A stretch of DNA of 64,000 nucleotides, taken from the IMG/VR virus record IMGVR_UViG_3300042402_003577, positions 41,850-105,849 of that record. The stretch is one strand, 5' to 3'. Below are positions 1 to 64,000 of the stretch, in pieces. A program made the translations under genes and the position numbers. Under the pieces are notes generated by a model. The model had not been told where the DNA came from. It did not search any database and saw only the letters and a list, made by a program, of their open reading frames with translations. The stretch is from a virus. Position 1 is the stretch's first letter. Each line of letters opens with the position of its first letter.

Positions 1-56
1 TTACTCTAAATTCATTCATTTCTTTATATTTTATTTTTTATTTACTTAATTATTAA

Positions 57-1838
57 TTAAAAAGTATAACTACTAGCATCAACTACTTTTGGAATTGCAG
101 TAACTAAAGGTGCATATATTACTGAATTAAAATTTGAATTAAGTGCTGGACTTGCACCTGTATTTAAAAAAGTACCAGAATCTATCCAAAATTGTGTACC
201 ATTAACAGAAGTTCTAATGCCTGTTGATACATTATTTAAATCAAAAGTGCAACCAGCAAAAGTAGAAGTATTGCCATTGTCTTCCCAGATATAAATTCTT
301 TGTGAAGATGGATTTGCTAAAGCATAAGTTGTATTAAATATAAAAGTACAATTTTCAAAATTACCAACTCCATTATTCCAACTCTCTATTACCCTATTAG
401 CTTCTATACTTACTTGATATAATGTAACTTTACTTGATACATTATAAACGCCAAGTGAAGGAGTATTATAATTATAAGATGTAACTTTACCACCAGTCAT
501 TTTAAAATTACTTGCACCTGTAATACAAAAATATTTATTAATATATTCAGAGTTATTATTTTGATTTACAATATTAACATTAGAATTGGCTGTAAGATTA
601 AAAGCTGTTTGAAAGCCTTCAATACAATTTGTACTGACATTATAAAGATTTTGTACATAAAGAGTACTTTGTTCAACTAAAAAAGCAGTACTTTGTGGTC
701 CCCCAGAATTTCCATTTCTTATAGGAGTGTTAATTATGGTACCAGTACTATTTCCTGTTAAAACAAACAAAGCTAAAGCACTAGGATTTGTAAAATCAAC
801 AGAACTTTCTGCTAAATATAAACTTGAATCTCTTCCTATAAAAAAATATCTATTTACTGTATATGAGCCCCCTGATATAGTAATATTTCCTTGTCTTTCA
901 GCATAAAATACAGGAGAGTTATTTACTGTATTTGAATCTACAAATATACAATTATTTAATTGTAAACTAGCTCCTTGTGCTGCAACAAATAATGTTGATG
1001 AACTAGAATTGTTAGTTATTTTGACATTTGTTAAAGCAGCATGTGCTCCTGTAGCATATAATCCTATTATAGGAACATTATTTTCAGAAGCCAAAGTTAA
1101 ATTACTAAAAGAAATAAATCCTGCTGAAAAACCATGTACTCCTTCTCCAGCGGACCCTTTAAGTATAACATTATCTTTAACCCCTGACAAAGACTCTACA
1201 TATAATACATTTTTGTCAAGCAATAATGTATCAAATTCATATTGAGAATTTAAAATATATGTACCATTCTCTAATCTTAAAGTAATATTAGAATCATCAA
1301 AATGATATTTTGATAATTCAGCTAAAGCAGTGTTAATATTATTAAAAGGAGCAGTTTGACTTGCCCCGATAGTTATAGTAGCACTTCCTTGCCAAACAGG
1401 TTGTTTATCACTTATTAGTTCTTCTAAATCAGTATACCAGCATTTAATAGTATTCCAAATATTATTTAGAGCGACAGTTAAAGAGGATCCTGTAGCAACA
1501 ATGGTTGCAGTATTATCACAGTTTCTTATATTTGCCCCATCATATTCTACTGTAGTAGTAGTTGGAGTGGCAGCACATTTAACAGTATCCCAAAGTTGAG
1601 ATAAGAAAGTGTTAAAGTTAGTTCCTCTAAATATATAATCATTGTCTGCACAATCTTTTAGATTGTCTCCTGTATATATTAAACAGTTAGTAGATTGTAA
1701 TCCACAAGGACATTCTTCTGTAAATTGTTCAGTAGCACAAGTGCAAGTAGTTGTACAATTGCAAGTAGGAGTTACTTGAGTACAACTTTGGCACTGGGAA
1801 CAACTTGAGCAATTACAGTTTGGATAATTATTACACAT
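57..1838 (-). CDS. Putative tail fibre/spike protein (Cys-rich N-terminus, beta-helix C-terminal body)
   Basis: 593 aa. Cys/Thr-rich N-terminus, two YxGxN-(L/I)-x-x-C repeats, then Asn/Ser-rich parallel beta-helix-like sequence. Lies in the structural module. Confidence 0.6.
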   Translation of the reverse strand: MCNNYPNCNCSSCSQCQSCTQVTPTCNCTTTCTCATEQFTEECPCGLQSTNCLIYTGDNLKDCADNDYIFRGTNFNTFLSQLWDTVKCAATPTTTTVEYDGANIRNCDNTATIVATGSSLTVALNNIWNTIKCWYTDLEELISDKQPVWQGSATITIGASQTAPFNNINTALAELSKYHFDDSNITLRLENGTYILNSQYEFDTLLLDKNVLYVESLSGVKDNVILKGSAGEGVHGFSAGFISFSNLTLASENNVPIIGLYATGAHAALTNVKITNNSSSSTLFVAAQGASLQLNNCIFVDSNTVNNSPVFYAERQGNITISGGSYTVNRYFFIGRDSSLYLAESSVDFTNPSALALFVLTGNSTGTIINTPIRNGNSGGPQSTAFLVEQSTLYVQNLYNVSTNCIEGFQTAFNLTANSNVNIVNQNNNSEYINKYFCITGASNFKMTGGKVTSYNYNTPSLGVYNVSSKVTLYQVSIEANRVIESWNNGVGNFENCTFIFNTTYALANPSSQRIYIWEDNGNTSTFAGCTFDLNNVSTGIRTSVNGTQFWIDSGTFLNTGASPALNSNFNSVIYAPLVTAIPKVVDASSYTF

Positions 1839-1865
1839 ATTATTATTATTTTTTATTATTATTTA

Positions 1866-2897
1866 TTATGAACAACCTAGCCACTGGATAGGAATAGCTT
1901 GTATATGAACAGGTTGGGTGTTTATGGATTGAACACTAGAATTTATAGTACTTCCTGTAAATGACCCAGTACCATTACCTGTAAATGTATGAGAGTGTAA
2001 TCCTGAAGATCCTATTAATTTGGAGGAAGTATGACAAGCACCACTTGCTAAACCCTCTTGATCTATACCCGCATTTCCACCACAAAAATCATCATTACCG
2101 AAAGGAATACCGTCAGTACAATTTCCACAAAAATTATCCTCATCTGCATCATTAAAAATCATTCTATGCTTATGATTACCCGCCTCATTTGTAGTACCTG
2201 TTACGGTAAAATTAGCATTGGTGGTAAAAGATACAGGTGGAATATTTTGAGCACCTAAAGTTACTGAATTATTACCACTAGGAGTTGTAATTGCACTAGG
2301 GCCATATTTTATAAAATTATTTAAAGCATTTATAGTTGTATATGTAACTCCTCCTATAGTATGAGATTGTCCATTAGCTATAGCCCATCCTGCTACAGGA
2401 CCATTAGACAATCCTAATCCAGTAGGCCCAAAATCGGTAGGTAAACCAAAATAAGGTAATATTGTTTTTGGAGGAACAAGCCCATTTACTTTAAAAGTTT
2501 TTAAACTAGGTGTTTCAGTTAAAGTAACTCTACTTGGATCACAAGCGGTAACTGTAACAGGTTTTGTTAATGCTAAATTATTTACTTGATTTTGTAAAGT
2601 AGTTAATTGAGTATTTAATATTTGTAATTGAGTACAATAAGCAGACTCAGTATCTAATATACTTTGTAATACTGTTAATAAAGAAGTTTTAGTTAAATTA
2701 ATACAAGGACTATTTTCTACTAAACTTGACATATCTAATTGACTTTGTAGTAATCCAATACAATTATCAAACTTAGCAATTACAGATGTAAGCAACTCTC
2801 CATTAGTAATAGTATTACCATTACAAATAATTAAATCTGGACCTGAATATTGAATTAATCCAGTGTTACTTTCTAAAGGGTTACAATCTACACACAT
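1866..2897 (-). CDS. Putative tail fibre protein (coiled coil plus collar/tip-like domain)
   Basis: 343 aa. YSGPDL..C repeat, coiled coil, collar-like 'PPKTILPY..GWAIANG' and HxH motifs (HKH, HSH) typical of fibre tips. Confidence 0.6.
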   Translation of the reverse strand: MCVDCNPLESNTGLIQYSGPDLIICNGNTITNGELLTSVIAKFDNCIGLLQSQLDMSSLVENSPCINLTKTSLLTVLQSILDTESAYCTQLQILNTQLTTLQNQVNNLALTKPVTVTACDPSRVTLTETPSLKTFKVNGLVPPKTILPYFGLPTDFGPTGLGLSNGPVAGWAIANGQSHTIGGVTYTTINALNNFIKYGPSAITTPSGNNSVTLGAQNIPPVSFTTNANFTVTGTTNEAGNHKHRMIFNDADEDNFCGNCTDGIPFGNDDFCGGNAGIDQEGLASGACHTSSKLIGSSGLHSHTFTGNGTGSFTGSTINSSVQSINTQPVHIQAIPIQWLGCS

Positions 2898-2941
2898 ATT
2901 GTTTTAATTAATTTACAAACTTATAAATAAATTTTATCTTT

Positions 2942-3550
2942 TTAACTATTGTTTTCTATTAAATGAGTAATTGGTTTTAAGTTTAGACATTGCAAAGTAG
3001 AAAAAACCTCAAAAGGAACATATTCATAAGCAAAGGTTTCAGTATACAAATAAGATTCATTAGAAAAGATTTCATTATTAATAGCATCATACTGGAAATT
3101 AAAAAATCCTAAATAGTTTGCTTTTTCTAATATTTCTAATACTTTTGCTACATCTGCTACAGTATTTATTTGACAATTTATCCATAAAGAATAAATATAA
3201 AACCCTTCTGTATTAGGTATTGGAGGTAATTCAAATCTAAATTCTTTTGAAGTGTCAACAGTTTTAGTAATTGTTTTCACTATTAACTCAACTTTATTAC
3301 CAACAATTTTATTGAATCTTTTTATAGTTTTAACGGTACCCTCTTCATTGCTAGTACAACTAAAAAATAACTTACTCATTTCTGGTAAGTTAAAGTTATT
3401 TTCTAATAATTGCTTTATGTAAATTAACTTTTGTAGTTTATCCTTACAAACTTTATATCCGTAAGTTTCTGATCTACAGAAAGATTGCACTAATTTTGAA
3501 ATTTGAGCATCTAAATTACACAATAAATCTTTATAAGTACTTAATGTCAT
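2942..3550 (-). CDS. Hypothetical structural-module protein
   Basis: ORF. ATG at 3550 (MTLSTYKD) preferred over the upstream alternative start. Confidence 0.5.
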   Translation of the reverse strand: MTLSTYKDLLCNLDAQISKLVQSFCRSETYGYKVCKDKLQKLIYIKQLLENNFNLPEMSKLFFSCTSNEEGTVKTIKRFNKIVGNKVELIVKTITKTVDTSKEFRFELPPIPNTEGFYIYSLWINCQINTVADVAKVLEILEKANYLGFFNFQYDAINNEIFSNESYLYTETFAYEYVPFEVFSTLQCLNLKPITHLIENNS

Positions 3551-3558
3551 CTTTTTAT

Positions 3559-4125
3559 TTATTTGCAGCCACAATCAATGTTTAGCACCTCTAATTTGTA
3601 TTGAAGGCATTCATATATTTCCGTGGCAGTTTCTTTTTTACAAAGACTGGCAGAAGATTTTAATCCTTCTCTATATAGTTTCAAAGTCTCAATATCTCTT
3701 GTTTCTTGTCTTAATTTACCTGTACAATCATTTTCATTGCAACATTTATTTTGTAAAAGATCTAAGGTTCTTTTATCAATAGTGCAGTCTAATTGGCATG
3801 TATTAAAATAGCAAAAAGTTTCGCTATTAGTTACAATAGGGCTATTAGGCTCTAATTGCTGCTCAACCACTAATTCTAAAGTATAATAGCCTTCTGCTAT
3901 ATCTTGTAAATATTTACTAAGATTAGTTTGTTGGCCTAGATTTTTAGCATTTAAAATAAGCTGGCCTTCAAAAGGAATTAATAATTTTATAGTTTCAGTT
4001 TGACCTGGAACTAATATATTAACATAGGTAGATACAATATTGCCTAATGTCAAATCGTACTCAGAAGTATTATTTACATAAATATACTTGCAACTATGCT
4101 GACTAAATTCTAAATTTAAATTCAT
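3559..4125 (-). CDS. Hypothetical virion protein (Cys-rich C-terminus)
   Basis: 188 aa ORF in the structural module. Confidence 0.5.
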   Translation of the reverse strand: MNLNLEFSQHSCKYIYVNNTSEYDLTLGNIVSTYVNILVPGQTETIKLLIPFEGQLILNAKNLGQQTNLSKYLQDIAEGYYTLELVVEQQLEPNSPIVTNSETFCYFNTCQLDCTIDKRTLDLLQNKCCNENDCTGKLRQETRDIETLKLYREGLKSSASLCKKETATEIYECLQYKLEVLNIDCGCK

Positions 4126-4126
4126 T

Positions 4127-4795
4127 TTATTTATTTTTGAAACTTTCGTATAAGTTTAATATTTCTTCTACAATTGGATCTCTATGGTTAGTTTTTAAAA
4201 CAATTTTACTAAATTTTTTCAACCCTTGTTCTTGTAAAAATTCTAAAAATTTTATTCCTGATGTTACTCCTTTACTTAAATCTATTTGATTAACGTCTCC
4301 ACATAACATCATCTTGCTTCCTTTACCCAATCTCTCCATCACCATTTTTACTTGGCTTTCAGTAGTATTTTGCACTTCATCCACTATAATTACAGCTTCA
4401 CAAAATGTACTTCCCCTCATATACGCAAAAGGTTTTATTTGTATAGACCCTTCCTTTATCATGTTATCTATCTTATCTTTTTTATACAAAGCATAAAAAT
4501 TTTGATAAATAGCTTGCACATAAGGATCTAATTTATCTTCTAACCCTCCTGGCAAAAAACCTAGTTTTTCTCCTGCTTCTAAAGCGGGCCTTGTTATTAT
4601 AATGTGCTTAACTTGTTTCTTAAAAAACAAATCTAAGGCTACTTGACAAGATACTAAAGTCTTTCCACTTCCTGCTTTTCCTGCAATATATGTTATACTA
4701 TTTTCTAGTATAACAGATTTTGCTTGTTTTTGTTCCTCATTTAAACTAACTTGGAACCTTATATTTTTTTCTCTTTCATTTGCAAAGTCTGGCAT
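4127..4795 (-). CDS. phoH: PhoH-like ATPase
   Basis: GKAGSGKT Walker A, TRPALEAGEKLGFLPG, AYMRGSTF, IVDEVQN, GDVNQID, RDPIV. Confidence 0.95.
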   Translation of the reverse strand: MPDFANEREKNIRFQVSLNEEQKQAKSVILENSITYIAGKAGSGKTLVSCQVALDLFFKKQVKHIIITRPALEAGEKLGFLPGGLEDKLDPYVQAIYQNFYALYKKDKIDNMIKEGSIQIKPFAYMRGSTFCEAVIIVDEVQNTTESQVKMVMERLGKGSKMMLCGDVNQIDLSKGVTSGIKFLEFLQEQGLKKFSKIVLKTNHRDPIVEEILNLYESFKNK

Positions 4796-4843
4796 AAATA
4801 TAATTTAGATGTATTGCAAATATGAGAATTAATTTTGAGTTTA

Positions 4844-5131
4844 CTAAATAAAAGTTTGAGTTAATTCTCCGTTTAAATTATATATAACGTGTAATTTATT
4901 TTTATTTTCTGGTATATAAGTTGCAGAGATTAATTCAAATGTATTTTTTTTATTTAAAGTTTTTTCAAAACTAGCAAATGCACTAGAAGCTGCTTTTTTA
5001 TCTGCTGCTGAAGGAGTGCTTTCTACTCTTTCAATAGTAGTTTTAACTAATTTAGTTTCTTCATTCTTAGTTTGAATGGCATTTGGAGTTATTTCTACCC
5101 AATTGTTATTTTTTAATTCTAAATATTTCAT
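4844..5131 (-). CDS. Hypothetical protein
   Basis: 95 aa ORF co-directional with neighbours. Confidence 0.5.
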   Translation of the reverse strand: MKYLELKNNNWVEITPNAIQTKNEETKLVKTTIERVESTPSAADKKAASSAFASFEKTLNKKNTFELISATYIPENKNKLHVIYNLNGELTQTFI

Positions 5132-5135
5132 GTTG

Positions 5136-6545
5136 TTATATATTATTTGTTGTTGAACCTAATCCATAATTAATAGGGTTGTTAGTTGCATCTGTACAAT
5201 AAATAGCTGTACCTGGGCCTGCTGGATTCATACCTTTTGTATAAGCAGCATATCCACCCATTCCACTTTGTGAACCTCCTATCCATCCTCCAAGACCATT
5301 ACATACACAATAGTAAAAAGTACCATTAGCAAAATTAGTACCAAAAGAGTTTTCATCAGCAACACAATTAAAATATTGTCCTCCTGCAATTAAACTAGGC
5401 CAACCTTGTAAACCTGCACCAAATGAATTTATTCCTGCTCTACAATTTTTATAAGTACCATTTGCTTGGTCAGCACCAAAAGATTCTATACCTGCTGTAC
5501 AATTTGTAAATACAACATCAGTTGCTACAATTCTAACTCCAAATGAAAAATCTCCTGCTTTGCAATCCGTAAAAGTAGTACTATAAATTTCAGAAACTGT
5601 ACCTATATCAGAAGTTTTTCCAAATGAATTTTCATTGGCTTTACAATTTCTAAACGTACAACCTTCAATATAAGTACCAAAAGAACCTTCTTCTGCAGTA
5701 CAATTAATAAAATTACTGTTCATTAATGTAGAAATTCCATTTGTTCTTCCGAAAGAATAACTTGTAGCACTACAATTGGTTAATGTTGAAGAGTTAATAC
5801 TATTATTAGTTCCAAAAGAATCTCCAGAGTTAGATTTACAATCGGTTAAATTACAACCTAATAAATCATGATAACCAAAACTACTAAATCCTGCTGTACA
5901 ATTTTTTAAGTCACAACTAGATAATGTATATCCAAATGACCAATCTTCTGCTGCACAATTTTCTAAAGTAGAAGCTGCTAAAATTTGTCCATTATCAGCA
6001 TCTCCAAAAGAATATAATCCTCCTACACAATTTTTAAAATTACCTGCAACATCTCCGCTTGTACTAGGATTAGAAAAGTTATAATCTCCACCAATTATAT
6101 TTTCAAAATAATTATTACTATAAGCACTATTAATTGTAATAGCTTGACTACCTAAGTTAAACCCTTTTATAATAATATCTGAAGAATCCACTATAATAGC
6201 AGTATTACTGCTAGAACAAGTTAAAAATACATCTGCATCTCCTGTTAGTGAAACTAAATCTATATAAGGAGTGTCCATTTCTAAAGAATCAAAAAAAGTA
6301 TACTTTCCTGGAGCTACTAATACAGTCATTCTGTTAGTATCAGACAAAAGTTGCCCATTTGGAGTAACTGTTTTTGCAAAAGCTAATTTGTCTACTAATT
6401 CAGTACCATTACTAAGAGTATTCAAAAGATTACCATAAACTACTATATAATTATTACCTTTTAGTTGATCTTTTGCTTCTAGTTTATCAATAACTGATAC
6501 ATATAAACTATTTCCTAAGTCTGAATTTGTTATTAATGTTGCCAT
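5136..6545 (-). CDS. Beta-helix repeat protein (putative fibre/spike)
   Basis: 469 aa with more than 10 repeats of (F/L)xNCxAxxxSFG. Confidence 0.6.
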   Translation of the reverse strand: MATLITNSDLGNSLYVSVIDKLEAKDQLKGNNYIVVYGNLLNTLSNGTELVDKLAFAKTVTPNGQLLSDTNRMTVLVAPGKYTFFDSLEMDTPYIDLVSLTGDADVFLTCSSSNTAIIVDSSDIIIKGFNLGSQAITINSAYSNNYFENIIGGDYNFSNPSTSGDVAGNFKNCVGGLYSFGDADNGQILAASTLENCAAEDWSFGYTLSSCDLKNCTAGFSSFGYHDLLGCNLTDCKSNSGDSFGTNNSINSSTLTNCSATSYSFGRTNGISTLMNSNFINCTAEEGSFGTYIEGCTFRNCKANENSFGKTSDIGTVSEIYSTTFTDCKAGDFSFGVRIVATDVVFTNCTAGIESFGADQANGTYKNCRAGINSFGAGLQGWPSLIAGGQYFNCVADENSFGTNFANGTFYYCVCNGLGGWIGGSQSGMGGYAAYTKGMNPAGPGTAIYCTDATNNPINYGLGSTTNNI

Positions 6546-6570
6546 TTTTTATATTTTTATTTTATTATTA

Positions 6571-7164
6571 TTAATATCCCCACCCTAAAGTATTTCCTGC
6601 TAAATCAAATAGTTCCACTGTAGTTCCATTTGTGTTAGTAGGAAGTATATATCCTATTAAGTTACCCGCTAAATCATTTAGCACAACTGTTGCTTCAGGA
6701 CAAATAGTATTATTAGGAAATATGTATGCAATATGATTGCCTGCTAAGTCTAATAAATCAACTGTAGCATTTGCTAAATTACATCCACCACAAGACACTA
6801 ATCCACAACAGATTAGCAAATTAGTTACTATTTTGTCAAAGTTCAAAGTTTCAATAGTAGCTTTTGGTCTAATTTGACCTCCATCTATCCACCATTGAAA
6901 ATCAGTTGAATCTACACAAAGTGTAGTACCTGCTTTACAGTTATATATATCCAATATAAGCTTCGTAAGAGAAATAAATTTATTATTAGGTCTTTTATTA
7001 GATTTAATTATATATGCTTTCTTTAAATAGGTATTTGAAGTAGCATCACAAGTTAGACTATAGCAATTAAATATATCACATAATATATTGCTGAAACTGG
7101 TATAGCCTGCTAATTTAGCAGCCTTACCTTGTCCCTTAAAAATTGCTTCTGATATTATGTACAT
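6571..7164 (-). CDS. Paralog family A member 1 (Cys-rich N-domain plus three DLAGN repeats)
   Basis: Shares IISE.I.KG, YNC..GTTLC, QWWI and IRP..T.ET.NF with the next two ORFs. Confidence 0.7.
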   Translation of the reverse strand: MYIISEAIFKGQGKAAKLAGYTSFSNILCDIFNCYSLTCDATSNTYLKKAYIIKSNKRPNNKFISLTKLILDIYNCKAGTTLCVDSTDFQWWIDGGQIRPKATIETLNFDKIVTNLLICCGLVSCGGCNLANATVDLLDLAGNHIAYIFPNNTICPEATVVLNDLAGNLIGYILPTNTNGTTVELFDLAGNTLGWGY

Positions 7165-7176
7165 GCAGTCTATTTA

Positions 7177-7992
7177 TTAAAAAGTAACAGTGTTTACATC
7201 TGCAGTTAAATCTGCCTGAACACCAGCACTAGGTTGGTCAGAAGTTTGTTGACTTGAACTATTCCAAGTACCTTTTGGTAGAGTACCTTGTAAGAATAAT
7301 CCCCCTAAAATATCTAATCCATCAGTGTTAAACTCTTGACCAGAAATATCTATATAAGAAGTTTCTATAGGTAGAGTAGTTATTGAAAATAATTGAGGAT
7401 TAGCTAAGAATGTAAAGTCTAGTATTTCTGCACCAGAAATAGATGCTGCAAGGTAATCTCCTTGTTTTGCAAAATTACTTACAACTGGAGTTCCATTACC
7501 CATAGCAACTAATAATGCTAGGAAATCAGCTTCACTTGCAACTCCTGCTGTTGGCCAACCTTCTGCGTATGCTCTAAAATTTAAAGGAGTACATGTATTA
7601 ATAATACCACAACAATTTAAAACTTTTTCTATAATTGGTGTAAAATTAATAGTTTCTATAGTTTTTGCGGGTCTAATTACATCTGTAGTAATCCACCATT
7701 GAGCACTTCTTGACCCTGGACATAATGTTGTACCTGTAAAACAGTTATAAACATCTAACACTAATTTGTTTAGAGATTGCCAATTAGCTCCTGGTTTTTT
7801 TCTTCCGTAAAGTAAAGAGGATTTTCTTAGAAAATAATCTGATTTGCTGGCAAGTAGTCCATTGCAACAAGTTATACCAAAACAAGAGAATATGTCTCCC
7901 ATTAAGTCGGACATATTAACAAAAGCTCCTTGATTTACAAGTTTATGTTTTCCTTTATAAATTGTCTCTGAAATAATATTAATTCTTTTCAC
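7177..7992 (-). CDS. Paralog family A member 2
   Basis: GTG start. The N-terminal ~135 aa are highly similar to 8036..9124. Confidence 0.7.
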   Translation of the reverse strand: MKRINIISETIYKGKHKLVNQGAFVNMSDLMGDIFSCFGITCCNGLLASKSDYFLRKSSLLYGRKKPGANWQSLNKLVLDVYNCFTGTTLCPGSRSAQWWITTDVIRPAKTIETINFTPIIEKVLNCCGIINTCTPLNFRAYAEGWPTAGVASEADFLALLVAMGNGTPVVSNFAKQGDYLAASISGAEILDFTFLANPQLFSITTLPIETSYIDISGQEFNTDGLDILGGLFLQGTLPKGTWNSSSQQTSDQPSAGVQADLTADVNTVTF

Positions 7993-8035
7993 GTTTTTAT
8001 TTTTTTATTAAATTTTTTATTTTAATTATTTAATA

Positions 8036-9124
8036 TTAAGGAATTATTGTACAGTTTTTAGTTAGCAATATAGCCTCTAAGTTTGTTCCTGTAACAGAAT
8101 TCACATTTCCTGTTAAATTTACACTACAAGTTCCTGCAAAACTAGGTTGAGCATTTGCCCAAGGCTCACTAGCTGTATATCCTGCAGTAGTCATTTGGTT
8201 GCTGCTTAAAAATAAAAATTGCAACGAAACAGGCAACGCAATACTAGGATTAAAGTCTACTATTTGGTTAAAACTTAAATATAGTTCTATTAAACTACTA
8301 GGCAACGCAATGCTAGGGTTGAATGTTACTATTTGGTTGTTGGCTAAATATAGTTCTTCCAACGAATTAGACAATGCAATACTAGGATTAAAAGTTGTTA
8401 TTTGGTTAAAACTTAAATATAAACGTCTCAGCCCGTTTATAACTCCTATTTTCTCTACATTTACTATTGTGTTATAACTTAAATTAAACTTAGTAGCATC
8501 TGCTGTTAAATTACATTGGATTCTATCACCTGTTTTTACAAAATCTGTAATAACAATGTTTGTGAAGTCATTTGCGCTAAAATTACCTAGACTATCATAC
8601 CCGTTTGTTAACCATTGCTGAAAAGTAGCTTGATTTGTAACGGGATAAGGATTAAGACTATTATCTAATAATATACTCCAATCCATAGTTAAATCAAAAT
8701 TGTAAGGTGAACTTACAGGTGCACAACAATTTAATATCTCACAACAAGTGAGAACTTTAATTATTATATTTGTAAAATTAATTGTTTCAACAGTTTTTCT
8801 TGGTCTAATAACGTCTGTAGTTATCCACCACTGTTCTTTTTTACTAGGGCATAATGTTGTTCCTGCACAACAATTATAGACATCTTTTACAATTTTCTCT
8901 AAAGAAGTCCAGTTAGCTCCTGGTTTTTTTCTACTATAAATCAATGCAGACTTTCTTATAAAATAATCTGATTTTTGTAAATTATTGCCATTACACGCAC
9001 AAGTTAGACCATTACAAGCGAATATATCATTTATAAGATCTGAAAAGTTAATAAATGCCCCCTGATTGACAAGTTTTTGTTGTCCTTTATAGATAGTCTC
9101 TGAAATAATATTAATTCTTTTCAT
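8036..9124 (-). CDS. Paralog family A member 3 with leucine-rich repeats
   Basis: 23-aa LRRs LxxLYLSFNQIxxFNPSIAL, with matching ~69-bp DNA repeats. Confidence 0.8.
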   Translation of the reverse strand: MKRINIISETIYKGQQKLVNQGAFINFSDLINDIFACNGLTCACNGNNLQKSDYFIRKSALIYSRKKPGANWTSLEKIVKDVYNCCAGTTLCPSKKEQWWITTDVIRPRKTVETINFTNIIIKVLTCCEILNCCAPVSSPYNFDLTMDWSILLDNSLNPYPVTNQATFQQWLTNGYDSLGNFSANDFTNIVITDFVKTGDRIQCNLTADATKFNLSYNTIVNVEKIGVINGLRRLYLSFNQITTFNPSIALSNSLEELYLANNQIVTFNPSIALPSSLIELYLSFNQIVDFNPSIALPVSLQFLFLSSNQMTTAGYTASEPWANAQPSFAGTCSVNLTGNVNSVTGTNLEAILLTKNCTIIP

Positions 9125-9193
9125 GTATATTTATATTTTATTTAACAAAAATAAGTATTAATTTTTATATTATAAAAATTATGTTATGTGTAT

Positions 9194-9230
9194 AAAAAAA
9201 AATAGGCGGCAAAGTTTCCTCTGCCACCTA
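9194..9230 (-). terminator. Intrinsic terminator
   Basis: Minus strand TAGGTGGCAGAG-GAAA-CTTTGCCGCCTA followed by T9. Confidence 0.8.
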
Positions 9231-9278
9231 CTCCACACACAAAACAATATATTAATTAATTTTACTTAATAATATTTT

Positions 9279-10454
9279 TTATATACAATTTAGGCTAATT
9301 GTTTTACCACAAGGCCCTGTAGTAACAAAAGCATTCAAAGTAGCTTCTACTGCTGTTTGAGTAGTAGTATGTGCTTCTGGAACTAGAATAGTTGTGATAA
9401 AGTTTGGATGCCAGTTCATACTGTTTGCATTCTCATTTGGAGAAACTGTATGGTATCCTAGTACATATTGGCAATATGATTGATTACAGTCAACTAGCAA
9501 GTTTTTAGTTCTTGATACGTTCAATTGAGCATAGTAAGGAGCTCCTGTAGTTTCAACTTCGCTGTTCAAACCATCAAAGCCTGTACCGCCTGGCATTTCA
9601 AGATACTCTTCCCACTGCAATTTAGCACCGTGACCTTCTGGTAATCTCATTCCTGTATTATCTACAGAAACACTTGTAGAATTTGGAGCCCATGCTGAAC
9701 CTAAGATAACTTGGATAGCTCCAATAGTGTATCTATCAACAATAGCTTCTGCTGGAGGGAAACATCCACAATCTGCAGTGTTTACTTTGAAAGTAACTTC
9801 GATTGCACAAGAGAAACCTGCCGCTGGAGTAATTGGAGAAACTGGGTCTGCAGAAGTTCTTACTTCTTGAACATATTTAGACAACAACTCGTTTCCTTCA
9901 ATTTCTGCTTTCAATTTCAAAGCAACTTCTTCACAGTCATGTGTATAATTACAATCACCATCGCAAGAAGGACACTCTTCTGATTGAACAGAAATCAATT
10001 CTACATGGTATCTGTTTTCTGGGTAGAAAAAGTTCAATGTAGGATCGTTAATTCTGATTCCAATAGAATAGTTTTGTGAACAATCTGTACAAGAGAAGTT
10101 AAACTTCGCTTTGTTAGACTGTCCAGTTTGAGGAGCTTTTACACTTGCATCATCCATTGAACAAGATGTAATAGTCTCACCTGAAGCCAATCTTACATTG
10201 TCTGAACTTGTTTTAGAAAGATTTTTATCTACTCCAATTGCAATAAAAATAGATTTTACTCCTACAATAGTAGTAGCATCTACCGCTGTATTGGTTTCAG
10301 CGTTGTAAAAACCAATTTGACCTGGTCTTAGTAAGTATTGTTTAGTAGTAGCATTGTAAAATGCAGTACCCGTTGCAACAATACCGTATCCTGTCGCACT
10401 ACCTGCTACTGCGGCAGTTGGAAGGAACATTTGTTTTTGAATTCTTGATCTCAT
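9279..10454 (-). CDS. Putative auxiliary capsid/structural protein (crAss-like conserved gene)
   Basis: 391 aa. Its position after the MCP and ring genes matches the Crassvirales head module. Confidence 0.55.
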   Translation of the reverse strand: MRSRIQKQMFLPTAAVAGSATGYGIVATGTAFYNATTKQYLLRPGQIGFYNAETNTAVDATTIVGVKSIFIAIGVDKNLSKTSSDNVRLASGETITSCSMDDASVKAPQTGQSNKAKFNFSCTDCSQNYSIGIRINDPTLNFFYPENRYHVELISVQSEECPSCDGDCNYTHDCEEVALKLKAEIEGNELLSKYVQEVRTSADPVSPITPAAGFSCAIEVTFKVNTADCGCFPPAEAIVDRYTIGAIQVILGSAWAPNSTSVSVDNTGMRLPEGHGAKLQWEEYLEMPGGTGFDGLNSEVETTGAPYYAQLNVSRTKNLLVDCNQSYCQYVLGYHTVSPNENANSMNWHPNFITTILVPEAHTTTQTAVEATLNAFVTTGPCGKTISLNCI

Positions 10455-10476
10455 TTTTAAATTTATTTAAGGTTTG

Positions 10477-11181
10477 TTAAATTTTTGATATGTTTAAAAT
10501 TTTATTTAATTGTGACTCAAAGTCTATAGTATTGCCTACATCTCTCATTGCGATTAATACTGCAATATCAATAATTTTGTTTGCCTGGAAAGTTGAGTTT
10601 ATTTCTATATCTCTTTGAACCGCAGGTGTACCATCAGGAAGGTTATATTGCCCTCCTCCATAGGTAAAATCTTGAGGATTTCCAGGTCTTAAAGGTTTTC
10701 TAATATAAGAAAGAAATATTTTTTCTATATCGAAGCCTTCATAGTATAAGTATAACTTATTTCCAGACATGTCCATGTTTACTCTTTCAAAAACATAGGA
10801 AGAATTAAACATAGGATCATTTGTGTAAATATCATCCTTTTGTATGAAAAAATTCTTAATAGTTTTTTTAGGACATTTAGCTGTAAAGCATACAGAATAG
10901 GACTCTAAATATCTATAATAATCTGGGGGTAAATCCGCAGTGTAATAGTCTTCGTTGATCTTATTGACTGGGAGTGGAAAATTTTTTATTTCCAGCTCCC
11001 TTATGTCATCTCTTCTTTTTTGGTTTATCTCTAATTGCTCACAAATGTTTTCAATATAAATTATGTAAGCTTCAAAAAGGTATTCGTCTATCTGAGGTAT
11101 AAGAAAGTTAGCGTTTCTTAACCCATCTACCTTGTTTGCATGTTGTTTAAATTTATAATGGGCTTCTTTTATTGAAAACAT
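10477..11181 (-). CDS. Putative head-tail ring/adaptor protein
   Basis: 234 aa. M...EAH..FK...NKVD and LP.DY...YIRKP pattern, plus crAss-like synteny. Confidence 0.6.
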   Translation of the reverse strand: MFSIKEAHYKFKQHANKVDGLRNANFLIPQIDEYLFEAYIIYIENICEQLEINQKRRDDIRELEIKNFPLPVNKINEDYYTADLPPDYYRYLESYSVCFTAKCPKKTIKNFFIQKDDIYTNDPMFNSSYVFERVNMDMSGNKLYLYYEGFDIEKIFLSYIRKPLRPGNPQDFTYGGGQYNLPDGTPAVQRDIEINSTFQANKIIDIAVLIAMRDVGNTIDFESQLNKILNISKI

Positions 11182-12092
11182 TATTTCATTTTAGCTTTTA
11201 AAGCCTCTTCTAGGCTTAAATATAGTGATGAATTTTCTGGTTTTTGTAAGAAATCAATAATATTCATAGTATCTGTTTGAAGTTGCTCTCCATTGAAGAA
11301 TACTTTTATATTTTCTTTTCTTAACACTGCGTATTGGTACATTTTCTCAACATTGATAGTAACTTCCAATTTTGCTTTATTTTTAGAATCTGACAACTCA
11401 ATAAATAAATCTTGAATAGCTGCCAAAGTTTCTTTATTACTATTTTCGGTAATTTTAGAATACAACAAGTCTTCTATAATTACTTCCTTCTCATCTCCTG
11501 TCAATTTAATACCTAGTGCGGTACACATGTCTCTTTTTTGAGATAGGGTGAGTTTATTGTATCTTTCGTGTAATTTACTTGTTTTTTCACGCTTAGATTC
11601 TCTCACAGTAGCGTCTGCTATTTCATCTTCAATGATCCACTCTGCAGCAGGATGTTTAGAAAGAGAAGTCTCTCCTATTACTGTCATTGAATCTGCCGAC
11701 ATAATTGCATAAATCAATTCTTCTGTCGGTTTATTTAGGTCAAGAACTTGAATATCTCTTCCTAATTTAGCCCTGCATTTACTATGAGTAAAGAAAGGGT
11801 CTTTTCTATTAGAAGGATCTGCTGAAGTTATTTTTTGGTTAGTATACTCGTCATTTAATGCAAGTTTTTTTACTAATTCATTTATTTGTTCATCAGTATA
11901 CCTACTATTGGTAGGGCCTAGATGGTATCTGTAAGCATTCTCGTCAAATTGTGGTCTAAATGTGTTAGCATTAGCCAAAAACGCATAGCTTTCAGAAGCT
12001 TGTCTATAAGCAGGGTCAATATTTACTTGCCAATGCTTATTCTTTTTAATGTTTGGGTAAATTTTTACCTTCTTGTTTGTTAGTGTACTCAT
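11181..12092 (-). CDS. Conserved crAss-like protein downstream of MCP
   Basis: 303 aa. Synteny. Confidence 0.55.
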   Translation of the reverse strand: MSTLTNKKVKIYPNIKKNKHWQVNIDPAYRQASESYAFLANANTFRPQFDENAYRYHLGPTNSRYTDEQINELVKKLALNDEYTNQKITSADPSNRKDPFFTHSKCRAKLGRDIQVLDLNKPTEELIYAIMSADSMTVIGETSLSKHPAAEWIIEDEIADATVRESKREKTSKLHERYNKLTLSQKRDMCTALGIKLTGDEKEVIIEDLLYSKITENSNKETLAAIQDLFIELSDSKNKAKLEVTINVEKMYQYAVLRKENIKVFFNGEQLQTDTMNIIDFLQKPENSSLYLSLEEALKAKMK

Positions 12093-12124
12093 TGTTTTGT
12101 TGTTTGTGTGATTAATAAAAATAG

Positions 12125-12195
12125 TAGCAACGACTCAGACTCGAACTGGTTAAACTGGCTTATGAGACCAGAGAGATCCATACCTCCCTCCTGCT
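12125..12195 (-). tRNA. tRNA with CAT anticodon (Met/Ile2), atypical or degenerate
   Basis: Anticodon arm CTGGT-CTCATAA-GCCAG and T loop TTCGAGT. The acceptor stem AGCAG../..TTGCT and the T stem are imperfect. Confidence 0.65.
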
Positions 12196-12214
12196 ATCCT
12201 CTATCCAATGATAG

Positions 12215-12246
12215 AAAAAAGGGTATGATTAGAGGGCTCATACCCT
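12215..12246 (-). terminator. Intrinsic terminator after MCP
   Basis: AGGGTATGA-loop-TCATACCCT followed by a T-run on the minus strand. Confidence 0.75.
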
Positions 12247-12262
12247 AAGGCCTATAAAGGTT

Positions 12263-13840
12263 TTATTTTCCTCTTAATACTGCTGGAATCAACTCACCGC
12301 ATTTTGTAACATCTTTTACCATGATACCTGCGTATTCCATTCTATGTACTGTCCAGAAGTCACCTGCGTGAGACATCAATGAACCTTGGTTGTTACCGTA
12401 AGGATTTGACAATCCACCTTCGAAACCATAAGCTACATCTCTCTTAGATTTCAAGTAAGAAATGTTTTTACCAAAACCATCTCCCAATCCGTAGTTAACG
12501 AATGTAAATCTTGAAGACTCTGCTGGATAACCATTCTCATCTAGGATAGTGTTGAATGTTACGTCATCATAAGCTTTCATGTGCATAACTGTCAATGAAC
12601 CACCAAATTTCAATTTGTATTGAGTATATGGAGTTTCAGTGTAAGACAATCCTGTTGGTCCACCTGGTACCAATGAAGCACCATCTGTTTTAATGAAATA
12701 ATCTTTCATATCTTTGAAGAAACCTTGAGTTATTTGGTTGATAGCCTCATCAAACAATCTCAATCCAATCTCTCCAGTCCACATTACAACATTTCTTTGA
12801 TCGTAAGCAACTCTTCCGAAGAATATATCTTGTAAGAAGTCTTTGATAAGACCAATAGAGAAAGTGTTATAGAATTCTCTGTATCCATCTTCCAAAATCT
12901 CTTGAAGACCTGGTCCTTGGTTTACAAAGTATCCTGTAGACTCGTCAATAACTGTAGAAGTACTTCTTTGATACATCAAGTGAAGTTCTTTTTCCATTTC
13001 AAATTCTTTGTTGAATTTAACCTCAGCAACTGAAGTGATATACATGTTACCTGTATTTTTCTTGCTCAATGCGTTAGCAATTCTTGTTTGGAAAGCTTGT
13101 TGGCTCTCACCTGCTTTTCTTCCTGCCAAGATCAACAAATCTGCCTCAGACAAGTTACCGTTCAATCTTCTTTGAGCAGCATCTCCTGTCATTTGGTATT
13201 GCTTTCTAAATCTTGTCAATCCAGAACGGAATTTAATTTTACCGATAGCATCAACACTCATTGAACCACCTTTTACAGATGCCTCAGAATAAGTAGAGTG
13301 CATTTTCATTACTCTTGTTCCTGGTGTAAACAAACTGTTGTCAACAAACAAGTTTGGACTATCAGTCATCAATTTTACTGTGTACACTGTGAAAGAACCT
13401 TCTTTAACTGGAGCTTTGCTTACACGCATGTTGAATTTTTTGCTGTCAGTGAATACCAATGTATCACCTTCTACAAATGTTCCAATGTCAAGTTTAATTC
13501 TAAACTCTCTTTGAGCAAGACCTTTTGTCAAGTTTCCTGGTTCAACGTCTTCAACGATAAGAGCTGGTCTGTATCCTGAAACCATGAATTCCCATTCTAC
13601 TTTGTCACCTTCAATAGTGATAGTGTCAGAACCTTGTGCAAGTTCCAATAATGGTGCAGTACCGTCAAATAATGTTTTCATTGACGCTAATTGACCCATA
13701 CCGCCTAATGCATCTACGTCTGTTTTAATCAAACCAGCAGCATATAGATTGTTTAAGTTGGTATAGTTCATACCCCAGTTACGATCACCTGTGATCGTAG
13801 GAGCTTTTATAATACCGAATTTACTTTGTGATAATTTCAT
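12263..13840 (-). CDS. Major capsid protein (crAss-like)
   Basis: 525 aa. Position after portal/scaffold, codon bias of a highly expressed gene, GPGLQE and GIMVKDVTKCGELI C-terminus. Confidence 0.8.
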   Translation of the reverse strand: MKLSQSKFGIIKAPTITGDRNWGMNYTNLNNLYAAGLIKTDVDALGGMGQLASMKTLFDGTAPLLELAQGSDTITIEGDKVEWEFMVSGYRPALIVEDVEPGNLTKGLAQREFRIKLDIGTFVEGDTLVFTDSKKFNMRVSKAPVKEGSFTVYTVKLMTDSPNLFVDNSLFTPGTRVMKMHSTYSEASVKGGSMSVDAIGKIKFRSGLTRFRKQYQMTGDAAQRRLNGNLSEADLLILAGRKAGESQQAFQTRIANALSKKNTGNMYITSVAEVKFNKEFEMEKELHLMYQRSTSTVIDESTGYFVNQGPGLQEILEDGYREFYNTFSIGLIKDFLQDIFFGRVAYDQRNVVMWTGEIGLRLFDEAINQITQGFFKDMKDYFIKTDGASLVPGGPTGLSYTETPYTQYKLKFGGSLTVMHMKAYDDVTFNTILDENGYPAESSRFTFVNYGLGDGFGKNISYLKSKRDVAYGFEGGLSNPYGNNQGSLMSHAGDFWTVHRMEYAGIMVKDVTKCGELIPAVLRGK

Positions 13841-13866
13841 GTTAATTTAATTTTATTTTTGAATAT

Positions 13867-15006
13867 TTAATTTATGAATTCTAATTTAATTGTGTTGGGT
13901 TTTGTTTTTCCAGAAGCTCTTCTTAAACTTTCCGCCAACTTGCTTTTTTCTTTACTAGCTACTTCAATTTTATCTGACTTATCTGACAATCCTTCAAATA
14001 TTTTGTAAGCTAATGCTACCATTTTTTCAGGATCAGAAAGATACTCATTTAATTTTTGTTTAAATCCTGTAGCTCTTCCTACAACTTCTCCCTTATCGTT
14101 TCTTATCTCTTGTGGAGAAAAGATAAAATCTTCAAAATTACTTTTTTGGTTTTTAGCAATAACTACATTATCACTCTTACCACTTTGAATAGTTTGTCTG
14201 ATTTTATTTACACTCTTAATATACTCTTCTCTTTGGATACGAGCATATTCTTGCTGAGATTTGATAAGATCATCTTCTTGTTTCTCTCTGAAAACTTTTA
14301 AATCAGCTTGAATCTTACTAGCTTGATTAAATAGCTTTCCTTTTTCTTTATACCCATCCAATAACGATTCTGCCTCTTCTTCTTCAAGATTCTTAACCGA
14401 AGTTAAATATGTCTTTACTAGAGCTGTAGCATTATCCTCATCTTCAATGTCTACATCCACCCAATTTGTTTCTGCGTGTAAATTGATATAATCATCAATA
14501 TTTCCGCCATGCTTTAAAAAGTTAAGAACACCATCCACTCTAGGATCATCTATTTTATATGAGCTTTTTACTAAATTTAGAGCTCTTTCATCTAAAGTAG
14601 CTTCATAAGCTTCAAACAAGGCATCTTCTGATCCATCCCAATCTTCTGGGAGATTTAAAAGGTTTTTCTCTTGTAATTCTGAAGCAAATATTTTTAAAGG
14701 ATCTACTTCTGAATTTTCTTCGTCATCTTCGTCTGAAGACTCCTCATCTTCTTCTTTGGAAGAAGCAGCTTCTTTCTTCTTGTTTAAGATTGCTTGCTTC
14801 TCTTCTTCATTAAGATCAAGATCATCAATATTGTCTTCATCTATTAAATCAGGATTAACTAGGGAAGAGTCATGGTCTTCATCATCATCCTCTTTATTTG
14901 TTTCCTCTGTTTCGTTTATAGATTCTATTTTATCTGACAAATTGTTATCATCTAAAAGATCGTCATTGAATTCTATAATGTCAAAATCTAAATTGCTCTC
15001 TTGCAT
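13867..15006 (-). CDS. Acidic putative scaffolding protein
   Basis: 379 aa. D/E-rich N-terminus and helical C-terminus, between portal and MCP. Confidence 0.6.
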   Translation of the reverse strand: MQESNLDFDIIEFNDDLLDDNNLSDKIESINETEETNKEDDDEDHDSSLVNPDLIDEDNIDDLDLNEEEKQAILNKKKEAASSKEEDEESSDEDDEENSEVDPLKIFASELQEKNLLNLPEDWDGSEDALFEAYEATLDERALNLVKSSYKIDDPRVDGVLNFLKHGGNIDDYINLHAETNWVDVDIEDEDNATALVKTYLTSVKNLEEEEAESLLDGYKEKGKLFNQASKIQADLKVFREKQEDDLIKSQQEYARIQREEYIKSVNKIRQTIQSGKSDNVVIAKNQKSNFEDFIFSPQEIRNDKGEVVGRATGFKQKLNEYLSDPEKMVALAYKIFEGLSDKSDKIEVASKEKSKLAESLRRASGKTKPNTIKLEFIN

Positions 15007-15135
15007 ATTTGTTTGTTTTATGTGTGTGTAAAATAATTGTTTTGTACTGCAAAATTGAAAAAAAATTATTTTTTTATAAATTATTTTTTTCTTATAATAA
15101 AAAAATTAATTGGTGAGCCCAGTGTTTATAAGGGA

Positions 15136-17646
15136 TTAATCTTTTTTCCCTTTTTGTTTCATCATCTGAATTTCTGTTTCAATTTTTTTATTCTGAAGTT
15201 GTATCTGTGCTATTTTAGCATCATTAAGCTCTACGCTTGACTCATTTTCGTTTTTTTCCATTTGTAATTGAATCAAATCGTTTGTTCCATCTTGGTCAAT
15301 ATCGTTAGCTCTTTGTAATCTCTGAGCATTCAATTCAGCAGACTTTAATGTTACAGCATTTCTATCATCAGCCATTTGTTTTTGAGTCTTCAATTCCTCT
15401 TGTTTAGCCTGAATCTGCATTTGTTGCATTTGCATTTGTTGCTCTTGTTGAGATTTTTGCATTTGCTCTTCTTTAGCTTCTTTTTGCTCTTGAATTCTAG
15501 CAATGATGTTTTTAACCTCTGTAGCATTCTCTGTAGTGAGAATTTCTGTAGCCACTCTTAAATCTCCTCCACTATTTTGGATAATAGGTTGAATTAAGTT
15601 TTTCAATTGACTAATAATCTCTGTATCTCTTAATGTATTAGTAATAAATACTTTATAGTTATAATTTGCAAAATCTGCCACCTCTGTATTCAATGTAGCT
15701 ATACTTAAATCTGAAAGAATATAAGAAGCCTTCAATGGATTTTCCTTATAGATTACTTTACAAATTTCAATATAGTTCTCAACGGTTCTTTCTTTTACAT
15801 AATTATGCATGTAGAACCATTTCTCAGTTTGATTAGAGGATTGTATAATACTTTGTTGGTTATTACCTATAGACTCATACGGAGATTGCTGTCCTAGTCT
15901 ACCAGGGTTATAACTCATAGACTGTGCCATTTTTTTCTCAATATACTCTAATAATTGTATTTTTTGATTTATTTCTTGTGCATGAGATAGGTTGATAGAT
16001 TTCCAATAGTTAGGATCTACACCCATATTTCTTAAATCGCCTTCTTTAGAAGCACTAATTAAAGCCACCTTGAATTTCTTAATATAAGTCATCCACTGTG
16101 TAGGAGTCATTTCTTTTGGAATCTGTTCTTGTAATCCTAGCAATACATTACCTATATCGGTCTTCATCAATTCAATAATTTGATTGATAACTACATTATA
16201 CAAGAACTGCCAAGGTTTTCCTAAGTCAGCAATTGCTATAGGAGCTGAGTTTCTTGCCGAATAAACAGAGCCTGTATAAGGGCCTCTAATTTGAAAAGGG
16301 TTGTCAACGTCTCTATATTGATTAGGAATAGGTTCAACTTTTATATAAATCTTTGGATTGGTGAATATTTTATATCCATGCCAGAATTCAGGTATCCATA
16401 AAATTTCTTGCTTAACATCTGTTTCTTTGTTAAAAACATAAGTTTCATCCGCAATAGTTTTTTCTAGGGTGCCATTTTCATTTAACCTAAAGATATATTT
16501 AATTTTTTTCAAAGACTTCCAAACAACATGCGTTACTCTTAGTCTTCTAATTTTAAAATTATCCGTGTAATTATCTTCCCAAGGATCTACCCAGCTAGGA
16601 GTAGCTTCGGAATCTGTAGGATTCATAATAGCGTTAGGAATAATTTCCCACACCTTAGAATCTGAAGGAGAGTTTAATGTAGACTCATATTTGTCAAAAA
16701 CTTCTCTCTCTTCTTCGGTAATTATATTACCAAATTTTTGATATATCTCGTAAATAGATAGATACTCGTCATAAGTACACCAGTCTGCTTCATCCAAGAA
16801 GTCAACATCTTTTGATTTAGCATAGTTGAAATACAAAGGATTACAAGCTCTGATAGTAGGTCTACCATTTAACTCTCCTGTCCAATATACTTCTTCTCCT
16901 GTAATAATTACATCTTTCCAGCCTTTATCAAAAACTAATTTAATTCTGTCTGTACGAATATGATATTGTAGTAACTCATCGGTAAGCTTTTCTTCAGGAA
17001 GTTTAAATCCTTTAGCCATGTAAGTTTCTACCTCCACTGGTGTCATTTTATTAATGGTTTCCTCGAGCTGTGCATCTAGATTGGCAGTAATTTCTTGTAG
17101 CTTTTCTAAATACTGAGGGTCCATTGACGGGTCCATCTGGGCTTTTATTTCTTCCAATCTTTTTTGATTGGCTGCTTTTGCTTTTAAAAGTAATTCTTGT
17201 CTTACAATCTTTGAAGTATTCTCAATTAAAAGCTCTCTACGCTTTCTTTGTCTAACTGACTCACTTGTAGAGTTTGTACTAACCACTCTAATATTAAAAG
17301 GTCTTTTGATTTCCTCTCCTTCTAGATCGTGTAATACGTTTTGTAATATAGGGAAATGTATAAAATCACTTTGGTTAATCTCAATTTCTGGAATATCCAT
17401 TCCTAATTCATTCTCAATTATATTCCCTGTATTTATATAACTAGTAAAATCCATTCTACCGTTATATAGTTCGTAGTTTATCTTGAATTTTTCTTTTCTC
17501 TCGTTATAATAGTTGTATTGATTGCATAGGTAATCCATTCTCTGCCTTGCCCAGGCATAGTTATCGGCTATTTTTTTCTTATAACTTAGCCTATCACTTC
17601 CAGGCATGTTTAAGAATTGTGCGGTTAAACTATCGTTTATTACCAT
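15136..17646 (-). CDS. Portal protein
   Basis: 836 aa next to TerL, with NYELYNG, LEGEEIKRPF, RLGQ and a Q-rich coiled-coil C-terminus. Confidence 0.85.
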   Translation of the reverse strand: MVINDSLTAQFLNMPGSDRLSYKKKIADNYAWARQRMDYLCNQYNYYNERKEKFKINYELYNGRMDFTSYINTGNIIENELGMDIPEIEINQSDFIHFPILQNVLHDLEGEEIKRPFNIRVVSTNSTSESVRQRKRRELLIENTSKIVRQELLLKAKAANQKRLEEIKAQMDPSMDPQYLEKLQEITANLDAQLEETINKMTPVEVETYMAKGFKLPEEKLTDELLQYHIRTDRIKLVFDKGWKDVIITGEEVYWTGELNGRPTIRACNPLYFNYAKSKDVDFLDEADWCTYDEYLSIYEIYQKFGNIITEEEREVFDKYESTLNSPSDSKVWEIIPNAIMNPTDSEATPSWVDPWEDNYTDNFKIRRLRVTHVVWKSLKKIKYIFRLNENGTLEKTIADETYVFNKETDVKQEILWIPEFWHGYKIFTNPKIYIKVEPIPNQYRDVDNPFQIRGPYTGSVYSARNSAPIAIADLGKPWQFLYNVVINQIIELMKTDIGNVLLGLQEQIPKEMTPTQWMTYIKKFKVALISASKEGDLRNMGVDPNYWKSINLSHAQEINQKIQLLEYIEKKMAQSMSYNPGRLGQQSPYESIGNNQQSIIQSSNQTEKWFYMHNYVKERTVENYIEICKVIYKENPLKASYILSDLSIATLNTEVADFANYNYKVFITNTLRDTEIISQLKNLIQPIIQNSGGDLRVATEILTTENATEVKNIIARIQEQKEAKEEQMQKSQQEQQMQMQQMQIQAKQEELKTQKQMADDRNAVTLKSAELNAQRLQRANDIDQDGTNDLIQLQMEKNENESSVELNDAKIAQIQLQNKKIETEIQMMKQKGKKD

Positions 17647-17705
17647 TTTTAGTTTATTTAAAAAAACAAAATTAATTAAAAATTATTTTTTTATAAAATT
17701 TATTT

Positions 17706-20009
17706 TTAATACTTTAATAAGTTGGTGTTTTTTAATTGATTATTATATAAGTCTTTATAAAAATCATTTGAAGTTTTTTTCACAATGTCCTCAGACTCTT
17801 TTATAACCATTTCTTTATCTTGCTCTAGCCAAAGCATTAATAAGAGGAAAGCAGACACACGGTCAAAGTTTCCCTTATCATTGTATTGTATAAGCTCTTC
17901 TAGTAGTAAATCATCCTTAATAGTATTTAAGTTTCTCACCACTATTTCTCTCTTGGTGCCATCTTCTAGCTCTTCTACATATTTTTTCTTCTCCTCCAAC
18001 AACCATTGTTGTGCCAATCTTAGAGCGTATTGCTTTAGAGGATTTGTCATAGGGACTCCTACGTCATATTTTAGGGTGGGGTCCTTTATAGCTTTCTCAA
18101 TTATTTGCTTTGGTGTAAGGGCCAGTATATGATAGTTTCCTGTACGCATACAGTAATTCTTAAAGTCAATAATGTTGTTCTCAAACATTACCTCAGCGTT
18201 AAAGTATTTAGCCGCCAATACACAATTCAAATGTATTTCTTCAGGCATGTCATATCTTCCTACCCACCAAGCTACAAGTTCATTGCCGTTATTATCTAAG
18301 GTATTATTAGACTTATAAACATAAATTGCTGCTAATGAGGTACCTCCGCCTTCATCTCTAATGGGGTCATATACAATCTTAAAAAGATTTCTAGGTATAA
18401 TTCCTGCAGGAGGATGCTCATAAAATTCCCAAGCACTTTTTAAATCTGACTTAGTGTCATGCGGGAATCTATCTATAGGCCTTAAATCAAAGTTAGGTTT
18501 AAATTTGACTCCTGTAATAAAATCAGGGTCTTCCACAAGGCTTCCCACTGTTCTTAAATGTTTTTTAAATTGGTATCTATCATTAGAAGCTTGTTGCTCT
18601 CTAAGCATAACAATAGGGAATTTATTACCTGTTTTTGATAGAAACATTTCAGAAGGCTTAATTGGCCTAGACATGATGTACTCATCATAAGCAGAAGTAT
18701 TATTAGCTTGCTTCTTTTCTTCACGCCTCTCCATCTCAAATTTAAGAGACGTATCTACATCAGTATTACCATTTTCATCTTTATATGCTAAATTGGTGTA
18801 AATAGCTGGAAGAAAGAAGCCTATAGTGCCTCTGCCTTCATAAACATCTTTAAATCCTAGAAAATCATAAGCTTCAGGGTCTCTGAATATAATCTCAGAC
18901 TCAATAACTTTCTCCATATCTCCACCTGTACCTAAATACAAGGAAGATCCAAACTTACCTGCCCCCATATCCTGTGTAGACTCATTCGCTCCGTGTACAG
19001 TGAGGATTTTATCTTCCAAACCCACCTCTTCTACCACTAGCACATTGTAACGACCCCCAACGGCTGCTTGCTTGTTATCTTTATACGTTTCATGTATCAA
19101 TAAGGATCCTGTACCTTCTTTTACTAGAGAATTTCCTATCTTTTTCTCATACTCAAACCTATAAGGATTTTTAGAGTTACCTACCTTCAATGTCCCTGAA
19201 AAAGTCCTACTAAAAGGAGAAGGAAAATAATCCCTGTCAAAATACTCCCCAGGAAGGTTCTTTAAAGAGTTTGAGAATTTATCTAAAAGCTGAGAAGATT
19301 TACCTGAGCTGGCCGATCCACAAAATATTTCCACTTTATTCTTACCTGACAGATAATCCTCAACGGTCTTTGCCCCGTCTGATAGCCATTCATGCTCCAT
19401 TAACGCTGATGCCATAAAGCTTTTTCCTCCAGACCTAGATCCTAACACAAAGAGGTTCAATGAGTTATTTTCATATAAAGGATTTCCTAGTGGTTTTTCA
19501 TGGGTACCATTAAGATATTCTAAAGGATCTATATAAGTCTTTAATGTTCCATCCTGTTTATAACAATTGTCAGTGAGGTTATTTAAAAATTTGAGAGGTA
19601 TATCAGGAAGACTATTATCTAACAATTTATCTTGCTTTAACTTTGCAGTCCAATTGCAAGTATACTCTTCATCATCCTCAAACCCACTAAAGCCTCTGCA
19701 AATAAACCAACAATTTAAAATTGTCCAGTTTATATCCAATAGGCTAGGCCTAGATTTGATACGCTGCTTACCATCTTGAATAGTGATGGTATGGTAGTTG
19801 GTAAAATAGTTTAATTGAGGGTTCATGTACCTCCAACGTAACCCTTCAGGAGTTTGCTCTTCTCTCCACAGGCCTAAAATAAATTCCTCAAGTTCTTTAG
19901 TCCAATATTCAGAATAAGCTGTACTATGAGGGTGTAAAACAGGGTGGTTTTTAATAAAGGGGGTATTGTCATATATTTTTGGAAAAATATAAGAAGTATC
20001 TATAATCAT
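17706..20009 (-). CDS. terL: Terminase large subunit
   Basis: SRSGGKS Walker A, VVEEVG Walker B, GTGGD, YDP nuclease motif, FENN, GNFDRVSA. Confidence 0.9.
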   Translation of the reverse strand: MIIDTSYIFPKIYDNTPFIKNHPVLHPHSTAYSEYWTKELEEFILGLWREEQTPEGLRWRYMNPQLNYFTNYHTITIQDGKQRIKSRPSLLDINWTILNCWFICRGFSGFEDDEEYTCNWTAKLKQDKLLDNSLPDIPLKFLNNLTDNCYKQDGTLKTYIDPLEYLNGTHEKPLGNPLYENNSLNLFVLGSRSGGKSFMASALMEHEWLSDGAKTVEDYLSGKNKVEIFCGSASSGKSSQLLDKFSNSLKNLPGEYFDRDYFPSPFSRTFSGTLKVGNSKNPYRFEYEKKIGNSLVKEGTGSLLIHETYKDNKQAAVGGRYNVLVVEEVGLEDKILTVHGANESTQDMGAGKFGSSLYLGTGGDMEKVIESEIIFRDPEAYDFLGFKDVYEGRGTIGFFLPAIYTNLAYKDENGNTDVDTSLKFEMERREEKKQANNTSAYDEYIMSRPIKPSEMFLSKTGNKFPIVMLREQQASNDRYQFKKHLRTVGSLVEDPDFITGVKFKPNFDLRPIDRFPHDTKSDLKSAWEFYEHPPAGIIPRNLFKIVYDPIRDEGGGTSLAAIYVYKSNNTLDNNGNELVAWWVGRYDMPEEIHLNCVLAAKYFNAEVMFENNIIDFKNYCMRTGNYHILALTPKQIIEKAIKDPTLKYDVGVPMTNPLKQYALRLAQQWLLEEKKKYVEELEDGTKREIVVRNLNTIKDDLLLEELIQYNDKGNFDRVSAFLLLMLWLEQDKEMVIKESEDIVKKTSNDFYKDLYNNQLKNTNLLKY

Positions 20010-20263
20010 TGTCTTGGAGGTCCAGGTTTTATATCTAAAATATTTTTTTGATTTCCAGATAAGTCAGTAAAGTTTTTTAAAAAATTATTCAGTATAAAAT
20101 CTGTATTTATAGGAATAACTTTAACTTCAATAGTGGGAGTTATAACGTGCTCAAAATCATCAAAATTTTTTAGAGTTTCTCTAATAATTTTTTTTGTTTC
20201 TTTTGCGTTATTAATTCCATCTACTTCTATTATCTTATCTTCAAAATCAATTAAGATTATCAT
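20006..20263 (-). CDS. Hypothetical protein
   Basis: 85 aa, overlaps the terL start. Confidence 0.5.
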   Translation of the reverse strand: MIILIDFEDKIIEVDGINNAKETKKIIRETLKNFDDFEHVITPTIEVKVIPINTDFILNNFLKNFTDLSGNQKNILDIKPGPPRQ

Positions 20264-20441
20264 CTGTTTCTTGAGGTTCTTGCTTGGCTTTTTCTTCTAT
20301 TTCTTTTTGCCAAGCAGCTTGTTGGGCTTTGTTATAAGTTTTCATAATACTTGAATACCAAAAATATCTTCCTTCTTTTAAAGAAAGTCTTTCTCCTGGC
20401 TTTGGTTGATTATAAATATTGGGTCTGTTTACTGGATACAT
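20247..20441 (-). CDS. Hypothetical protein
   Basis: 64 aa with an ACACAC leader motif. Confidence 0.5.
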   Translation of the reverse strand: MYPVNRPNIYNQPKPGERLSLKEGRYFWYSSIMKTYNKAQQAAWQKEIEEKAKQEPQETDDNLN

Positions 20442-20481
20442 ATTTTTTAGTTTTATAATTTATTGTTTTTGTGTGTGTTAT

Positions 20482-21033
20482 TTATTTTTTATTTGCCTTG
20501 CTTACTAATTTCTCAGTGAAAGATTCTTCTCTTCCACCTCTAGCCCTAGTTTCAATGTTCTCATCTTGGTATTCCTTGTAAACCTTTCCAAAAGATTCCC
20601 AGATAAGCTTGGAGTCTTTCATCATCTTATCAAGGGCTTCAAAGGTATCTAGGCTATAAGAAAGAGTTTCTAGGAACTTATTCCTCTCCTCTATCTTATC
20701 CTGCCATACCTTCAACTCTCTTTGTATCTTTGTCATCACTACCTTTGGATAGGCATCTACCAAGTCTTCGTGATGGTCAAAATCAAAAGAATCTTCTTTT
20801 AAAAAGTATTTTTTAATGTCTTCTGCTCTCTCGTCTTTTCTAAGTCTAATCTTTGGAGACTTTATATCGCAAAAAAGATATATGGCCCACATTACTTCTG
20901 AAGTGTAGTCCTTGTTCTCTGAAGAATTATAAAAATTATCAAAAGGTTCTGTAAATTTAAATTCAGGATTCACTTCCCAAAATAAATTTCTATTAATCTC
21001 ATAATCAAAATTCTGCATCAAATAATAGTCCAT
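20482..21033 (-). CDS. Hypothetical protein, possible terminase small subunit
   Basis: 183 aa helical protein upstream of terL, with a C-terminal RGG motif. Confidence 0.4.
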   Translation of the reverse strand: MDYYLMQNFDYEINRNLFWEVNPEFKFTEPFDNFYNSSENKDYTSEVMWAIYLFCDIKSPKIRLRKDERAEDIKKYFLKEDSFDFDHHEDLVDAYPKVVMTKIQRELKVWQDKIEERNKFLETLSYSLDTFEALDKMMKDSKLIWESFGKVYKEYQDENIETRARGGREESFTEKLVSKANKK

Positions 21034-21418
21034 CGTCTGTGTTTTTATTATTATATAAATAGAGATTCTTTGTGTTTACCTTTTCTCCTGTTTCCTTATC
21101 TGTAAACTCTTTTACAATAATTTCTTCAGTTTCGTAATAGTTTCTCTTTATCTCTTCGCCTTCTCTTATTCTCCTAGTGGCTATTAAAGAATGCCCTTCC
21201 ACTCTTACGTTGGGATCAAAGGAATGCTTGATGTATTTTACAATAGGATCTAATACATGGTAATTTACATCTAATTGTATTGTGTGTTGAGTAGGTGTTT
21301 TTGATTCTTCACAACATATAAATAGAACAGTCTCGCCAGTAAAGAATTCTTTTGTTGAATGTACTTGTTTTATTCTCTTATTTTTGATAATTTCAAAATG
21401 ATTATTATGCTTATTCAT
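21005..21418 (-). CDS. SET-domain protein
   Basis: YIKHSFDPN...LIATRRIREGEEIKRNY matches the SET motifs NHSCxPN and GEELxxxY. Confidence 0.75.
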   Translation of the reverse strand: MNKHNNHFEIIKNKRIKQVHSTKEFFTGETVLFICCEESKTPTQHTIQLDVNYHVLDPIVKYIKHSFDPNVRVEGHSLIATRRIREGEEIKRNYYETEEIIVKEFTDKETGEKVNTKNLYLYNNKNTDDGLLFDAEF

Positions 21419-21932
21419 GTATTATTCTATCTTTAAAAATTTCTAATAAATCATCATAGTATAGGATGACATCCTCTCCTTTCATTAATTTTTTCATTTG
21501 TTTAATAGGTAGGGGCAAGTTTTTTAAGCAATCTTTAAACCCTGTTTGTTTTTGGTTGTTTTCAAAATCTATTTTATTATAAATATGATTTTTATTTACA
21601 TCTAATAGAGTTTCTATTCTAGGGAAATGAATTAAGCATCTAATGGTTTTATCCATTAAGCAAATAGGTGCCGTTGTTTTCAACAAAAGAAAGAACCCTG
21701 CACTAGAGCATTCCTCTATTGGAAAGAGGGTTATATCTCCATACTCTTCTATGGCTCTTGATAGAGGGTGTATGTAGCTTGTATATCCTCCAGGAGTATT
21801 TATAAATAAATTTACAGACTCAGAGTTGTTATTTAAGAATGAAATAGCTTCATTAACAATTGGCAACTCAAAAGGTCCTTCAAATATATAATTAACTCTT
21901 CTTTCTATGTTTGGTTCTTCTATGATTTCCAT
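21411..21932 (-). CDS. ClpP-like protease
   Basis: LFINTPGG, CSSAG (putative catalytic Ser) and LIHFP (putative catalytic His). Confidence 0.75.
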   Translation of the reverse strand: MEIIEEPNIERRVNYIFEGPFELPIVNEAISFLNNNSESVNLFINTPGGYTSYIHPLSRAIEEYGDITLFPIEECSSAGFFLLLKTTAPICLMDKTIRCLIHFPRIETLLDVNKNHIYNKIDFENNQKQTGFKDCLKNLPLPIKQMKKLMKGEDVILYYDDLLEIFKDRIIHE

Positions 21933-21933
21933 A

Positions 21934-22263
21934 TTATGCTTCTATGTTTTTAGCTATCCTTAAAGATATTGCTGTAGCATTACCATGAACATAAATAAAT
22001 TTATCTGAAGGAGTACTTAGTTGAATACTAAAATTTAACTCCTTGCTTTCTCCAGGTTCTATTATTGTACCTGTATTGATACCTGAAGGTGTTGTGCAAC
22101 CACAACTTTTTGCTACACTTTGGCATACAAAGGTTTCATCCCCTGTATTTTTTACCATAACTGAGCCTGTAACTGTTTGATTTCTTTTACCAGTCACCAC
22201 AATAACTTCTGGTTCAAATACCACTGTAGTGAGCTTTAAGTTTGGATTAATATTATCAGTCAT
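21934..22263 (-). CDS. DUF1573-like Ig-fold protein
   Basis: KNTGD....SCGCTTP...IEPGES motif. Confidence 0.75.
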   Translation of the reverse strand: MTDNINPNLKLTTVVFEPEVIVVTGKRNQTVTGSVMVKNTGDETFVCQSVAKSCGCTTPSGINTGTIIEPGESKELNFSIQLSTPSDKFIYVHGNATAISLRIAKNIEA

Positions 22264-22267
22264 TTTA

Positions 22268-22573
22268 TTAAAATTTTATATTATTTTCTAATTTAAATCT
22301 CTCCCACTCTCCTTCTTCCATCATATCAGGGAAGCAAGGATTTTCCTTTCTCTTACATCCATCTGTACCATAATACAGATCAGGGGTTTCACATCCACAT
22401 TCTAGGCAACTGCCATTTAATGTGCAAGGTTTAGCCACTTCTGCTCTCCAGAGCACTTGTTCTTTTTCATATTCAGGCAAAAAACCTGCCTCTCTGACTT
22501 GAGCAGAGAGGAAGTTTTTTACATTTTTAAAATTAATCTTTGCAGGATTAGCTGCATTTGGATCGGCAAACAT
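22268..22573 (-). CDS. Cys-rich hypothetical protein
   Basis: C..NGSCLECGC..P...C.....CFPDMM. Confidence 0.6.
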   Translation of the reverse strand: MFADPNAANPAKINFKNVKNFLSAQVREAGFLPEYEKEQVLWRAEVAKPCTLNGSCLECGCETPDLYYGTDGCKRKENPCFPDMMEEGEWERFKLENNIKF

Positions 22574-22585
22574 GTTAAAAATTAT

Positions 22586-22912
22586 TTATAGACTTAGAAT
22601 GTCCCAATTTTCTTTAAATTCTCCACCTTCCATTTTGTCATCACTTTCCATTTCTGTTTCATTCTCATCTTCTGATTCCATTTCTAGAGGATTTTTTTCA
22701 AAATACTTTTTAATACAAGAATATTCTCCTTCTCCATTGAAAGGATACTTATCCACTGTTAAAAGCCATCCATTGCTGATTTTTTCCAAAGTTTTTGTAA
22801 CTTCTTCTTTATCAGTTCTTTTTTTCAAGATAAAAGTCTCATCTCCTTGGTTCATTTCTTTGGTCATAGAAACAATTTTCTTTTTAACGACCATCATTGG
22901 TAATGTTTTCAT
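22586..22912 (-). CDS. Hypothetical protein
   Basis: 108 aa with an acidic C-terminus. Confidence 0.5.
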   Translation of the reverse strand: MKTLPMMVVKKKIVSMTKEMNQGDETFILKKRTDKEEVTKTLEKISNGWLLTVDKYPFNGEGEYSCIKKYFEKNPLEMESEDENETEMESDDKMEGGEFKENWDILSL

Positions 22913-22917
22913 TTTTT

Positions 22918-23172
22918 TTATTTATAGGTTAATAATAGCTTAATATAATTTGTAAATCTTTGTATCAAAGATAACTTAGAAGGTTTCTTTTTAAGAAATG
23001 ATGCAGAAGGAGCAGTACAATGAGTAGTGTCATAAACGATTGGAGTTTCATTTACAATGCTATTCTCAATCTTATTGCTTTCTAACAAAATTTTTTCTTC
23101 TTTTCTAGTTATTCCAGGTGACTTCTTTCTAGGAGAAGCTGGTGTTTTTTTCTTATTGATATTTTTTTCCAT
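22918..23172 (-). CDS. Hypothetical basic protein
   Basis: 84 aa. Confidence 0.45.
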   Translation of the reverse strand: MEKNINKKKTPASPRKKSPGITRKEEKILLESNKIENSIVNETPIVYDTTHCTAPSASFLKKKPSKLSLIQRFTNYIKLLLTYK

Positions 23173-23173
23173 G

Positions 23174-23602
23174 TTATATGATATGTTTTACAGTTACAAG
23201 ATCTTCTGGGATTAAAAATGTAAGCTCTAGAGCTTCTTCTGTTTCTTCTAGCTTGTGGCAGAAGAATGCAAAAGGCATTAATCCTTGTAAATAAGAGCCA
23301 AACACAGGTCTAGCTTCTCCATTAGGATCTCCTCCTACAGGTGGCTTATAACTTACAATAGGTTTATCCACCATACTATCTCCAATAGAAATAATATCTC
23401 CTTCTTGAAAGTTTTTGGAACCGTTAGCCATTAATACTTTAAAGGCATTTTTAATTTCAGTGGTTTTATGCTGATCCATACCCACTAACTGAGAAGCCAA
23501 TGCACTTTTTTTAGCATAACATTGTACTAAAATGTGATTTTCTCTTTTGATTTCAAATCCAAAATTTGGAATTGGTTGATCTTTGAATTCTTTGATTGTC
23601 AT
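23174..23602 (-). CDS. Hypothetical protein, possibly GroES-like
   Basis: HILVQ...KVLM...FQEGDII pattern resembles co-chaperonin. Confidence 0.35.
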   Translation of the reverse strand: MTIKEFKDQPIPNFGFEIKRENHILVQCYAKKSALASQLVGMDQHKTTEIKNAFKVLMANGSKNFQEGDIISIGDSMVDKPIVSYKPPVGGDPNGEARPVFGSYLQGLMPFAFFCHKLEETEEALELTFLIPEDLVTVKHII

Positions 23603-23636
23603 AATGTGTTTTTTTTGTGTGTTATAAAATAAAATA

Positions 23637-23644
23637 CAAATATA
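23637..23644 (-). promoter_or_regulatory. Bacteroidota-type -7 promoter element
   Basis: Intergenic TATATTTG on the minus strand. Confidence 0.55.
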
Positions 23645-23656
23645 CGAAAATAATTT

Positions 23657-23932
23657 TTATTTTCTTATATTATTTTTTAATGATCTAATTGTGTTTATCA
23701 TTTTTTGTGTCTTCTCTACATGCCTTAATTTAAAGAATAATCTAAGTCTTTTCTTTATCTTCATAATGCTTGGAGCTATTTTACCAAACTTAGGTAAATA
23801 CATTTCTCTATCAGGAGACTTTGACATCTCCTTTGAAAGCGTTTTTACATAATCTTTATAAATTATTTCCACCATTTCTGGGGAAACATCTCCAAGATTA
23901 TTAGAAACTTCTTCAAATATACTATTGGACAT
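23657..23932 (-). CDS. Possible IHF/HU-like DNA-binding protein
   Basis: Helical N-terminus then YLPKFGKI, with a basic C-terminus. Confidence 0.4.
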   Translation of the reverse strand: MSNSIFEEVSNNLGDVSPEMVEIIYKDYVKTLSKEMSKSPDREMYLPKFGKIAPSIMKIKKRLRLFFKLRHVEKTQKMINTIRSLKNNIRK

Positions 23933-24110
23933 CTGAAAATAATATGATTACAATAAAGGAAAACAAAGCCACTATGATTAAAAAGTCTCTACATATTCTT
24001 TTAATAGTAAAATCTAAAGGAGTGTCTTCTTTTAGCTTAAAAAATATATTCAAAGCTCCCATAGTGAGCAAAAATGTTATTGTTAAAATTAATTTTGCAG
24101 CTAATATCAT
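23922..24110 (-). CDS. Small two-TM membrane protein
   Basis: Two hydrophobic segments. Confidence 0.5.
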   Translation of the reverse strand: MILAAKLILTITFLLTMGALNIFFKLKEDTPLDFTIKRICRDFLIIVALFSFIVIILFSDVQ

Positions 24111-24301
24111 TATACTAATAGTAATTTTAAGCTATCGTCTAAGCTTATAGCTATGGTGAGGTTTTTATACTTCACTAACTCCTCATAGTATTCCATACCT
24201 AGCTCTCTTTTAAGTACCTCATAGGTGGAATTATCCATTATCATAAGCTTCCTGTAAGGGGAGTTCATTTCTTTTATTATTTGTATTATGCTCTTATTCA
24301 T
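24110..24301 (-). CDS. Hypothetical protein
   Basis: 63 aa, translationally coupled. Confidence 0.5.
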   Translation of the reverse strand: MNKSIIQIIKEMNSPYRKLMIMDNSTYEVLKRELGMEYYEELVKYKNLTIAISLDDSLKLLLV

Positions 24302-24710
24302 AAATAAAGTTTATATCAAGTTTAAATTCTTTGTCTTTATACATTTTTTCAAGCCATTGTGGTATTTCATAATCCAATACTCTAGGTTTTGAAAATCTAT
24401 CTGTAGGTTGTGAGATGGTTTTCTTTAGAATCTTATAAGGAATTATCCTATCATTTATATAGGCCCCAATATAAGAAGAAAACACTTGCATGTGCTTTGC
24501 AATCACTACATGCATTTGGTTCATATTCTTAAATTTATTTACATTATTTTCATGTAATTTAGGAAAATCTAATTTGTAATACAATACCCAGTATAAAACT
24601 TCAAGGGTTTTGTCGGAAAGTAAGATACCTCTGGTGGCCAGTAATACTCTGGCCCTTTCCATGAAGCATTCTTTCTTGTCTTTTTTTATATTTTGTTTAT
24701 ATACTCCCAT
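24294..24710 (-). CDS. Hypothetical protein
   Basis: 138 aa with an ACACAC leader. Confidence 0.55.
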   Translation of the reverse strand: MGVYKQNIKKDKKECFMERARVLLATRGILLSDKTLEVLYWVLYYKLDFPKLHENNVNKFKNMNQMHVVIAKHMQVFSSYIGAYINDRIIPYKILKKTISQPTDRFSKPRVLDYEIPQWLEKMYKDKEFKLDINFIYE

Positions 24711-24756
24711 TTTGTGTGTGTTTTATCTGTAACAATTATTTTAAAAATAAAGTTCC

Positions 24757-25011
24757 TTAAAATTTATATTTCTTTATAATATCCTTCACTTCATTCATAA
24801 TTCTTATATTGACATCTAAGCCTAAATGACCTGGAGAAAGTTCTTTCATAAGCTGAATAGAATTTGTAATATCCTCTAGAGCGCACTCTCTTGCGTAGTG
24901 ATGTATAAAATTTCTGCTCACACCCTGCTTTAGAGTGGATATATATTTATCTATTAGTTCTTTTGCATATTCCTCAGACGTGAGGAGAGTAATATTAGGT
25001 AGCTTATTCAT
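24757..25011 (-). CDS. Hypothetical protein
   Basis: 84 aa. AKEL...A.ECAL resembles the MTPxEKAxEL family. Confidence 0.5.
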   Translation of the reverse strand: MNKLPNITLLTSEEYAKELIDKYISTLKQGVSRNFIHHYARECALEDITNSIQLMKELSPGHLGLDVNIRIMNEVKDIIKKYKF

Positions 25012-25327
25012 TCTCTATTGTTTCAAATTCTTCTTGTTCAATTAATTCCTTTATCTCAATATCATTTAACTCTGTGCAATCTTTGACAAGTTGCATAAAT
25101 TCTTCTAAATCATCCTGGTGTATGGCAAATCTTTTAGCGTCAAATACCCCATAAGGATTACAGGATTCGTCAAGATCTATTTCTTCCAGGGTGTATGCCA
25201 TTGTTTTAGAAGGAATGGAATAGAATACCATCAGAATATGATAGAGTTCTTGTTCTTTCACCCATTTACTTGCAGGGATTATGCTTGGTTTATTCTTTTC
25301 GTCAATGCAGATAACTCTTACACTCAT
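25004..25327 (-). CDS. Hypothetical protein
   Basis: 107 aa, with a TATATTTG element at 25349-25356. Confidence 0.55.
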   Translation of the reverse strand: MSVRVICIDEKNKPSIIPASKWVKEQELYHILMVFYSIPSKTMAYTLEEIDLDESCNPYGVFDAKRFAIHQDDLEEFMQLVKDCTELNDIEIKELIEQEEFETIENE

Positions 25328-25385
25328 TATTATATTATTTTAAAATCGCAAATATACAAAAATTTTTTTAAATGCAAATATTTTT

Positions 25386-25907
25386 TTATAAAATAGAGGA
25401 TAATGCGGCATAATGTGTATTATCAAACAAACTTTGTACGTCTTTTTTGATTATTTTTCCATTAAAAGACAAATAAGGGTTGAATACCCAGTAGTTATGA
25501 TGATTTTCAAACCTATCATACACTTGAAACTTACCTATCACCCCTAATTTAAATAATTTCTCAATTATGTTCTGTATTTTTCTCCTATCAACATTAAAAA
25601 ACTCAGATAATTCCTTCATTGTACTCTCTGGTCTTAATGGTTCTAAACTGTTTGTATAGGCATGGGCCATCATAGACATCTTATAAGCCACTTTAAACTC
25701 TGTATCAGTGGTTTGAGTCTCTAATAATTGCCAAGCCTTTGTAAAAAACCTAGAATAACTCTCCTTACTTATGAAAAAATTCATAGAAGGGTCCTTGGGT
25801 TGCTTTTTTTCCTTATCCTTAGCGGAAACTTCCCTTACTTCACCAGTCTCTAAGTCTATCTTAGCAGCTCTTTCGTGGTGTTTTAACTTAATTACCTTTT
25901 CATACAT
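25386..25907 (-). CDS. RepL-like winged-helix protein
   Basis: IDLETGE, HTH-like 'KELSEFFNVDRRKIQNIIEKL', and FNPYLSFNG. Confidence 0.55.
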   Translation of the reverse strand: MYEKVIKLKHHERAAKIDLETGEVREVSAKDKEKKQPKDPSMNFFISKESYSRFFTKAWQLLETQTTDTEFKVAYKMSMMAHAYTNSLEPLRPESTMKELSEFFNVDRRKIQNIIEKLFKLGVIGKFQVYDRFENHHNYWVFNPYLSFNGKIIKKDVQSLFDNTHYAALSSIL

Positions 25908-25922
25908 AATCTTTGTTAATAT

Positions 25923-26342
25923 TTATCTACTAACAGATACGATAGCTTGAGGAAATTCTTTACAAGCAGACAAATACTCCTCTATAAAAGGAACAAAGTG
26001 GACATAAGTTCCCCATCCATTAGGAGAATCAAAAGTTTTATAATGTTCAGGCCTTGCTTTCATATCTTCCAATCCTTTTTCTATAATAGGGATTATTTCA
26101 TAAGCTCTCACCTCTACACTATCCTCATATTTTAATTCTTCATGGTAGTCTTCTATAGGAACATAACTCTCTTTCAACATATAAGGTCTCCATAACGCTT
26201 CATAAATCCCTGCTTCCTTAGCCATATCTCCTAGATTATGTGTAATGTTAGCCCCAAAAACCTCTTCTTCTTTTTCTTCTAATGTTTTACCCCCATCATA
26301 ACTAATGTGGTATTTTCTGTATAATCCTACATCTAAACTCAT
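25923..26342 (-). CDS. Conserved phage hypothetical protein
   Basis: MSLDV...ANITHNLG.MA...NGWGTY pattern. Confidence 0.65.
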   Translation of the reverse strand: MSLDVGLYRKYHISYDGGKTLEEKEEEVFGANITHNLGDMAKEAGIYEALWRPYMLKESYVPIEDYHEELKYEDSVEVRAYEIIPIIEKGLEDMKARPEHYKTFDSPNGWGTYVHFVPFIEEYLSACKEFPQAIVSVSR

Positions 26343-26371
26343 ATATTTATATTTTTTAAATTTTAAAAATA

Positions 26372-26486
26372 CTCCAACCTATCTACTCGTCAGTAGCATC
26401 AGTTGGAGGTTCCTCCGCTTATTTTCTTCGTCAGAGTTCTAAGACCTATTAGCAGTGGGCATGTTGCACAGAGGCCGAACAGGTTC
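26372..26486 (-). ncRNA. Putative structured RNA (three hairpins)
   Basis: GC-rich island with stems ACCTGTT/AATAGGT, CTCTG/CGGAG, CTCCAACT/GGTTGGAG and CTAC/GTAG. Confidence 0.4.
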
Positions 26487-26492
26487 ATTATT

Positions 26493-26555
26493 TTAACCAA
26501 TAAGAATAATGTCTACTACAATTTCTACAACACTATTATAATCTTTTAATTTCAT
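26493..26555 (-). CDS. Putative 20-aa micropeptide MKLKDYNSVVEIVVDIILIG
   Basis: Read by hand. TATATTTG promoter element at 26583-26590. Confidence 0.4.
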   Translation of the reverse strand: MKLKDYNSVVEIVVDIILIG

Positions 26556-26653
26556 TTTTAATGTTTAATTTGTTTTAAGTTACAAATATATAACATTTTT
26601 ATTTAAAAAGCAAGAGATAAAGAGAATATTTCTATTCTCCCTATCTACTTACT

Positions 26654-26779
26654 CCGTCAGGACAAGGATTCGAACCTGTATGATAACTTATGAGCGGTCT
26701 TAACGGGTCTTTCGAGGTTACTCACGTTATCCTTACTATTAACCTTTATTCATGCGTCTACCAATTCCGCCACCTGACT
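26654..26779 (-). ncRNA. tRNA-like RNA with the anticodon arm replaced by a long hairpin
   Basis: AGTCAGGTGGCGGAATTGGTAGACGC ... ACAGGTTCGAATCCTTGTCCTGAC, with about 75 nt of insert. Confidence 0.7.
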
Positions 26780-26787
26780 ATATTATT

Positions 26788-26916
26788 CACCAAGCTTCAT
26801 TCCGCGCGTCCGCGGAAGATTGGCTTAGCTATCTACCTTAACTTATGCCTTGGGCTATTCGTTTGCGTAGAAACAAGACCACAGCAAGTGAGCTGTTCTT
26901 ATGGGAAGCCTCGTGG
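26788..26916 (-). ncRNA. Putative multi-stem ncRNA
   Basis: Closing stem CACGAGGCTTC/GAAGCTTGGTG and hairpins ACAGC/GCTGT and TTCCGCG/CGCGGAA. Confidence 0.5.
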
Positions 26917-26923
26917 TACTATC

Positions 26924-26940
26924 GTAGTCAGGACAGGATT
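26924..26940 (-). pseudogene. 3' remnant of a second tRNA-like element
   Basis: AATCCTGTCCTGACTAC, homologous to the 3' end of 26654-26779 and abutting the HNH stop codon. Confidence 0.6.
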
Positions 26941-27352
26941 ATTTATTTTTTAACCCCTCTCTCCATTTTCTAATTATTGCATTGTGAATATCTTTACATT
27001 CTTGACATCTACAACCTCTTTTGTATGCTCCATTACTAGGATGTTTTTTAAGTTTTTCAATATCAATACCTCCTAATAATTTTATCCTTCCTTTATCAAA
27101 CCCATCTTGCCAATTATCTTTAGGTGTTCCCAAAAACAAATGCTCTGGATTAACGCATTTTCTATTATCACAAGAATGACAAACATACATCCCTTCAGGT
27201 ATATCTCCATTATATAACTTATAAGAGACTCTATGGGCATCTACAACTTTCCCATCTATCTTAAAAGCTCCATAACCTGATTTGCCTCTTAGAGATGCTT
27301 TCCATATCCAACAAGTTTCAGTTTTATTAATTTTATTTAAAAATCTTTCCAT
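26939..27352 (-). CDS. HNH homing endonuclease
   Basis: [35 protein letters not shown]. Confidence 0.92.
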
Positions 27353-27415
27353 ATTATTTATCCTCCTAGAATATCATCTACTACTACATCTATCATAATG
27401 AATTGTTTTTTATTA

Positions 27416-27475
27416 TTATCCGCCTAATACATCTATCTCCACTATATCATCCTTTATAATTAATTGTTTTTTCAT
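27416..27475 (-). CDS. Putative 19-aa micropeptide MKKQLIIKDDIVEIDVLGG
   Basis: Read by hand. A diverged tandem copy lies at 27358-27413. Confidence 0.4.
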   Translation of the reverse strand: MKKQLIIKDDIVEIDVLGG

Positions 27476-27482
27476 ATTGTTT

Positions 27483-27806
27483 TTATTTTAGTAAAGTGAA
27501 TAGTTCGTATGTAGAATTTTTAGTTTTAAATTTAATGTAATCGTCTTTTTGTTCAATTATCTCTGTTACAGAAGTCGTCATCCAAGTAAAGGTTGGGCCA
27601 AAAGGAGACATTAATAAACTTCTACCAACTTTAATATCTTCAAAATTATCTTGACAGTGTCCATCCTCATTCCAACCTAACCATTTCACATCTAAAGATG
27701 TTTTTGTTAACTGATCTGATTCTCGAATTAGTTTGTATTTATGATCTGATTCCTTTCCATAGATTTCTTCAACTACATTATCTAAATATAAAGTTTCTCT
27801 TTTCAT
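27483..27806 (-). CDS. Conserved phage hypothetical protein
   Basis: FTWMTT.VTEI......FKT.NS.Y. Confidence 0.6.
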   Translation of the reverse strand: MKRETLYLDNVVEEIYGKESDHKYKLIRESDQLTKTSLDVKWLGWNEDGHCQDNFEDIKVGRSLLMSPFGPTFTWMTTSVTEIIEQKDDYIKFKTKNSTYELFTLLK

Positions 27807-27985
27807 ATTTTATTTTGTTTTAAATGGTTGTTATAATAATTTTTAATCAAACATTCTCTAAGAAACTTATTTATAGAATTAAATCTATCTTCTTTCTCCA
27901 TCTCCTTAGCCTTTTCTAAATCAAAAGCATCTAACTCTCTTTCTTTAGATAATTCAAATAACCAATCAATTGCTGTCTGTTTCAT
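27803..27985 (-). CDS. Small hypothetical protein (MKQTAxxWL family)
   Basis: N-terminus shared with 40467..40670. Confidence 0.55.
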   Translation of the reverse strand: MKQTAIDWLFELSKERELDAFDLEKAKEMEKEDRFNSINKFLRECLIKNYYNNHLKQNKI

Positions 27986-28191
27986 AACTTCTCTATCTCT
28001 TGTTTAACTTCTTCCCAATAATTAATTCTTTTTTCAAAATGTTCTTCTTCCATTCCGTACATATCGTCATCAAGAATTTCATCAACTGCTATTAATGCAC
28101 AATCTTTGGCCATATCATCTGGGTAAGAACTATCTGCACATTTTTGGTAATACTTATCTACTAACTCTTTTGCTTTTTCTTCTGGTGTCAT
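27982..28191 (-). CDS. Small hypothetical protein (MTPxEKAxEL family)
   Basis: Paralog of 39700..39882. TATCTTTG at 28207-28214. Confidence 0.6.
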   Translation of the reverse strand: MTPEEKAKELVDKYYQKCADSSYPDDMAKDCALIAVDEILDDDMYGMEEEHFEKRINYWEEVKQEIEKL

Positions 28192-28243
28192 ATTTTAATA
28201 TTTATGCAAAGATACAACCTTTATTTTAATTCATTATTATTTT

Positions 28244-28516
28244 TTAATTGTTATCTGCAGCTAAAGCACCTGCTTTAAATCCTCTATTATACCCATCTCT
28301 ATAGCTATCTTGTCCTAATCTAGGAATTGGACAAAGAGGGGTTATAGGACAAATGGCAAATTGTCCTTTGACATCTTTCCACCCTTCGCAATACCCATCT
28401 TTCCACCCGCTACAATACTCATAATTTACACACTCTTTTCCAACCTCCTTACTGATATAAGAAGATATTAATAATCCCCCACTCATAATCCATAATAATA
28501 ATACTATTTTTTTCAT
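28244..28516 (-). CDS. Small exported Cys-rich protein
   Basis: Signal-like N-terminus and GWKDGY repeats. TATCTTTG at 28534-28541. Confidence 0.55.
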   Translation of the reverse strand: MKKIVLLLWIMSGGLLISSYISKEVGKECVNYEYCSGWKDGYCEGWKDVKGQFAICPITPLCPIPRLGQDSYRDGYNRGFKAGALAADNN

Positions 28517-28559
28517 TTCTTTATAATTTTATGCAAAGATAATACATTTATATTCAATG

Positions 28560-28745
28560 TCAAGAATTTTTTTTATAATCTAAATAAAATCCTATAGCCA
28601 CAATTATATTCATCCCACAAGAAGCAGCTATCTCATGGACATCCTCATATACATTCAAACTCAAATGAATATGGCCTATAGTCCAAAAAGGAATGGATAG
28701 GTTCTGTGACACCCAAATAATAAAATATTTTATAAACTCCTTCAT
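28560..28745 (-). CDS. Small membrane protein
   Basis: 61 aa, hydrophobic. Confidence 0.5.
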   Translation of the reverse strand: MKEFIKYFIIWVSQNLSIPFWTIGHIHLSLNVYEDVHEIAASCGMNIIVAIGFYLDYKKNS

Positions 28746-28787
28746 ATTTTTAATTCCTATATAAAATAATCTTTTACAAAAAAAACT

Positions 28788-29144
28788 TTATTTTTGCTTA
28801 TTAACTATTTCTATTAATTTTTTAAGACAAGCAAGTTCTGCCTCCTCATAAGAATTAAACCTCAAGTCTTCATCTTCTGAATGATATACATAATCATTTA
28901 AAATGATGTCATCAACTCTAATATACCAATGCGCAGGAGTACAAACATGTAAATCTATACAGCCAAACAAATTATACTTCTCTCTAAACCATCTAAATGC
29001 TTGTTGGTAAAGTGGTGCAATAGTATCTGTCTTATCCCAATCATTAAGTATTCCTGTTGGCCCATACCAACCAAAACACGGTTCACTAAAACCAAGTTTT
29101 TCAAGAGCTAATGCTTGTTCGTGAGGTATAAATTCTTTTTCCAT
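28788..29144 (-). CDS. Conserved phage hypothetical protein
   Basis: MEKEFIP.EQAL.L..LGF.EPC...APLYQQAFRWFREKY...YEEAELACLKKLIEIV. TATCTTTG at 29160-29167. Confidence 0.65.
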   Translation of the reverse strand: MEKEFIPHEQALALEKLGFSEPCFGWYGPTGILNDWDKTDTIAPLYQQAFRWFREKYNLFGCIDLHVCTPAHWYIRVDDIILNDYVYHSEDEDLRFNSYEEAELACLKKLIEIVNKQK

Positions 29145-29284
29145 ATAAATAATTTTTTACAAAGATACAAACTTTTATACAAATAGCAATAATTATTTTT
29201 CTATTAGAAAGAATTTATTTTTACACATTTATCACGCTTATTTTCAAAAACCCCTCAACGAAGAAATGCGGGTTTCAGCGGGTC

Positions 29285-29323
29285 AAAAGTACAAAAATGT
29301 ACACGAAAAGTACAAAAATGTAC
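29285..29323. repeat. Tandem 18-bp direct repeat AAAAGTACAAAAATGTAC (21-bp period)
   Basis: Copies at 29285 and 29306. Confidence 0.85.
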
Positions 29324-30228
29324 TTTCACCCTCTCGGAACCCTTGATTTTCCTAGGCACTTTTTTTAACGCTTCTTTAATTATTTATGTGCATGTTTTAT
29401 CATCAACCAAACTCCCAAAAATCACCCCAATATTTTTTATTTTTTTCCACCCCTACCCCCCTAAAATTTTTTAGCCCCTACCCAAAAATCATCCCCCCCT
29501 AGTAGGCCAGAAAAATAACCCCCCCCTGTCTGAGGCGGAAAAATTGTATGAGGCTGAGAAATCGTGTGAAACTGAAAAGTGGGGTGTACTACATACTTAG
29601 CCCACCCACATAACCCAATTTTGAAATTCCCCCTCCTAAAAAACCAAAACTAGATTTGCCCATTAGCTAATATGAATTCTAGGGGAACTATCTCTAGGCT
29701 CGGGGCTATGGGCTAGGGGAACTAGTCTGTGGCTAGGTCTGTGGTCTGCTGGTCTGTGTGCTAGTCTCTCGGGCTAGGTCTCTAGGGTTGTCTGTCTGTC
29801 TTCTCTATCTATATATAAGTACTGCAATACATATAAGGGGGCTATCGGGTAGGGTAGGGGGTAGGGTCTGTACTTATAATGAATACATATATAAGGGCAA
29901 ATAGGTAGGGGGCGGGTAGGTCGGCACACATACATAGATAAACATAGGGCGGATCGGGTAGCCAATAGCGGGAGGGGCTGGACAAAGTAGGCAAGCGGGT
30001 AACTATCGGGCGGAAAGTGCGGGTAAAATATCTAAGGGCGGAAAGTTTGACCTCCATATTTGCCCCCTAAGCGATTATTTTCTGGTGGGTAAGGGTAAGT
30101 GTTGGATAGTAGGGGCTTCCTCGCCTATCCACCCATTTAAGCCTCCATACATATCCGCACTCTGATACCTTATTTATAGCAAAATATACTTCGGGGAAAC
30201 ATTAGAAGCCTCCAAAAATAAATTCATT

Positions 30229-30296
30229 TTGCAACAAAATTTAATTTCTTTGCAACAAAATTTATAACACATGGGTAGGGGGGTGCCGTATCTTTG
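30229..30296 (+). promoter_or_regulatory. Early promoter with two TTGCAACAAAA boxes and a TATCTTTG -7 element
   Basis: Box cores at 30231 and 30252, -7 element at 30289. Confidence 0.7.
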
Positions 30297-30364
30297 TTGT
30301 ATAATTAGTAGCGAAGCTATTAAATATAATACACTAAAAATTAACAACTATTAACAATTAAAAA

Positions 30365-30691
30365 ATGACAAAGACACAAAAATTTCAAATGCTAAAAAGC
30401 GGACAAATTCAAGCTACAAACTCTCATTTGCAGACTGTATACAATTTACTACTTCAAGATTCTGAAACGCTAAGGGACCTAAAAGCGGAACTAAGCGAGG
30501 CAAAGTATAAGAACCTTTGCTATCAAGAACAAATTGATAGAGGTAGTAGAGACCTATGGTATTTAGGGACAAGGGTACAAAATAGCCCTAAAGCCGTATA
30601 TTACACTTCATTGTGGCTGGAGGCTTGCGATACTATAGCCAACGAACTAGGTTACACTTTTGACAGACACTTTTTAATTTCATCAAACTAA
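30365..30691 (+). CDS. Early hypothetical protein
   Basis: First ORF after the promoter, with an A-rich leader. Confidence 0.6.
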   Translation: MTKTQKFQMLKSGQIQATNSHLQTVYNLLLQDSETLRDLKAELSEAKYKNLCYQEQIDRGSRDLWYLGTRVQNSPKAVYYTSLWLEACDTIANELGYTFDRHFLISSN

Positions 30692-30704
30692 AAACATAAA
30701 AAAA

Positions 30705-30896
30705 ATGATAAAACATATAAAAACATACGCACCAATATATATAATCATTCTAGTAAGTCTATTTGTAGGCGCGTTTATAGAACAAGAAATAGTTAGATAT
30801 AGACTAGATAAGTATATCAAAGAAAACAATATCAAGCTAGACAAAGACTTGATAATGCACGGCAAAACATTTCACTACAGCGATTATTCACACTAA
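30705..30896 (+). CDS. Small membrane protein
   Basis: One TM segment and the repeated leader. Confidence 0.55.
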   Translation: MIKHIKTYAPIYIIILVSLFVGAFIEQEIVRYRLDKYIKENNIKLDKDLIMHGKTFHYSDYSH

Positions 30897-30929
30897 AAAA
30901 AATTAACTAACAAATAAAAATTTAAAAAA

Positions 30930-31145
30930 ATGAGCAAATATTACGAAATAGAAGGCTATTGGAAAGATGACAAAGTAGAATTTTCGGGAATAGTCAAGGA
31001 ATACGATGACTACCTTGAAGAGGAGGATGACGATATTTTCTACTATGGTATGGGAGAATCAGACCTAAAAGACGCTATAAATTCGGGAGACGATACTTGT
31101 CTAGACTTTGTAGTCACAAACTATAAAGAAACTATCTATCCATAA
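30930..31145 (+). CDS. Acidic early protein
   Basis: 71 aa, strongly D/E-rich. Confidence 0.6.
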   Translation: MSKYYEIEGYWKDDKVEFSGIVKEYDDYLEEEDDDIFYYGMGESDLKDAINSGDDTCLDFVVTNYKETIYP

Positions 31146-31178
31146 AAAAAATTAACTAACCAATTAAAATCATAAAAA

Positions 31179-31346
31179 ATGAACGCACAAAGAAACACAC
31201 AAAAAACGCACGTTGCAAAATTACCTCAAAATGTAGGCTATTCAATCAAAGAGGGCTACACTATGGAGAAGTCAGAATACCACAAACTTCTAGAGGCACA
31301 AGGTAAAAAGATTGAATATACGCCTTTCGGTATTATCATTCACTAG
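31179..31346 (+). CDS. 55-aa early protein, homologous to the N-domain of 36878..37456
   Basis: Read by hand: LPQNVGYSIKEGYTMEKSEYHKLLE..GIIIH. Confidence 0.7.
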   Translation: MNAQRNTQKTHVAKLPQNVGYSIKEGYTMEKSEYHKLLEAQGKKIEYTPFGIIIH

Positions 31347-31347
31347 A

Positions 31348-31399
31348 GGTTAACTGAAGAGACTTAAATAGTCGAAACGTACTTCGGTACGTCTTAACC
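31348..31399 (+). ncRNA. Type I hammerhead ribozyme
   Basis: GGTTAA-CTGAAGA-GACT(TAAAT)AGTC-GAA-ACGTAC(TTCG)GTACGT-C-TTAACC. All three stems and the core are intact. Confidence 0.92.
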
Positions 31400-31417
31400 A
31401 AAAAAAATTCATAAAAA

Positions 31418-31705
31418 ATGAGACAAGTAACAAAAGAAAGTATCAACGCATTCAATAACAATTCACAAGGATCATTCGGGGGTAACACTAGAATAGTGGT
31501 AGACAATGAGGCTACAAAATTATACCTATTTGATAATCTAATTGCGGTAAAAGAAAATAACGTACTAAGAATATCAAACGCGGGGTGGGAAAGCAATACC
31601 ACAAAGGAAAGGCTTAACGCACTATCGGGGGTAAACATTGTACAAAAAAAAGGAACGTGGTATTTGAACGGCAATGAGTGGAGCGGTGATTGGATAGCAA
31701 TTTAA
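31418..31705 (+). CDS. Conserved phage early protein
   Basis: L..N.IA...GW.S.TTKERLNAL. Confidence 0.65.
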   Translation: MRQVTKESINAFNNNSQGSFGGNTRIVVDNEATKLYLFDNLIAVKENNVLRISNAGWESNTTKERLNALSGVNIVQKKGTWYLNGNEWSGDWIAI

Positions 31706-31754
31706 GAAAAAAACTAAATATTTAAAAAAATAACAATTAAAAAAATCATAAAAA

Positions 31755-32087
31755 ATGAAAAAAATTAACTTTGCAGAAATTACATTAAGACTAGAACTTT
31801 CGTCAAGAGGCGGAGGAGTAGAAATTGACCTCACTACCTTAGGTTTCAAGGGCGAAAAAATGTCCGCCTATCAAAACTATCTAGGCGGGGGTATGCTGGG
31901 GGCTATAAGCGAGAATAACACAATAAACGCCTATGGAAAGGAGATTACCTCAAAAAAGCAATTAAAACTAGAAAAAATTGCAGAAGAATTGAAACGCTAT
32001 TTTCACAACTTAACGAACCCCGAAGAGGAGGAGTGGGAAAGTGTTTCATACGAACAAAACCAAAACTTACCAACAAGCGCATACTAA
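31755..32087 (+). CDS. Hypothetical protein
   Basis: 110 aa with the repeated leader. Confidence 0.6.
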   Translation: MKKINFAEITLRLELSSRGGGVEIDLTTLGFKGEKMSAYQNYLGGGMLGAISENNTINAYGKEITSKKQLKLEKIAEELKRYFHNLTNPEEEEWESVSYEQNQNLPTSAY

Positions 32088-32106
32088 CCAATTAAAATTT
32101 AAAAAA

Positions 32107-32382
32107 ATGAGTAAATCATCATTATACACTATCAAAGTAGTAGAAGAAACCATAAACAACTACCATAAAAGGGGTGGAGAAGTTATAGAAGTAGTAGAAG
32201 GTTCCTTAGGCTATGGAACTACAATATGTTTCGGAGAGGGGCTAAAAACCACTATCATCCAGGAAGTTTATTTGAATTCCTGGAGTAGTGGGCACACTAT
32301 TGTAAGCTACAATAAGTGCCCAAAAAAATACGAACTTATGCTAAAAAATTGGGAAGCTAGACAAGAGTTAGAAGAAAATTAA
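32107..32382 (+). CDS. Hypothetical protein
   Basis: ATG at 32107 after the leader motif. EG.LGYG..E.YLN.WSS. Confidence 0.6.
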   Translation: MSKSSLYTIKVVEETINNYHKRGGEVIEVVEGSLGYGTTICFGEGLKTTIIQEVYLNSWSSGHTIVSYNKCPKKYELMLKNWEARQELEEN

Positions 32383-32405
32383 ATAACCACTAAAAACATA
32401 AAAAA

Positions 32406-32633
32406 ATGAGTAAAGTATCAAGTATCGACAAACTAAGAAATATGGTAGCGTGGGCAAACTACCAGCACGAGGGCTTCAATCAATTATTCAAAAGTATAAG
32501 CCAACTAGAAAAAGCCTATGACTTCTGCCAAAAGAACGGCTATGAATTCCTTGACTTTGAATACATGGAGGGTATGGAGGCAGAGGATGAAGAAAAATGT
32601 ATTGACTTTCTGAAAGCAATAAAAATAATTTAA
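32406..32633 (+). CDS. Hypothetical protein
   Basis: 75 aa with the leader motif. Confidence 0.55.
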   Translation: MSKVSSIDKLRNMVAWANYQHEGFNQLFKSISQLEKAYDFCQKNGYEFLDFEYMEGMEAEDEEKCIDFLKAIKII

Positions 32634-32703
32634 TTAACCAACAATTAAGAAAAAAAACTATATCTTTGTATAAAATTTAATTAACCAATAAAATTCATAA
32701 AAA

Positions 32704-32967
32704 ATGACAAAAGAACAATTAAAAGCGGGAGACAAAGTAAAGGCAATAAACCCATGCCTTATGAGAACTACTAAGGTAGAAACCCTAACTATCGGAAAGG
32801 AATATGAGATATTAGCTATTGAACTAGATGAGGACAAGGACTACATATCAAGAATACTTAATGAAGAATATGAGGAAGAATATAGTATCTTGATAATAGA
32901 TGACCAAGGAGAAGAGCACCTCTTCCCGATTGAAGACTTAGAAACCTATTTTGACGTAGAAATTTAA
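32704..32967 (+). CDS. Hypothetical acidic protein
   Basis: 87 aa. TATCTTTG at 32661-32668. Confidence 0.6.
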   Translation: MTKEQLKAGDKVKAINPCLMRTTKVETLTIGKEYEILAIELDEDKDYISRILNEEYEEEYSILIIDDQGEEHLFPIEDLETYFDVEI

Positions 32968-32994
32968 CTTATAAACCAATAAAATTCATAAAAA

Positions 32995-33180
32995 ATGAAA
33001 AACGTAAAAGAATTAAACAAAAACGAACTAGATCAATTAAAGTGGAACTATTTTTATGACGAGGAAGTAGTCCAAAACAAGTATGACTATCCGCATGAAA
33101 TATCTGATGAGGTTATCTTTGCTCATTACGAGCATGTAAGTTTTGTAGAGGAGGACTTTTTTTGCAATGTTAACCAATAA
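32995..33180 (+). CDS. Hypothetical protein
   Basis: 61 aa. V.EL...EL.QLK...FVEEDFFC. Confidence 0.6.
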   Translation: MKNVKELNKNELDQLKWNYFYDEEVVQNKYDYPHEISDEVIFAHYEHVSFVEEDFFCNVNQ

Positions 33181-33192
33181 AAATTTAAACAA

Positions 33193-33345
33193 ATGAGAAT
33201 TCAAGCAATAAGAAAAAAACTAAAAAAGCACGGATATTTTGTCACGTTCTGTTTAAGCGGGAAATATATAGCAAGCAAGAACCAGCGAACCTATATATCC
33301 AAGACTTTGAATGGTATTTATAACCAAGTTTTTCGCAAACTTTAA
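33193..33345 (+). CDS. 50-aa basic hypothetical protein
   Basis: Read by hand (MRIQAIRKKLKKHGY...). Confidence 0.5.
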   Translation: MRIQAIRKKLKKHGYFVTFCLSGKYIASKNQRTYISKTLNGIYNQVFRKL

Positions 33346-33378
33346 AAGCTATTAAATTCACAAATTAAAACTAAAAAA

Positions 33379-33657
33379 ATGAGAATGACAAAGGACTATA
33401 TACAAGGTTATTGCGATTCTATTATTCAAATGAATGAGGGTCTAGACTACTGCTTGAAAGTAAAAGCAAACGTACATATAACTTTCTTTGATACTATGGA
33501 TATTACTATAAATTGGGTAGAAAGCTATGACCCAGTAACAAATGAGGAAATTGGAGGGTATATGGTATTTTCAGATAGAAAAGATATTCAATCTTTGGGC
33601 TTTGACCTATCCAGCTTCCTTAATGACCAACTTTCAAAAATAAAACTAACGAAATGA
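33379..33657 (+). CDS. Hypothetical protein
   Basis: 92 aa. Confidence 0.55.
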   Translation: MRMTKDYIQGYCDSIIQMNEGLDYCLKVKANVHITFFDTMDITINWVESYDPVTNEEIGGYMVFSDRKDIQSLGFDLSSFLNDQLSKIKLTK

Positions 33658-33974
33658 TATACGAAAAAATTTTAAACATAAAAGATATAATAGCTACAAA
33701 TTTCCTTACATTTGACGAGCAAATGGTTCCAGCATTAACCTTTGTCAATCCAAGCAAATACGATGAGAATATCCAAGAGTTTGACAACGTCTGTAAAAAA
33801 ATAAACGATTCATTGAAATACGAAATTATTTGTGTGGATTCAGATAGTTTTGGAATGAAGTATAAATACGAAATAAAGCCCAATTACTACTACCTTAATG
33901 ATAAAATTGCTTTTGTATCTAAGGAGTGGTCAATAGAGGAAATGGTAGGTATTATAGAGGAAATAAATAAGTAA
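33654..33974 (+). CDS. Hypothetical protein
   Basis: 106 aa, ATGA overlap. Confidence 0.55.
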   Translation: MIYEKILNIKDIIATNFLTFDEQMVPALTFVNPSKYDENIQEFDNVCKKINDSLKYEIICVDSDSFGMKYKYEIKPNYYYLNDKIAFVSKEWSIEEMVGIIEEINK

Positions 33975-33992
33975 CAATTAAACCATAAAAAA

Positions 33993-34133
33993 ATGATAGA
34001 AGCACTAAAAGAAACATTCGGGGAAGCACTACCCTTTGTATCAATTATATTATTGGTATTTATATGGGTGGCAGGGTGCCTACTAATTGAAGACAAAATT
34101 TCAAACCTTTTTAAAAATTGCAACAAAACTTAA
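33993..34133 (+). CDS. 46-aa membrane peptide
   Basis: Read by hand. One TM segment and the leader motif. Confidence 0.5.
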   Translation: MIEALKETFGEALPFVSIILLVFIWVAGCLLIEDKISNLFKNCNKT

Positions 34134-34184
34134 TAAAATTGCAACAAAATTGATAACTTTGGGGTACAACCTACCCTATCTTTG
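34118..34184 (+). promoter_or_regulatory. Promoter with two TTGCAACAAAA boxes and TATCTTTG
   Basis: Box cores at 34120 and 34141, -7 element at 34177. Confidence 0.7.
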
Positions 34185-34217
34185 CAGAACAATTTATAAC
34201 AATTAAAATCATAAAAA

Positions 34218-34475
34218 ATGACAAACATTACAACAAAACAAGAAGAACAAGTAGAACAAGCAAAACAAATACTTAAAGACGCTGGATATTTTACAGACAA
34301 TCTTTGGCATGTGGAAGACGTTAAGTCTAAATTTAATTGCACTGACGAAGAAGCTCAGAGTGTGCTATATAGTGCATTGACCAATGAAGCTACAATGGAG
34401 CAAATATGGTTCAGTATTAGAGAGTTTGGAGAAATGGAAGGATTAGAGGAAAATCTTGATGAATTAAACAATTAA
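34218..34475 (+). CDS. Hypothetical protein
   Basis: 85 aa. W..EDV.....TDEEA..VL. Confidence 0.6.
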   Translation: MTNITTKQEEQVEQAKQILKDAGYFTDNLWHVEDVKSKFNCTDEEAQSVLYSALTNEATMEQIWFSIREFGEMEGLEENLDELNN

Positions 34476-34485
34476 AATCAAACCA

Positions 34486-34803
34486 ATGACAACAACAGAA
34501 AATAACAAATTATTAGCAGAGTTTATGGGGGTGCGTCATACCGATGATAGCAAATACCTAGAAACCTTAAAAGAAATGAAGTCAAATGGATTATACTTCG
34601 AGCAAGGGTATATGACTAGTGAACTACACTACTACACCGATTGGAATTGGCTTATGGAAGTAGTAGAAAAGATATTAGATATTTCTTTAAACTTAGATAC
34701 TATGGAAATGTATTATAATATAACAGATAGTATTCCAAGAATAGATCATACATATAATGCTTGTGTAGAATTTGTACAATGGTATAACGAACAAAATAAA
34801 TAA
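34486..34803 (+). CDS. Paralog family B member 1
   Basis: TENNKL.AEF.G / TDWNWL.EVV / YNACVEFV blocks. Confidence 0.75.
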   Translation: MTTTENNKLLAEFMGVRHTDDSKYLETLKEMKSNGLYFEQGYMTSELHYYTDWNWLMEVVEKILDISLNLDTMEMYYNITDSIPRIDHTYNACVEFVQWYNEQNK

Positions 34804-34825
34804 TTAACATTAAAAATCATAAAAA

Positions 34826-35185
34826 ATGAACACAACAGAAAATAACAAATTGATAGCTGAATTTATGGGGTTTAAATTACAACAAGACCCCAATGAAAGG
34901 TGGTTTGGGCAATACTTTACTACTCCAAATGATGTATGGGCAAATAGAATTGAACTTCTGCATTTTGACACAGATTGGAATTGGCTTATGGAAGTAGTGG
35001 AAAAGATTGAGGATATTGAAACCATAGATGTAGATATTCTTACAAATGGTACGAGAATATATGAATGGAGAAGTGGGGGCAGAGTTATTGCAGATAATTG
35101 TGCAAATATTTCTTTTGATAAAAAGATAGAACATACATACGATTCTGTGGTAGAATTTGTACAATGGTATAATAAAAATAAATAA
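34826..35185 (+). CDS. Paralog family B member 2
   Basis: Same three blocks. Confidence 0.75.
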   Translation: MNTTENNKLIAEFMGFKLQQDPNERWFGQYFTTPNDVWANRIELLHFDTDWNWLMEVVEKIEDIETIDVDILTNGTRIYEWRSGGRVIADNCANISFDKKIEHTYDSVVEFVQWYNKNK

Positions 35186-35207
35186 TTAACACTAAAAATC
35201 ATAAAAA

Positions 35208-35627
35208 ATGACAAAAATAGAATTAAACGTAGGATTAAAAATAGGTACTTTAGGTATTCTAGACTTTAACAAAACAAAGGCAAGGATTCTTGAATTATAT
35301 AGTAGCCTACAGGCTGATGATTCAGAGATTTATTTTCAGTATCAAGAGGGAAAGTATCTAAGCGATGGAATAACACAGACAGAACCTACTATGGTGGTGG
35401 AGTTATTTGTAGCTTATAGGGAAGATATTGCAGAAGCATTATTAAACACAACAAAGATACTTTGCAAGGAGACTTTTCAAGAGTGCATAGCGTTATTTAT
35501 AACCTTTCTACATTCAGACCCTAAAGGAGTGCTGGTATACAATGAAAATTATAGAGGTACTTTCCAAGACTTTGATATGCAGTATTTTTTACCATACAAA
35601 AGCCATGTTATCCAATATAACTATTAA
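35208..35627 (+). CDS. Putative SAM lyase (T3 SAMase-like anti-restriction protein)
   Basis: GKY..TEPTMVV...LLNTTKILCKETFQECIALF...GVLVY resembles T3 SAMase GCY..TEEKTVRV...ALNVARLACNEWEQDCVLVY...AGLVY (reference recalled from memory). Confidence 0.55.
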   Translation: MTKIELNVGLKIGTLGILDFNKTKARILELYSSLQADDSEIYFQYQEGKYLSDGITQTEPTMVVELFVAYREDIAEALLNTTKILCKETFQECIALFITFLHSDPKGVLVYNENYRGTFQDFDMQYFLPYKSHVIQYNY

Positions 35628-35664
35628 CCAAAAGAACTTAATATAGCAAAAATTTAAACAATAT

Positions 35665-35997
35665 ATGAAAAAAGAAGAATTTAAAATAGCAGTTCAAAAT
35701 TCAACCTCTATGGTTTGGATGAATATGGTAGACGAACAACTATATAGAATTGTAGGAGTAAATAAAAGCACTTTTGACGATGAAAATTGGAGTGATAAAC
35801 CTATCCATATTCTTTATGTAGTAGAAGAAGAGTCTGGCTTATCCGTCACCATAAAAGATGAGAATGTTTTTCTTTGTGAAATATCACTAGCTAAAAAATC
35901 TTCCCATAAGACTAGAAGGAGATCTGTGTTGAATAAAGAAACAGCCAAAACAGATGAAAGTATTGCTCCTAGTTCAAATAAAATTTCTAACAATTAA
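35665..35997 (+). CDS. Hypothetical protein
   Basis: 110 aa. Confidence 0.5.
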   Translation: MKKEEFKIAVQNSTSMVWMNMVDEQLYRIVGVNKSTFDDENWSDKPIHILYVVEEESGLSVTIKDENVFLCEISLAKKSSHKTRRRSVLNKETAKTDESIAPSSNKISNN

Positions 35998-36008
35998 AAT
36001 CATAAAAA

Positions 36009-36188
36009 ATGGAAAAAAGAAATTTAGTTTTAAAAGCAGTTATGGAATATTGCAATGGTTTAGTTCCATTAAGAGTGGCTATGCAAGAAGACATGGATAC
36101 CCTTTTAGTTAACCTTGAAGATATATTATCCGAGCATAACATTACAGAGGAAGAAATAGAAGATATAATTATAGACTTAGTTAAATAA
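36009..36188 (+). CDS. 59-aa acidic hypothetical protein
   Basis: Read by hand. Canonical leader motif. Confidence 0.55.
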   Translation: MEKRNLVLKAVMEYCNGLVPLRVAMQEDMDTLLVNLEDILSEHNITEEEIEDIIIDLVK

Positions 36189-36194
36189 AAAAAT

Positions 36195-36545
36195 ATGAAA
36201 AACATTAAAGAAAAATTTGAAGCATTAAAAAACAAAATGGAATTATATGACTTGTTTCAGCACGATGATGAAGTAGGTCAAGCACTTATTGAACTCGAAA
36301 GAGAAATCCTAAGCCCCGAGTATGTATATAATATTGCCTTTGGGAGTTCATTGTGTAAGTCTATTGATGAATACGATTACGCAGAATGTGCTAGACTGAT
36401 TGAAGCAAATAATGGAGATATTATAGGCTATAATAGATTAGAGGATGACGTTGAAGAATTATTACAACATTCAGTTAGTGCAGGGGAGTATTTTATTGTA
36501 GACAATGAAGAATTGAAAAAAATTAACTTATTATTAAACAATTAA
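36195..36545 (+). CDS. Acidic hypothetical protein
   Basis: 116 aa. Confidence 0.55.
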   Translation: MKNIKEKFEALKNKMELYDLFQHDDEVGQALIELEREILSPEYVYNIAFGSSLCKSIDEYDYAECARLIEANNGDIIGYNRLEDDVEELLQHSVSAGEYFIVDNEELKKINLLLNN

Positions 36546-36557
36546 AAATCATAAAAA

Positions 36558-36851
36558 ATGACAAGAACAGAAAATAACAAATTATTGGCCGAATTTTTAG
36601 GCTACACACAACCACATCCCGATTATCCTCACACAACGTATTGGTACAAAGAAGGAGAGGCACCTTTAACTATGCTATCCTTTGACACCGATTGGAATTG
36701 GTTAGTGGAAGTAGTAAAAAAATGCTACCTATTAGACACATCTACAGGAGCACATTACGAAGCTATTTATTACTCCTTTGCTGACTTAGATATTAAAAAG
36801 ACTTACAACGCTTGTGTAGAGTTTGTAAAACATTATAACGAAAAAAAATAA
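36558..36851 (+). CDS. Paralog family B member 3
   Basis: Same three blocks. Confidence 0.75.
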   Translation: MTRTENNKLLAEFLGYTQPHPDYPHTTYWYKEGEAPLTMLSFDTDWNWLVEVVKKCYLLDTSTGAHYEAIYYSFADLDIKKTYNACVEFVKHYNEKK

Positions 36852-36877
36852 ATAATTAACATTAAAAATCATAAAAA

Positions 36878-37456
36878 ATGCACAAATTAGTAAAAAACGC
36901 AGATTATACCTTACAAGAAACAAATGTAGGGGAATTACCAAAAAATATGGGTTACTCCAATAATGGGGGTTATACCATGGATAGGTCAGAGTATCATTAT
37001 CTATTGGAAATGCAAAATAAGTTTGCCCAGCAGACCGAAAATGGTATTATTATCCACGATATAGCAGAGCCTATGGCTACCAATATCAAAGAATATTCTT
37101 ATTTAATTAAGAAGACCGAAAAAACTATTGAATTATTAGAAAAAATAATTGATGGCATAGAAAAATACCCTTCTTTGGAAAGATGTAATACCATAGTGTA
37201 TTATAAAGAGACTGGTATTTCTGTAGGAGTGGACAAAGAAAAAAAACCCTTTTTGCAAATTGTATCAGAGCCTACCCAATTTACAAGTGAGAAAGCAGAA
37301 GAAATTTGTACAAAAGTTACAAACGGACACGGAGATCATCCTATAATGGGTAGCAAACTACAATATAGTGAGGATTTTTTGGCACTATGTAAAAAAGATT
37401 TATCAAATTTTCATCTAATTAAAAAAGCAATTATAAATAATGTGGTATGTTATTAG
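36878..37456 (+). CDS. Hypothetical two-domain protein
   Basis: N-domain homologous to 31179..31346. Confidence 0.6.
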   Translation: MHKLVKNADYTLQETNVGELPKNMGYSNNGGYTMDRSEYHYLLEMQNKFAQQTENGIIIHDIAEPMATNIKEYSYLIKKTEKTIELLEKIIDGIEKYPSLERCNTIVYYKETGISVGVDKEKKPFLQIVSEPTQFTSEKAEEICTKVTNGHGDHPIMGSKLQYSEDFLALCKKDLSNFHLIKKAIINNVVCY

Positions 37457-37482
37457 GCTTATGTATGATATTCATTATATTC

Positions 37483-37513
37483 TTGATAGCTTGTATATTC
37501 TCCAAGCTATCAA
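37483..37513. terminator. Intergenic hairpin, possible terminator
   Basis: TTGATAGCTTG-N9-CAAGCTATCAA. Confidence 0.5.
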
Positions 37514-37615
37514 AATAGTGAGAAAAAATTTAAACAAATTAAAGAAAAAATGATGGTATTTTCCATAAACCCTTTTTGGATTTACATATCATAATTATTA
37601 ACCAAAAAAAACAAT

Positions 37616-37915
37616 ATGAAAAAACAATTTATAGATTACAATAGCAATATTGAAAAGATTAGAACCAGTATTTTGAAAGAATGCTCTGAAATTATGAAGG
37701 AGGATAGTAGAATCCTTGTAAGTGAAGAGGATGAAGTATCCATAATAGTAATAGGAGACTGCTATTCCCCCGAAGTAGTAGTGGAGATAGAGAAGCGGGG
37801 AGAGGCCATTATTATTTTAACCGAGGATGAGGTAGAGTCAAACCTAGCCGATCTAGAAACCGATGATATGGTGGCAATTTACGAATATATTTATTCCATA
37901 TTTATAACTAAATAA
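37616..37915 (+). CDS. Acidic hypothetical protein
   Basis: 99 aa. Confidence 0.55.
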   Translation: MKKQFIDYNSNIEKIRTSILKECSEIMKEDSRILVSEEDEVSIIVIGDCYSPEVVVEIEKRGEAIIILTEDEVESNLADLETDDMVAIYEYIYSIFITK

Positions 37916-37927
37916 TAAATTAAAATT

Positions 37928-38140
37928 ATGAATCAAGAATTAGCAAGAGTAGTTGGCTACATAATGTACAACCAATTATTAGAAGAAAAAATAAATGGTA
38001 GCTTTTTTCAACAAATAGATCTGGCTATCACGATTGCAGAAAAATTTATTTTCATATATCCCGAAGACCATAAATGGGAAGACGAGGATTTAGATTGGGA
38101 TGAATCTATTGAGAAATTTGTAACAACATATATTAACTAA
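37928..38140 (+). CDS. Hypothetical protein
   Basis: 70 aa. Confidence 0.55.
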   Translation: MNQELARVVGYIMYNQLLEEKINGSFFQQIDLAITIAEKFIFIYPEDHKWEDEDLDWDESIEKFVTTYIN

Positions 38141-38157
38141 AAATAAAATAAATAAAA

Positions 38158-38388
38158 ATGACAACTAAAATATTAACAGACGGAAACACAAATGTAATTC
38201 AATTAGGTAACTATGTATTCATCCAGCATAAAAAAAGAGTGGTGCATTGTGAACCCAAAGCATCTTTCAACTTTAATGGATTTGTAGAGGTTAATGGCCT
38301 TGACACCGAGCATTTTTCAAATAAATGCCAAGCATACCTATTAAAATTCCAAGAGGAAGATATTTATAACGCTATTTTCAACAAATAA
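38158..38388 (+). CDS. Hypothetical protein
   Basis: 76 aa. Confidence 0.55.
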   Translation: MTTKILTDGNTNVIQLGNYVFIQHKKRVVHCEPKASFNFNGFVEVNGLDTEHFSNKCQAYLLKFQEEDIYNAIFNK

Positions 38389-38396
38389 TAAACTCT

Positions 38397-38591
38397 ATGC
38401 TTAAATTTATATTAAAAAAGTTTGGATTCAGACTAATAGAAGAAAAAACATATAAGGCAGTTAAACGATCTCTTACATATTGCTATGCAAGTATAAACTT
38501 TGAATATAAAGGCCTAAGTACCTTTGAAAAAAAGATTCTGAGCAGGTCTGACTTTAAAGAATTGACAAAAATTGCAAAAGACGTAGAATAA
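38397..38591 (+). CDS. Hypothetical basic protein
   Basis: 64 aa. Confidence 0.5.
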   Translation: MLKFILKKFGFRLIEEKTYKAVKRSLTYCYASINFEYKGLSTFEKKILSRSDFKELTKIAKDVE

Positions 38592-38592
38592 A

Positions 38593-38660
38593 TTTCAACA
38601 AAAATTAAAGTAATTGCAACAAAATTGATACCTGATACCTTTAAACTAGTACTATCTTTG
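38593..38660 (+). promoter_or_regulatory. Promoter with two (T/G)CAACAAAA boxes and TATCTTTG
   Basis: Box cores at 38595 and 38616, -7 element at 38653. Confidence 0.7.
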
Positions 38661-38685
38661 CACTATAATTATTAAACTAAAAAAA

Positions 38686-39012
38686 ATGAATAAAGTAACA
38701 ATAAACATTCCATTAGATACTACAAAATTAGATGCCACTTCTGTTTCTGAAAAACTAATAGCTAATTCTAACTTTGATGTAAAAAGATTCACAATTAAAA
38801 ATAATGTATATAGAAAAACTTTCTCTTCTATGTTTGTTGCAGAACTTTTAGTAATAGATCCTAAATTTGATACCATACTAGAAGATGTGCAGGCCGATTA
38901 TATTCTGGTGGCAGAAAGTGAAGATGGATCTTATACTTTGTCTTTAAATAAAGAAAAAGGTATCAAGGCATCAGATTGTGATATAAATAAATTTTATTAT
39001 TTATTAGATTAA
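38686..39012 (+). CDS. Hypothetical protein
   Basis: 108 aa. Confidence 0.55.
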   Translation: MNKVTINIPLDTTKLDATSVSEKLIANSNFDVKRFTIKNNVYRKTFSSMFVAELLVIDPKFDTILEDVQADYILVAESEDGSYTLSLNKEKGIKASDCDINKFYYLLD

Positions 39013-39049
39013 AAATTATTTAATATACCCCTAAAAAAATACAAGAATT

Positions 39050-39256
39050 ATGTTATTAACAGAAGAAAAAATAGATCGCTCTAAAATTACTGATATTTCT
39101 ATCAATGGAATAGATTATTCAGATTATCCCGATTTTTGTGATGCTTATATTGAAGAGGCTACCTATAATGGTATTCCGCTAAATGAGGATCAATTAGATG
39201 AATTGAACGAAGATAGGGATTTTGTGTATGATAAAGTAATGAATTTTTTATTTTAA
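39050..39256 (+). CDS. Conserved acidic phage protein
   Basis: GID..DYPDFCDAYI..A. Confidence 0.65.
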   Translation: MLLTEEKIDRSKITDISINGIDYSDYPDFCDAYIEEATYNGIPLNEDQLDELNEDRDFVYDKVMNFLF

Positions 39257-39281
39257 TAATCTTATAAATTAAATAAAAGTT

Positions 39282-39677
39282 ATGAAAAAAATAACAACAT
39301 TAATATTGATGATGATAGCCATATCATCATATTCACAAATGGTTAAGACAAAACATGGCTGGGATTATTACTCCAAAACATATTTATTTCAAGAATATGG
39401 GGAAAAGGCTTTATATTTTAATAGGCCTTCAAAATTATCATTCAACGAAAATGACAATGGGTTAATGATAATATACACAAATGGACAAACAGAGACCTTC
39501 CATTTGACACAGGTTCACCCAATATTTACATCAGAAACGGATGGAGGCCATAAATACGATGTGCATGAAATGTTAAACTATGCAACATATACTGGGCTGT
39601 ATCTTCAAATTATATTTTCAGAAAAAGTGGTAATAAGATTCTTTTTCCAAAATGGATTTAGAGAATATTCATATTAA
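39282..39677 (+). CDS. Exported protein
   Basis: Signal peptide ending SYS-Q. Confidence 0.6.
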   Translation: MKKITTLILMMIAISSYSQMVKTKHGWDYYSKTYLFQEYGEKALYFNRPSKLSFNENDNGLMIIYTNGQTETFHLTQVHPIFTSETDGGHKYDVHEMLNYATYTGLYLQIIFSEKVVIRFFFQNGFREYSY

Positions 39678-39699
39678 CTTAATAAAAAAATTAATTGAA

Positions 39700-39882
39700 A
39701 TGACCCCAAGAGAAAAAGCAGAAGAGTTATATAGTAGTTTTTGGATAAATAGGCATCTAGAAGAATCTAATGAAATAGCTAAAAAATTTTCATTAATAGC
39801 CGTTGAAGAAATATTAAATAGTTGCAAAACCTACTTATCCCCTTATTATTTAGAAGTTAAAAAAGAAATAAATAAAATATGA
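39700..39882 (+). CDS. MTPxEKAxEL family protein
   Basis: Paralog of 27982..28191. Confidence 0.6.
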   Translation: MTPREKAEELYSSFWINRHLEESNEIAKKFSLIAVEEILNSCKTYLSPYYLEVKKEINKI

Positions 39883-40217
39883 CACCTAAACAAGAATATG
39901 AAGAAATTGCTGAAATAGATTTAACAAAACTTTGCTATTACGATAAAAGAAATCCTGATTTTCAAATAAAAGAAGAATATGGTTATGACAAAGAAGAGGT
40001 TGAATCTACAGGAAATTTTTCTAAAAAAGATTGTGCTTGTGATAATTGTTTTTATGGTAGGAGCAAGTTAACAGAACAACTTATTTGGCAACAAGACAAG
40101 AATAAGTATAGTGAGGAAGATATGCAAGAGTATGCAGAGTTTTGTATTAGATGTTATCAAAAAGAATTGCCTTGTATAATAGCTAAAGATTGGTTTGAAC
40201 AATTTAAAAAGAAATAA
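39879..40217 (+). CDS. Hypothetical protein with a Cys cluster
   Basis: LCYYD.RNP...CACDNCFYGR. Confidence 0.6.
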   Translation: MTPKQEYEEIAEIDLTKLCYYDKRNPDFQIKEEYGYDKEEVESTGNFSKKDCACDNCFYGRSKLTEQLIWQQDKNKYSEEDMQEYAEFCIRCYQKELPCIIAKDWFEQFKKK

Positions 40218-40218
40218 T

Positions 40219-40470
40219 ATGAAAAGCACAAAAGAAAAAAATTTTTTATATCTTTCTGAAATTTTAAGTTCTAGACTTTATAATAGATTAAGCACTTGTT
40301 TATTATGTAAAATAAAAGATATAGAACATAAGTATCATGAATGGACATTAGAAGATTTATTATTAATTGATGAAACCGAATTAAAAGGATTAAGAAATGT
40401 GGGAATAGTATCCTTTAATGAATTTATTTATTGGAAACACGAAGCAAAACAACTAAAAAATAATATATGA
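40219..40470 (+). CDS. RNA polymerase alpha-CTD-like protein
   Basis: LSSRLYNRL...TLEDLL..DETELKGLRNVGIVSFNE versus the alpha-CTD pattern LS.R..N.L...T..DL......L....N.G.KS..E. Confidence 0.65.
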   Translation: MKSTKEKNFLYLSEILSSRLYNRLSTCLLCKIKDIEHKYHEWTLEDLLLIDETELKGLRNVGIVSFNEFIYWKHEAKQLKNNI

Positions 40471-40670
40471 AAAATAAACAAATGACTGCAATAGAATGGT
40501 TAGAAGAAAAATTAAGTATAAAAGTATTATTGTCGGCCACATTGATAGTTTTACTTATGTATTTACCCCCAATATTTTTTGAATATACCAAAGCAAAGAA
40601 TAAGACGGAAGTAATTGATACTCATAACGAGGGAGATCAGATAAAAAAAGTATACTCTCTAAAAAAATAA
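40467..40670 (+). CDS. Small membrane protein (TAIEWL N-terminus)
   Basis: One TM segment. Confidence 0.5.
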   Translation: MKNKQMTAIEWLEEKLSIKVLLSATLIVLLMYLPPIFFEYTKAKNKTEVIDTHNEGDQIKKVYSLKK

Positions 40671-40710
40671 CCAGTATAATTAAATATTAACAATTTAAAA
40701 AATTAAAAAG

Positions 40711-40917
40711 ATGAAAGAACCAAATTTAACAAATCCAATTGATCTAAAATTAGCGGAATTGGTGGCTAGAAAAAAAGCTAAAAGTATTAATAACGATAGT
40801 GTTGACTTAAATAAATTATGGCCTAGTACATTATCTTCCAATACTAGGGGGGGATTTACCGCTACAGGGGGTAATTATGCTTCTATAGTAAAAGTAGATA
40901 GAAACTATAACGGCTAA
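40711..40917 (+). CDS. Hypothetical protein
   Basis: 68 aa. Confidence 0.5.
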   Translation: MKEPNLTNPIDLKLAELVARKKAKSINNDSVDLNKLWPSTLSSNTRGGFTATGGNYASIVKVDRNYNG

Positions 40918-41003
40918 TTATAATCTTTAAAATAATTTTTATTGAAAATAAAATCAATTCGTTTAAAAAATAATTATTAATTTTGCACTTAAATTTAAAA
41001 GAT

Positions 41004-41183
41004 ATGTTACAAAGAATAATAAAAAAAGTATTTCCAAAAACTCACACCAGAATTTTTGATGAAGGGTATCTAAAGGCAGAGAAAGATGCAAAGACCCGCA
41101 AACTAACTAAGGATCAACAAAATTGGTACTATTGGGAACAAGAAAGACAAAGAGAAATAGCCATGAGAGATGGCGAAGAGTAA
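41004..41183 (+). CDS. Hypothetical protein
   Basis: ATG at 41004. TAATTTTG at 40978-40985. Confidence 0.55.
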   Translation: MLQRIIKKVFPKTHTRIFDEGYLKAEKDAKTRKLTKDQQNWYYWEQERQREIAMRDGEE

Positions 41184-41210
41184 AATATTTAAACTAAAAA
41201 ATTATAAATT

Positions 41211-41360
41211 ATGATACATATAGTATTTAAAATAAATAAACAAGATGTTTTCAGTAAAGGTAAAACATACGAAGGCAATGTTTGCGATGCTTACCGCCAA
41301 TGGGAAATAGAATTTCCAGATGCAACATTTATAGGCTTATACCCTCATAATAAAAACTAA
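41211..41360 (+). CDS. 49-aa hypothetical protein
   Basis: Read by hand. Confidence 0.45.
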   Translation: MIHIVFKINKQDVFSKGKTYEGNVCDAYRQWEIEFPDATFIGLYPHNKN

Positions 41361-41363
41361 TTT

Positions 41364-42002
41364 ATGAAATTATCTTTAAATAAAACCAGATTGTACTATT
41401 ATGATAGTGAATCACTTACTTTCAAAAAAGGTAAGTGGGTTAATGGGCTATATGTATCTTTTTTATTAAATATACTAATAATAGCTGGCTTACTTTCTAA
41501 CAATGTTTCGGTAAATATGAAATATGCCAATATGTTAAATATTTTGAAGCAAAAAGAAAAAACTATTAAGCACTTAGAAGTGAAAAGCCAAGATAGTGCT
41601 ACCGAATATGCTGATTTCAGGAGAAGTTTGCCTCTTAAATTAACATTAAGCGAAGAAAAAAGATTGAATCATTTGTACTTTACCTACAAAAGTTTGATAA
41701 ATAAACATCATTGTCCTCATAATTTATTATGGTATATTGCATTTAAAGAATCAAGATTAAACTTAAATGCTAAAAATTCTAGTTCTTCTGCTCAGGGCAT
41801 GTTTCAATTTATAAACGGAACTTGGAACGCTATGTGTAAGAGAGGTGGAATGGATGTTTTAAATAGATATTCTGAAGAAAAACAAGTAAAAATTATGTGC
41901 ATTTATCTTGACTATCTTTTTGATAAGTATAAAAACTGGCAACTAGTACATAAAGAATATACTGGGGGAGTTATCTTATATAAATTACCCTACTACAAAT
42001 AA
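41364..42002 (+). CDS. Membrane-anchored lytic transglycosylase (SLT family)
   Basis: TM segment, coiled coil, IAFKES (catalytic Glu) and SAQGMFQFINGTW. Confidence 0.85.
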   Translation: MKLSLNKTRLYYYDSESLTFKKGKWVNGLYVSFLLNILIIAGLLSNNVSVNMKYANMLNILKQKEKTIKHLEVKSQDSATEYADFRRSLPLKLTLSEEKRLNHLYFTYKSLINKHHCPHNLLWYIAFKESRLNLNAKNSSSSAQGMFQFINGTWNAMCKRGGMDVLNRYSEEKQVKIMCIYLDYLFDKYKNWQLVHKEYTGGVILYKLPYYK

Positions 42003-42022
42003 TAAATACAAACAAACCTATT

Positions 42023-43072
42023 ATGAGCACCCAATCAACACAAACCAAAGATAGTATGCAAGATGTAGAATTTGATTTAGAAAGACTTTCTGCTGAAATA
42101 GATCAAGAGTTTCAAAAAACTCATACTAAATACACAGATAGTGCTGGATCAATCTACAATTCATATTCCGAACTATTATTGGAGAATAAAAACTTAATGG
42201 CAGATTCCTTTTTAAAGGAATGCAAAGCAGTACTATCCAATGCAAAGAAGGACTTAATTGAAGAGATTAGTAAGGGGAGGTCTGTAATACAAATAACTCA
42301 AAACAACCGCACAATTGAGATCAATGTAGATCACATGGCTCATCCACTTTATGAGACTGCATTAAAAAGTCTTTTGCTATCTAAAAAACTTATGTTAGTA
42401 GGGCCTGCTGGTACAGGCAAAACTTATATGGTGCAGGAATTTGCCAAATCACTAAATTTACCTTTTTACAAATATTCTTGTTCAAGAGATAGTTCAGTTC
42501 ACGACTTAATAGGATATAAACAACCTGCGTCAGAAACATATTTACAAACTACCTTTTTAAATTGTTACGAGAATGGAGGAATATTCTTAGTGGATGAATA
42601 TGACGCTATGAGTGGGGATATGTCTCTATTCTTTAATGGAGTGGCAGATAATTCAAAGTCTATTTCTGTGCCTCATAGAGACAACAATCCTAATGCCTTG
42701 AAGCACCCTGATTTTTATATTGTAATGTGTGGTAATACTTGGGGTAATGGATCACAAGATTTCTCAGGAAGAGATTTTCAGGATATGGCTTTAATGGATA
42801 GATTTAGATTATCTAAATTATTTGTAAACTACCATCAACCCTTAGAAACTTTCTTGTGTGAATCAACCATGGTTTCTTATAAAGAGGTATTACTTTTAAG
42901 AGAATGTTTAGAACAGATAGGTTCCTATCTTTCAACTCGTAATATAGAAGATATTTGTATTATGGTAAAATCAGGGTTAAGCTATAATGCTTGTGTACTA
43001 ACTTTACTTTCAAGTATGGAAGAGTCTGATAGGCAAAATTTACTTTCTAAATTAAATATTGATGCTCAATAG
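42023..43072 (+). CDS. MoxR/CobS-like AAA+ ATPase
   Basis: GPAGTGKT, FLVDEYD, GNTWG.G and A.MDRF. Confidence 0.88.
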   Translation: MSTQSTQTKDSMQDVEFDLERLSAEIDQEFQKTHTKYTDSAGSIYNSYSELLLENKNLMADSFLKECKAVLSNAKKDLIEEISKGRSVIQITQNNRTIEINVDHMAHPLYETALKSLLLSKKLMLVGPAGTGKTYMVQEFAKSLNLPFYKYSCSRDSSVHDLIGYKQPASETYLQTTFLNCYENGGIFLVDEYDAMSGDMSLFFNGVADNSKSISVPHRDNNPNALKHPDFYIVMCGNTWGNGSQDFSGRDFQDMALMDRFRLSKLFVNYHQPLETFLCESTMVSYKEVLLLRECLEQIGSYLSTRNIEDICIMVKSGLSYNACVLTLLSSMEESDRQNLLSKLNIDAQ

Positions 43073-43937
43073 CCCATTGTTAAAGCTTGCAGAAAAATTT
43101 ATACACTGCAAGTACCCTTCAAATTATAGACCTAAAGTACATTTAGAGCAATTGCCTTCTGGTAAACATCTTATGCGTTTTGATAACTTATATGATCTAT
43201 ATTTTTATGACGATCCGAGAAATGTTGAAGACATTTGGAGTTCAGGATATGAAGGTAGTTATTATGTAGACCAAGACTATTTTACAGATAGAGGTATTAT
43301 AAGTGAAGGAAAAAAAGATATTTTAAGAGATGCAGAAAAACAATTAAATGCCGATAGAGACTTTTTAAGTTTGATCCACTTAGGAAAAACTGACAAAAGA
43401 AAAATGGAATTAAATAAGTTTTCAGGAAACCTATCCGTAGTAGATTATGCAAAACAATCAGATAAAATATTTAAAAAAAGAGTGGAGGGTAAAAAATCAA
43501 AGACTTTAAATATAGCTTTTCAGGTAGGAACATTTTCTGATGAGAACTATGAAAAATCATTTGTTAAGATTTTAAAACTTGTTTTGTCTTGCCAAGCATT
43601 AAAAATATCGTTAAATATAGATGTATTTGATTCTGATACAACAGCCTTTGGGGATGATAGAGAGTCTGGATATACTATAGTTAATGTCGCAAAAGCAAGC
43701 AATAAAATAAACTTAGTAAATTTATTTGCTTTTTCGCATGAAGACTTTTTTAGGTATACATTATTTAACTCATACTTGGCTTATGGCCAATCCTCTGAAA
43801 TTGGAACATTCCTTCAGGAAGAAACCATTATAAGCGACCTAAAAGACAGGTATGATATTATTGGGGGAAATATGGTAAATAAAGAATTGTCTGAGGATAG
43901 CACAATTAGTAGAGTATTAAAAATAGCTAATATATGA
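43059..43937 (+). CDS. Probable partner of the AAA ATPase (degenerate VWA/CobT-like)
   Basis: Coupled to the MoxR-like gene. No intact MIDAS motif seen. Confidence 0.45.
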   Translation: MMLNSPLLKLAEKFIHCKYPSNYRPKVHLEQLPSGKHLMRFDNLYDLYFYDDPRNVEDIWSSGYEGSYYVDQDYFTDRGIISEGKKDILRDAEKQLNADRDFLSLIHLGKTDKRKMELNKFSGNLSVVDYAKQSDKIFKKRVEGKKSKTLNIAFQVGTFSDENYEKSFVKILKLVLSCQALKISLNIDVFDSDTTAFGDDRESGYTIVNVAKASNKINLVNLFAFSHEDFFRYTLFNSYLAYGQSSEIGTFLQEETIISDLKDRYDIIGGNMVNKELSEDSTISRVLKIANI

Positions 43938-44170
43938 ATATTGCACACGAAGAAAAAATTATTATAGATAAAAGTTATTTTAAAAGAAAAGATAACCAAA
44001 AGAAAAACTCTGAATCAAGGATAGATCCTAGTACATTAGAAGAAATTTTAGATTCAATATACCAACAAGAGTACTTAGATAGCTTAGATCTAATGCCAGA
44101 ACCTAAAACACAAAAAGAATTAAATAGTAGTACTTCTACTTTCAAAGCAAAGAAAAAATATTTTAATTAA
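43934..44170 (+). CDS. Hypothetical protein
   Basis: 78 aa. Confidence 0.45.
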   Translation: MNIAHEEKIIIDKSYFKRKDNQKKNSESRIDPSTLEEILDSIYQQEYLDSLDLMPEPKTQKELNSSTSTFKAKKKYFN

Positions 44171-44185
44171 CAATAAAAAAAAATT

Positions 44186-44425
44186 ATGACAAAGAAAATA
44201 GATAATTGCCCAGAGGGCGGAGACGGCATAGTAATTATACCAAAGCCAGACTGCTTGCTTCCAAAAGACTATTCAAGATGTATTTCTGTAGATTGTCCTG
44301 CTAACGATTGCGCTAGGCTACAAAGCTATCTTTATGATGCACAGAGTGAGGATCCTATATTAATTTCTGATTTTGGACAGGACAAAAAAATAGAGTCAAA
44401 AGAAGATTGTGACTATTACCTATGA
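44186..44425 (+). CDS. Small Cys-rich protein
   Basis: D.SRC....CP...C.R....CDYY. Confidence 0.55.
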   Translation: MTKKIDNCPEGGDGIVIIPKPDCLLPKDYSRCISVDCPANDCARLQSYLYDAQSEDPILISDFGQDKKIESKEDCDYYL

Positions 44426-45483
44426 AAGCAGAAGTTCAGGAAAAAGCAGTGAACGCTTTTCTATCCTCTAAAGATAGGCGATCCACTATTGCTCTAGCGG
44501 TAGGAATGGGGAAAACAAAGTGTGCTATTGACATTATCACTCACTACAGAAGCATCAATCCTAATTGTAAAATTTTGTTTAGTGGTGCCAGACAAATTTA
44601 TATTAAAAACTTTAAAGATGAATTAAATAAATGGAATTGTTTAGAAAATAACATTACTTTTATTTGCAATAAGTCTTTAAAAAATTACAAAGAAAAATAT
44701 GATTTGATTATTGTAGATGAAATGCACAAGGAGCAAGATCTTATATTGGAAAATTGTTTGAGACTCATAAGAATAAACCCTGCGGTATCTATATTAGGAC
44801 TTACGGGTACTCCTAGTAATACTCACGAAATTCACAAGTACTTTCCTATTTGTTATTCCTACCTTATCAATAATGCTATTGATAATAATTTATTGAACAA
44901 TTTTCAAATGGTAGTGGTTAAGTATAAAATGACTCCTGAAGAAAAAAGTGTTTATGATTATCATCACAAAAATTATCTGGCCGCTACCTACCATGAATCC
45001 TATCCTCCTGAATTAGGCAAACTAAAGCAGTTCTTAAATACGTTGCCTAGCAAAGTAGCTCTAACTAATAGACTAATTAATGAGAAATTTTCGGATAAAA
45101 AGTTACTAATCTATGCTGGCAGTATTGAACAAGGTGCTAGTTTCGGGTTTTCTCAATTTAATTCTTCCATGGATAATAAAACTAAGAAGAAAAACTATGA
45201 TGAGTTCTATCACTCCAAATCAGGTAGACTAGTAAATGTAGGAATCCTAAAAGAATCCGTTAGTATACCAAATTTAAAGTATGGATTTGTGCTAGGAATA
45301 GATAGTTCTCCTTCATCAAAAGAACAACTTATCGGAAGATTTTGCAGGATAGCAGTACATGAGAAAAGTTTTATTTATTTCTTAGTAGCTGAAGGAACTT
45401 TAGAGGAAAAGTGGGTGTTGAATGGTATGGATAAATTTAAAGATAAGATTACAACGGTTAATGTAAATAAAAATAAAAATTAA
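44422..45483 (+). CDS. Superfamily 2 helicase
   Basis: GMGKT, VDEMH, GLTGTP and QLIGR. Confidence 0.9.
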   Translation: MKAEVQEKAVNAFLSSKDRRSTIALAVGMGKTKCAIDIITHYRSINPNCKILFSGARQIYIKNFKDELNKWNCLENNITFICNKSLKNYKEKYDLIIVDEMHKEQDLILENCLRLIRINPAVSILGLTGTPSNTHEIHKYFPICYSYLINNAIDNNLLNNFQMVVVKYKMTPEEKSVYDYHHKNYLAATYHESYPPELGKLKQFLNTLPSKVALTNRLINEKFSDKKLLIYAGSIEQGASFGFSQFNSSMDNKTKKKNYDEFYHSKSGRLVNVGILKESVSIPNLKYGFVLGIDSSPSSKEQLIGRFCRIAVHEKSFIYFLVAEGTLEEKWVLNGMDKFKDKITTVNVNKNKN

Positions 45484-45486
45484 AAT

Positions 45487-46362
45487 ATGTTTAACAAAGA
45501 AACAGATAGATTGAGTTATAGTTCTCTCACTAGGCTTATAAAAGAAGGGGTTCACGGTTTTTTAAACCCTGTATACAAAAGGAATAATGCTTTAGAGAAA
45601 GGATCTATTATAGACAAGATAGTTTTTGATGAGCCTATCACTGAAACTATTATAGATATTCCTATTCCAAAGCCTCAAATTAAGGCTATTATTGAAAATA
45701 TTTTTACAGAGGAGTATAACTATGATCTTTCTATGGAAAACTTAGAAAAGGTTTGTGGTATATTAGATGTAAAATCCAAGAATTTTGAAAAAATTAAAGA
45801 ATCCGTTCTGGAGTTTCCAGAATATATTGAATATGCAAAAAATCCAAAAGGTAAATTCCTAAAACCTAATTTTGAATTAGGAACCGCTATTGCCAATAAT
45901 GTGCTAAAAGATAGGGAGGCCACCTATCTGTTTAGTCATGGTAAGGCCCAGTTTGAATGGACTTTTAATTATAGAGGGTTTACTATGTATATTAAAACAG
46001 ATTATTTAAAAGTAGATCATAGTAGAAGAGAAATTATTATCACTGATTTAAAATCAAGTAGCTACCCTCCGAAATTTCCTGATAGTGTGCAAAAATATTT
46101 ATACCATTTACAAGGGGCTTTGTATACAAAAGGAGTGGAAGACTGGATGGAGAAAAATGATTTGAACCATTATGTACTAAAAACTTTTCATTGGGTTGTG
46201 TGCAATTCTACCAAAGTGGATAGTGTTCTGGTATACCCACTCTCTTATAAAGACGAGACGGAAGGAAATAGAATTTTAGAAGAAACTCTCGATAAGATTG
46301 ACAAGTACATTGAAAATGATTGGCAAGAAATTCCTGAAGAAGATACCTTAACTTTTTTCTAA
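45487..46362 (+). CDS. PD-(D/E)xK exonuclease (RecE/ExoVIII-like)
   Basis: LSYSSL, K.DYL, DLKS and Y.LQGALY. Confidence 0.8.
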   Translation: MFNKETDRLSYSSLTRLIKEGVHGFLNPVYKRNNALEKGSIIDKIVFDEPITETIIDIPIPKPQIKAIIENIFTEEYNYDLSMENLEKVCGILDVKSKNFEKIKESVLEFPEYIEYAKNPKGKFLKPNFELGTAIANNVLKDREATYLFSHGKAQFEWTFNYRGFTMYIKTDYLKVDHSRREIIITDLKSSSYPPKFPDSVQKYLYHLQGALYTKGVEDWMEKNDLNHYVLKTFHWVVCNSTKVDSVLVYPLSYKDETEGNRILEETLDKIDKYIENDWQEIPEEDTLTFF

Positions 46363-48393
46363 ATGGCAAACTACATAATCACAAAAAATAAACTTTTCTT
46401 TGAGAAAATAGGGGAGTACAATTACTGTAATCTTGAAGATATGCAACTCACTGAGATAATAGCTGTAGATACAGAGACCACTTCTCTATCTGCATTTGAA
46501 GGGGAAATATTTGCAATACAAATTGGGACAGGATCAAATAATTATCTAATTGATCTTCAGAATCACAAAAAAAATAAAATATTCTTAGAAGAAGTTGTTC
46601 CTTATATTTTAGAAAAGGTTATGGTATTCCATAATAGTGCATTCGATTTGAGTTTCTTCTTTATAAAGAATTACTTTCCAAAAAGAGTGGGAGACACAAT
46701 GTTGGCATCTATGATTTTACACAATGGAGAATTTGGAGTTTCACATTCTTTTAAAAATTGTATGGAAAGAGAGCTTGGTATTATATACGACAAAACAGAG
46801 CAAGCTAATATATCTAAGGTTCAGCTATCCCAGCCTTCAACAATTGAATATTGCTTTAATGATGTTGATAGACTGTTGGATTTACATAATAATTTAGTAC
46901 TTAAACTCAAGGAGTATGAAGCCATAGATTCTTATAAATTACATTGTAGACATATCAGGGCCCTTACATACATGGAGCTATGTGGCCTTCCAATATCAAA
47001 GGATAGATGGAAATTAAAAATGGATAGAGATTACTCTCAATACAAAAAATGTGAAAGAGAAATTATTGATTATATTTTTGACAATATGCCCCAATATAGA
47101 GATTTACAATTAGATATGTTTAGCGATGAAAAGAAAATAAATTGTCTACTAAGTTCTCCTAAACAAATGATAAATGTATTTAAAGACTTAGGTATAAAGG
47201 TAACTTATAAAGAAAAAGGAGAGATAAAAGAAAGCTTAGAAAAAGGAGTTATATCTAAGTCCGACCATGAGTTTGTAAAAATTTGGCTTAAATATAAGGA
47301 AGTTGAGCACAATGTAACCACTTTTGGGGAGGGTATTTATTCTAAAATAAGAGATGGAAGAGTCTATACACATTTCAAGCCTATTATAGATACGGCAAGA
47401 ATTGCTTCTAGAAAAGGAGAGATCAATTTTTTAAACTTTCCCGCCAACAAAGAAACAAGAGAATGCTTTGAAGCAAATGAAGGATTTGACATTATCGTAG
47501 CTGACTATGCAGGACAAGAAACAGTTGTTGGTGCCGACATTACAGGAGATAAAGCCATGATTGCTTCCATAGTGGAAGGGAAAGACCTACACTGTGCTTT
47601 TGCCAGAGTACTCTACCCAGAATTGGCGGACCTTTCTGATGAAGAAATTATAAAAGATCATAAAGCTAAACGTAATGCCTCTAAGGCCCCGCGATTTTGT
47701 TTTCAGTTTGGAGGTACAGGATTTACTTTAGCAGAGAATGAAGGGCTTTCCTTGGAAGAAGGAGAACGTATTGAAAAATTATTTAAAGAACTTCATTATG
47801 GGGTTTATTACTACGGGGAGACTAAACTTCAGGAAGCCTTAGAACTAGGGTATATTCAATATGCAATGGGCTTTAAATTAAAGCTACCAATGTTTGATAT
47901 TTTCAAAGAAAAAGATGATAAGATTTCAAATTTAGATAGAAATTTTTGGAATAAATATCGTATGGGAAAGCAAGAACATTTAAGATGCGAGAAAGCTAAG
48001 GAAAGAGGCAAGGTATATGCTATAGCAGATATGGAGGCATATAATTGCTTTAATGCCAATAAACTTATGATGAAAGACTATTTCAGCTTAAAGTCTCAGT
48101 ATATGAGATTATGCTTAAATGCACCTACACAAGGAACTGCGGCCCATCAAACTAAAATGGCTACAGTATTGTTATTTAATGAAATTGAAAAAAACAATGA
48201 CTATTGGAAAGCAAGGATAGCAAATGTAATACATGATGAGATAGTTCTGGAGACTGAAACACCCCTGTCAGAAAAATATGCTAGAATACTAGAAAAAAGT
48301 ATGATAGAGGGAGGTAATATATTTCTAAATAATCCTGTATTATTTATGAGTGCGGAAGCCAATATTGGAAAATCATGGTATGAATCCAAATAA
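46363..48393 (+). CDS. polA: DNA polymerase family A with 3'-5' exonuclease
   Basis: DTET, HNSAFD, Y...DV, ADYAGQE (motif A), R...K...F...FG (motif B) and IHDE (motif C). Confidence 0.93.
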   Translation: MANYIITKNKLFFEKIGEYNYCNLEDMQLTEIIAVDTETTSLSAFEGEIFAIQIGTGSNNYLIDLQNHKKNKIFLEEVVPYILEKVMVFHNSAFDLSFFFIKNYFPKRVGDTMLASMILHNGEFGVSHSFKNCMERELGIIYDKTEQANISKVQLSQPSTIEYCFNDVDRLLDLHNNLVLKLKEYEAIDSYKLHCRHIRALTYMELCGLPISKDRWKLKMDRDYSQYKKCEREIIDYIFDNMPQYRDLQLDMFSDEKKINCLLSSPKQMINVFKDLGIKVTYKEKGEIKESLEKGVISKSDHEFVKIWLKYKEVEHNVTTFGEGIYSKIRDGRVYTHFKPIIDTARIASRKGEINFLNFPANKETRECFEANEGFDIIVADYAGQETVVGADITGDKAMIASIVEGKDLHCAFARVLYPELADLSDEEIIKDHKAKRNASKAPRFCFQFGGTGFTLAENEGLSLEEGERIEKLFKELHYGVYYYGETKLQEALELGYIQYAMGFKLKLPMFDIFKEKDDKISNLDRNFWNKYRMGKQEHLRCEKAKERGKVYAIADMEAYNCFNANKLMMKDYFSLKSQYMRLCLNAPTQGTAAHQTKMATVLLFNEIEKNNDYWKARIANVIHDEIVLETETPLSEKYARILEKSMIEGGNIFLNNPVLFMSAEANIGKSWYESK

Positions 48394-48408
48394 ATTAAAC
48401 TTAAAGTT

Positions 48409-48831
48409 ATGAGAAGAAAAACAGTAAAAAAATCAGACACTCCTACTCCTAGGAAGAAGAAAAAAGTAGTAAACCCCAGAGTAGTAAGAGAATATTGCGG
48501 AGGCACAATGACTAAAGCGGCCTTCTTTGGGGCCATAAGAGCTTTTTTAAGACAAAGATGGTTATATTCTTGTCCTTTTAGAAAAGAGATACTTAAAAGA
48601 GCTTATTCTGCCTTATTAAAAAAATGGCAATGCAATGATTGTAAAAAAATGTTCTTAAAGAAAGAGGTGGAAGTTAACCACATTGAACCCTGTGGTAGCT
48701 TGAGAGATTACCACGAAATAAAAGCATTTCACGACAGGTTATTTGTAGAGGATATAAGTAAGCTAGAGGTGCTTTGTAAAGATTGTCACAAAAAATTTAC
48801 AGAAAAAAATAAAATAACTATTGACATTTAA
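48409..48831 (+). CDS. HNH endonuclease
   Basis: C..C...EVNHI.P...L.VLCKDCH. Confidence 0.8.
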   Translation: MRRKTVKKSDTPTPRKKKKVVNPRVVREYCGGTMTKAAFFGAIRAFLRQRWLYSCPFRKEILKRAYSALLKKWQCNDCKKMFLKKEVEVNHIEPCGSLRDYHEIKAFHDRLFVEDISKLEVLCKDCHKKFTEKNKITIDI

Positions 48832-48877
48832 TAAAAATGTATTAATTTTGCATCAGATTAAAAAACAAAGGGAAAAT

Positions 48878-49372
48878 ATGAATTACGAAGAAATGGGAAA
48901 ATTAGTTATTAATCTTCCCCAACTAAAAATTATCCAATCTTTAATAAAGAAAGGGTTTATTAGAAGTTTACATACTGAAAAATTAGATAATACTGATCCT
49001 TCAAATTTTGAAATAACAGAGTTTGGTAAAGCTATTCTTAATGGAGAAAAATATCAAACTCTTGTTTCTGAAGAATTCTTAGAGGAATATATGAGATTGT
49101 TTAGTAAACAAAATTTACAAGGAATAAATAAAAAAGCCTTTAGTCCTAAAAATAAAGTTTTATCTAAGTTAGAATCTTTTATGAGAAAATATAAAGTTTC
49201 TAGTAGTGAAATACTTCAAGCGGTTGATTACTATCATCAAAATGCAGACGATATTCGTTATACATTAGATGCCCAGTATTTTATTGAAAAAGACGGAGGA
49301 AGTTTATTGATAGATACTATTAATGAAATGAAAGAAGGAATATTTAGTAACCAAGATAAACTCGTATTTTAA
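48878..49372 (+). CDS. Hypothetical replication-associated protein
   Basis: ATG at 48878 after TAATTTTG (48843). Coupled to the helicase gene. Confidence 0.5.
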   Translation: MNYEEMGKLVINLPQLKIIQSLIKKGFIRSLHTEKLDNTDPSNFEITEFGKAILNGEKYQTLVSEEFLEEYMRLFSKQNLQGINKKAFSPKNKVLSKLESFMRKYKVSSSEILQAVDYYHQNADDIRYTLDAQYFIEKDGGSLLIDTINEMKEGIFSNQDKLVF

Positions 49373-50496
49373 TGGATATTGTAAAAGTAATAGAAGAAAG
49401 CAGGGATTCATTAATACAAGGACATATTAATTCTATTCCTATGCCATTCAACGGCACAAGAAAAGCATTTAGTGGTATATTTCCAGGTGCTATGGTTTGT
49501 ATTACCGCTGAAACATCTGTGGGTAAAACGTCTTTGGCAAAGTATATATATTTATTTAGTGTTGCGGATTATATTTTAGACGATCCTTCTTTTAAGTATT
49601 TTAACTATAAATGTCTATGGTTTGGTTTAGAAGAATCCGAGGAAGAATTTCATATCAGTATCCTTCAATATGCAATTGCTAAATACTACCATAAAAATTG
49701 CACACAGGATGAACTATTGAGCAGAATAGATCCTATTTCAGAAGAAATAATTTCTATGATAAAATCAGATCCTGTTCAAAAATACTTCAACACTGTAAAG
49801 GATTTTACTAAATTTGACGATCATACTGGACATGCTACAGGTATTTATAAAACTTGCCAAGAATATTCAAAAGAAATAGGAGAGCACCATTATAAAGAAA
49901 AAGAAATTAGTGGAGGAAAAAAAATTAATGTTTATAGCCATTACACGCAAAATGATCCTAATGCAATAGTGACAATAGTTATAGATAACGTAAACATTTT
50001 GGAATTAGAAAAAAATGAGCTAGGAATGTCTCTTGACCTTTCAGGATGTATAGATAGACTTGTAAATACCTACATGAGAAAACAAGTTTCAAAGCATTGG
50101 AAATGGCATGTATGCTGTGTACAACAACAGCAAATGGCCGCAGGAGATTTGAATCACTTTAAAGCAGGCAAGCTTGAACCAGAACCACAGAAGCTAGGAG
50201 ATAATATCAAAGTGGCAAGATCTTACCAAGTTATAATAGGTTTGTTTTCTCCATATAAACATAAGATGACAAATTACTATAAGTATCAGATTTTAAACTC
50301 TGACAGAACTGACGGATTTGAAGAATGCTTTAGAACTATTCACATTTGTAAAAACAGATTTGGTAGAACAGGAGTTGCAGAACCTCTATTCTTCAACCCC
50401 AAAGGCTTTAGTTTTTTTAGTATGCCAAAACATGATGACACCCAAAATTTAAACCAATTATTAACCTATAAAAAAACAATTTTAAAAGATGAGTAA
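49372..50496 (+). CDS. DnaB-like replicative helicase
   Basis: AETSVGKT, FGLEES, VIDN, QQQ and KNRFG. Confidence 0.8.
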   Translation: MDIVKVIEESRDSLIQGHINSIPMPFNGTRKAFSGIFPGAMVCITAETSVGKTSLAKYIYLFSVADYILDDPSFKYFNYKCLWFGLEESEEEFHISILQYAIAKYYHKNCTQDELLSRIDPISEEIISMIKSDPVQKYFNTVKDFTKFDDHTGHATGIYKTCQEYSKEIGEHHYKEKEISGGKKINVYSHYTQNDPNAIVTIVIDNVNILELEKNELGMSLDLSGCIDRLVNTYMRKQVSKHWKWHVCCVQQQQMAAGDLNHFKAGKLEPEPQKLGDNIKVARSYQVIIGLFSPYKHKMTNYYKYQILNSDRTDGFEECFRTIHICKNRFGRTGVAEPLFFNPKGFSFFSMPKHDDTQNLNQLLTYKKTILKDE

Positions 50497-51220
50497 TTTA
50501 ACATTGCCAACACAAAAGATTCCAGCATCAGTTGTGAATCCAAGAACAATGGTTATTTTTAGCCAGAAAAAGACAGGGAAAACCCATGCACTCAGTGAGT
50601 TGGAGGGTAATCTCATTATTAACTTCGAGCATGGTGCCGATTTCTATGAATCCATGAGGATTAACATAGACTCATTGCAACAGTTTGATGAATTAGCCCA
50701 GCTTTTCCACAAAGAAAAGCCTCATTACAAGTTTATTACACTTGATACGGTTACTTCTTTGAAAGAGAAACTATTGAATCAATTAGCAGTGAGAACCTAT
50801 AACAAAGATACAGGCAAAAGTGAGGCCGCTGACTTTGATATTGATAGATTGGAGTATGGAAAGGGCCAAGTATATAAAAGAGAAGCCTTGTTTAAAATCA
50901 TGGAGTTCTTTACAAGATTTTGCGATACGCTTATTATTGTAGGACACGTTGCAGATAAGTCAATATCTACTTCAGGACAAACAATTAAAGAATTGAACCT
51001 TGAAGGTAAGTTGAAAGATTTACTTGCTCTAAGAGTAGATGCAATTGGTTACATGTATAGAAATACAGAAAAACCTAATATAAATATGCTTTCATTTATC
51101 CACTCTGAAGAAATTGTAGGAGGAACAAGATGTAAGCATCTTAGAAATAAGGAATTTGAAATCTCAGAACTTATCAACGATGATAAACTAGAGACACATT
51201 GGGAAAAGATTTTTATTTAA
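50489..51220 (+). CDS. AAA_24/Sak4-like ATPase
   Basis: SQKKTGKT, LDTVT, YGKG and IVGH. Confidence 0.8.
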   Translation: MSNLTLPTQKIPASVVNPRTMVIFSQKKTGKTHALSELEGNLIINFEHGADFYESMRINIDSLQQFDELAQLFHKEKPHYKFITLDTVTSLKEKLLNQLAVRTYNKDTGKSEAADFDIDRLEYGKGQVYKREALFKIMEFFTRFCDTLIIVGHVADKSISTSGQTIKELNLEGKLKDLLALRVDAIGYMYRNTEKPNINMLSFIHSEEIVGGTRCKHLRNKEFEISELINDDKLETHWEKIFI

Positions 51221-51264
51221 TAACACACACAAACAATATTTTTTAATTTTTAAAACAATTTAAC

Positions 51265-52113
51265 ATGAACAGTAATGTCAAAATTTCAACTGGCGGAGGT
51301 GCCAAAAAATTATTCTACGGAGTATCTACCTTTATTCCTAGTATGATTAACCCAAACAAATCTACCCTATCTGAATTCTTAGGTAGAGATTTGGAAAAAG
51401 AACCTGAATATCTAACTACAAAAGATTTAGATGGAAAACAAGTGAGAGTATTAAAGCTTGATATTTGGGGAACTCTTCCACAAGCCGAAAACACAAAAAC
51501 AAAGATTACATTTTGGTTAGAAGCTAGACACGATATTTCAAGAAGTGGAAAGCAAAAATACATTAATGGCCAAGGTCTTACTTCCTACAATGAAGATCCT
51601 TCCGTTATGAATAAAAACAAAATGTGGTACTACGGGGAAAACCAAAGAAAAGCTATGGTTGGGGAAGACACTGTAGTGGATTTTTTCATCAACTTGAAAA
51701 ACTGGGAAACTGATTTGTCAAAATACACTATGAGAGATGGAGATGTTCCAAGTATTTTCCTCCCATTAGAGAAATTGTTTAAGCAAGATTATTCTGACAT
51801 CAATCCTTTATTTGAAGAGGGAAGAGGAATAAGAGTTTATGTAGGTATTCGTTCAAGTGAAAGCAACGGAAAAACATATTATGATATGGATATTTACACA
51901 AAGGCTTTCATAAAAGATTACCCAGGAGCTAAAAACTTTGATAAAATTATCAATGCTCTAAAAGGAGAGTATTCTTCTTTCAAAAAGAATATCGCCCCTA
52001 TTACAGCTAATTTCTTAGAGTTTGACCCAAATGAATTAATGTCAGAAGAGGCAGATATGACAATGACTTCTGCTTCAAATGACATGGGATTTTCAGATGA
52101 CCTTCCATTTTAA
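51265..52113 (+). CDS. Putative single-stranded DNA-binding protein
   Basis: Acidic C-terminal DDLPF tail, located between the Sak4-like gene and primase. Confidence 0.65.
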   Translation: MNSNVKISTGGGAKKLFYGVSTFIPSMINPNKSTLSEFLGRDLEKEPEYLTTKDLDGKQVRVLKLDIWGTLPQAENTKTKITFWLEARHDISRSGKQKYINGQGLTSYNEDPSVMNKNKMWYYGENQRKAMVGEDTVVDFFINLKNWETDLSKYTMRDGDVPSIFLPLEKLFKQDYSDINPLFEEGRGIRVYVGIRSSESNGKTYYDMDIYTKAFIKDYPGAKNFDKIINALKGEYSSFKKNIAPITANFLEFDPNELMSEEADMTMTSASNDMGFSDDLPF

Positions 52114-52122
52114 TCAATAATT

Positions 52123-53127
52123 ATGTTCACTTTAGATCAACAGAGCGATATATGGAGAAACTATTTTGGAAGTTGGGAAGCCAAGGGCACCTATAGTAAT
52201 CCTTTAAGATCAGACAAATCACCAAAATGCTATTTTAAGGTTATTAATGATAAGATTTTATTCATAGATTGGGCCAATCATCCTACACATTCTGACTGCA
52301 TTTCTTTTGTATCGCAAAAGTATAACTTAACTAATAAAGAAGCTATTACAAAAATAAATTATGATTTAAAGTACACTAATAGAGTGAAAGGAGGGTTTTC
52401 AGGAGAAAACAAAGGGGTGGCAGTAACACCCCTTTCTTCTTCTCCCGCTATCAATACATACACTCAACAAGTAGAAGAGAAGATAAATTATTCTGTAATA
52501 AAGAAACCCTTCTTTGCAAAGGAAGATATTAACTACTGGAAAAAATTTGGTATAACAGAGGCTATATTAAAAAAATATGATGTATGTCCTGTAAAATTCG
52601 TTTTAAGAAATGGAATATTAAACTATTCTAGTAGCGAGTATAATCCTATATTTGGTTACTACCAACACAATCAACTTTTTAAAGTGTATAATCCCATAGG
52701 GCTTCCTATGCAAAAGTGGAGAACAATTAAAGCAGTGCTAGAGGGGTTCCCTCAACTTGAATATAAAACAAATGTATGCTTTATCACTTCTTCTTTAAAG
52801 GACACTATGTGCTTAGATTCTTTAGGATATGATGCGTTTAATCTGCCTTCAGAAAACAGTTACAAAATATTGCTACCTATAATTGACGAATTATTTAGTA
52901 AGTTTGATCAGGTTTATGTATATTTGAACAATGATGAAGCTGGCAAGAAATTCTCGAGACTATTGACTTTAGAAATTGATAACAGATTAAAGTATATTAA
53001 CAATCCTTCCGATTGGAGGCAAACAGATCCTTCTGATGTTATAAAAGAGTTAGGAGTTGAGCCTTTAAGAGAAGTTATAAAAGAAAAATTTTCAAGAGAC
53101 AATGTTATTTTAATAAATAAAAATTAA
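52123..53127 (+). CDS. DNA primase (Toprim)
   Basis: NPLR.D..P, ITSSLKD.M, SEN, NNDEAG and DPSD. Confidence 0.85.
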   Translation: MFTLDQQSDIWRNYFGSWEAKGTYSNPLRSDKSPKCYFKVINDKILFIDWANHPTHSDCISFVSQKYNLTNKEAITKINYDLKYTNRVKGGFSGENKGVAVTPLSSSPAINTYTQQVEEKINYSVIKKPFFAKEDINYWKKFGITEAILKKYDVCPVKFVLRNGILNYSSSEYNPIFGYYQHNQLFKVYNPIGLPMQKWRTIKAVLEGFPQLEYKTNVCFITSSLKDTMCLDSLGYDAFNLPSENSYKILLPIIDELFSKFDQVYVYLNNDEAGKKFSRLLTLEIDNRLKYINNPSDWRQTDPSDVIKELGVEPLREVIKEKFSRDNVILINKN

Positions 53128-53132
53128 TAAAA

Positions 53133-53582
53133 ATGATAGTAAAAATAAAAAAATTAAATGAACTTGCAGTAATACCTTCTTACGGAAAACCAGGTGATGC
53201 TGGAATGGACCTGACTTGCACGGAAGCTCTTTTAGATGCTTCAGGGTGCTATGTTTACAAAACAGGATTAGCTGTAGAAATACCTGAAGGATTTTTTGGT
53301 CTACTGGTGCCAAGATCTTCTGTAGCAAAAAAATCTCTAATACTCACCAATCACGCAGGAATCTTAGATTCAGGGTATAGAGGAGAAATTATGTTTAAAT
53401 ACAAACCTAATTACCAATACTTCTTACAAAGCGAAGAAATAAAAAATGAACAAATTTATTTAAAGGGCGAGAGAGTGGGACAATTAATAATTATGCCTTA
53501 CCCTGAAGTGGAGTGGGAAGTTGTTGATGAACTTTCTGATTCTGATAGAGGAGCTGGTGGCTATGGCAGTACGGGTATTTAA
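53133..53582 (+). CDS. dut: dUTPase
   Basis: AGMDL, PRSS, GILDSGYRGEI, GQL and RGAGGYGSTG. Confidence 0.97.
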   Translation: MIVKIKKLNELAVIPSYGKPGDAGMDLTCTEALLDASGCYVYKTGLAVEIPEGFFGLLVPRSSVAKKSLILTNHAGILDSGYRGEIMFKYKPNYQYFLQSEEIKNEQIYLKGERVGQLIIMPYPEVEWEVVDELSDSDRGAGGYGSTGI

Positions 53583-53600
53583 TAAACTAAAAAATAAATT

Positions 53601-54011
53601 ATGAGCACTATAAGTATAACAAATAGAAATAATTCTTACAAAGAAATTATAAAGGATCTAGGACTAAAACAACAGCAAGTTTTTAATTGCTTAAAAGAAT
53701 CTGGAAATCTGTCTAGTGAAGATATAAAAGAAATCTTAAAACTAAGAGACAAATGCTCTGTAACAGGGAGACTAAAAGAACTGGAAGAAAGATGTCTTAT
53801 TACCGCAGTAGGTAGTAGAGAAGGAAAGACAATGTACTCAATAAATAATGAGGCTACGGCCCTTATTACTAGAAGTAGTAACAAAAAAAATTATGAAAAT
53901 ACATTGGTTGAATTGGAAAAAGACATTCAAAAAGATTTATCTCCTGTAGCTTTGGAGATTATAGGGACTAGAATATCAAAGCTAAAAAAATTAATTACAA
54001 TTGTTTCTTAA
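53601..54011 (+). CDS. Winged-HTH protein
   Basis: QQQVFNCL...SVTGRLKEL...LI. Confidence 0.6.
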   Translation: MSTISITNRNNSYKEIIKDLGLKQQQVFNCLKESGNLSSEDIKEILKLRDKCSVTGRLKELEERCLITAVGSREGKTMYSINNEATALITRSSNKKNYENTLVELEKDIQKDLSPVALEIIGTRISKLKKLITIVS

Positions 54012-54049
54012 AAAATCACTATCTTTACACAAAATTAAAATTATTTATT

Positions 54050-54295
54050 ATGACACTATTTGAATGCACGCTATTATTAACTAACACATTAGCGTTAGCC
54101 ACAATTTATTATCTCCTTAGAGCTAATAAAAAAATTAATAAACAATACAGAGAATTTTTACTAGAATCAATTATTTTCTATGAAGAAACTTTAAGAGAAC
54201 TAGATAAGTTTAAGGCTGCTTTAGATGATTGTGAGAAACCTACCCCAGTTAAACCAAAGGTAAAAAAAGATGCCAAGAAAGCAACCACTAAATAA
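54050..54295 (+). CDS. Small membrane-anchored protein
   Basis: N-terminal TM segment. Confidence 0.5.
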   Translation: MTLFECTLLLTNTLALATIYYLLRANKKINKQYREFLLESIIFYEETLRELDKFKAALDDCEKPTPVKPKVKKDAKKATTK

Positions 54296-54581
54296 GATTG
54301 TAAAAGAATATAAAGACGCTACAAGGCAGGAAATATGGGAAGGAGTTAGAGATAATTTTACTTGGGGTTTTTTGGCCTCTATAATAATAGTTTTTGTTTC
54401 TACTAAATCCGATATTGCTGTCTTGTTGTCTTATATAGTTTATTACACATTTTTAAGTAGAGTTTTAAATAGACCTAAATATATTACCGATTTAGGTAAA
54501 CTAGTAATTTTTCCTTACCCATCTGCGCTAGGTGCTTTTGTGGGATATAAACTTTCTTCTTACCTTTTAACCTTAATTTAA
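54270..54581 (+). CDS. Membrane protein
   Basis: Three hydrophobic segments. Confidence 0.55.
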   Translation: MPRKQPLNKIVKEYKDATRQEIWEGVRDNFTWGFLASIIIVFVSTKSDIAVLLSYIVYYTFLSRVLNRPKYITDLGKLVIFPYPSALGAFVGYKLSSYLLTLI

Positions 54582-54582
54582 A

Positions 54583-55152
54583 ATGATAGACAATTTAGAA
54601 AATATAATTCCTTTATTAGTATTTCAAAATACTAGCTTTTATGAAATACTTATTAAAAAAAATTCTAACAATCAAGTAATTAAACATTACATGATAGATA
54701 ATTTACCAAGTTTACTAACTGATTATAAAGAAATGAAACATATTTCTGATTGTTTAGACGCTAGTGTATATATAAAATTAGGATCTTACTCTAAAGAAAA
54801 ACTAGGGTATAAAATATTAGAAACCCTTTCTAAAAAATTAGAAAAACAAGAATTAGATTACTCTATGTTAGTCCAGGAGTCTATTGATGACCTAAATTCT
54901 AACATAGAAATCTGGGTAGTAAATGTAGATTATAAAAATGTCTCTATTAATGATGTCCTTAGAATTAAAACTGTAATTAATGACTGTGCTCCCAATGGAA
55001 GAAACATTGTAGGAGATATTCCTACCCCAAATGGGGCACATATTATTACAAGGCCCTTTAATACTCAGCAATTTTTAACCTACCAAGATGTATGCTATAA
55101 GGTTGAGATTAAAAAGAACAATCCTACTATTTTATATTCAAATTTAAAATAA
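54583..55152 (+). CDS. Conserved crAss-like hypothetical protein
   Basis: MIDN.E.I..L...IPTPNG.HIIT.PF...K.NPTILY. Confidence 0.55.
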   Translation: MIDNLENIIPLLVFQNTSFYEILIKKNSNNQVIKHYMIDNLPSLLTDYKEMKHISDCLDASVYIKLGSYSKEKLGYKILETLSKKLEKQELDYSMLVQESIDDLNSNIEIWVVNVDYKNVSINDVLRIKTVINDCAPNGRNIVGDIPTPNGAHIITRPFNTQQFLTYQDVCYKVEIKKNNPTILYSNLK

Positions 55153-55159
55153 ACAAATT

Positions 55160-55408
55160 ATGGCAAAGGCAATTATAAAATATGATTTAAGTGATCCTGA
55201 TGATTTTAGAGAGTTTAAACAAAATGCTGCAAGCTCTGCTATGGCATCAGCTTTATTTGAAATAACATATAACGCTGAAAAACGTCTAGAGTTTGAACTT
55301 GAGCAAAAAGAAAATATTGATAAGTATGAGGTATTGCAGCTTGTTTTCGAAAGAATACATAGTATTGTAAGGGAACATAATATTAATGTAGACGAACTTA
55401 ATAATTAA
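55160..55408 (+). CDS. Hypothetical protein
   Basis: 82 aa. Confidence 0.55.
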   Translation: MAKAIIKYDLSDPDDFREFKQNAASSAMASALFEITYNAEKRLEFELEQKENIDKYEVLQLVFERIHSIVREHNINVDELNN

Positions 55409-55439
55409 AATAATCTCAAATAAAATTAAAATTTTTTTA

Positions 55440-55447
55440 TAATTTTG
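55440..55447 (+). promoter_or_regulatory. Bacteroidota-type -7 element upstream of the secreted-protein operon
   Basis: TAATTTTG. Confidence 0.55.
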
Positions 55448-55473
55448 TAGTTACTAAATTACAAATTTATAAA

Positions 55474-57393
55474 ATGAAAACACTTAAATTATTGATTATA
55501 AGCTTATTAGCTTGTATAAATCTTAACGGCCAGACAGGTCCAGCAGCTCCTTCCAGCGGAATATGGGCATTAATTGACACCACTTATAATGTAGGAACAA
55601 CTACACAAGGATTTACAAAAGCAAGAGTTACTTTAAAAAACACAACCACTACAAAAGTGACTGGTGTGCAATTTAGAGTATTCTACGACAAAGTTGCTTT
55701 TAAAAACTCAGTAGTAAGCTTAGTGGGAAGTACAACAAATCTTGATTTACAATATGTAACAGATTCTGTAAATGGATTTTCTACAATTACATTAGTTTAT
55801 ACAGGTAATAGTAGTGCTTATTCGCTTGCTAATGGAGAAACTTTTGAGCTTACATTTACACATGCTGCTCCATCTATATTTAATAATTTAACTTTTATAG
55901 ACTCTTTAAAATTTTCAGGAGTATCTACATTTCCACAATATGCTTCTACACAAGCAGGTATGGATACTACTTTAGGACTATACAGTTATAATGGAGAATT
56001 CAAAAGGCCAAAACTTAACTTCAAAGGTACATTTGCAAATGTGAATGGAACTGGAGCCAAAAATTTAACCTTAGCTTTAGAGAAAAAACCTAAATCAGGT
56101 TCAACTTGGACTCAAGTAAACTCTTATAAAACTAATACAGCAGGTAAATTTTCATTCTCAGAAACATTGGATACTACTTTCTGGGATGTCAGATTGGCAG
56201 TTAAAGGAGATACAATGGGTGTGGGTAATGTAGTTTCTACAACAGATGCTCAGTTGATTAACCAATGGGTATTAGGAGTTGGTGCCCCTAAAGCATTTGA
56301 TTTTTATACAGCGGATGTAAATGGAAATTCTAACATTACAGTGTCAGATGCTTTCGGAGTATTTGGTAGAGTTGCTGGTAGAATAACAAGTTGGCCTAAC
56401 AATGTAAAGGATATTAAATTCTTCACTGTTGCTCAATATGATTCTATTACAACAACCCCTGATACAAATTACACAGCAATTATCCCAGGAGTTACTAACT
56501 TCTTCTTTAATATACTTCCTGGACAACCTGACTCAGTGACATATTATGTTGTTGTTCCTGGGGATGCCAACTCAACAGGATATAACATGGCTCGTACCAC
56601 TCCTACTGAAATACTTATAAACGGGCCACAAGACTTGGATCCACAAACTCATAGAGTTATTGATACTAGAGTGGAATATGACTTCCCTACAAATAATATT
56701 GAATTAACTATTCCTAAGTTAAAAGTTGACGAAGGAAATATGGTTAGCATTCCTGTAAGTTTAAAATCAGACAGTGTCAGTGTATTAGCTTTGCAGTTTG
56801 GCTTGAAGTATGATAGTAGCTTATTATCTTTCAAAGGAATCTATTCAAGTGCAAATGCTCAAAAATGGATCACTTATGTAAACCCTAATGAAGGAGAAAT
56901 ATCTTGGGGAGGCTATGATCCTACTACTAATAACAATGCTTTAAAAAATGGAGATGAAATAATCACTTTCCAGTTTATAGCTTTGAAACCGCAATCAGAT
57001 TGGGGTGTGAGTCCTCTATTCACCTCTAATAAATTTGCTGGAAACTTTATATCAAAAGATTTATCTATAACTCCTAGTCATAATATTATACAAGTGAGAA
57101 AAATGTCTCCTGTTAGTATAGGAAGAATCTTAGATGATAATACAATGGAAGTTTACCCAAACCCTACAACAGGGATTATAGATATTGTGTTCAATGTAGA
57201 AGAAAGTACAAATGCTACATTAGCGGTATATGATATGTTAGGAAGCTTGCATATTAAAGTGTTAGACGAATTTTTATCTAAAGGGCAATTCACCTATAGA
57301 GCAGATTTAGGGAAATTATCAGCAGGTGTTTACACAGCAAAGTTACTTCTAAATAATAAAGGAGTATTAGTATCAAAAATTATTAAGCAATAA
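55474..57393 (+). CDS. Secreted cohesin-CnaB-like-dockerin-cohesin protein with T9SS C-terminal sorting domain
   Basis: Signal peptide ending NG-Q. Cohesin-like VTGVQFRVFYD and VLALQFGLKYD, dockerin ADVNGNSNITVSDA, and CTD VYPNP...VYDMLG...LSAGVY...KIIKQ. Confidence 0.85.
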   Translation: MKTLKLLIISLLACINLNGQTGPAAPSSGIWALIDTTYNVGTTTQGFTKARVTLKNTTTTKVTGVQFRVFYDKVAFKNSVVSLVGSTTNLDLQYVTDSVNGFSTITLVYTGNSSAYSLANGETFELTFTHAAPSIFNNLTFIDSLKFSGVSTFPQYASTQAGMDTTLGLYSYNGEFKRPKLNFKGTFANVNGTGAKNLTLALEKKPKSGSTWTQVNSYKTNTAGKFSFSETLDTTFWDVRLAVKGDTMGVGNVVSTTDAQLINQWVLGVGAPKAFDFYTADVNGNSNITVSDAFGVFGRVAGRITSWPNNVKDIKFFTVAQYDSITTTPDTNYTAIIPGVTNFFFNILPGQPDSVTYYVVVPGDANSTGYNMARTTPTEILINGPQDLDPQTHRVIDTRVEYDFPTNNIELTIPKLKVDEGNMVSIPVSLKSDSVSVLALQFGLKYDSSLLSFKGIYSSANAQKWITYVNPNEGEISWGGYDPTTNNNALKNGDEIITFQFIALKPQSDWGVSPLFTSNKFAGNFISKDLSITPSHNIIQVRKMSPVSIGRILDDNTMEVYPNPTTGIIDIVFNVEESTNATLAVYDMLGSLHIKVLDEFLSKGQFTYRADLGKLSAGVYTAKLLLNNKGVLVSKIIKQ

Positions 57394-57404
57394 AAATAAA
57401 TATT

Positions 57405-57707
57405 ATGTCAGAAGAAATTCAAAATGATGGCTCTATGGATAGTTTGAAAAAAACCATCATTGGAACATTAGGAACATTGGTTACAGCTGCAGGTGTATGG
57501 GCCTCCACTCAACTTTTTGGAGGAGACTCCGAACACAAGGAAGAAGCTAAAACTGAAACAGTAGCTCCTGCCCCTATTGTAGTGAATATTGAAAATACTA
57601 ACCAACAAAAGCAAAGCAGTGCGCCTGCTCCAACTACAATCATTAAAGAAAGAGTTGTGGAGAAGCCCGCTAAAAAAGAAAAAGCTGAAGATGAAAGTCC
57701 TTGGTAG
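57405..57707 (+). CDS. Small membrane-anchored protein with Pro/Ala-rich tail
   Basis: TM segment IIGTLGTLVTAAGVWA and APAP repeats. Confidence 0.6.
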   Translation: MSEEIQNDGSMDSLKKTIIGTLGTLVTAAGVWASTQLFGGDSEHKEEAKTETVAPAPIVVNIENTNQQKQSSAPAPTTIIKERVVEKPAKKEKAEDESPW

Positions 57708-58395
57708 TCTAATATTTTTACCTCTTTTTGCCTTCTCTCAAATAGGTTCTATTAAAACAGAAGCTTATGTAGCTGATTTTGAAAAGAAACAGAGTTTGGC
57801 AGTTGTATCTGATTATGATGATACTTTGCAAATTCCTATCTCTATCCTTAAAATAGGATTTAATGAAGAATTGTACGAATCTTATCCTGAACTTAAAGAA
57901 AAGAAAGTGGGACTTGGAGTTACTAATATTGTAACAGAATATTTCTTATCTACTAATAGATTTGTAATAACAGAAGATAAAGCTGATATTAAAAATAAAA
58001 TGGTGGCTCAGGATAAAGCATCAAGAAAAGGAATCTCCTCAAATAAGATAGAAGTATTTGGTCATGTATTATTGGCTAAATACTTTGTTTATATTGAAGT
58101 CTATGATTTCAGTGTTTCTGAAGATGAAGTGGTAAAAATGAATGGCAAAGCAGAGGCAACTCAAACAACAAGATTAGGATTGCAATGTAAATTTGTAGAT
58201 GCTACTACAGGAGAAATCATAGTGGGTTCAGGATTAGGAGAAGCTAACACTGTTAAAAAGTCTTCTATTTTAGCAGATGTTGATGATATTAAGTTTAATC
58301 AATCCACCATAGGAATAACAACCAAAAAATCTCTTGAAACAGCAGCATCTAGGGTAATAACTAGATTAATCAAGAAAGGTGTATTTAAAAAATAA
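57691..58395 (+). CDS. CsgG/HfaB-like exported protein
   Basis: Start MKVLGSLIFLPLFAFS-Q, with T.RFVI.E, LAKYFVYIEVYDFS and KFVDATTGEII. Confidence 0.75.
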   Translation: MKVLGSLIFLPLFAFSQIGSIKTEAYVADFEKKQSLAVVSDYDDTLQIPISILKIGFNEELYESYPELKEKKVGLGVTNIVTEYFLSTNRFVITEDKADIKNKMVAQDKASRKGISSNKIEVFGHVLLAKYFVYIEVYDFSVSEDEVVKMNGKAEATQTTRLGLQCKFVDATTGEIIVGSGLGEANTVKKSSILADVDDIKFNQSTIGITTKKSLETAASRVITRLIKKGVFKK

Positions 58396-59662
58396 ACTAA
58401 TAGCTTTATTACTCTTATTAAATGTAAACAATTTTGTTTACACGCAAACCTATTCCTATCAATATACAGATCCTTGTACACAATTATCTAAAACTATTAA
58501 TGTGCCTATTAATGGAAGTACAAGAGTTTCCTATTATGGAAACAGTGCCGACTTCACATATAATGATTTTATGTCAGGAGTTTTTCAAACGTGGTCAGAA
58601 AATCTATTCAATCAATTTAAAAATAATTCTCCCTGTGGTTCTGCTATTGGCACCCCAACAGTAATGAATATTGGCCAAGGCCAAGTGTTAAATACTGTAG
58701 GAATAATCAACTCCATATCAAACATTGCAGAAACTGTTGGATCAGCTACAACGGGTTTGACTGAAAGTTTTACTTCTTCTATAATACCTAGTTCAGGGTC
58801 TATGGGAGAAAGTCCTTCTGTCGGAGAGGCAGGGGGCCCATCTGTAAGTGGAGGAAGTAATGAAACAAGCGGAAGTTCTTCTGCACCTAGTGGAGGGTCT
58901 TCATCTGAAGAATCTTCTGGGGGTAGCACAAATATTTCAGCAGGGGGTACCAACTCTGTGAGAGGTGCAGGCGGTGCTAGTGGTGGAGGAGGCAAAGCCA
59001 ATAAACCTGGGAGCAAAGAAGGTGGAAAACCAGCTATTGTAGCTTCCTCAGATTTTGTAGGATTTAGCTTTAAAGATTCTGAAAAACCTGTAGGAATTAA
59101 AGGGACAGGAGGATACACTTCTATGAGATGGGATGGGGCTTGTTCATCAGGGGTATTATTTGATTACACATCTGCACAGGCTGGGCCAAATATAACAGGA
59201 TTTTATGCTTGGATAAATCCATCAAATATTACAATAGCTTCTGGTACTGTAACATTCTCTTTAGAGGGCGGGGGTAGTGCCTATTCCACGGTAGCCTTTG
59301 GTCAAATGAAAACTTTTAAAAAAATAAAAAAACTTAAACTCATATATATGGGAACATTGTCTATGGGAAAAGTGTTCAAAGAAGGGTTTATAGGTACAGC
59401 TATAATAACTGGAGGAATGTATGATTTAAAGCTACATAAAAGACTAGATGTTAAGTTTACAAACTTAATTGTGTATTCTCCTTATGTAAGTTATTATAAT
59501 GATGTGCTTATGAAATCTCCTTTTGTAATGCTTCCTAGTGTGGGAGTAAATGTAGGAGTGACAAAAAGATTTAAATTAAATATAAATGTTGGGGGTGCTT
59601 GGCAAGTGGGACAAAGTGCCTTGAACAATACAATAACTTTAGGTACAAGATTACTATTATGA
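58379..59662 (+). CDS. Exported protein with G/S-rich linker and probable C-terminal beta-barrel
   Basis: Signal ending YT-Q, a two-Cys N-domain, a ~90-aa Gly/Ser linker and amphipathic beta-strands. Confidence 0.6.
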   Translation: MYLKNKLIALLLLLNVNNFVYTQTYSYQYTDPCTQLSKTINVPINGSTRVSYYGNSADFTYNDFMSGVFQTWSENLFNQFKNNSPCGSAIGTPTVMNIGQGQVLNTVGIINSISNIAETVGSATTGLTESFTSSIIPSSGSMGESPSVGEAGGPSVSGGSNETSGSSSAPSGGSSSEESSGGSTNISAGGTNSVRGAGGASGGGGKANKPGSKEGGKPAIVASSDFVGFSFKDSEKPVGIKGTGGYTSMRWDGACSSGVLFDYTSAQAGPNITGFYAWINPSNITIASGTVTFSLEGGGSAYSTVAFGQMKTFKKIKKLKLIYMGTLSMGKVFKEGFIGTAIITGGMYDLKLHKRLDVKFTNLIVYSPYVSYYNDVLMKSPFVMLPSVGVNVGVTKRFKLNINVGGAWQVGQSALNNTITLGTRLLL

Positions 59663-60648
59663 GAATTATAATTATATTATTTTTTATTTGTAATATAGCT
59701 ATAGGGCAAAACTTTACCTATTCTGGATTTATTTATAATTCTAATGGTACAGGAGCAGTTAATGTTCCAATACAAATATATAAAAGAACCACTCCTACAT
59801 TAACAGGATTTACATCCCAACAAAACTATAATGGACATTCTTATTATAGATCTACAGGAAATGCGTTTTGGACAGATGCTAGACAAGCTTGTGCAAATAT
59901 GGGAGGATATTTAGTAACAGTTACAAGTGCTGCTGAAAATAACTTTCTATTTGGATTATGGCCTTCAGGATGGATAGGATTGACAGATGAAGTAGTAGAA
60001 GGACAATGGAGATGGGTTACGGGAGAAACATATTCTTACTCCTCTTGGAATCCAGGTGAACCTAATAATGCAGGAAATGAAGATTATGTTCAATTTGTTG
60101 GAGGAGGTAGATGGAATGATTTACCCAATGGTGTAGCCCTCCCTTATGTCATTGAATTTGATTATATTGTAACTTTTACTTCTTGGGTATTACATAGAAC
60201 AATATACACAGACGCTACAGGTAGATATACTATTAATGAAACAAGTAACCCTGCTACAGAATGGTATATTCAAATAAATGCTCCCACTCCTGTAACAACT
60301 TTATCTTTGACAGATATGCAAAATGTTTCCAATGTGATATTAGGAAGAACTCCTAGAAGAAGTTTACATTGGAATATGTATGATGTAAATGGAGATGGTA
60401 GAATAACTATATCTGACCAATACTATATTAATTTAAGAAGAACAGGTAGGGTTAATAATTGGGTTACAATGACTGCATCTAGGTTATTTAATACAACACA
60501 ATATAATTCTTTAAATACAGGAACTACAGATTTAAGAGTCACTATTCCTGGATTAAATTCTATTACAATTAACTCTCCTGTTTCAGGAACTACTAATGCA
60601 AATTATTATTTAATAGCTCCTGGGTATAGAGGGCAAGTAACTTATTAA
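59659..60648 (+). CDS. Secreted C-type lectin plus dockerin protein
   Basis: Start MRIII..AIG-Q, with WIGL, GEPNN, WND and DVNGDGRITISD. Confidence 0.85.
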   Translation: MRIIIILFFICNIAIGQNFTYSGFIYNSNGTGAVNVPIQIYKRTTPTLTGFTSQQNYNGHSYYRSTGNAFWTDARQACANMGGYLVTVTSAAENNFLFGLWPSGWIGLTDEVVEGQWRWVTGETYSYSSWNPGEPNNAGNEDYVQFVGGGRWNDLPNGVALPYVIEFDYIVTFTSWVLHRTIYTDATGRYTINETSNPATEWYIQINAPTPVTTLSLTDMQNVSNVILGRTPRRSLHWNMYDVNGDGRITISDQYYINLRRTGRVNNWVTMTASRLFNTTQYNSLNTGTTDLRVTIPGLNSITINSPVSGTTNANYYLIAPGYRGQVTY

Positions 60649-60650
60649 CT

Positions 60651-61091
60651 ATGAGATTTTTATTATTACTATTAGCAATTCCTTTTCTTTCCTACTCACA
60701 ATGTGTAAAAATCCAAGAGATTAAGTCCTCTGTTGAGATAAAAGAATTGGGAAATAGAGATGTAAAATTTGGTGTGAAACAAATGGCAGAAGATATGCTT
60801 TCTTCTAAATTTTGCTTATCAGATAGTGGAGAACAAATATTCATTGATATATTTTATTTTGGTCTTCCTAAAAAAAGTTTAAGAATTATGGGAATTGAAG
60901 AGTCTGTTCAAACGACAGAAATTGGCATTCAAGTAAAATACAAAGGAAAGAAATATGAAGAGTATGGAGAGTCAGAGTCTGAAATTCATGCAGTTATGAT
61001 AGAACTTACAGATGGAATTCCTTTTTCTAAAATGACTGTTTCCACATCTATAAAAAAAGCTCTAGAAAAAATTATAAAAAAGATGCCCTAA
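60651..61091 (+). CDS. Exported protein, minimal paralog of the CsgG-like protein
   Basis: Signal ending YS-Q. QTTEIGIQVK versus QTTRLGLQCK, and IKKALE versus TKKSLE. Confidence 0.6.
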   Translation: MRFLLLLLAIPFLSYSQCVKIQEIKSSVEIKELGNRDVKFGVKQMAEDMLSSKFCLSDSGEQIFIDIFYFGLPKKSLRIMGIEESVQTTEIGIQVKYKGKKYEEYGESESEIHAVMIELTDGIPFSKMTVSTSIKKALEKIIKKMP

Positions 61092-61119
61092 TAAAAAAAA
61101 ATTGTTGTATTTTTGCAAC

Positions 61120-61557
61120 ATGAAATTATTAATATCTTTTTTACTTATCACTACTTCTTTATTTTCTCAAATAAAAGTGGCAGATGTAGGTCCAAATTGG
61201 AAAAATAGAGTGGATTCTGCCTTAATCTTGATTAAGAAATACGATTCCACAAAATATAAGTTTCTATTAAAACATTGTAAGCAAATTGGATTTTCCCAAT
61301 TAAAATTTTCTACTATAGAAGATGGTAATACTATTATACTTTCTACTTATGATGTCAATTTTGGAAGCTTAAATAATATAGCATCAGCTATTGTTCACGA
61401 ATCAGCACATTTATTTTTTTACAACTCTAATTTCTTCTCCACTGCATCTGAAGAAGAGAGAGTTTGTTATAGCTATGAATTAGATTTTTTACTTAAAATT
61501 CCTAATTGTGAAAAATATTTAATTAACAATGCGTATAAAAATATTTCCAGCAATTAA
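61120..61557 (+). CDS. Exported zincin-like metallopeptidase
   Basis: Signal ending FS-Q, IVHESAH and a downstream EE. TATTTTTG at 61108-61115. Confidence 0.65.
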   Translation: MKLLISFLLITTSLFSQIKVADVGPNWKNRVDSALILIKKYDSTKYKFLLKHCKQIGFSQLKFSTIEDGNTIILSTYDVNFGSLNNIASAIVHESAHLFFYNSNFFSTASEEERVCYSYELDFLLKIPNCEKYLINNAYKNISSN

Positions 61558-61637
61558 ATAATTTATTTATATTTTTGCATCCCCTTTTTTACCCCGTAAA
61601 AAAATTATTATTAACTTTAAAAAAATTAAAAACAAAA

Positions 61638-63833
61638 ATGAACGGAAAAACAATAGCTAGTAGGCTGAAATTCAATGAGTCGTATGCGAAATTTATTAAG
61701 TCTGAGAATAGACTTGAAACTTGGGAAGAGTCTGTAAGTGATGTAATGCAGATGCACTACAATAAGTTTTCTAGCTTGCCCACATGGTTAGAAATAGAGC
61801 CATATTTTAATATTGCTAAACAAGCTTATACAGACCAAAGAATTCTTGCTTCTCAAAGAAATTTACAATTTAGAGAGAAAAGTATTATGAAACATAATTG
61901 CAAACTGTACAATTGTTCGGTTACTTATGTAGATAGACAAGAGGTGTTTAAAGAAATTATGTGGGTGCTATTGAATGGTGCAGGAGTTGGATTCTCTGTA
62001 GAGTCAAGATTCATAAAAAAACTTCCGCAAATTAGAAAGAGAGATAACAATTCTCACTTTGTACATGTAATTGAAGACTCCATTGAAGGTTGGGCTATGG
62101 CAATAGATGTACTTATGAACTCTTTTTTCATGGGTACCCAAAAAGTCTTATTTGATTTCTCAAACATTAGAGATAAAGGAGCTCTTATTGCAGGAGAATT
62201 TATCGCTCCAGGCCCAGATGGTTTGAAAAAATCTTTGGAGTTAATAGAGAAACTATTAGAAAGCAAAACAATTAATAATGAGAGTGCATTGAGCTCCTTA
62301 GATTGTCACGATATTATTTGTATTCTATCAGATGCAGTTTTATCAGGAGGAGTTAGAAGAAGTGCATTGATTTCTTTGTTTGACAAAGATGATGACTTAA
62401 TGCTAAAATCTAAGACAGGTAGCTGGTGGATGGACACTCCTTGGAGAGCAAGAGCTAATAACTCTGCTAAAATCCTTAAATCAGAACTTACAAAAGAAGA
62501 ATTAGATGCTTATAAAGAATTTATTAAGCAATTCGGAGAACCAGGGGTAGTATTAGTTGACGATATTGATATGATGGTGAATCCTTGTGTTGAAATTGGA
62601 TTTAAACCAATCAATCCTTTTACAGGTAAATCTTGTTGGTCATTCTGTAATCTAAATGAGATTATTGGATCACACTGCAAAACAGAGGAAGAATTCTACG
62701 ATGCTTGTAAAGCTGCTGCTATCTTAGGAACATTTCAAGCTTCTTACACTGAGTTCGGATTCTTAGGAAAAGACACAGAAGAGATGGTTAGATGGGAAGC
62801 TTTATTAGGAGTTTCTATTACAGGAATTATGAACAATCCTGAAATATTATTAAATCCTGAAATCTTAACTAAAGGAGCAGGAATTGTTAAGGAAATAAAT
62901 GCAGAGGTAGCTAAGTTGATAGGTATTAACCAAGCGGCTAGAACCACTTGCGTTAAGCCTTCGGGAAATGCTTCTGTATTAGCAAAAACTGCTAGTGGAA
63001 TTCACCCTGCACATGCTCATAGATATTTTAGAACTATTCAGCTAAACAAAGATACTCCTATGGCTAAGTTCTTAAACGAGTCTTATCCTGAGTTATTGGA
63101 AGAAGGTGTGTGGAGTCCTACTAATAGTGACTATGCTTGTTTTATTCCAATGGAAGAAACCCCAAACACTATTGTTAAGTCTCAAATAGATGAGATAGAT
63201 TTCTTGAAGTCTGTGCAGCTAGTTTATAAATATTGGGTATTGCCTGGTACCAATAAAGAACTTGGATATAGTGAAACAATTACACATAACGTATCAAATA
63301 CAGTGAGTGTATCAGATTGGGATAAAGCTTTTGATTACATCTTTGAGAATAAAGAATACTTCTGTGGCCTTTCTTTCCTTCCTAATTCAGGAGATAAAAT
63401 ATACAAGCAGGCACCATTTACAGAAGTTCTTACACAAGAGCAACTAATTAATAAATATGGAGATGCTGCTTTGTTTGCCTCTGGATTAATTGTAGATGCA
63501 TTGCATTGTTTTAATAATGATCTTTGGGATGTATGTTCTGCTGTAACTGACAAATCTTTTGCTTTGACAGGAGATAGAATCACTGTAATGGTGAAGAAAG
63601 ACATTGTAAGCAGGATCAAAAAGTTTGCTAAAAACTATTTCAAAGGAGATTTATTTAAAGCTGCAGACTGTTTAAAAGACATTCACTTGTATCACAAATG
63701 GGTGAAAATAAATAGAATCTTAAAATATAAGCCTATCGACTTCTCTAAAATAGACTACACAGAAAAATATCTCAATGCAGATGAATTAAGTGGCCTAGCT
63801 TGTTCTGGGGGAGCATGTGAGATTAACTTTTAA
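61638..63833 (+). CDS. Ribonucleotide reductase large subunit (class not resolved)
   Basis: ETW.E, YNCS, GGVRRSA, NPCVEI, CNL, TCVKPSG and C-terminal CSGGAC. ATG at 61638 after TATTTTTG (61570). Confidence 0.92.
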   Translation: MNGKTIASRLKFNESYAKFIKSENRLETWEESVSDVMQMHYNKFSSLPTWLEIEPYFNIAKQAYTDQRILASQRNLQFREKSIMKHNCKLYNCSVTYVDRQEVFKEIMWVLLNGAGVGFSVESRFIKKLPQIRKRDNNSHFVHVIEDSIEGWAMAIDVLMNSFFMGTQKVLFDFSNIRDKGALIAGEFIAPGPDGLKKSLELIEKLLESKTINNESALSSLDCHDIICILSDAVLSGGVRRSALISLFDKDDDLMLKSKTGSWWMDTPWRARANNSAKILKSELTKEELDAYKEFIKQFGEPGVVLVDDIDMMVNPCVEIGFKPINPFTGKSCWSFCNLNEIIGSHCKTEEEFYDACKAAAILGTFQASYTEFGFLGKDTEEMVRWEALLGVSITGIMNNPEILLNPEILTKGAGIVKEINAEVAKLIGINQAARTTCVKPSGNASVLAKTASGIHPAHAHRYFRTIQLNKDTPMAKFLNESYPELLEEGVWSPTNSDYACFIPMEETPNTIVKSQIDEIDFLKSVQLVYKYWVLPGTNKELGYSETITHNVSNTVSVSDWDKAFDYIFENKEYFCGLSFLPNSGDKIYKQAPFTEVLTQEQLINKYGDAALFASGLIVDALHCFNNDLWDVCSAVTDKSFALTGDRITVMVKKDIVSRIKKFAKNYFKGDLFKAADCLKDIHLYHKWVKINRILKYKPIDFSKIDYTEKYLNADELSGLACSGGACEINF

Positions 63834-63844
63834 TTATCTTATCT

Positions 63845-63880
63845 AAAATAATCCTCACTACACTGTGGGGATTATTTTTT
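63845..63880 (+). terminator. Intrinsic (bidirectional) terminator
   Basis: AAAATAATCCTCAC-loop-GTGGGGATTATTTT followed by a T-run. Confidence 0.85.
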
Positions 63881-63932
63881 TTATAGATTTAAAATAAAAT
63901 ATCTATCTTTGCATTAAATATAAAAATTGTTT

Positions 63933-64000
63933 ATGAAAATAACCCTATTGATCGTATCTGCTATTGTTCTTTTAGCTTTACCCTCAAAAGAAGATTGCCC
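63933..64000 (+). CDS. Partial ORF with signal-like N-terminus
   Basis: MKITLLIVSAIVLLALP..., with TATCTTTG at 63904-63911. Confidence 0.45.
   Translation, partial: MKITLLIVSAIVLLALPSKEDC

Follow-up and report, generated by a model that had tools for sequence, protein, structure and literature searches.

An intact type I hammerhead ribozyme between two small genes of a lake phage, with a predicted cut on the first base of a repeated leader

The stretch of DNA analysed here (the window) is 64,000 nucleotides long and covers the right-hand part (64 kb) of a virus record of 105,849 bp, which CheckV rates as complete. The GC content is about 31%. PHROG families are matched by the portal protein, by the large terminase and by the major head protein, the last of which shares 32% identity with its counterpart in Flavobacterium phage FpV4. 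Further matches of the head protein fall in Bacteroides (host Bacteroides intestinalis), Cellulophaga, IAS and Kehishuvirus phage records; several of the phages matched in this way are crAss-like. The phage, which is uncultured, is itself probably crAss-like and probably infects Bacteroidota. Established knowledge points to the same host, since the small rightward genes have no Shine-Dalgarno sequence and are accompanied by promoter-like sites of the TAnnTTTG type. TAnnTTTG is the -7 element of Bacteroidota. All 24 sequencing runs listed as containing this phage are lake or freshwater DNA metagenomes, with no RNA run among them.

Small genes form a rightward block here, and the ribozyme sits in the 71-nt spacer that separates the fourth of them from the fifth; a promoter-like site at 30289 lies about 1.05 kb upstream of it. 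Neighbouring spacers that carry no promoter-like site measure 13-49 nt, as against 71 nt at the ribozyme. The features of the locus, in window coordinates, are the following.

30229-30296, plus strand: promoter-like region, two copies of TTGCAACAAAATT and then TATCTTTG, the latter fitting TAnnTTTG
31179-31346, plus strand: upstream 55-aa ORF, from the ORF list, with homologues 87-89% identical in the related contigs L203 and L204
31285-31293, plus strand: upstream coding segment predicted to pair with 31343-31351 in the minimum free energy (MFE) fold of 31250-31500
31344-31346, plus strand: stop codon TAG of the 55-aa ORF, read from the sequence
31347, plus strand: unpaired A directly 5' of stem I, an A conserved at the same place across the subclass described below
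31348-31353, plus strand: 5' strand of stem I, GGTTAA, unchanged in the hammerheads of L203, L204, L205 and L046
31354-31360, plus strand: core strand C3-A9, CTGAAGA, which fits the consensus CUGANGA
31361-31373, plus strand: stem II, GACT (31361-31364) with AGTC (31370-31373), closed by the 5-nt loop TAAAT and including the pair G10.1-C11.1
31374-31376, plus strand: core G12 A13 A14 (GAA), invariant in 26 of the 26 model sequences
31377-31392, plus strand: stem III, ACGTAC (31377-31382) with GTACGT (31387-31392), closed by a TTCG loop and including the pair A15.1-U16.1
31393/31394, plus strand: predicted scissile bond, after C17, from the hammerhead consensus (GUC triplet at 31391-31393)
31394-31417, plus strand: 24-nt A-rich leader of the next gene, which opens with the 3' strand of stem I, TTAACC (31394-31399)
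31418-31705, plus strand: downstream 95-aa gene, Kyanoviridae Gp96-like (PF23790; Pfam E 3.8e-13)
34118-34184 and 38614-38660, plus strand: the same promoter-like module again, recognised by the recurrence of its arrangement

Every conserved position of the hammerhead core is present, namely C3, U4, G5, A6, N7, G8 and A9, then G12, A13 and A14. Position H17 is C31393 and not G, A31377 pairs with T31392, and G31361 pairs with C31373. The three-way junction is both the MFE and the centroid fold of the isolated 52 nt (31348-31399). In this fold stem I is open and stems II and III are closed by loops, and the motif is of type I because stem I is the open stem. Stem I of the window ribozyme has neither bulge nor loop; in natural hammerheads, stem I bulges or loops speed cleavage. 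The bases and coordinates that the original prediction had listed for 31348-31399 were all found on the plus strand, and its placing of the cut 24 nt before ATG 31418 agrees with the sequence. Its main claim, that of an intact type I hammerhead, also stood up: the core, the fold, the compensatory changes in relatives and a 72-bit match to a covariance model, the last two described below, all agree.

The same prediction had named the Rfam hammerhead models as a means of checking the motif, and here the outcome was mixed. RF00163 (Hammerhead_1) was indeed the top family, with an E-value of 2.8e-5 in a local search and of 2.8e-6 genome-wide, but its score of 28.5 bits lies under the 34-bit cut-off, and a search of the window against Rfam at gathering thresholds returned no match. 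The score is low because stem III is very short in the Rfam consensus, and the 6-bp stem III with its tetraloop is treated as an insertion. We also built a covariance model, called R1, on 26 equally long type I hammerheads of other phages, the window being excluded. R1 scored the window ribozyme at 72.2 bits (E 5e-18), as the sole significant match in the window and the only one in the whole 105.8-kb genome. In the R1 alignment both sides have changed in 14 of 16 pairs, a figure in which only the diversity of pair types is informative, the set having been chosen for pairing. A second R1 match, at 11839-11904 on the minus strand (11.5 bits, E 1.2), was rejected as chance; it lies inside a 303-aa ORF and has no GAAA strand and no stems II and III.

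Significance was also estimated on 300 dinucleotide-preserving shuffles of the window, both strands of which were scanned with a strict detector (stems of at least 6, 4 and 5 bp). No motif of equal quality turned up in these shuffles, and loose motifs numbered five. The simple core pattern alone was uninformative, with six matches versus 14 expected. As for other hammerheads, no type II or type III form was found in the 105.8-kb genome with RF02276 and RF00008, and no further copy of any kind was found there with R1, RF00163, RF02276 and RF00008, the ribozyme being present as a single copy. The RAGATH-1 hammerhead model (RF03152) reached 20.5 bits (E 0.29), below its threshold of 56.3 bits, and blastn of 30000-33000 against cultured phage records gave no match.

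Three viral contigs, L203, L204 and L205, are collinear relatives of the region. In L203 and L204 a hammerhead whose core and stem I are unchanged stands directly behind the same stop codon; further downstream, L203 encodes a 110-aa ORF 95% identical to that of the window. Stem III reads ACGCC/GGCGT with a TTAG loop in L203, and ACGCT/AGCGT with a GCAA loop in L204. The L205 hammerhead follows a different upstream sequence; its stem III is ACGCC/GGCGT and its stem II GGCT/AGCC. This hammerhead (L205:3024-3079) also has one extra U between A9 and G10.1, an insertion adjacent to the core. In two more distant contigs, L046 and L047, a hammerhead with the same stem I and different stems II and III lies directly before a Gp96-like homologue. 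Compensatory changes are found in stem III of L203, L204 and L205, and stem II shows such changes in L205 and L046. Among the lake-water contigs the lone variant inside the motif is A31358T (run X3), which is N7, the only unconstrained position of the core and one that also varies in a second L203 copy. An invariant core combined with compensating stem changes is the pattern expected if selection acts on a functional ribozyme.

When IMG/VR was scanned with a pattern for the core-stem II-GAAAC strand, at least 120 loci matched. In 100 of those listed we found strict type I hammerheads, at least 192 in all, at least 161 of them unique; most of these unique hammerheads listed immediately follow a stop codon and have the next ATG about 10-30 nt downstream. 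Features were counted on the 74 hammerheads that do not match the search pattern, a set free of ascertainment. Stem I is exactly 6 bp long in 69 of these 74. An A is found just after stem I in 66 of the 74 and just before it in 66 as well, the latter count being partly confounded by stop codons ending in A. Loop II follows the pattern U-N-A-W-U (U1 in 55/57, A3 in 52/57, U5 in 51/57). The window ribozyme has all features of this subclass, that is, the 6-bp stem I, the flanking A on both sides, the 4-bp stem II and the U-N-A-W-U loop. These results establish the motif and its significance, its conservation with compensatory changes and its membership of a widespread phage subclass. Conservation of the flanking A and of loop II hints at a tertiary contact where the 6-bp stem I ends.

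In other viral contigs (L120:1256-2957, L151, L085, L091 and L186) type I hammerheads form arrays of four to six copies, with about one copy for each small gene. Stem I is identical or almost identical among the copies of a contig (GGTTAA in L120, GTTCAA in L151), but stems II and III differ.

On its 3' side the ribozyme merges with a repeated element of the phage. Most small rightward genes between 30340 and 36880 on the plus strand are preceded by a leader of about 25 nt, of the family wTAACmAwTAAAAwTCATAAAAAATG, and none of these leaders contains a Shine-Dalgarno sequence. The 3' 15-mer of the leader, AATTCATAAAAAATG, occurs 11 times with at most two mismatches, versus 2.2 expected. TTAACC, the 3' strand of stem I, makes up the first six bases of the leader, and the predicted cut falls on its first base. 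Thus the earlier claim that stem I runs into a repeated leader was borne out, the leader being real by its count and the overlap amounting to six bases. Most leaders of the genome have no ribozyme. Other phages with a GGTTAA stem were searched for TTAAC-type leaders without a ribozyme, and no clear pattern emerged. As a separate observation, synteny breaks between related phages begin and finish at these leaders.

The promoter-like modules listed above each contain TATCTTTG, preceded at a distance of about 25-45 nt by TTGCAACAAAATT in single or double copy. There are three sites with TTGCAACAAAATT, and TATCTTTG is also found at 32661. A 13-mer of the module is present in five copies versus 0.6 expected. 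Judging from these motifs, the region 30229-30296 probably starts the transcription unit that bears the ribozyme, and the modules probably define three or four early transcription units; "early" is a putative label here, based only on gene order and promoter-like motifs. A scan for sigma-70 promoters and terminators stayed at shuffle level, the sigma-70 model being unsuited to this type of host.

Taking the motif and its setting together, we consider it likely that the element is a functional, cis-cleaving type I hammerhead which cuts the message within the 71-nt spacer and releases the downstream cistron. Self-processing with a 5'-OH downstream RNA would follow from hammerhead chemistry and from the position of the motif, and we infer cleavage in vivo, the fate of both products and the benefit to the phage along these lines. 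The transcribed RNA would fold into the three-way junction and cut itself after C31393. The upstream RNA, with its four small genes, would then carry the stable stem III hairpin and a 2',3'-cyclic phosphate at its 3' end. The downstream RNA would have a 5'-OH, and its first nucleotide would be precisely the one that opens the standard A-rich leader. The two products would separate because stem I has only six pairs, and this would leave the leader unstructured for Shine-Dalgarno-independent initiation. The stability and translation of the downstream cistron would in this way be uncoupled from those of the upstream cistrons.

A further proposal, to which we give some credence but less than even, is that the hammerhead and its fixed leader may serve a hypervariable gene slot as an "expression insulator" placed at its 5' border. 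If true, any small gene landing behind the ribozyme would be given, on release, the unstructured 5'-OH leader common to the other early genes of the phage, and stem I (GGTTAA/TTAACC) would be frozen because the leader begins with the 3' strand of this stem. Each phage of the subclass would likewise possess its own fixed 5' end for processed mRNAs, and bacterial hammerheads would be given a concrete, testable job.

The slot itself is visible in relatives and in the lake populations. The gene behind the ribozyme is the Gp96-like 95-aa gene in the window, an unrelated 79-aa gene in L203 and an unrelated 80-aa gene in L204. In L203 a second hammerhead, matching that of the window except at N7, lies beyond the 79-aa gene, and the two copies bracket this gene. 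One lake-water contig has a joint 31403 -> 31742, in which the ribozyme is kept and the Gp96-like gene is absent. In another lake-water contig ~30884-30913 is joined at 31395 via a shared TTAAC; this ~30913/31395 junction, read from a 30-letter loose end matched by eye, would drop two genes and the ribozyme. The ribozyme appears to border a cassette hot spot and to be dispensable in at least one strain, since the latter contig appears to lack it and the closest Gp96-like homologues have promoter-like sequence where the window has the ribozyme.

Several other observations were made on the same contigs and genes. In a lake-water contig, among the strain contigs from runs X3 and X16, a joint 30934 -> 31161 leaves out a 71-aa gene. 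Short and otherwise unrelated metagenome contigs from these two runs align only to the hammerhead (31346-31402, over 57-60 nt with 5-9 differences), which points to similar ribozymes in other members of the same lake communities. At least 117 stretches homologous to the 95-aa PF23790 product were found, in very diverse viral contigs. The idea that the hammerhead is tied to the Gp96-like gene was rejected, since just two of the 80 homologue loci, the identical L046 and L047, have a hammerhead directly upstream.

A possibility raised by the variable slot is that the ribozyme mainly marks or serves a swappable gene cassette, the hammerhead and leader forming a portable 5' module whose persistence would reflect turnover via recombination at repeated leaders more than a need to process this message. 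We regard this as unlikely. It fits with three related phages having three unrelated genes directly behind the ribozyme within conserved flanks, with the near-identical second copy on the far side of the L203 79-aa gene, with the lake-water joint 31403 -> 31742 and the ribozyme-removing junction at the shared TTAAC, and with the fact that all hammerheads of a contig usually have one stem I sequence. Yet the compensation in stem III and the invariant core argue for selection on the ribozyme fold itself, and recombination at leaders has no need of a ribozyme, as most leaders are without one. Moreover, this explanation is compatible with self-processing and does not exclude it.

Another possibility concerns the timing of the cut. 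In the MFE fold of the 251 nt from 31250 to 31500, the segment 31285-31293 forms a 9-bp competitor helix that sequesters the first 4 nt of stem I, and the upstream strand of this helix lies within translated sequence. Cleavage could then be slow or conditional: the segment would trap stem I by its 5' strand, which only ribosomes at work on the 55-aa ORF would free, and both cutting and downstream gene expression would be coupled to upstream translation. We hold such a control to be quite improbable. As a matter of fact, the competitor belongs to the MFE fold, and the pairing probability of stem I drops from 0.92-0.94 without the upstream RNA to 0.02-0.34 with it (about 0.03 in the 251-nt context). 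However, forcing the hammerhead costs merely 1.7 kcal/mol relative to the MFE of 31250-31500, the long fold has a z-score of -0.55, with no sign of a selected structure, tertiary contacts lie outside the energy model, and the competitor helix has no comparative support.

That the motif is hammerhead-like by chance or through decay and devoid of activity, or is simply a stabilising pair of hairpins, strikes us as highly improbable. The score under the Rfam gathering threshold and the single copy in the genome would agree with it, but the E-value of 5e-18 against the independent model R1, the lack of an equivalent in 300 shuffles, and relatives in which all core bases are kept and the stems change with compensation speak against it. 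Action in trans, whereby the ribozyme would cut other TTAACC-like leaders and turn the early transcript into single-gene messages, was rejected and is given next to no credence: the repeated leader does begin with the very sequence of the stem I 3' strand, but stem III is closed by its own loop so that an external substrate strand cannot enter, sites made of the stem III 3' strand, U-H and the stem I strand are at chance level (39 versus 33.7 expected), the only exact such site is the ribozyme itself, and the other leaders lack the U-H step before TTAAC.

Cis-cleavage between cistrons, our preferred reading, had been likened to the RNase III sites of T7 early RNA. RNase III cuts the T7 early polycistronic RNA between cistrons and leaves a hairpin at the upstream 3' end, with a 5'-phosphate and a 3'-OH. 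The likeness holds for the outcome, in that a polycistronic early message would be cut between cistrons, with an upstream 3' hairpin that is predicted here. It fails for the mechanism: T7 relies on a protein enzyme that gives 5'-phosphate and 3'-OH ends, whereas self-cleavage is predicted for the window, with 5'-OH and 2',3'-cyclic phosphate ends. T7 also has a site at every junction, whereas this phage has one site.

Among Rfam families, the closest comparison is with RF00163, whose consensus is close to the Schistosoma and newt satellite hammerheads. The window ribozyme has the same topology and a core-adjacent 6-bp stem I, and its loop II is similar, reading UAAAU-A in the cmscan alignment versus AAAUA in the consensus. 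Unlike RF00163, it is set in a phage mRNA and not in a satellite repeat, and its stem III is longer.

Hammerheads have been described in phages and prophages, where they are intergenic and often flank single genes; clustered ones cleave in vitro and in E. coli, and processing of polycistronic RNA was proposed as their role (Perreault et al. 2011, PMC3088659). The window element is a new example of this phage ribozyme known since 2011 and not a new kind of element. Like the hammerheads of Perreault et al. 2011, it has the consensus core, is intergenic in a phage polycistronic unit and has inconstant neighbour genes, and the same role, cutting long phage transcripts, is proposed for it. The two copies flanking one small gene in L203 also resemble their Figure 3. 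In contrast with the clustered hammerheads of that study, the window ribozyme is a single copy in 105.8 kb and brackets no gene. It is also of type I: its 6-bp stem I is short and open, and no pseudoknot is predicted. The emphasis of Perreault et al. 2011 is on type II and pseudoknotted forms. It further differs from their cases by a host that is probably of the Bacteroidota and by a predicted cut that coincides with the start of a genome-wide leader.

Type I hammerheads have also been reported in the 5' UTRs of fungal and plant RNA viruses, in which self-cleavage enables translation initiation (Lopez-Galiano et al. 2026, PMC13725137). There, as in the window, a type I hammerhead lies directly upstream of an ORF and cleavage is proposed to make a translatable 5' end. 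Those viruses are, however, eukaryotic RNA viruses with cap-independent translation, and the likeness implies neither homology nor a mechanism shared with bacterial initiation.

A cultured representative of the subclass was found in Flavobacterium phage vB_FspP_elemoA_7-9A (MT497017.1), in which a hammerhead at L206:5995-6056, that is, about 17288-17349 of the record on the minus strand, scores 54.6 bits with R1. As in the window, this ribozyme lies between small rightward genes, behind a stop codon and before an A-rich leader. It differs by its stem I (GGCAAA/TTTGTC), by a longer stem III and by belonging to an unrelated 62-kb podovirus.

The window locus offers a clean test case for the biological role of the many bacterial and phage hammerheads. 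It combines a single ribozyme, a predicted cut on the first base of a shared leader and relatives with compensatory changes; in addition, differing genes are found behind the ribozyme and a population variant apparently lacks it. In vivo tests are within reach, since a cultured Flavobacterium phage carries another ribozyme of this subclass.

There are also consequences for annotation. The Rfam threshold for type I hammerheads misses an abundant phage subclass, and gene callers may put spurious ORFs over hammerheads. In MT497017.1, a 35-aa antisense "hypothetical protein" is annotated at L206:5962-6069, over the hammerhead of vB_FspP_elemoA_7-9A, and this ORF is probably a gene-calling artefact.
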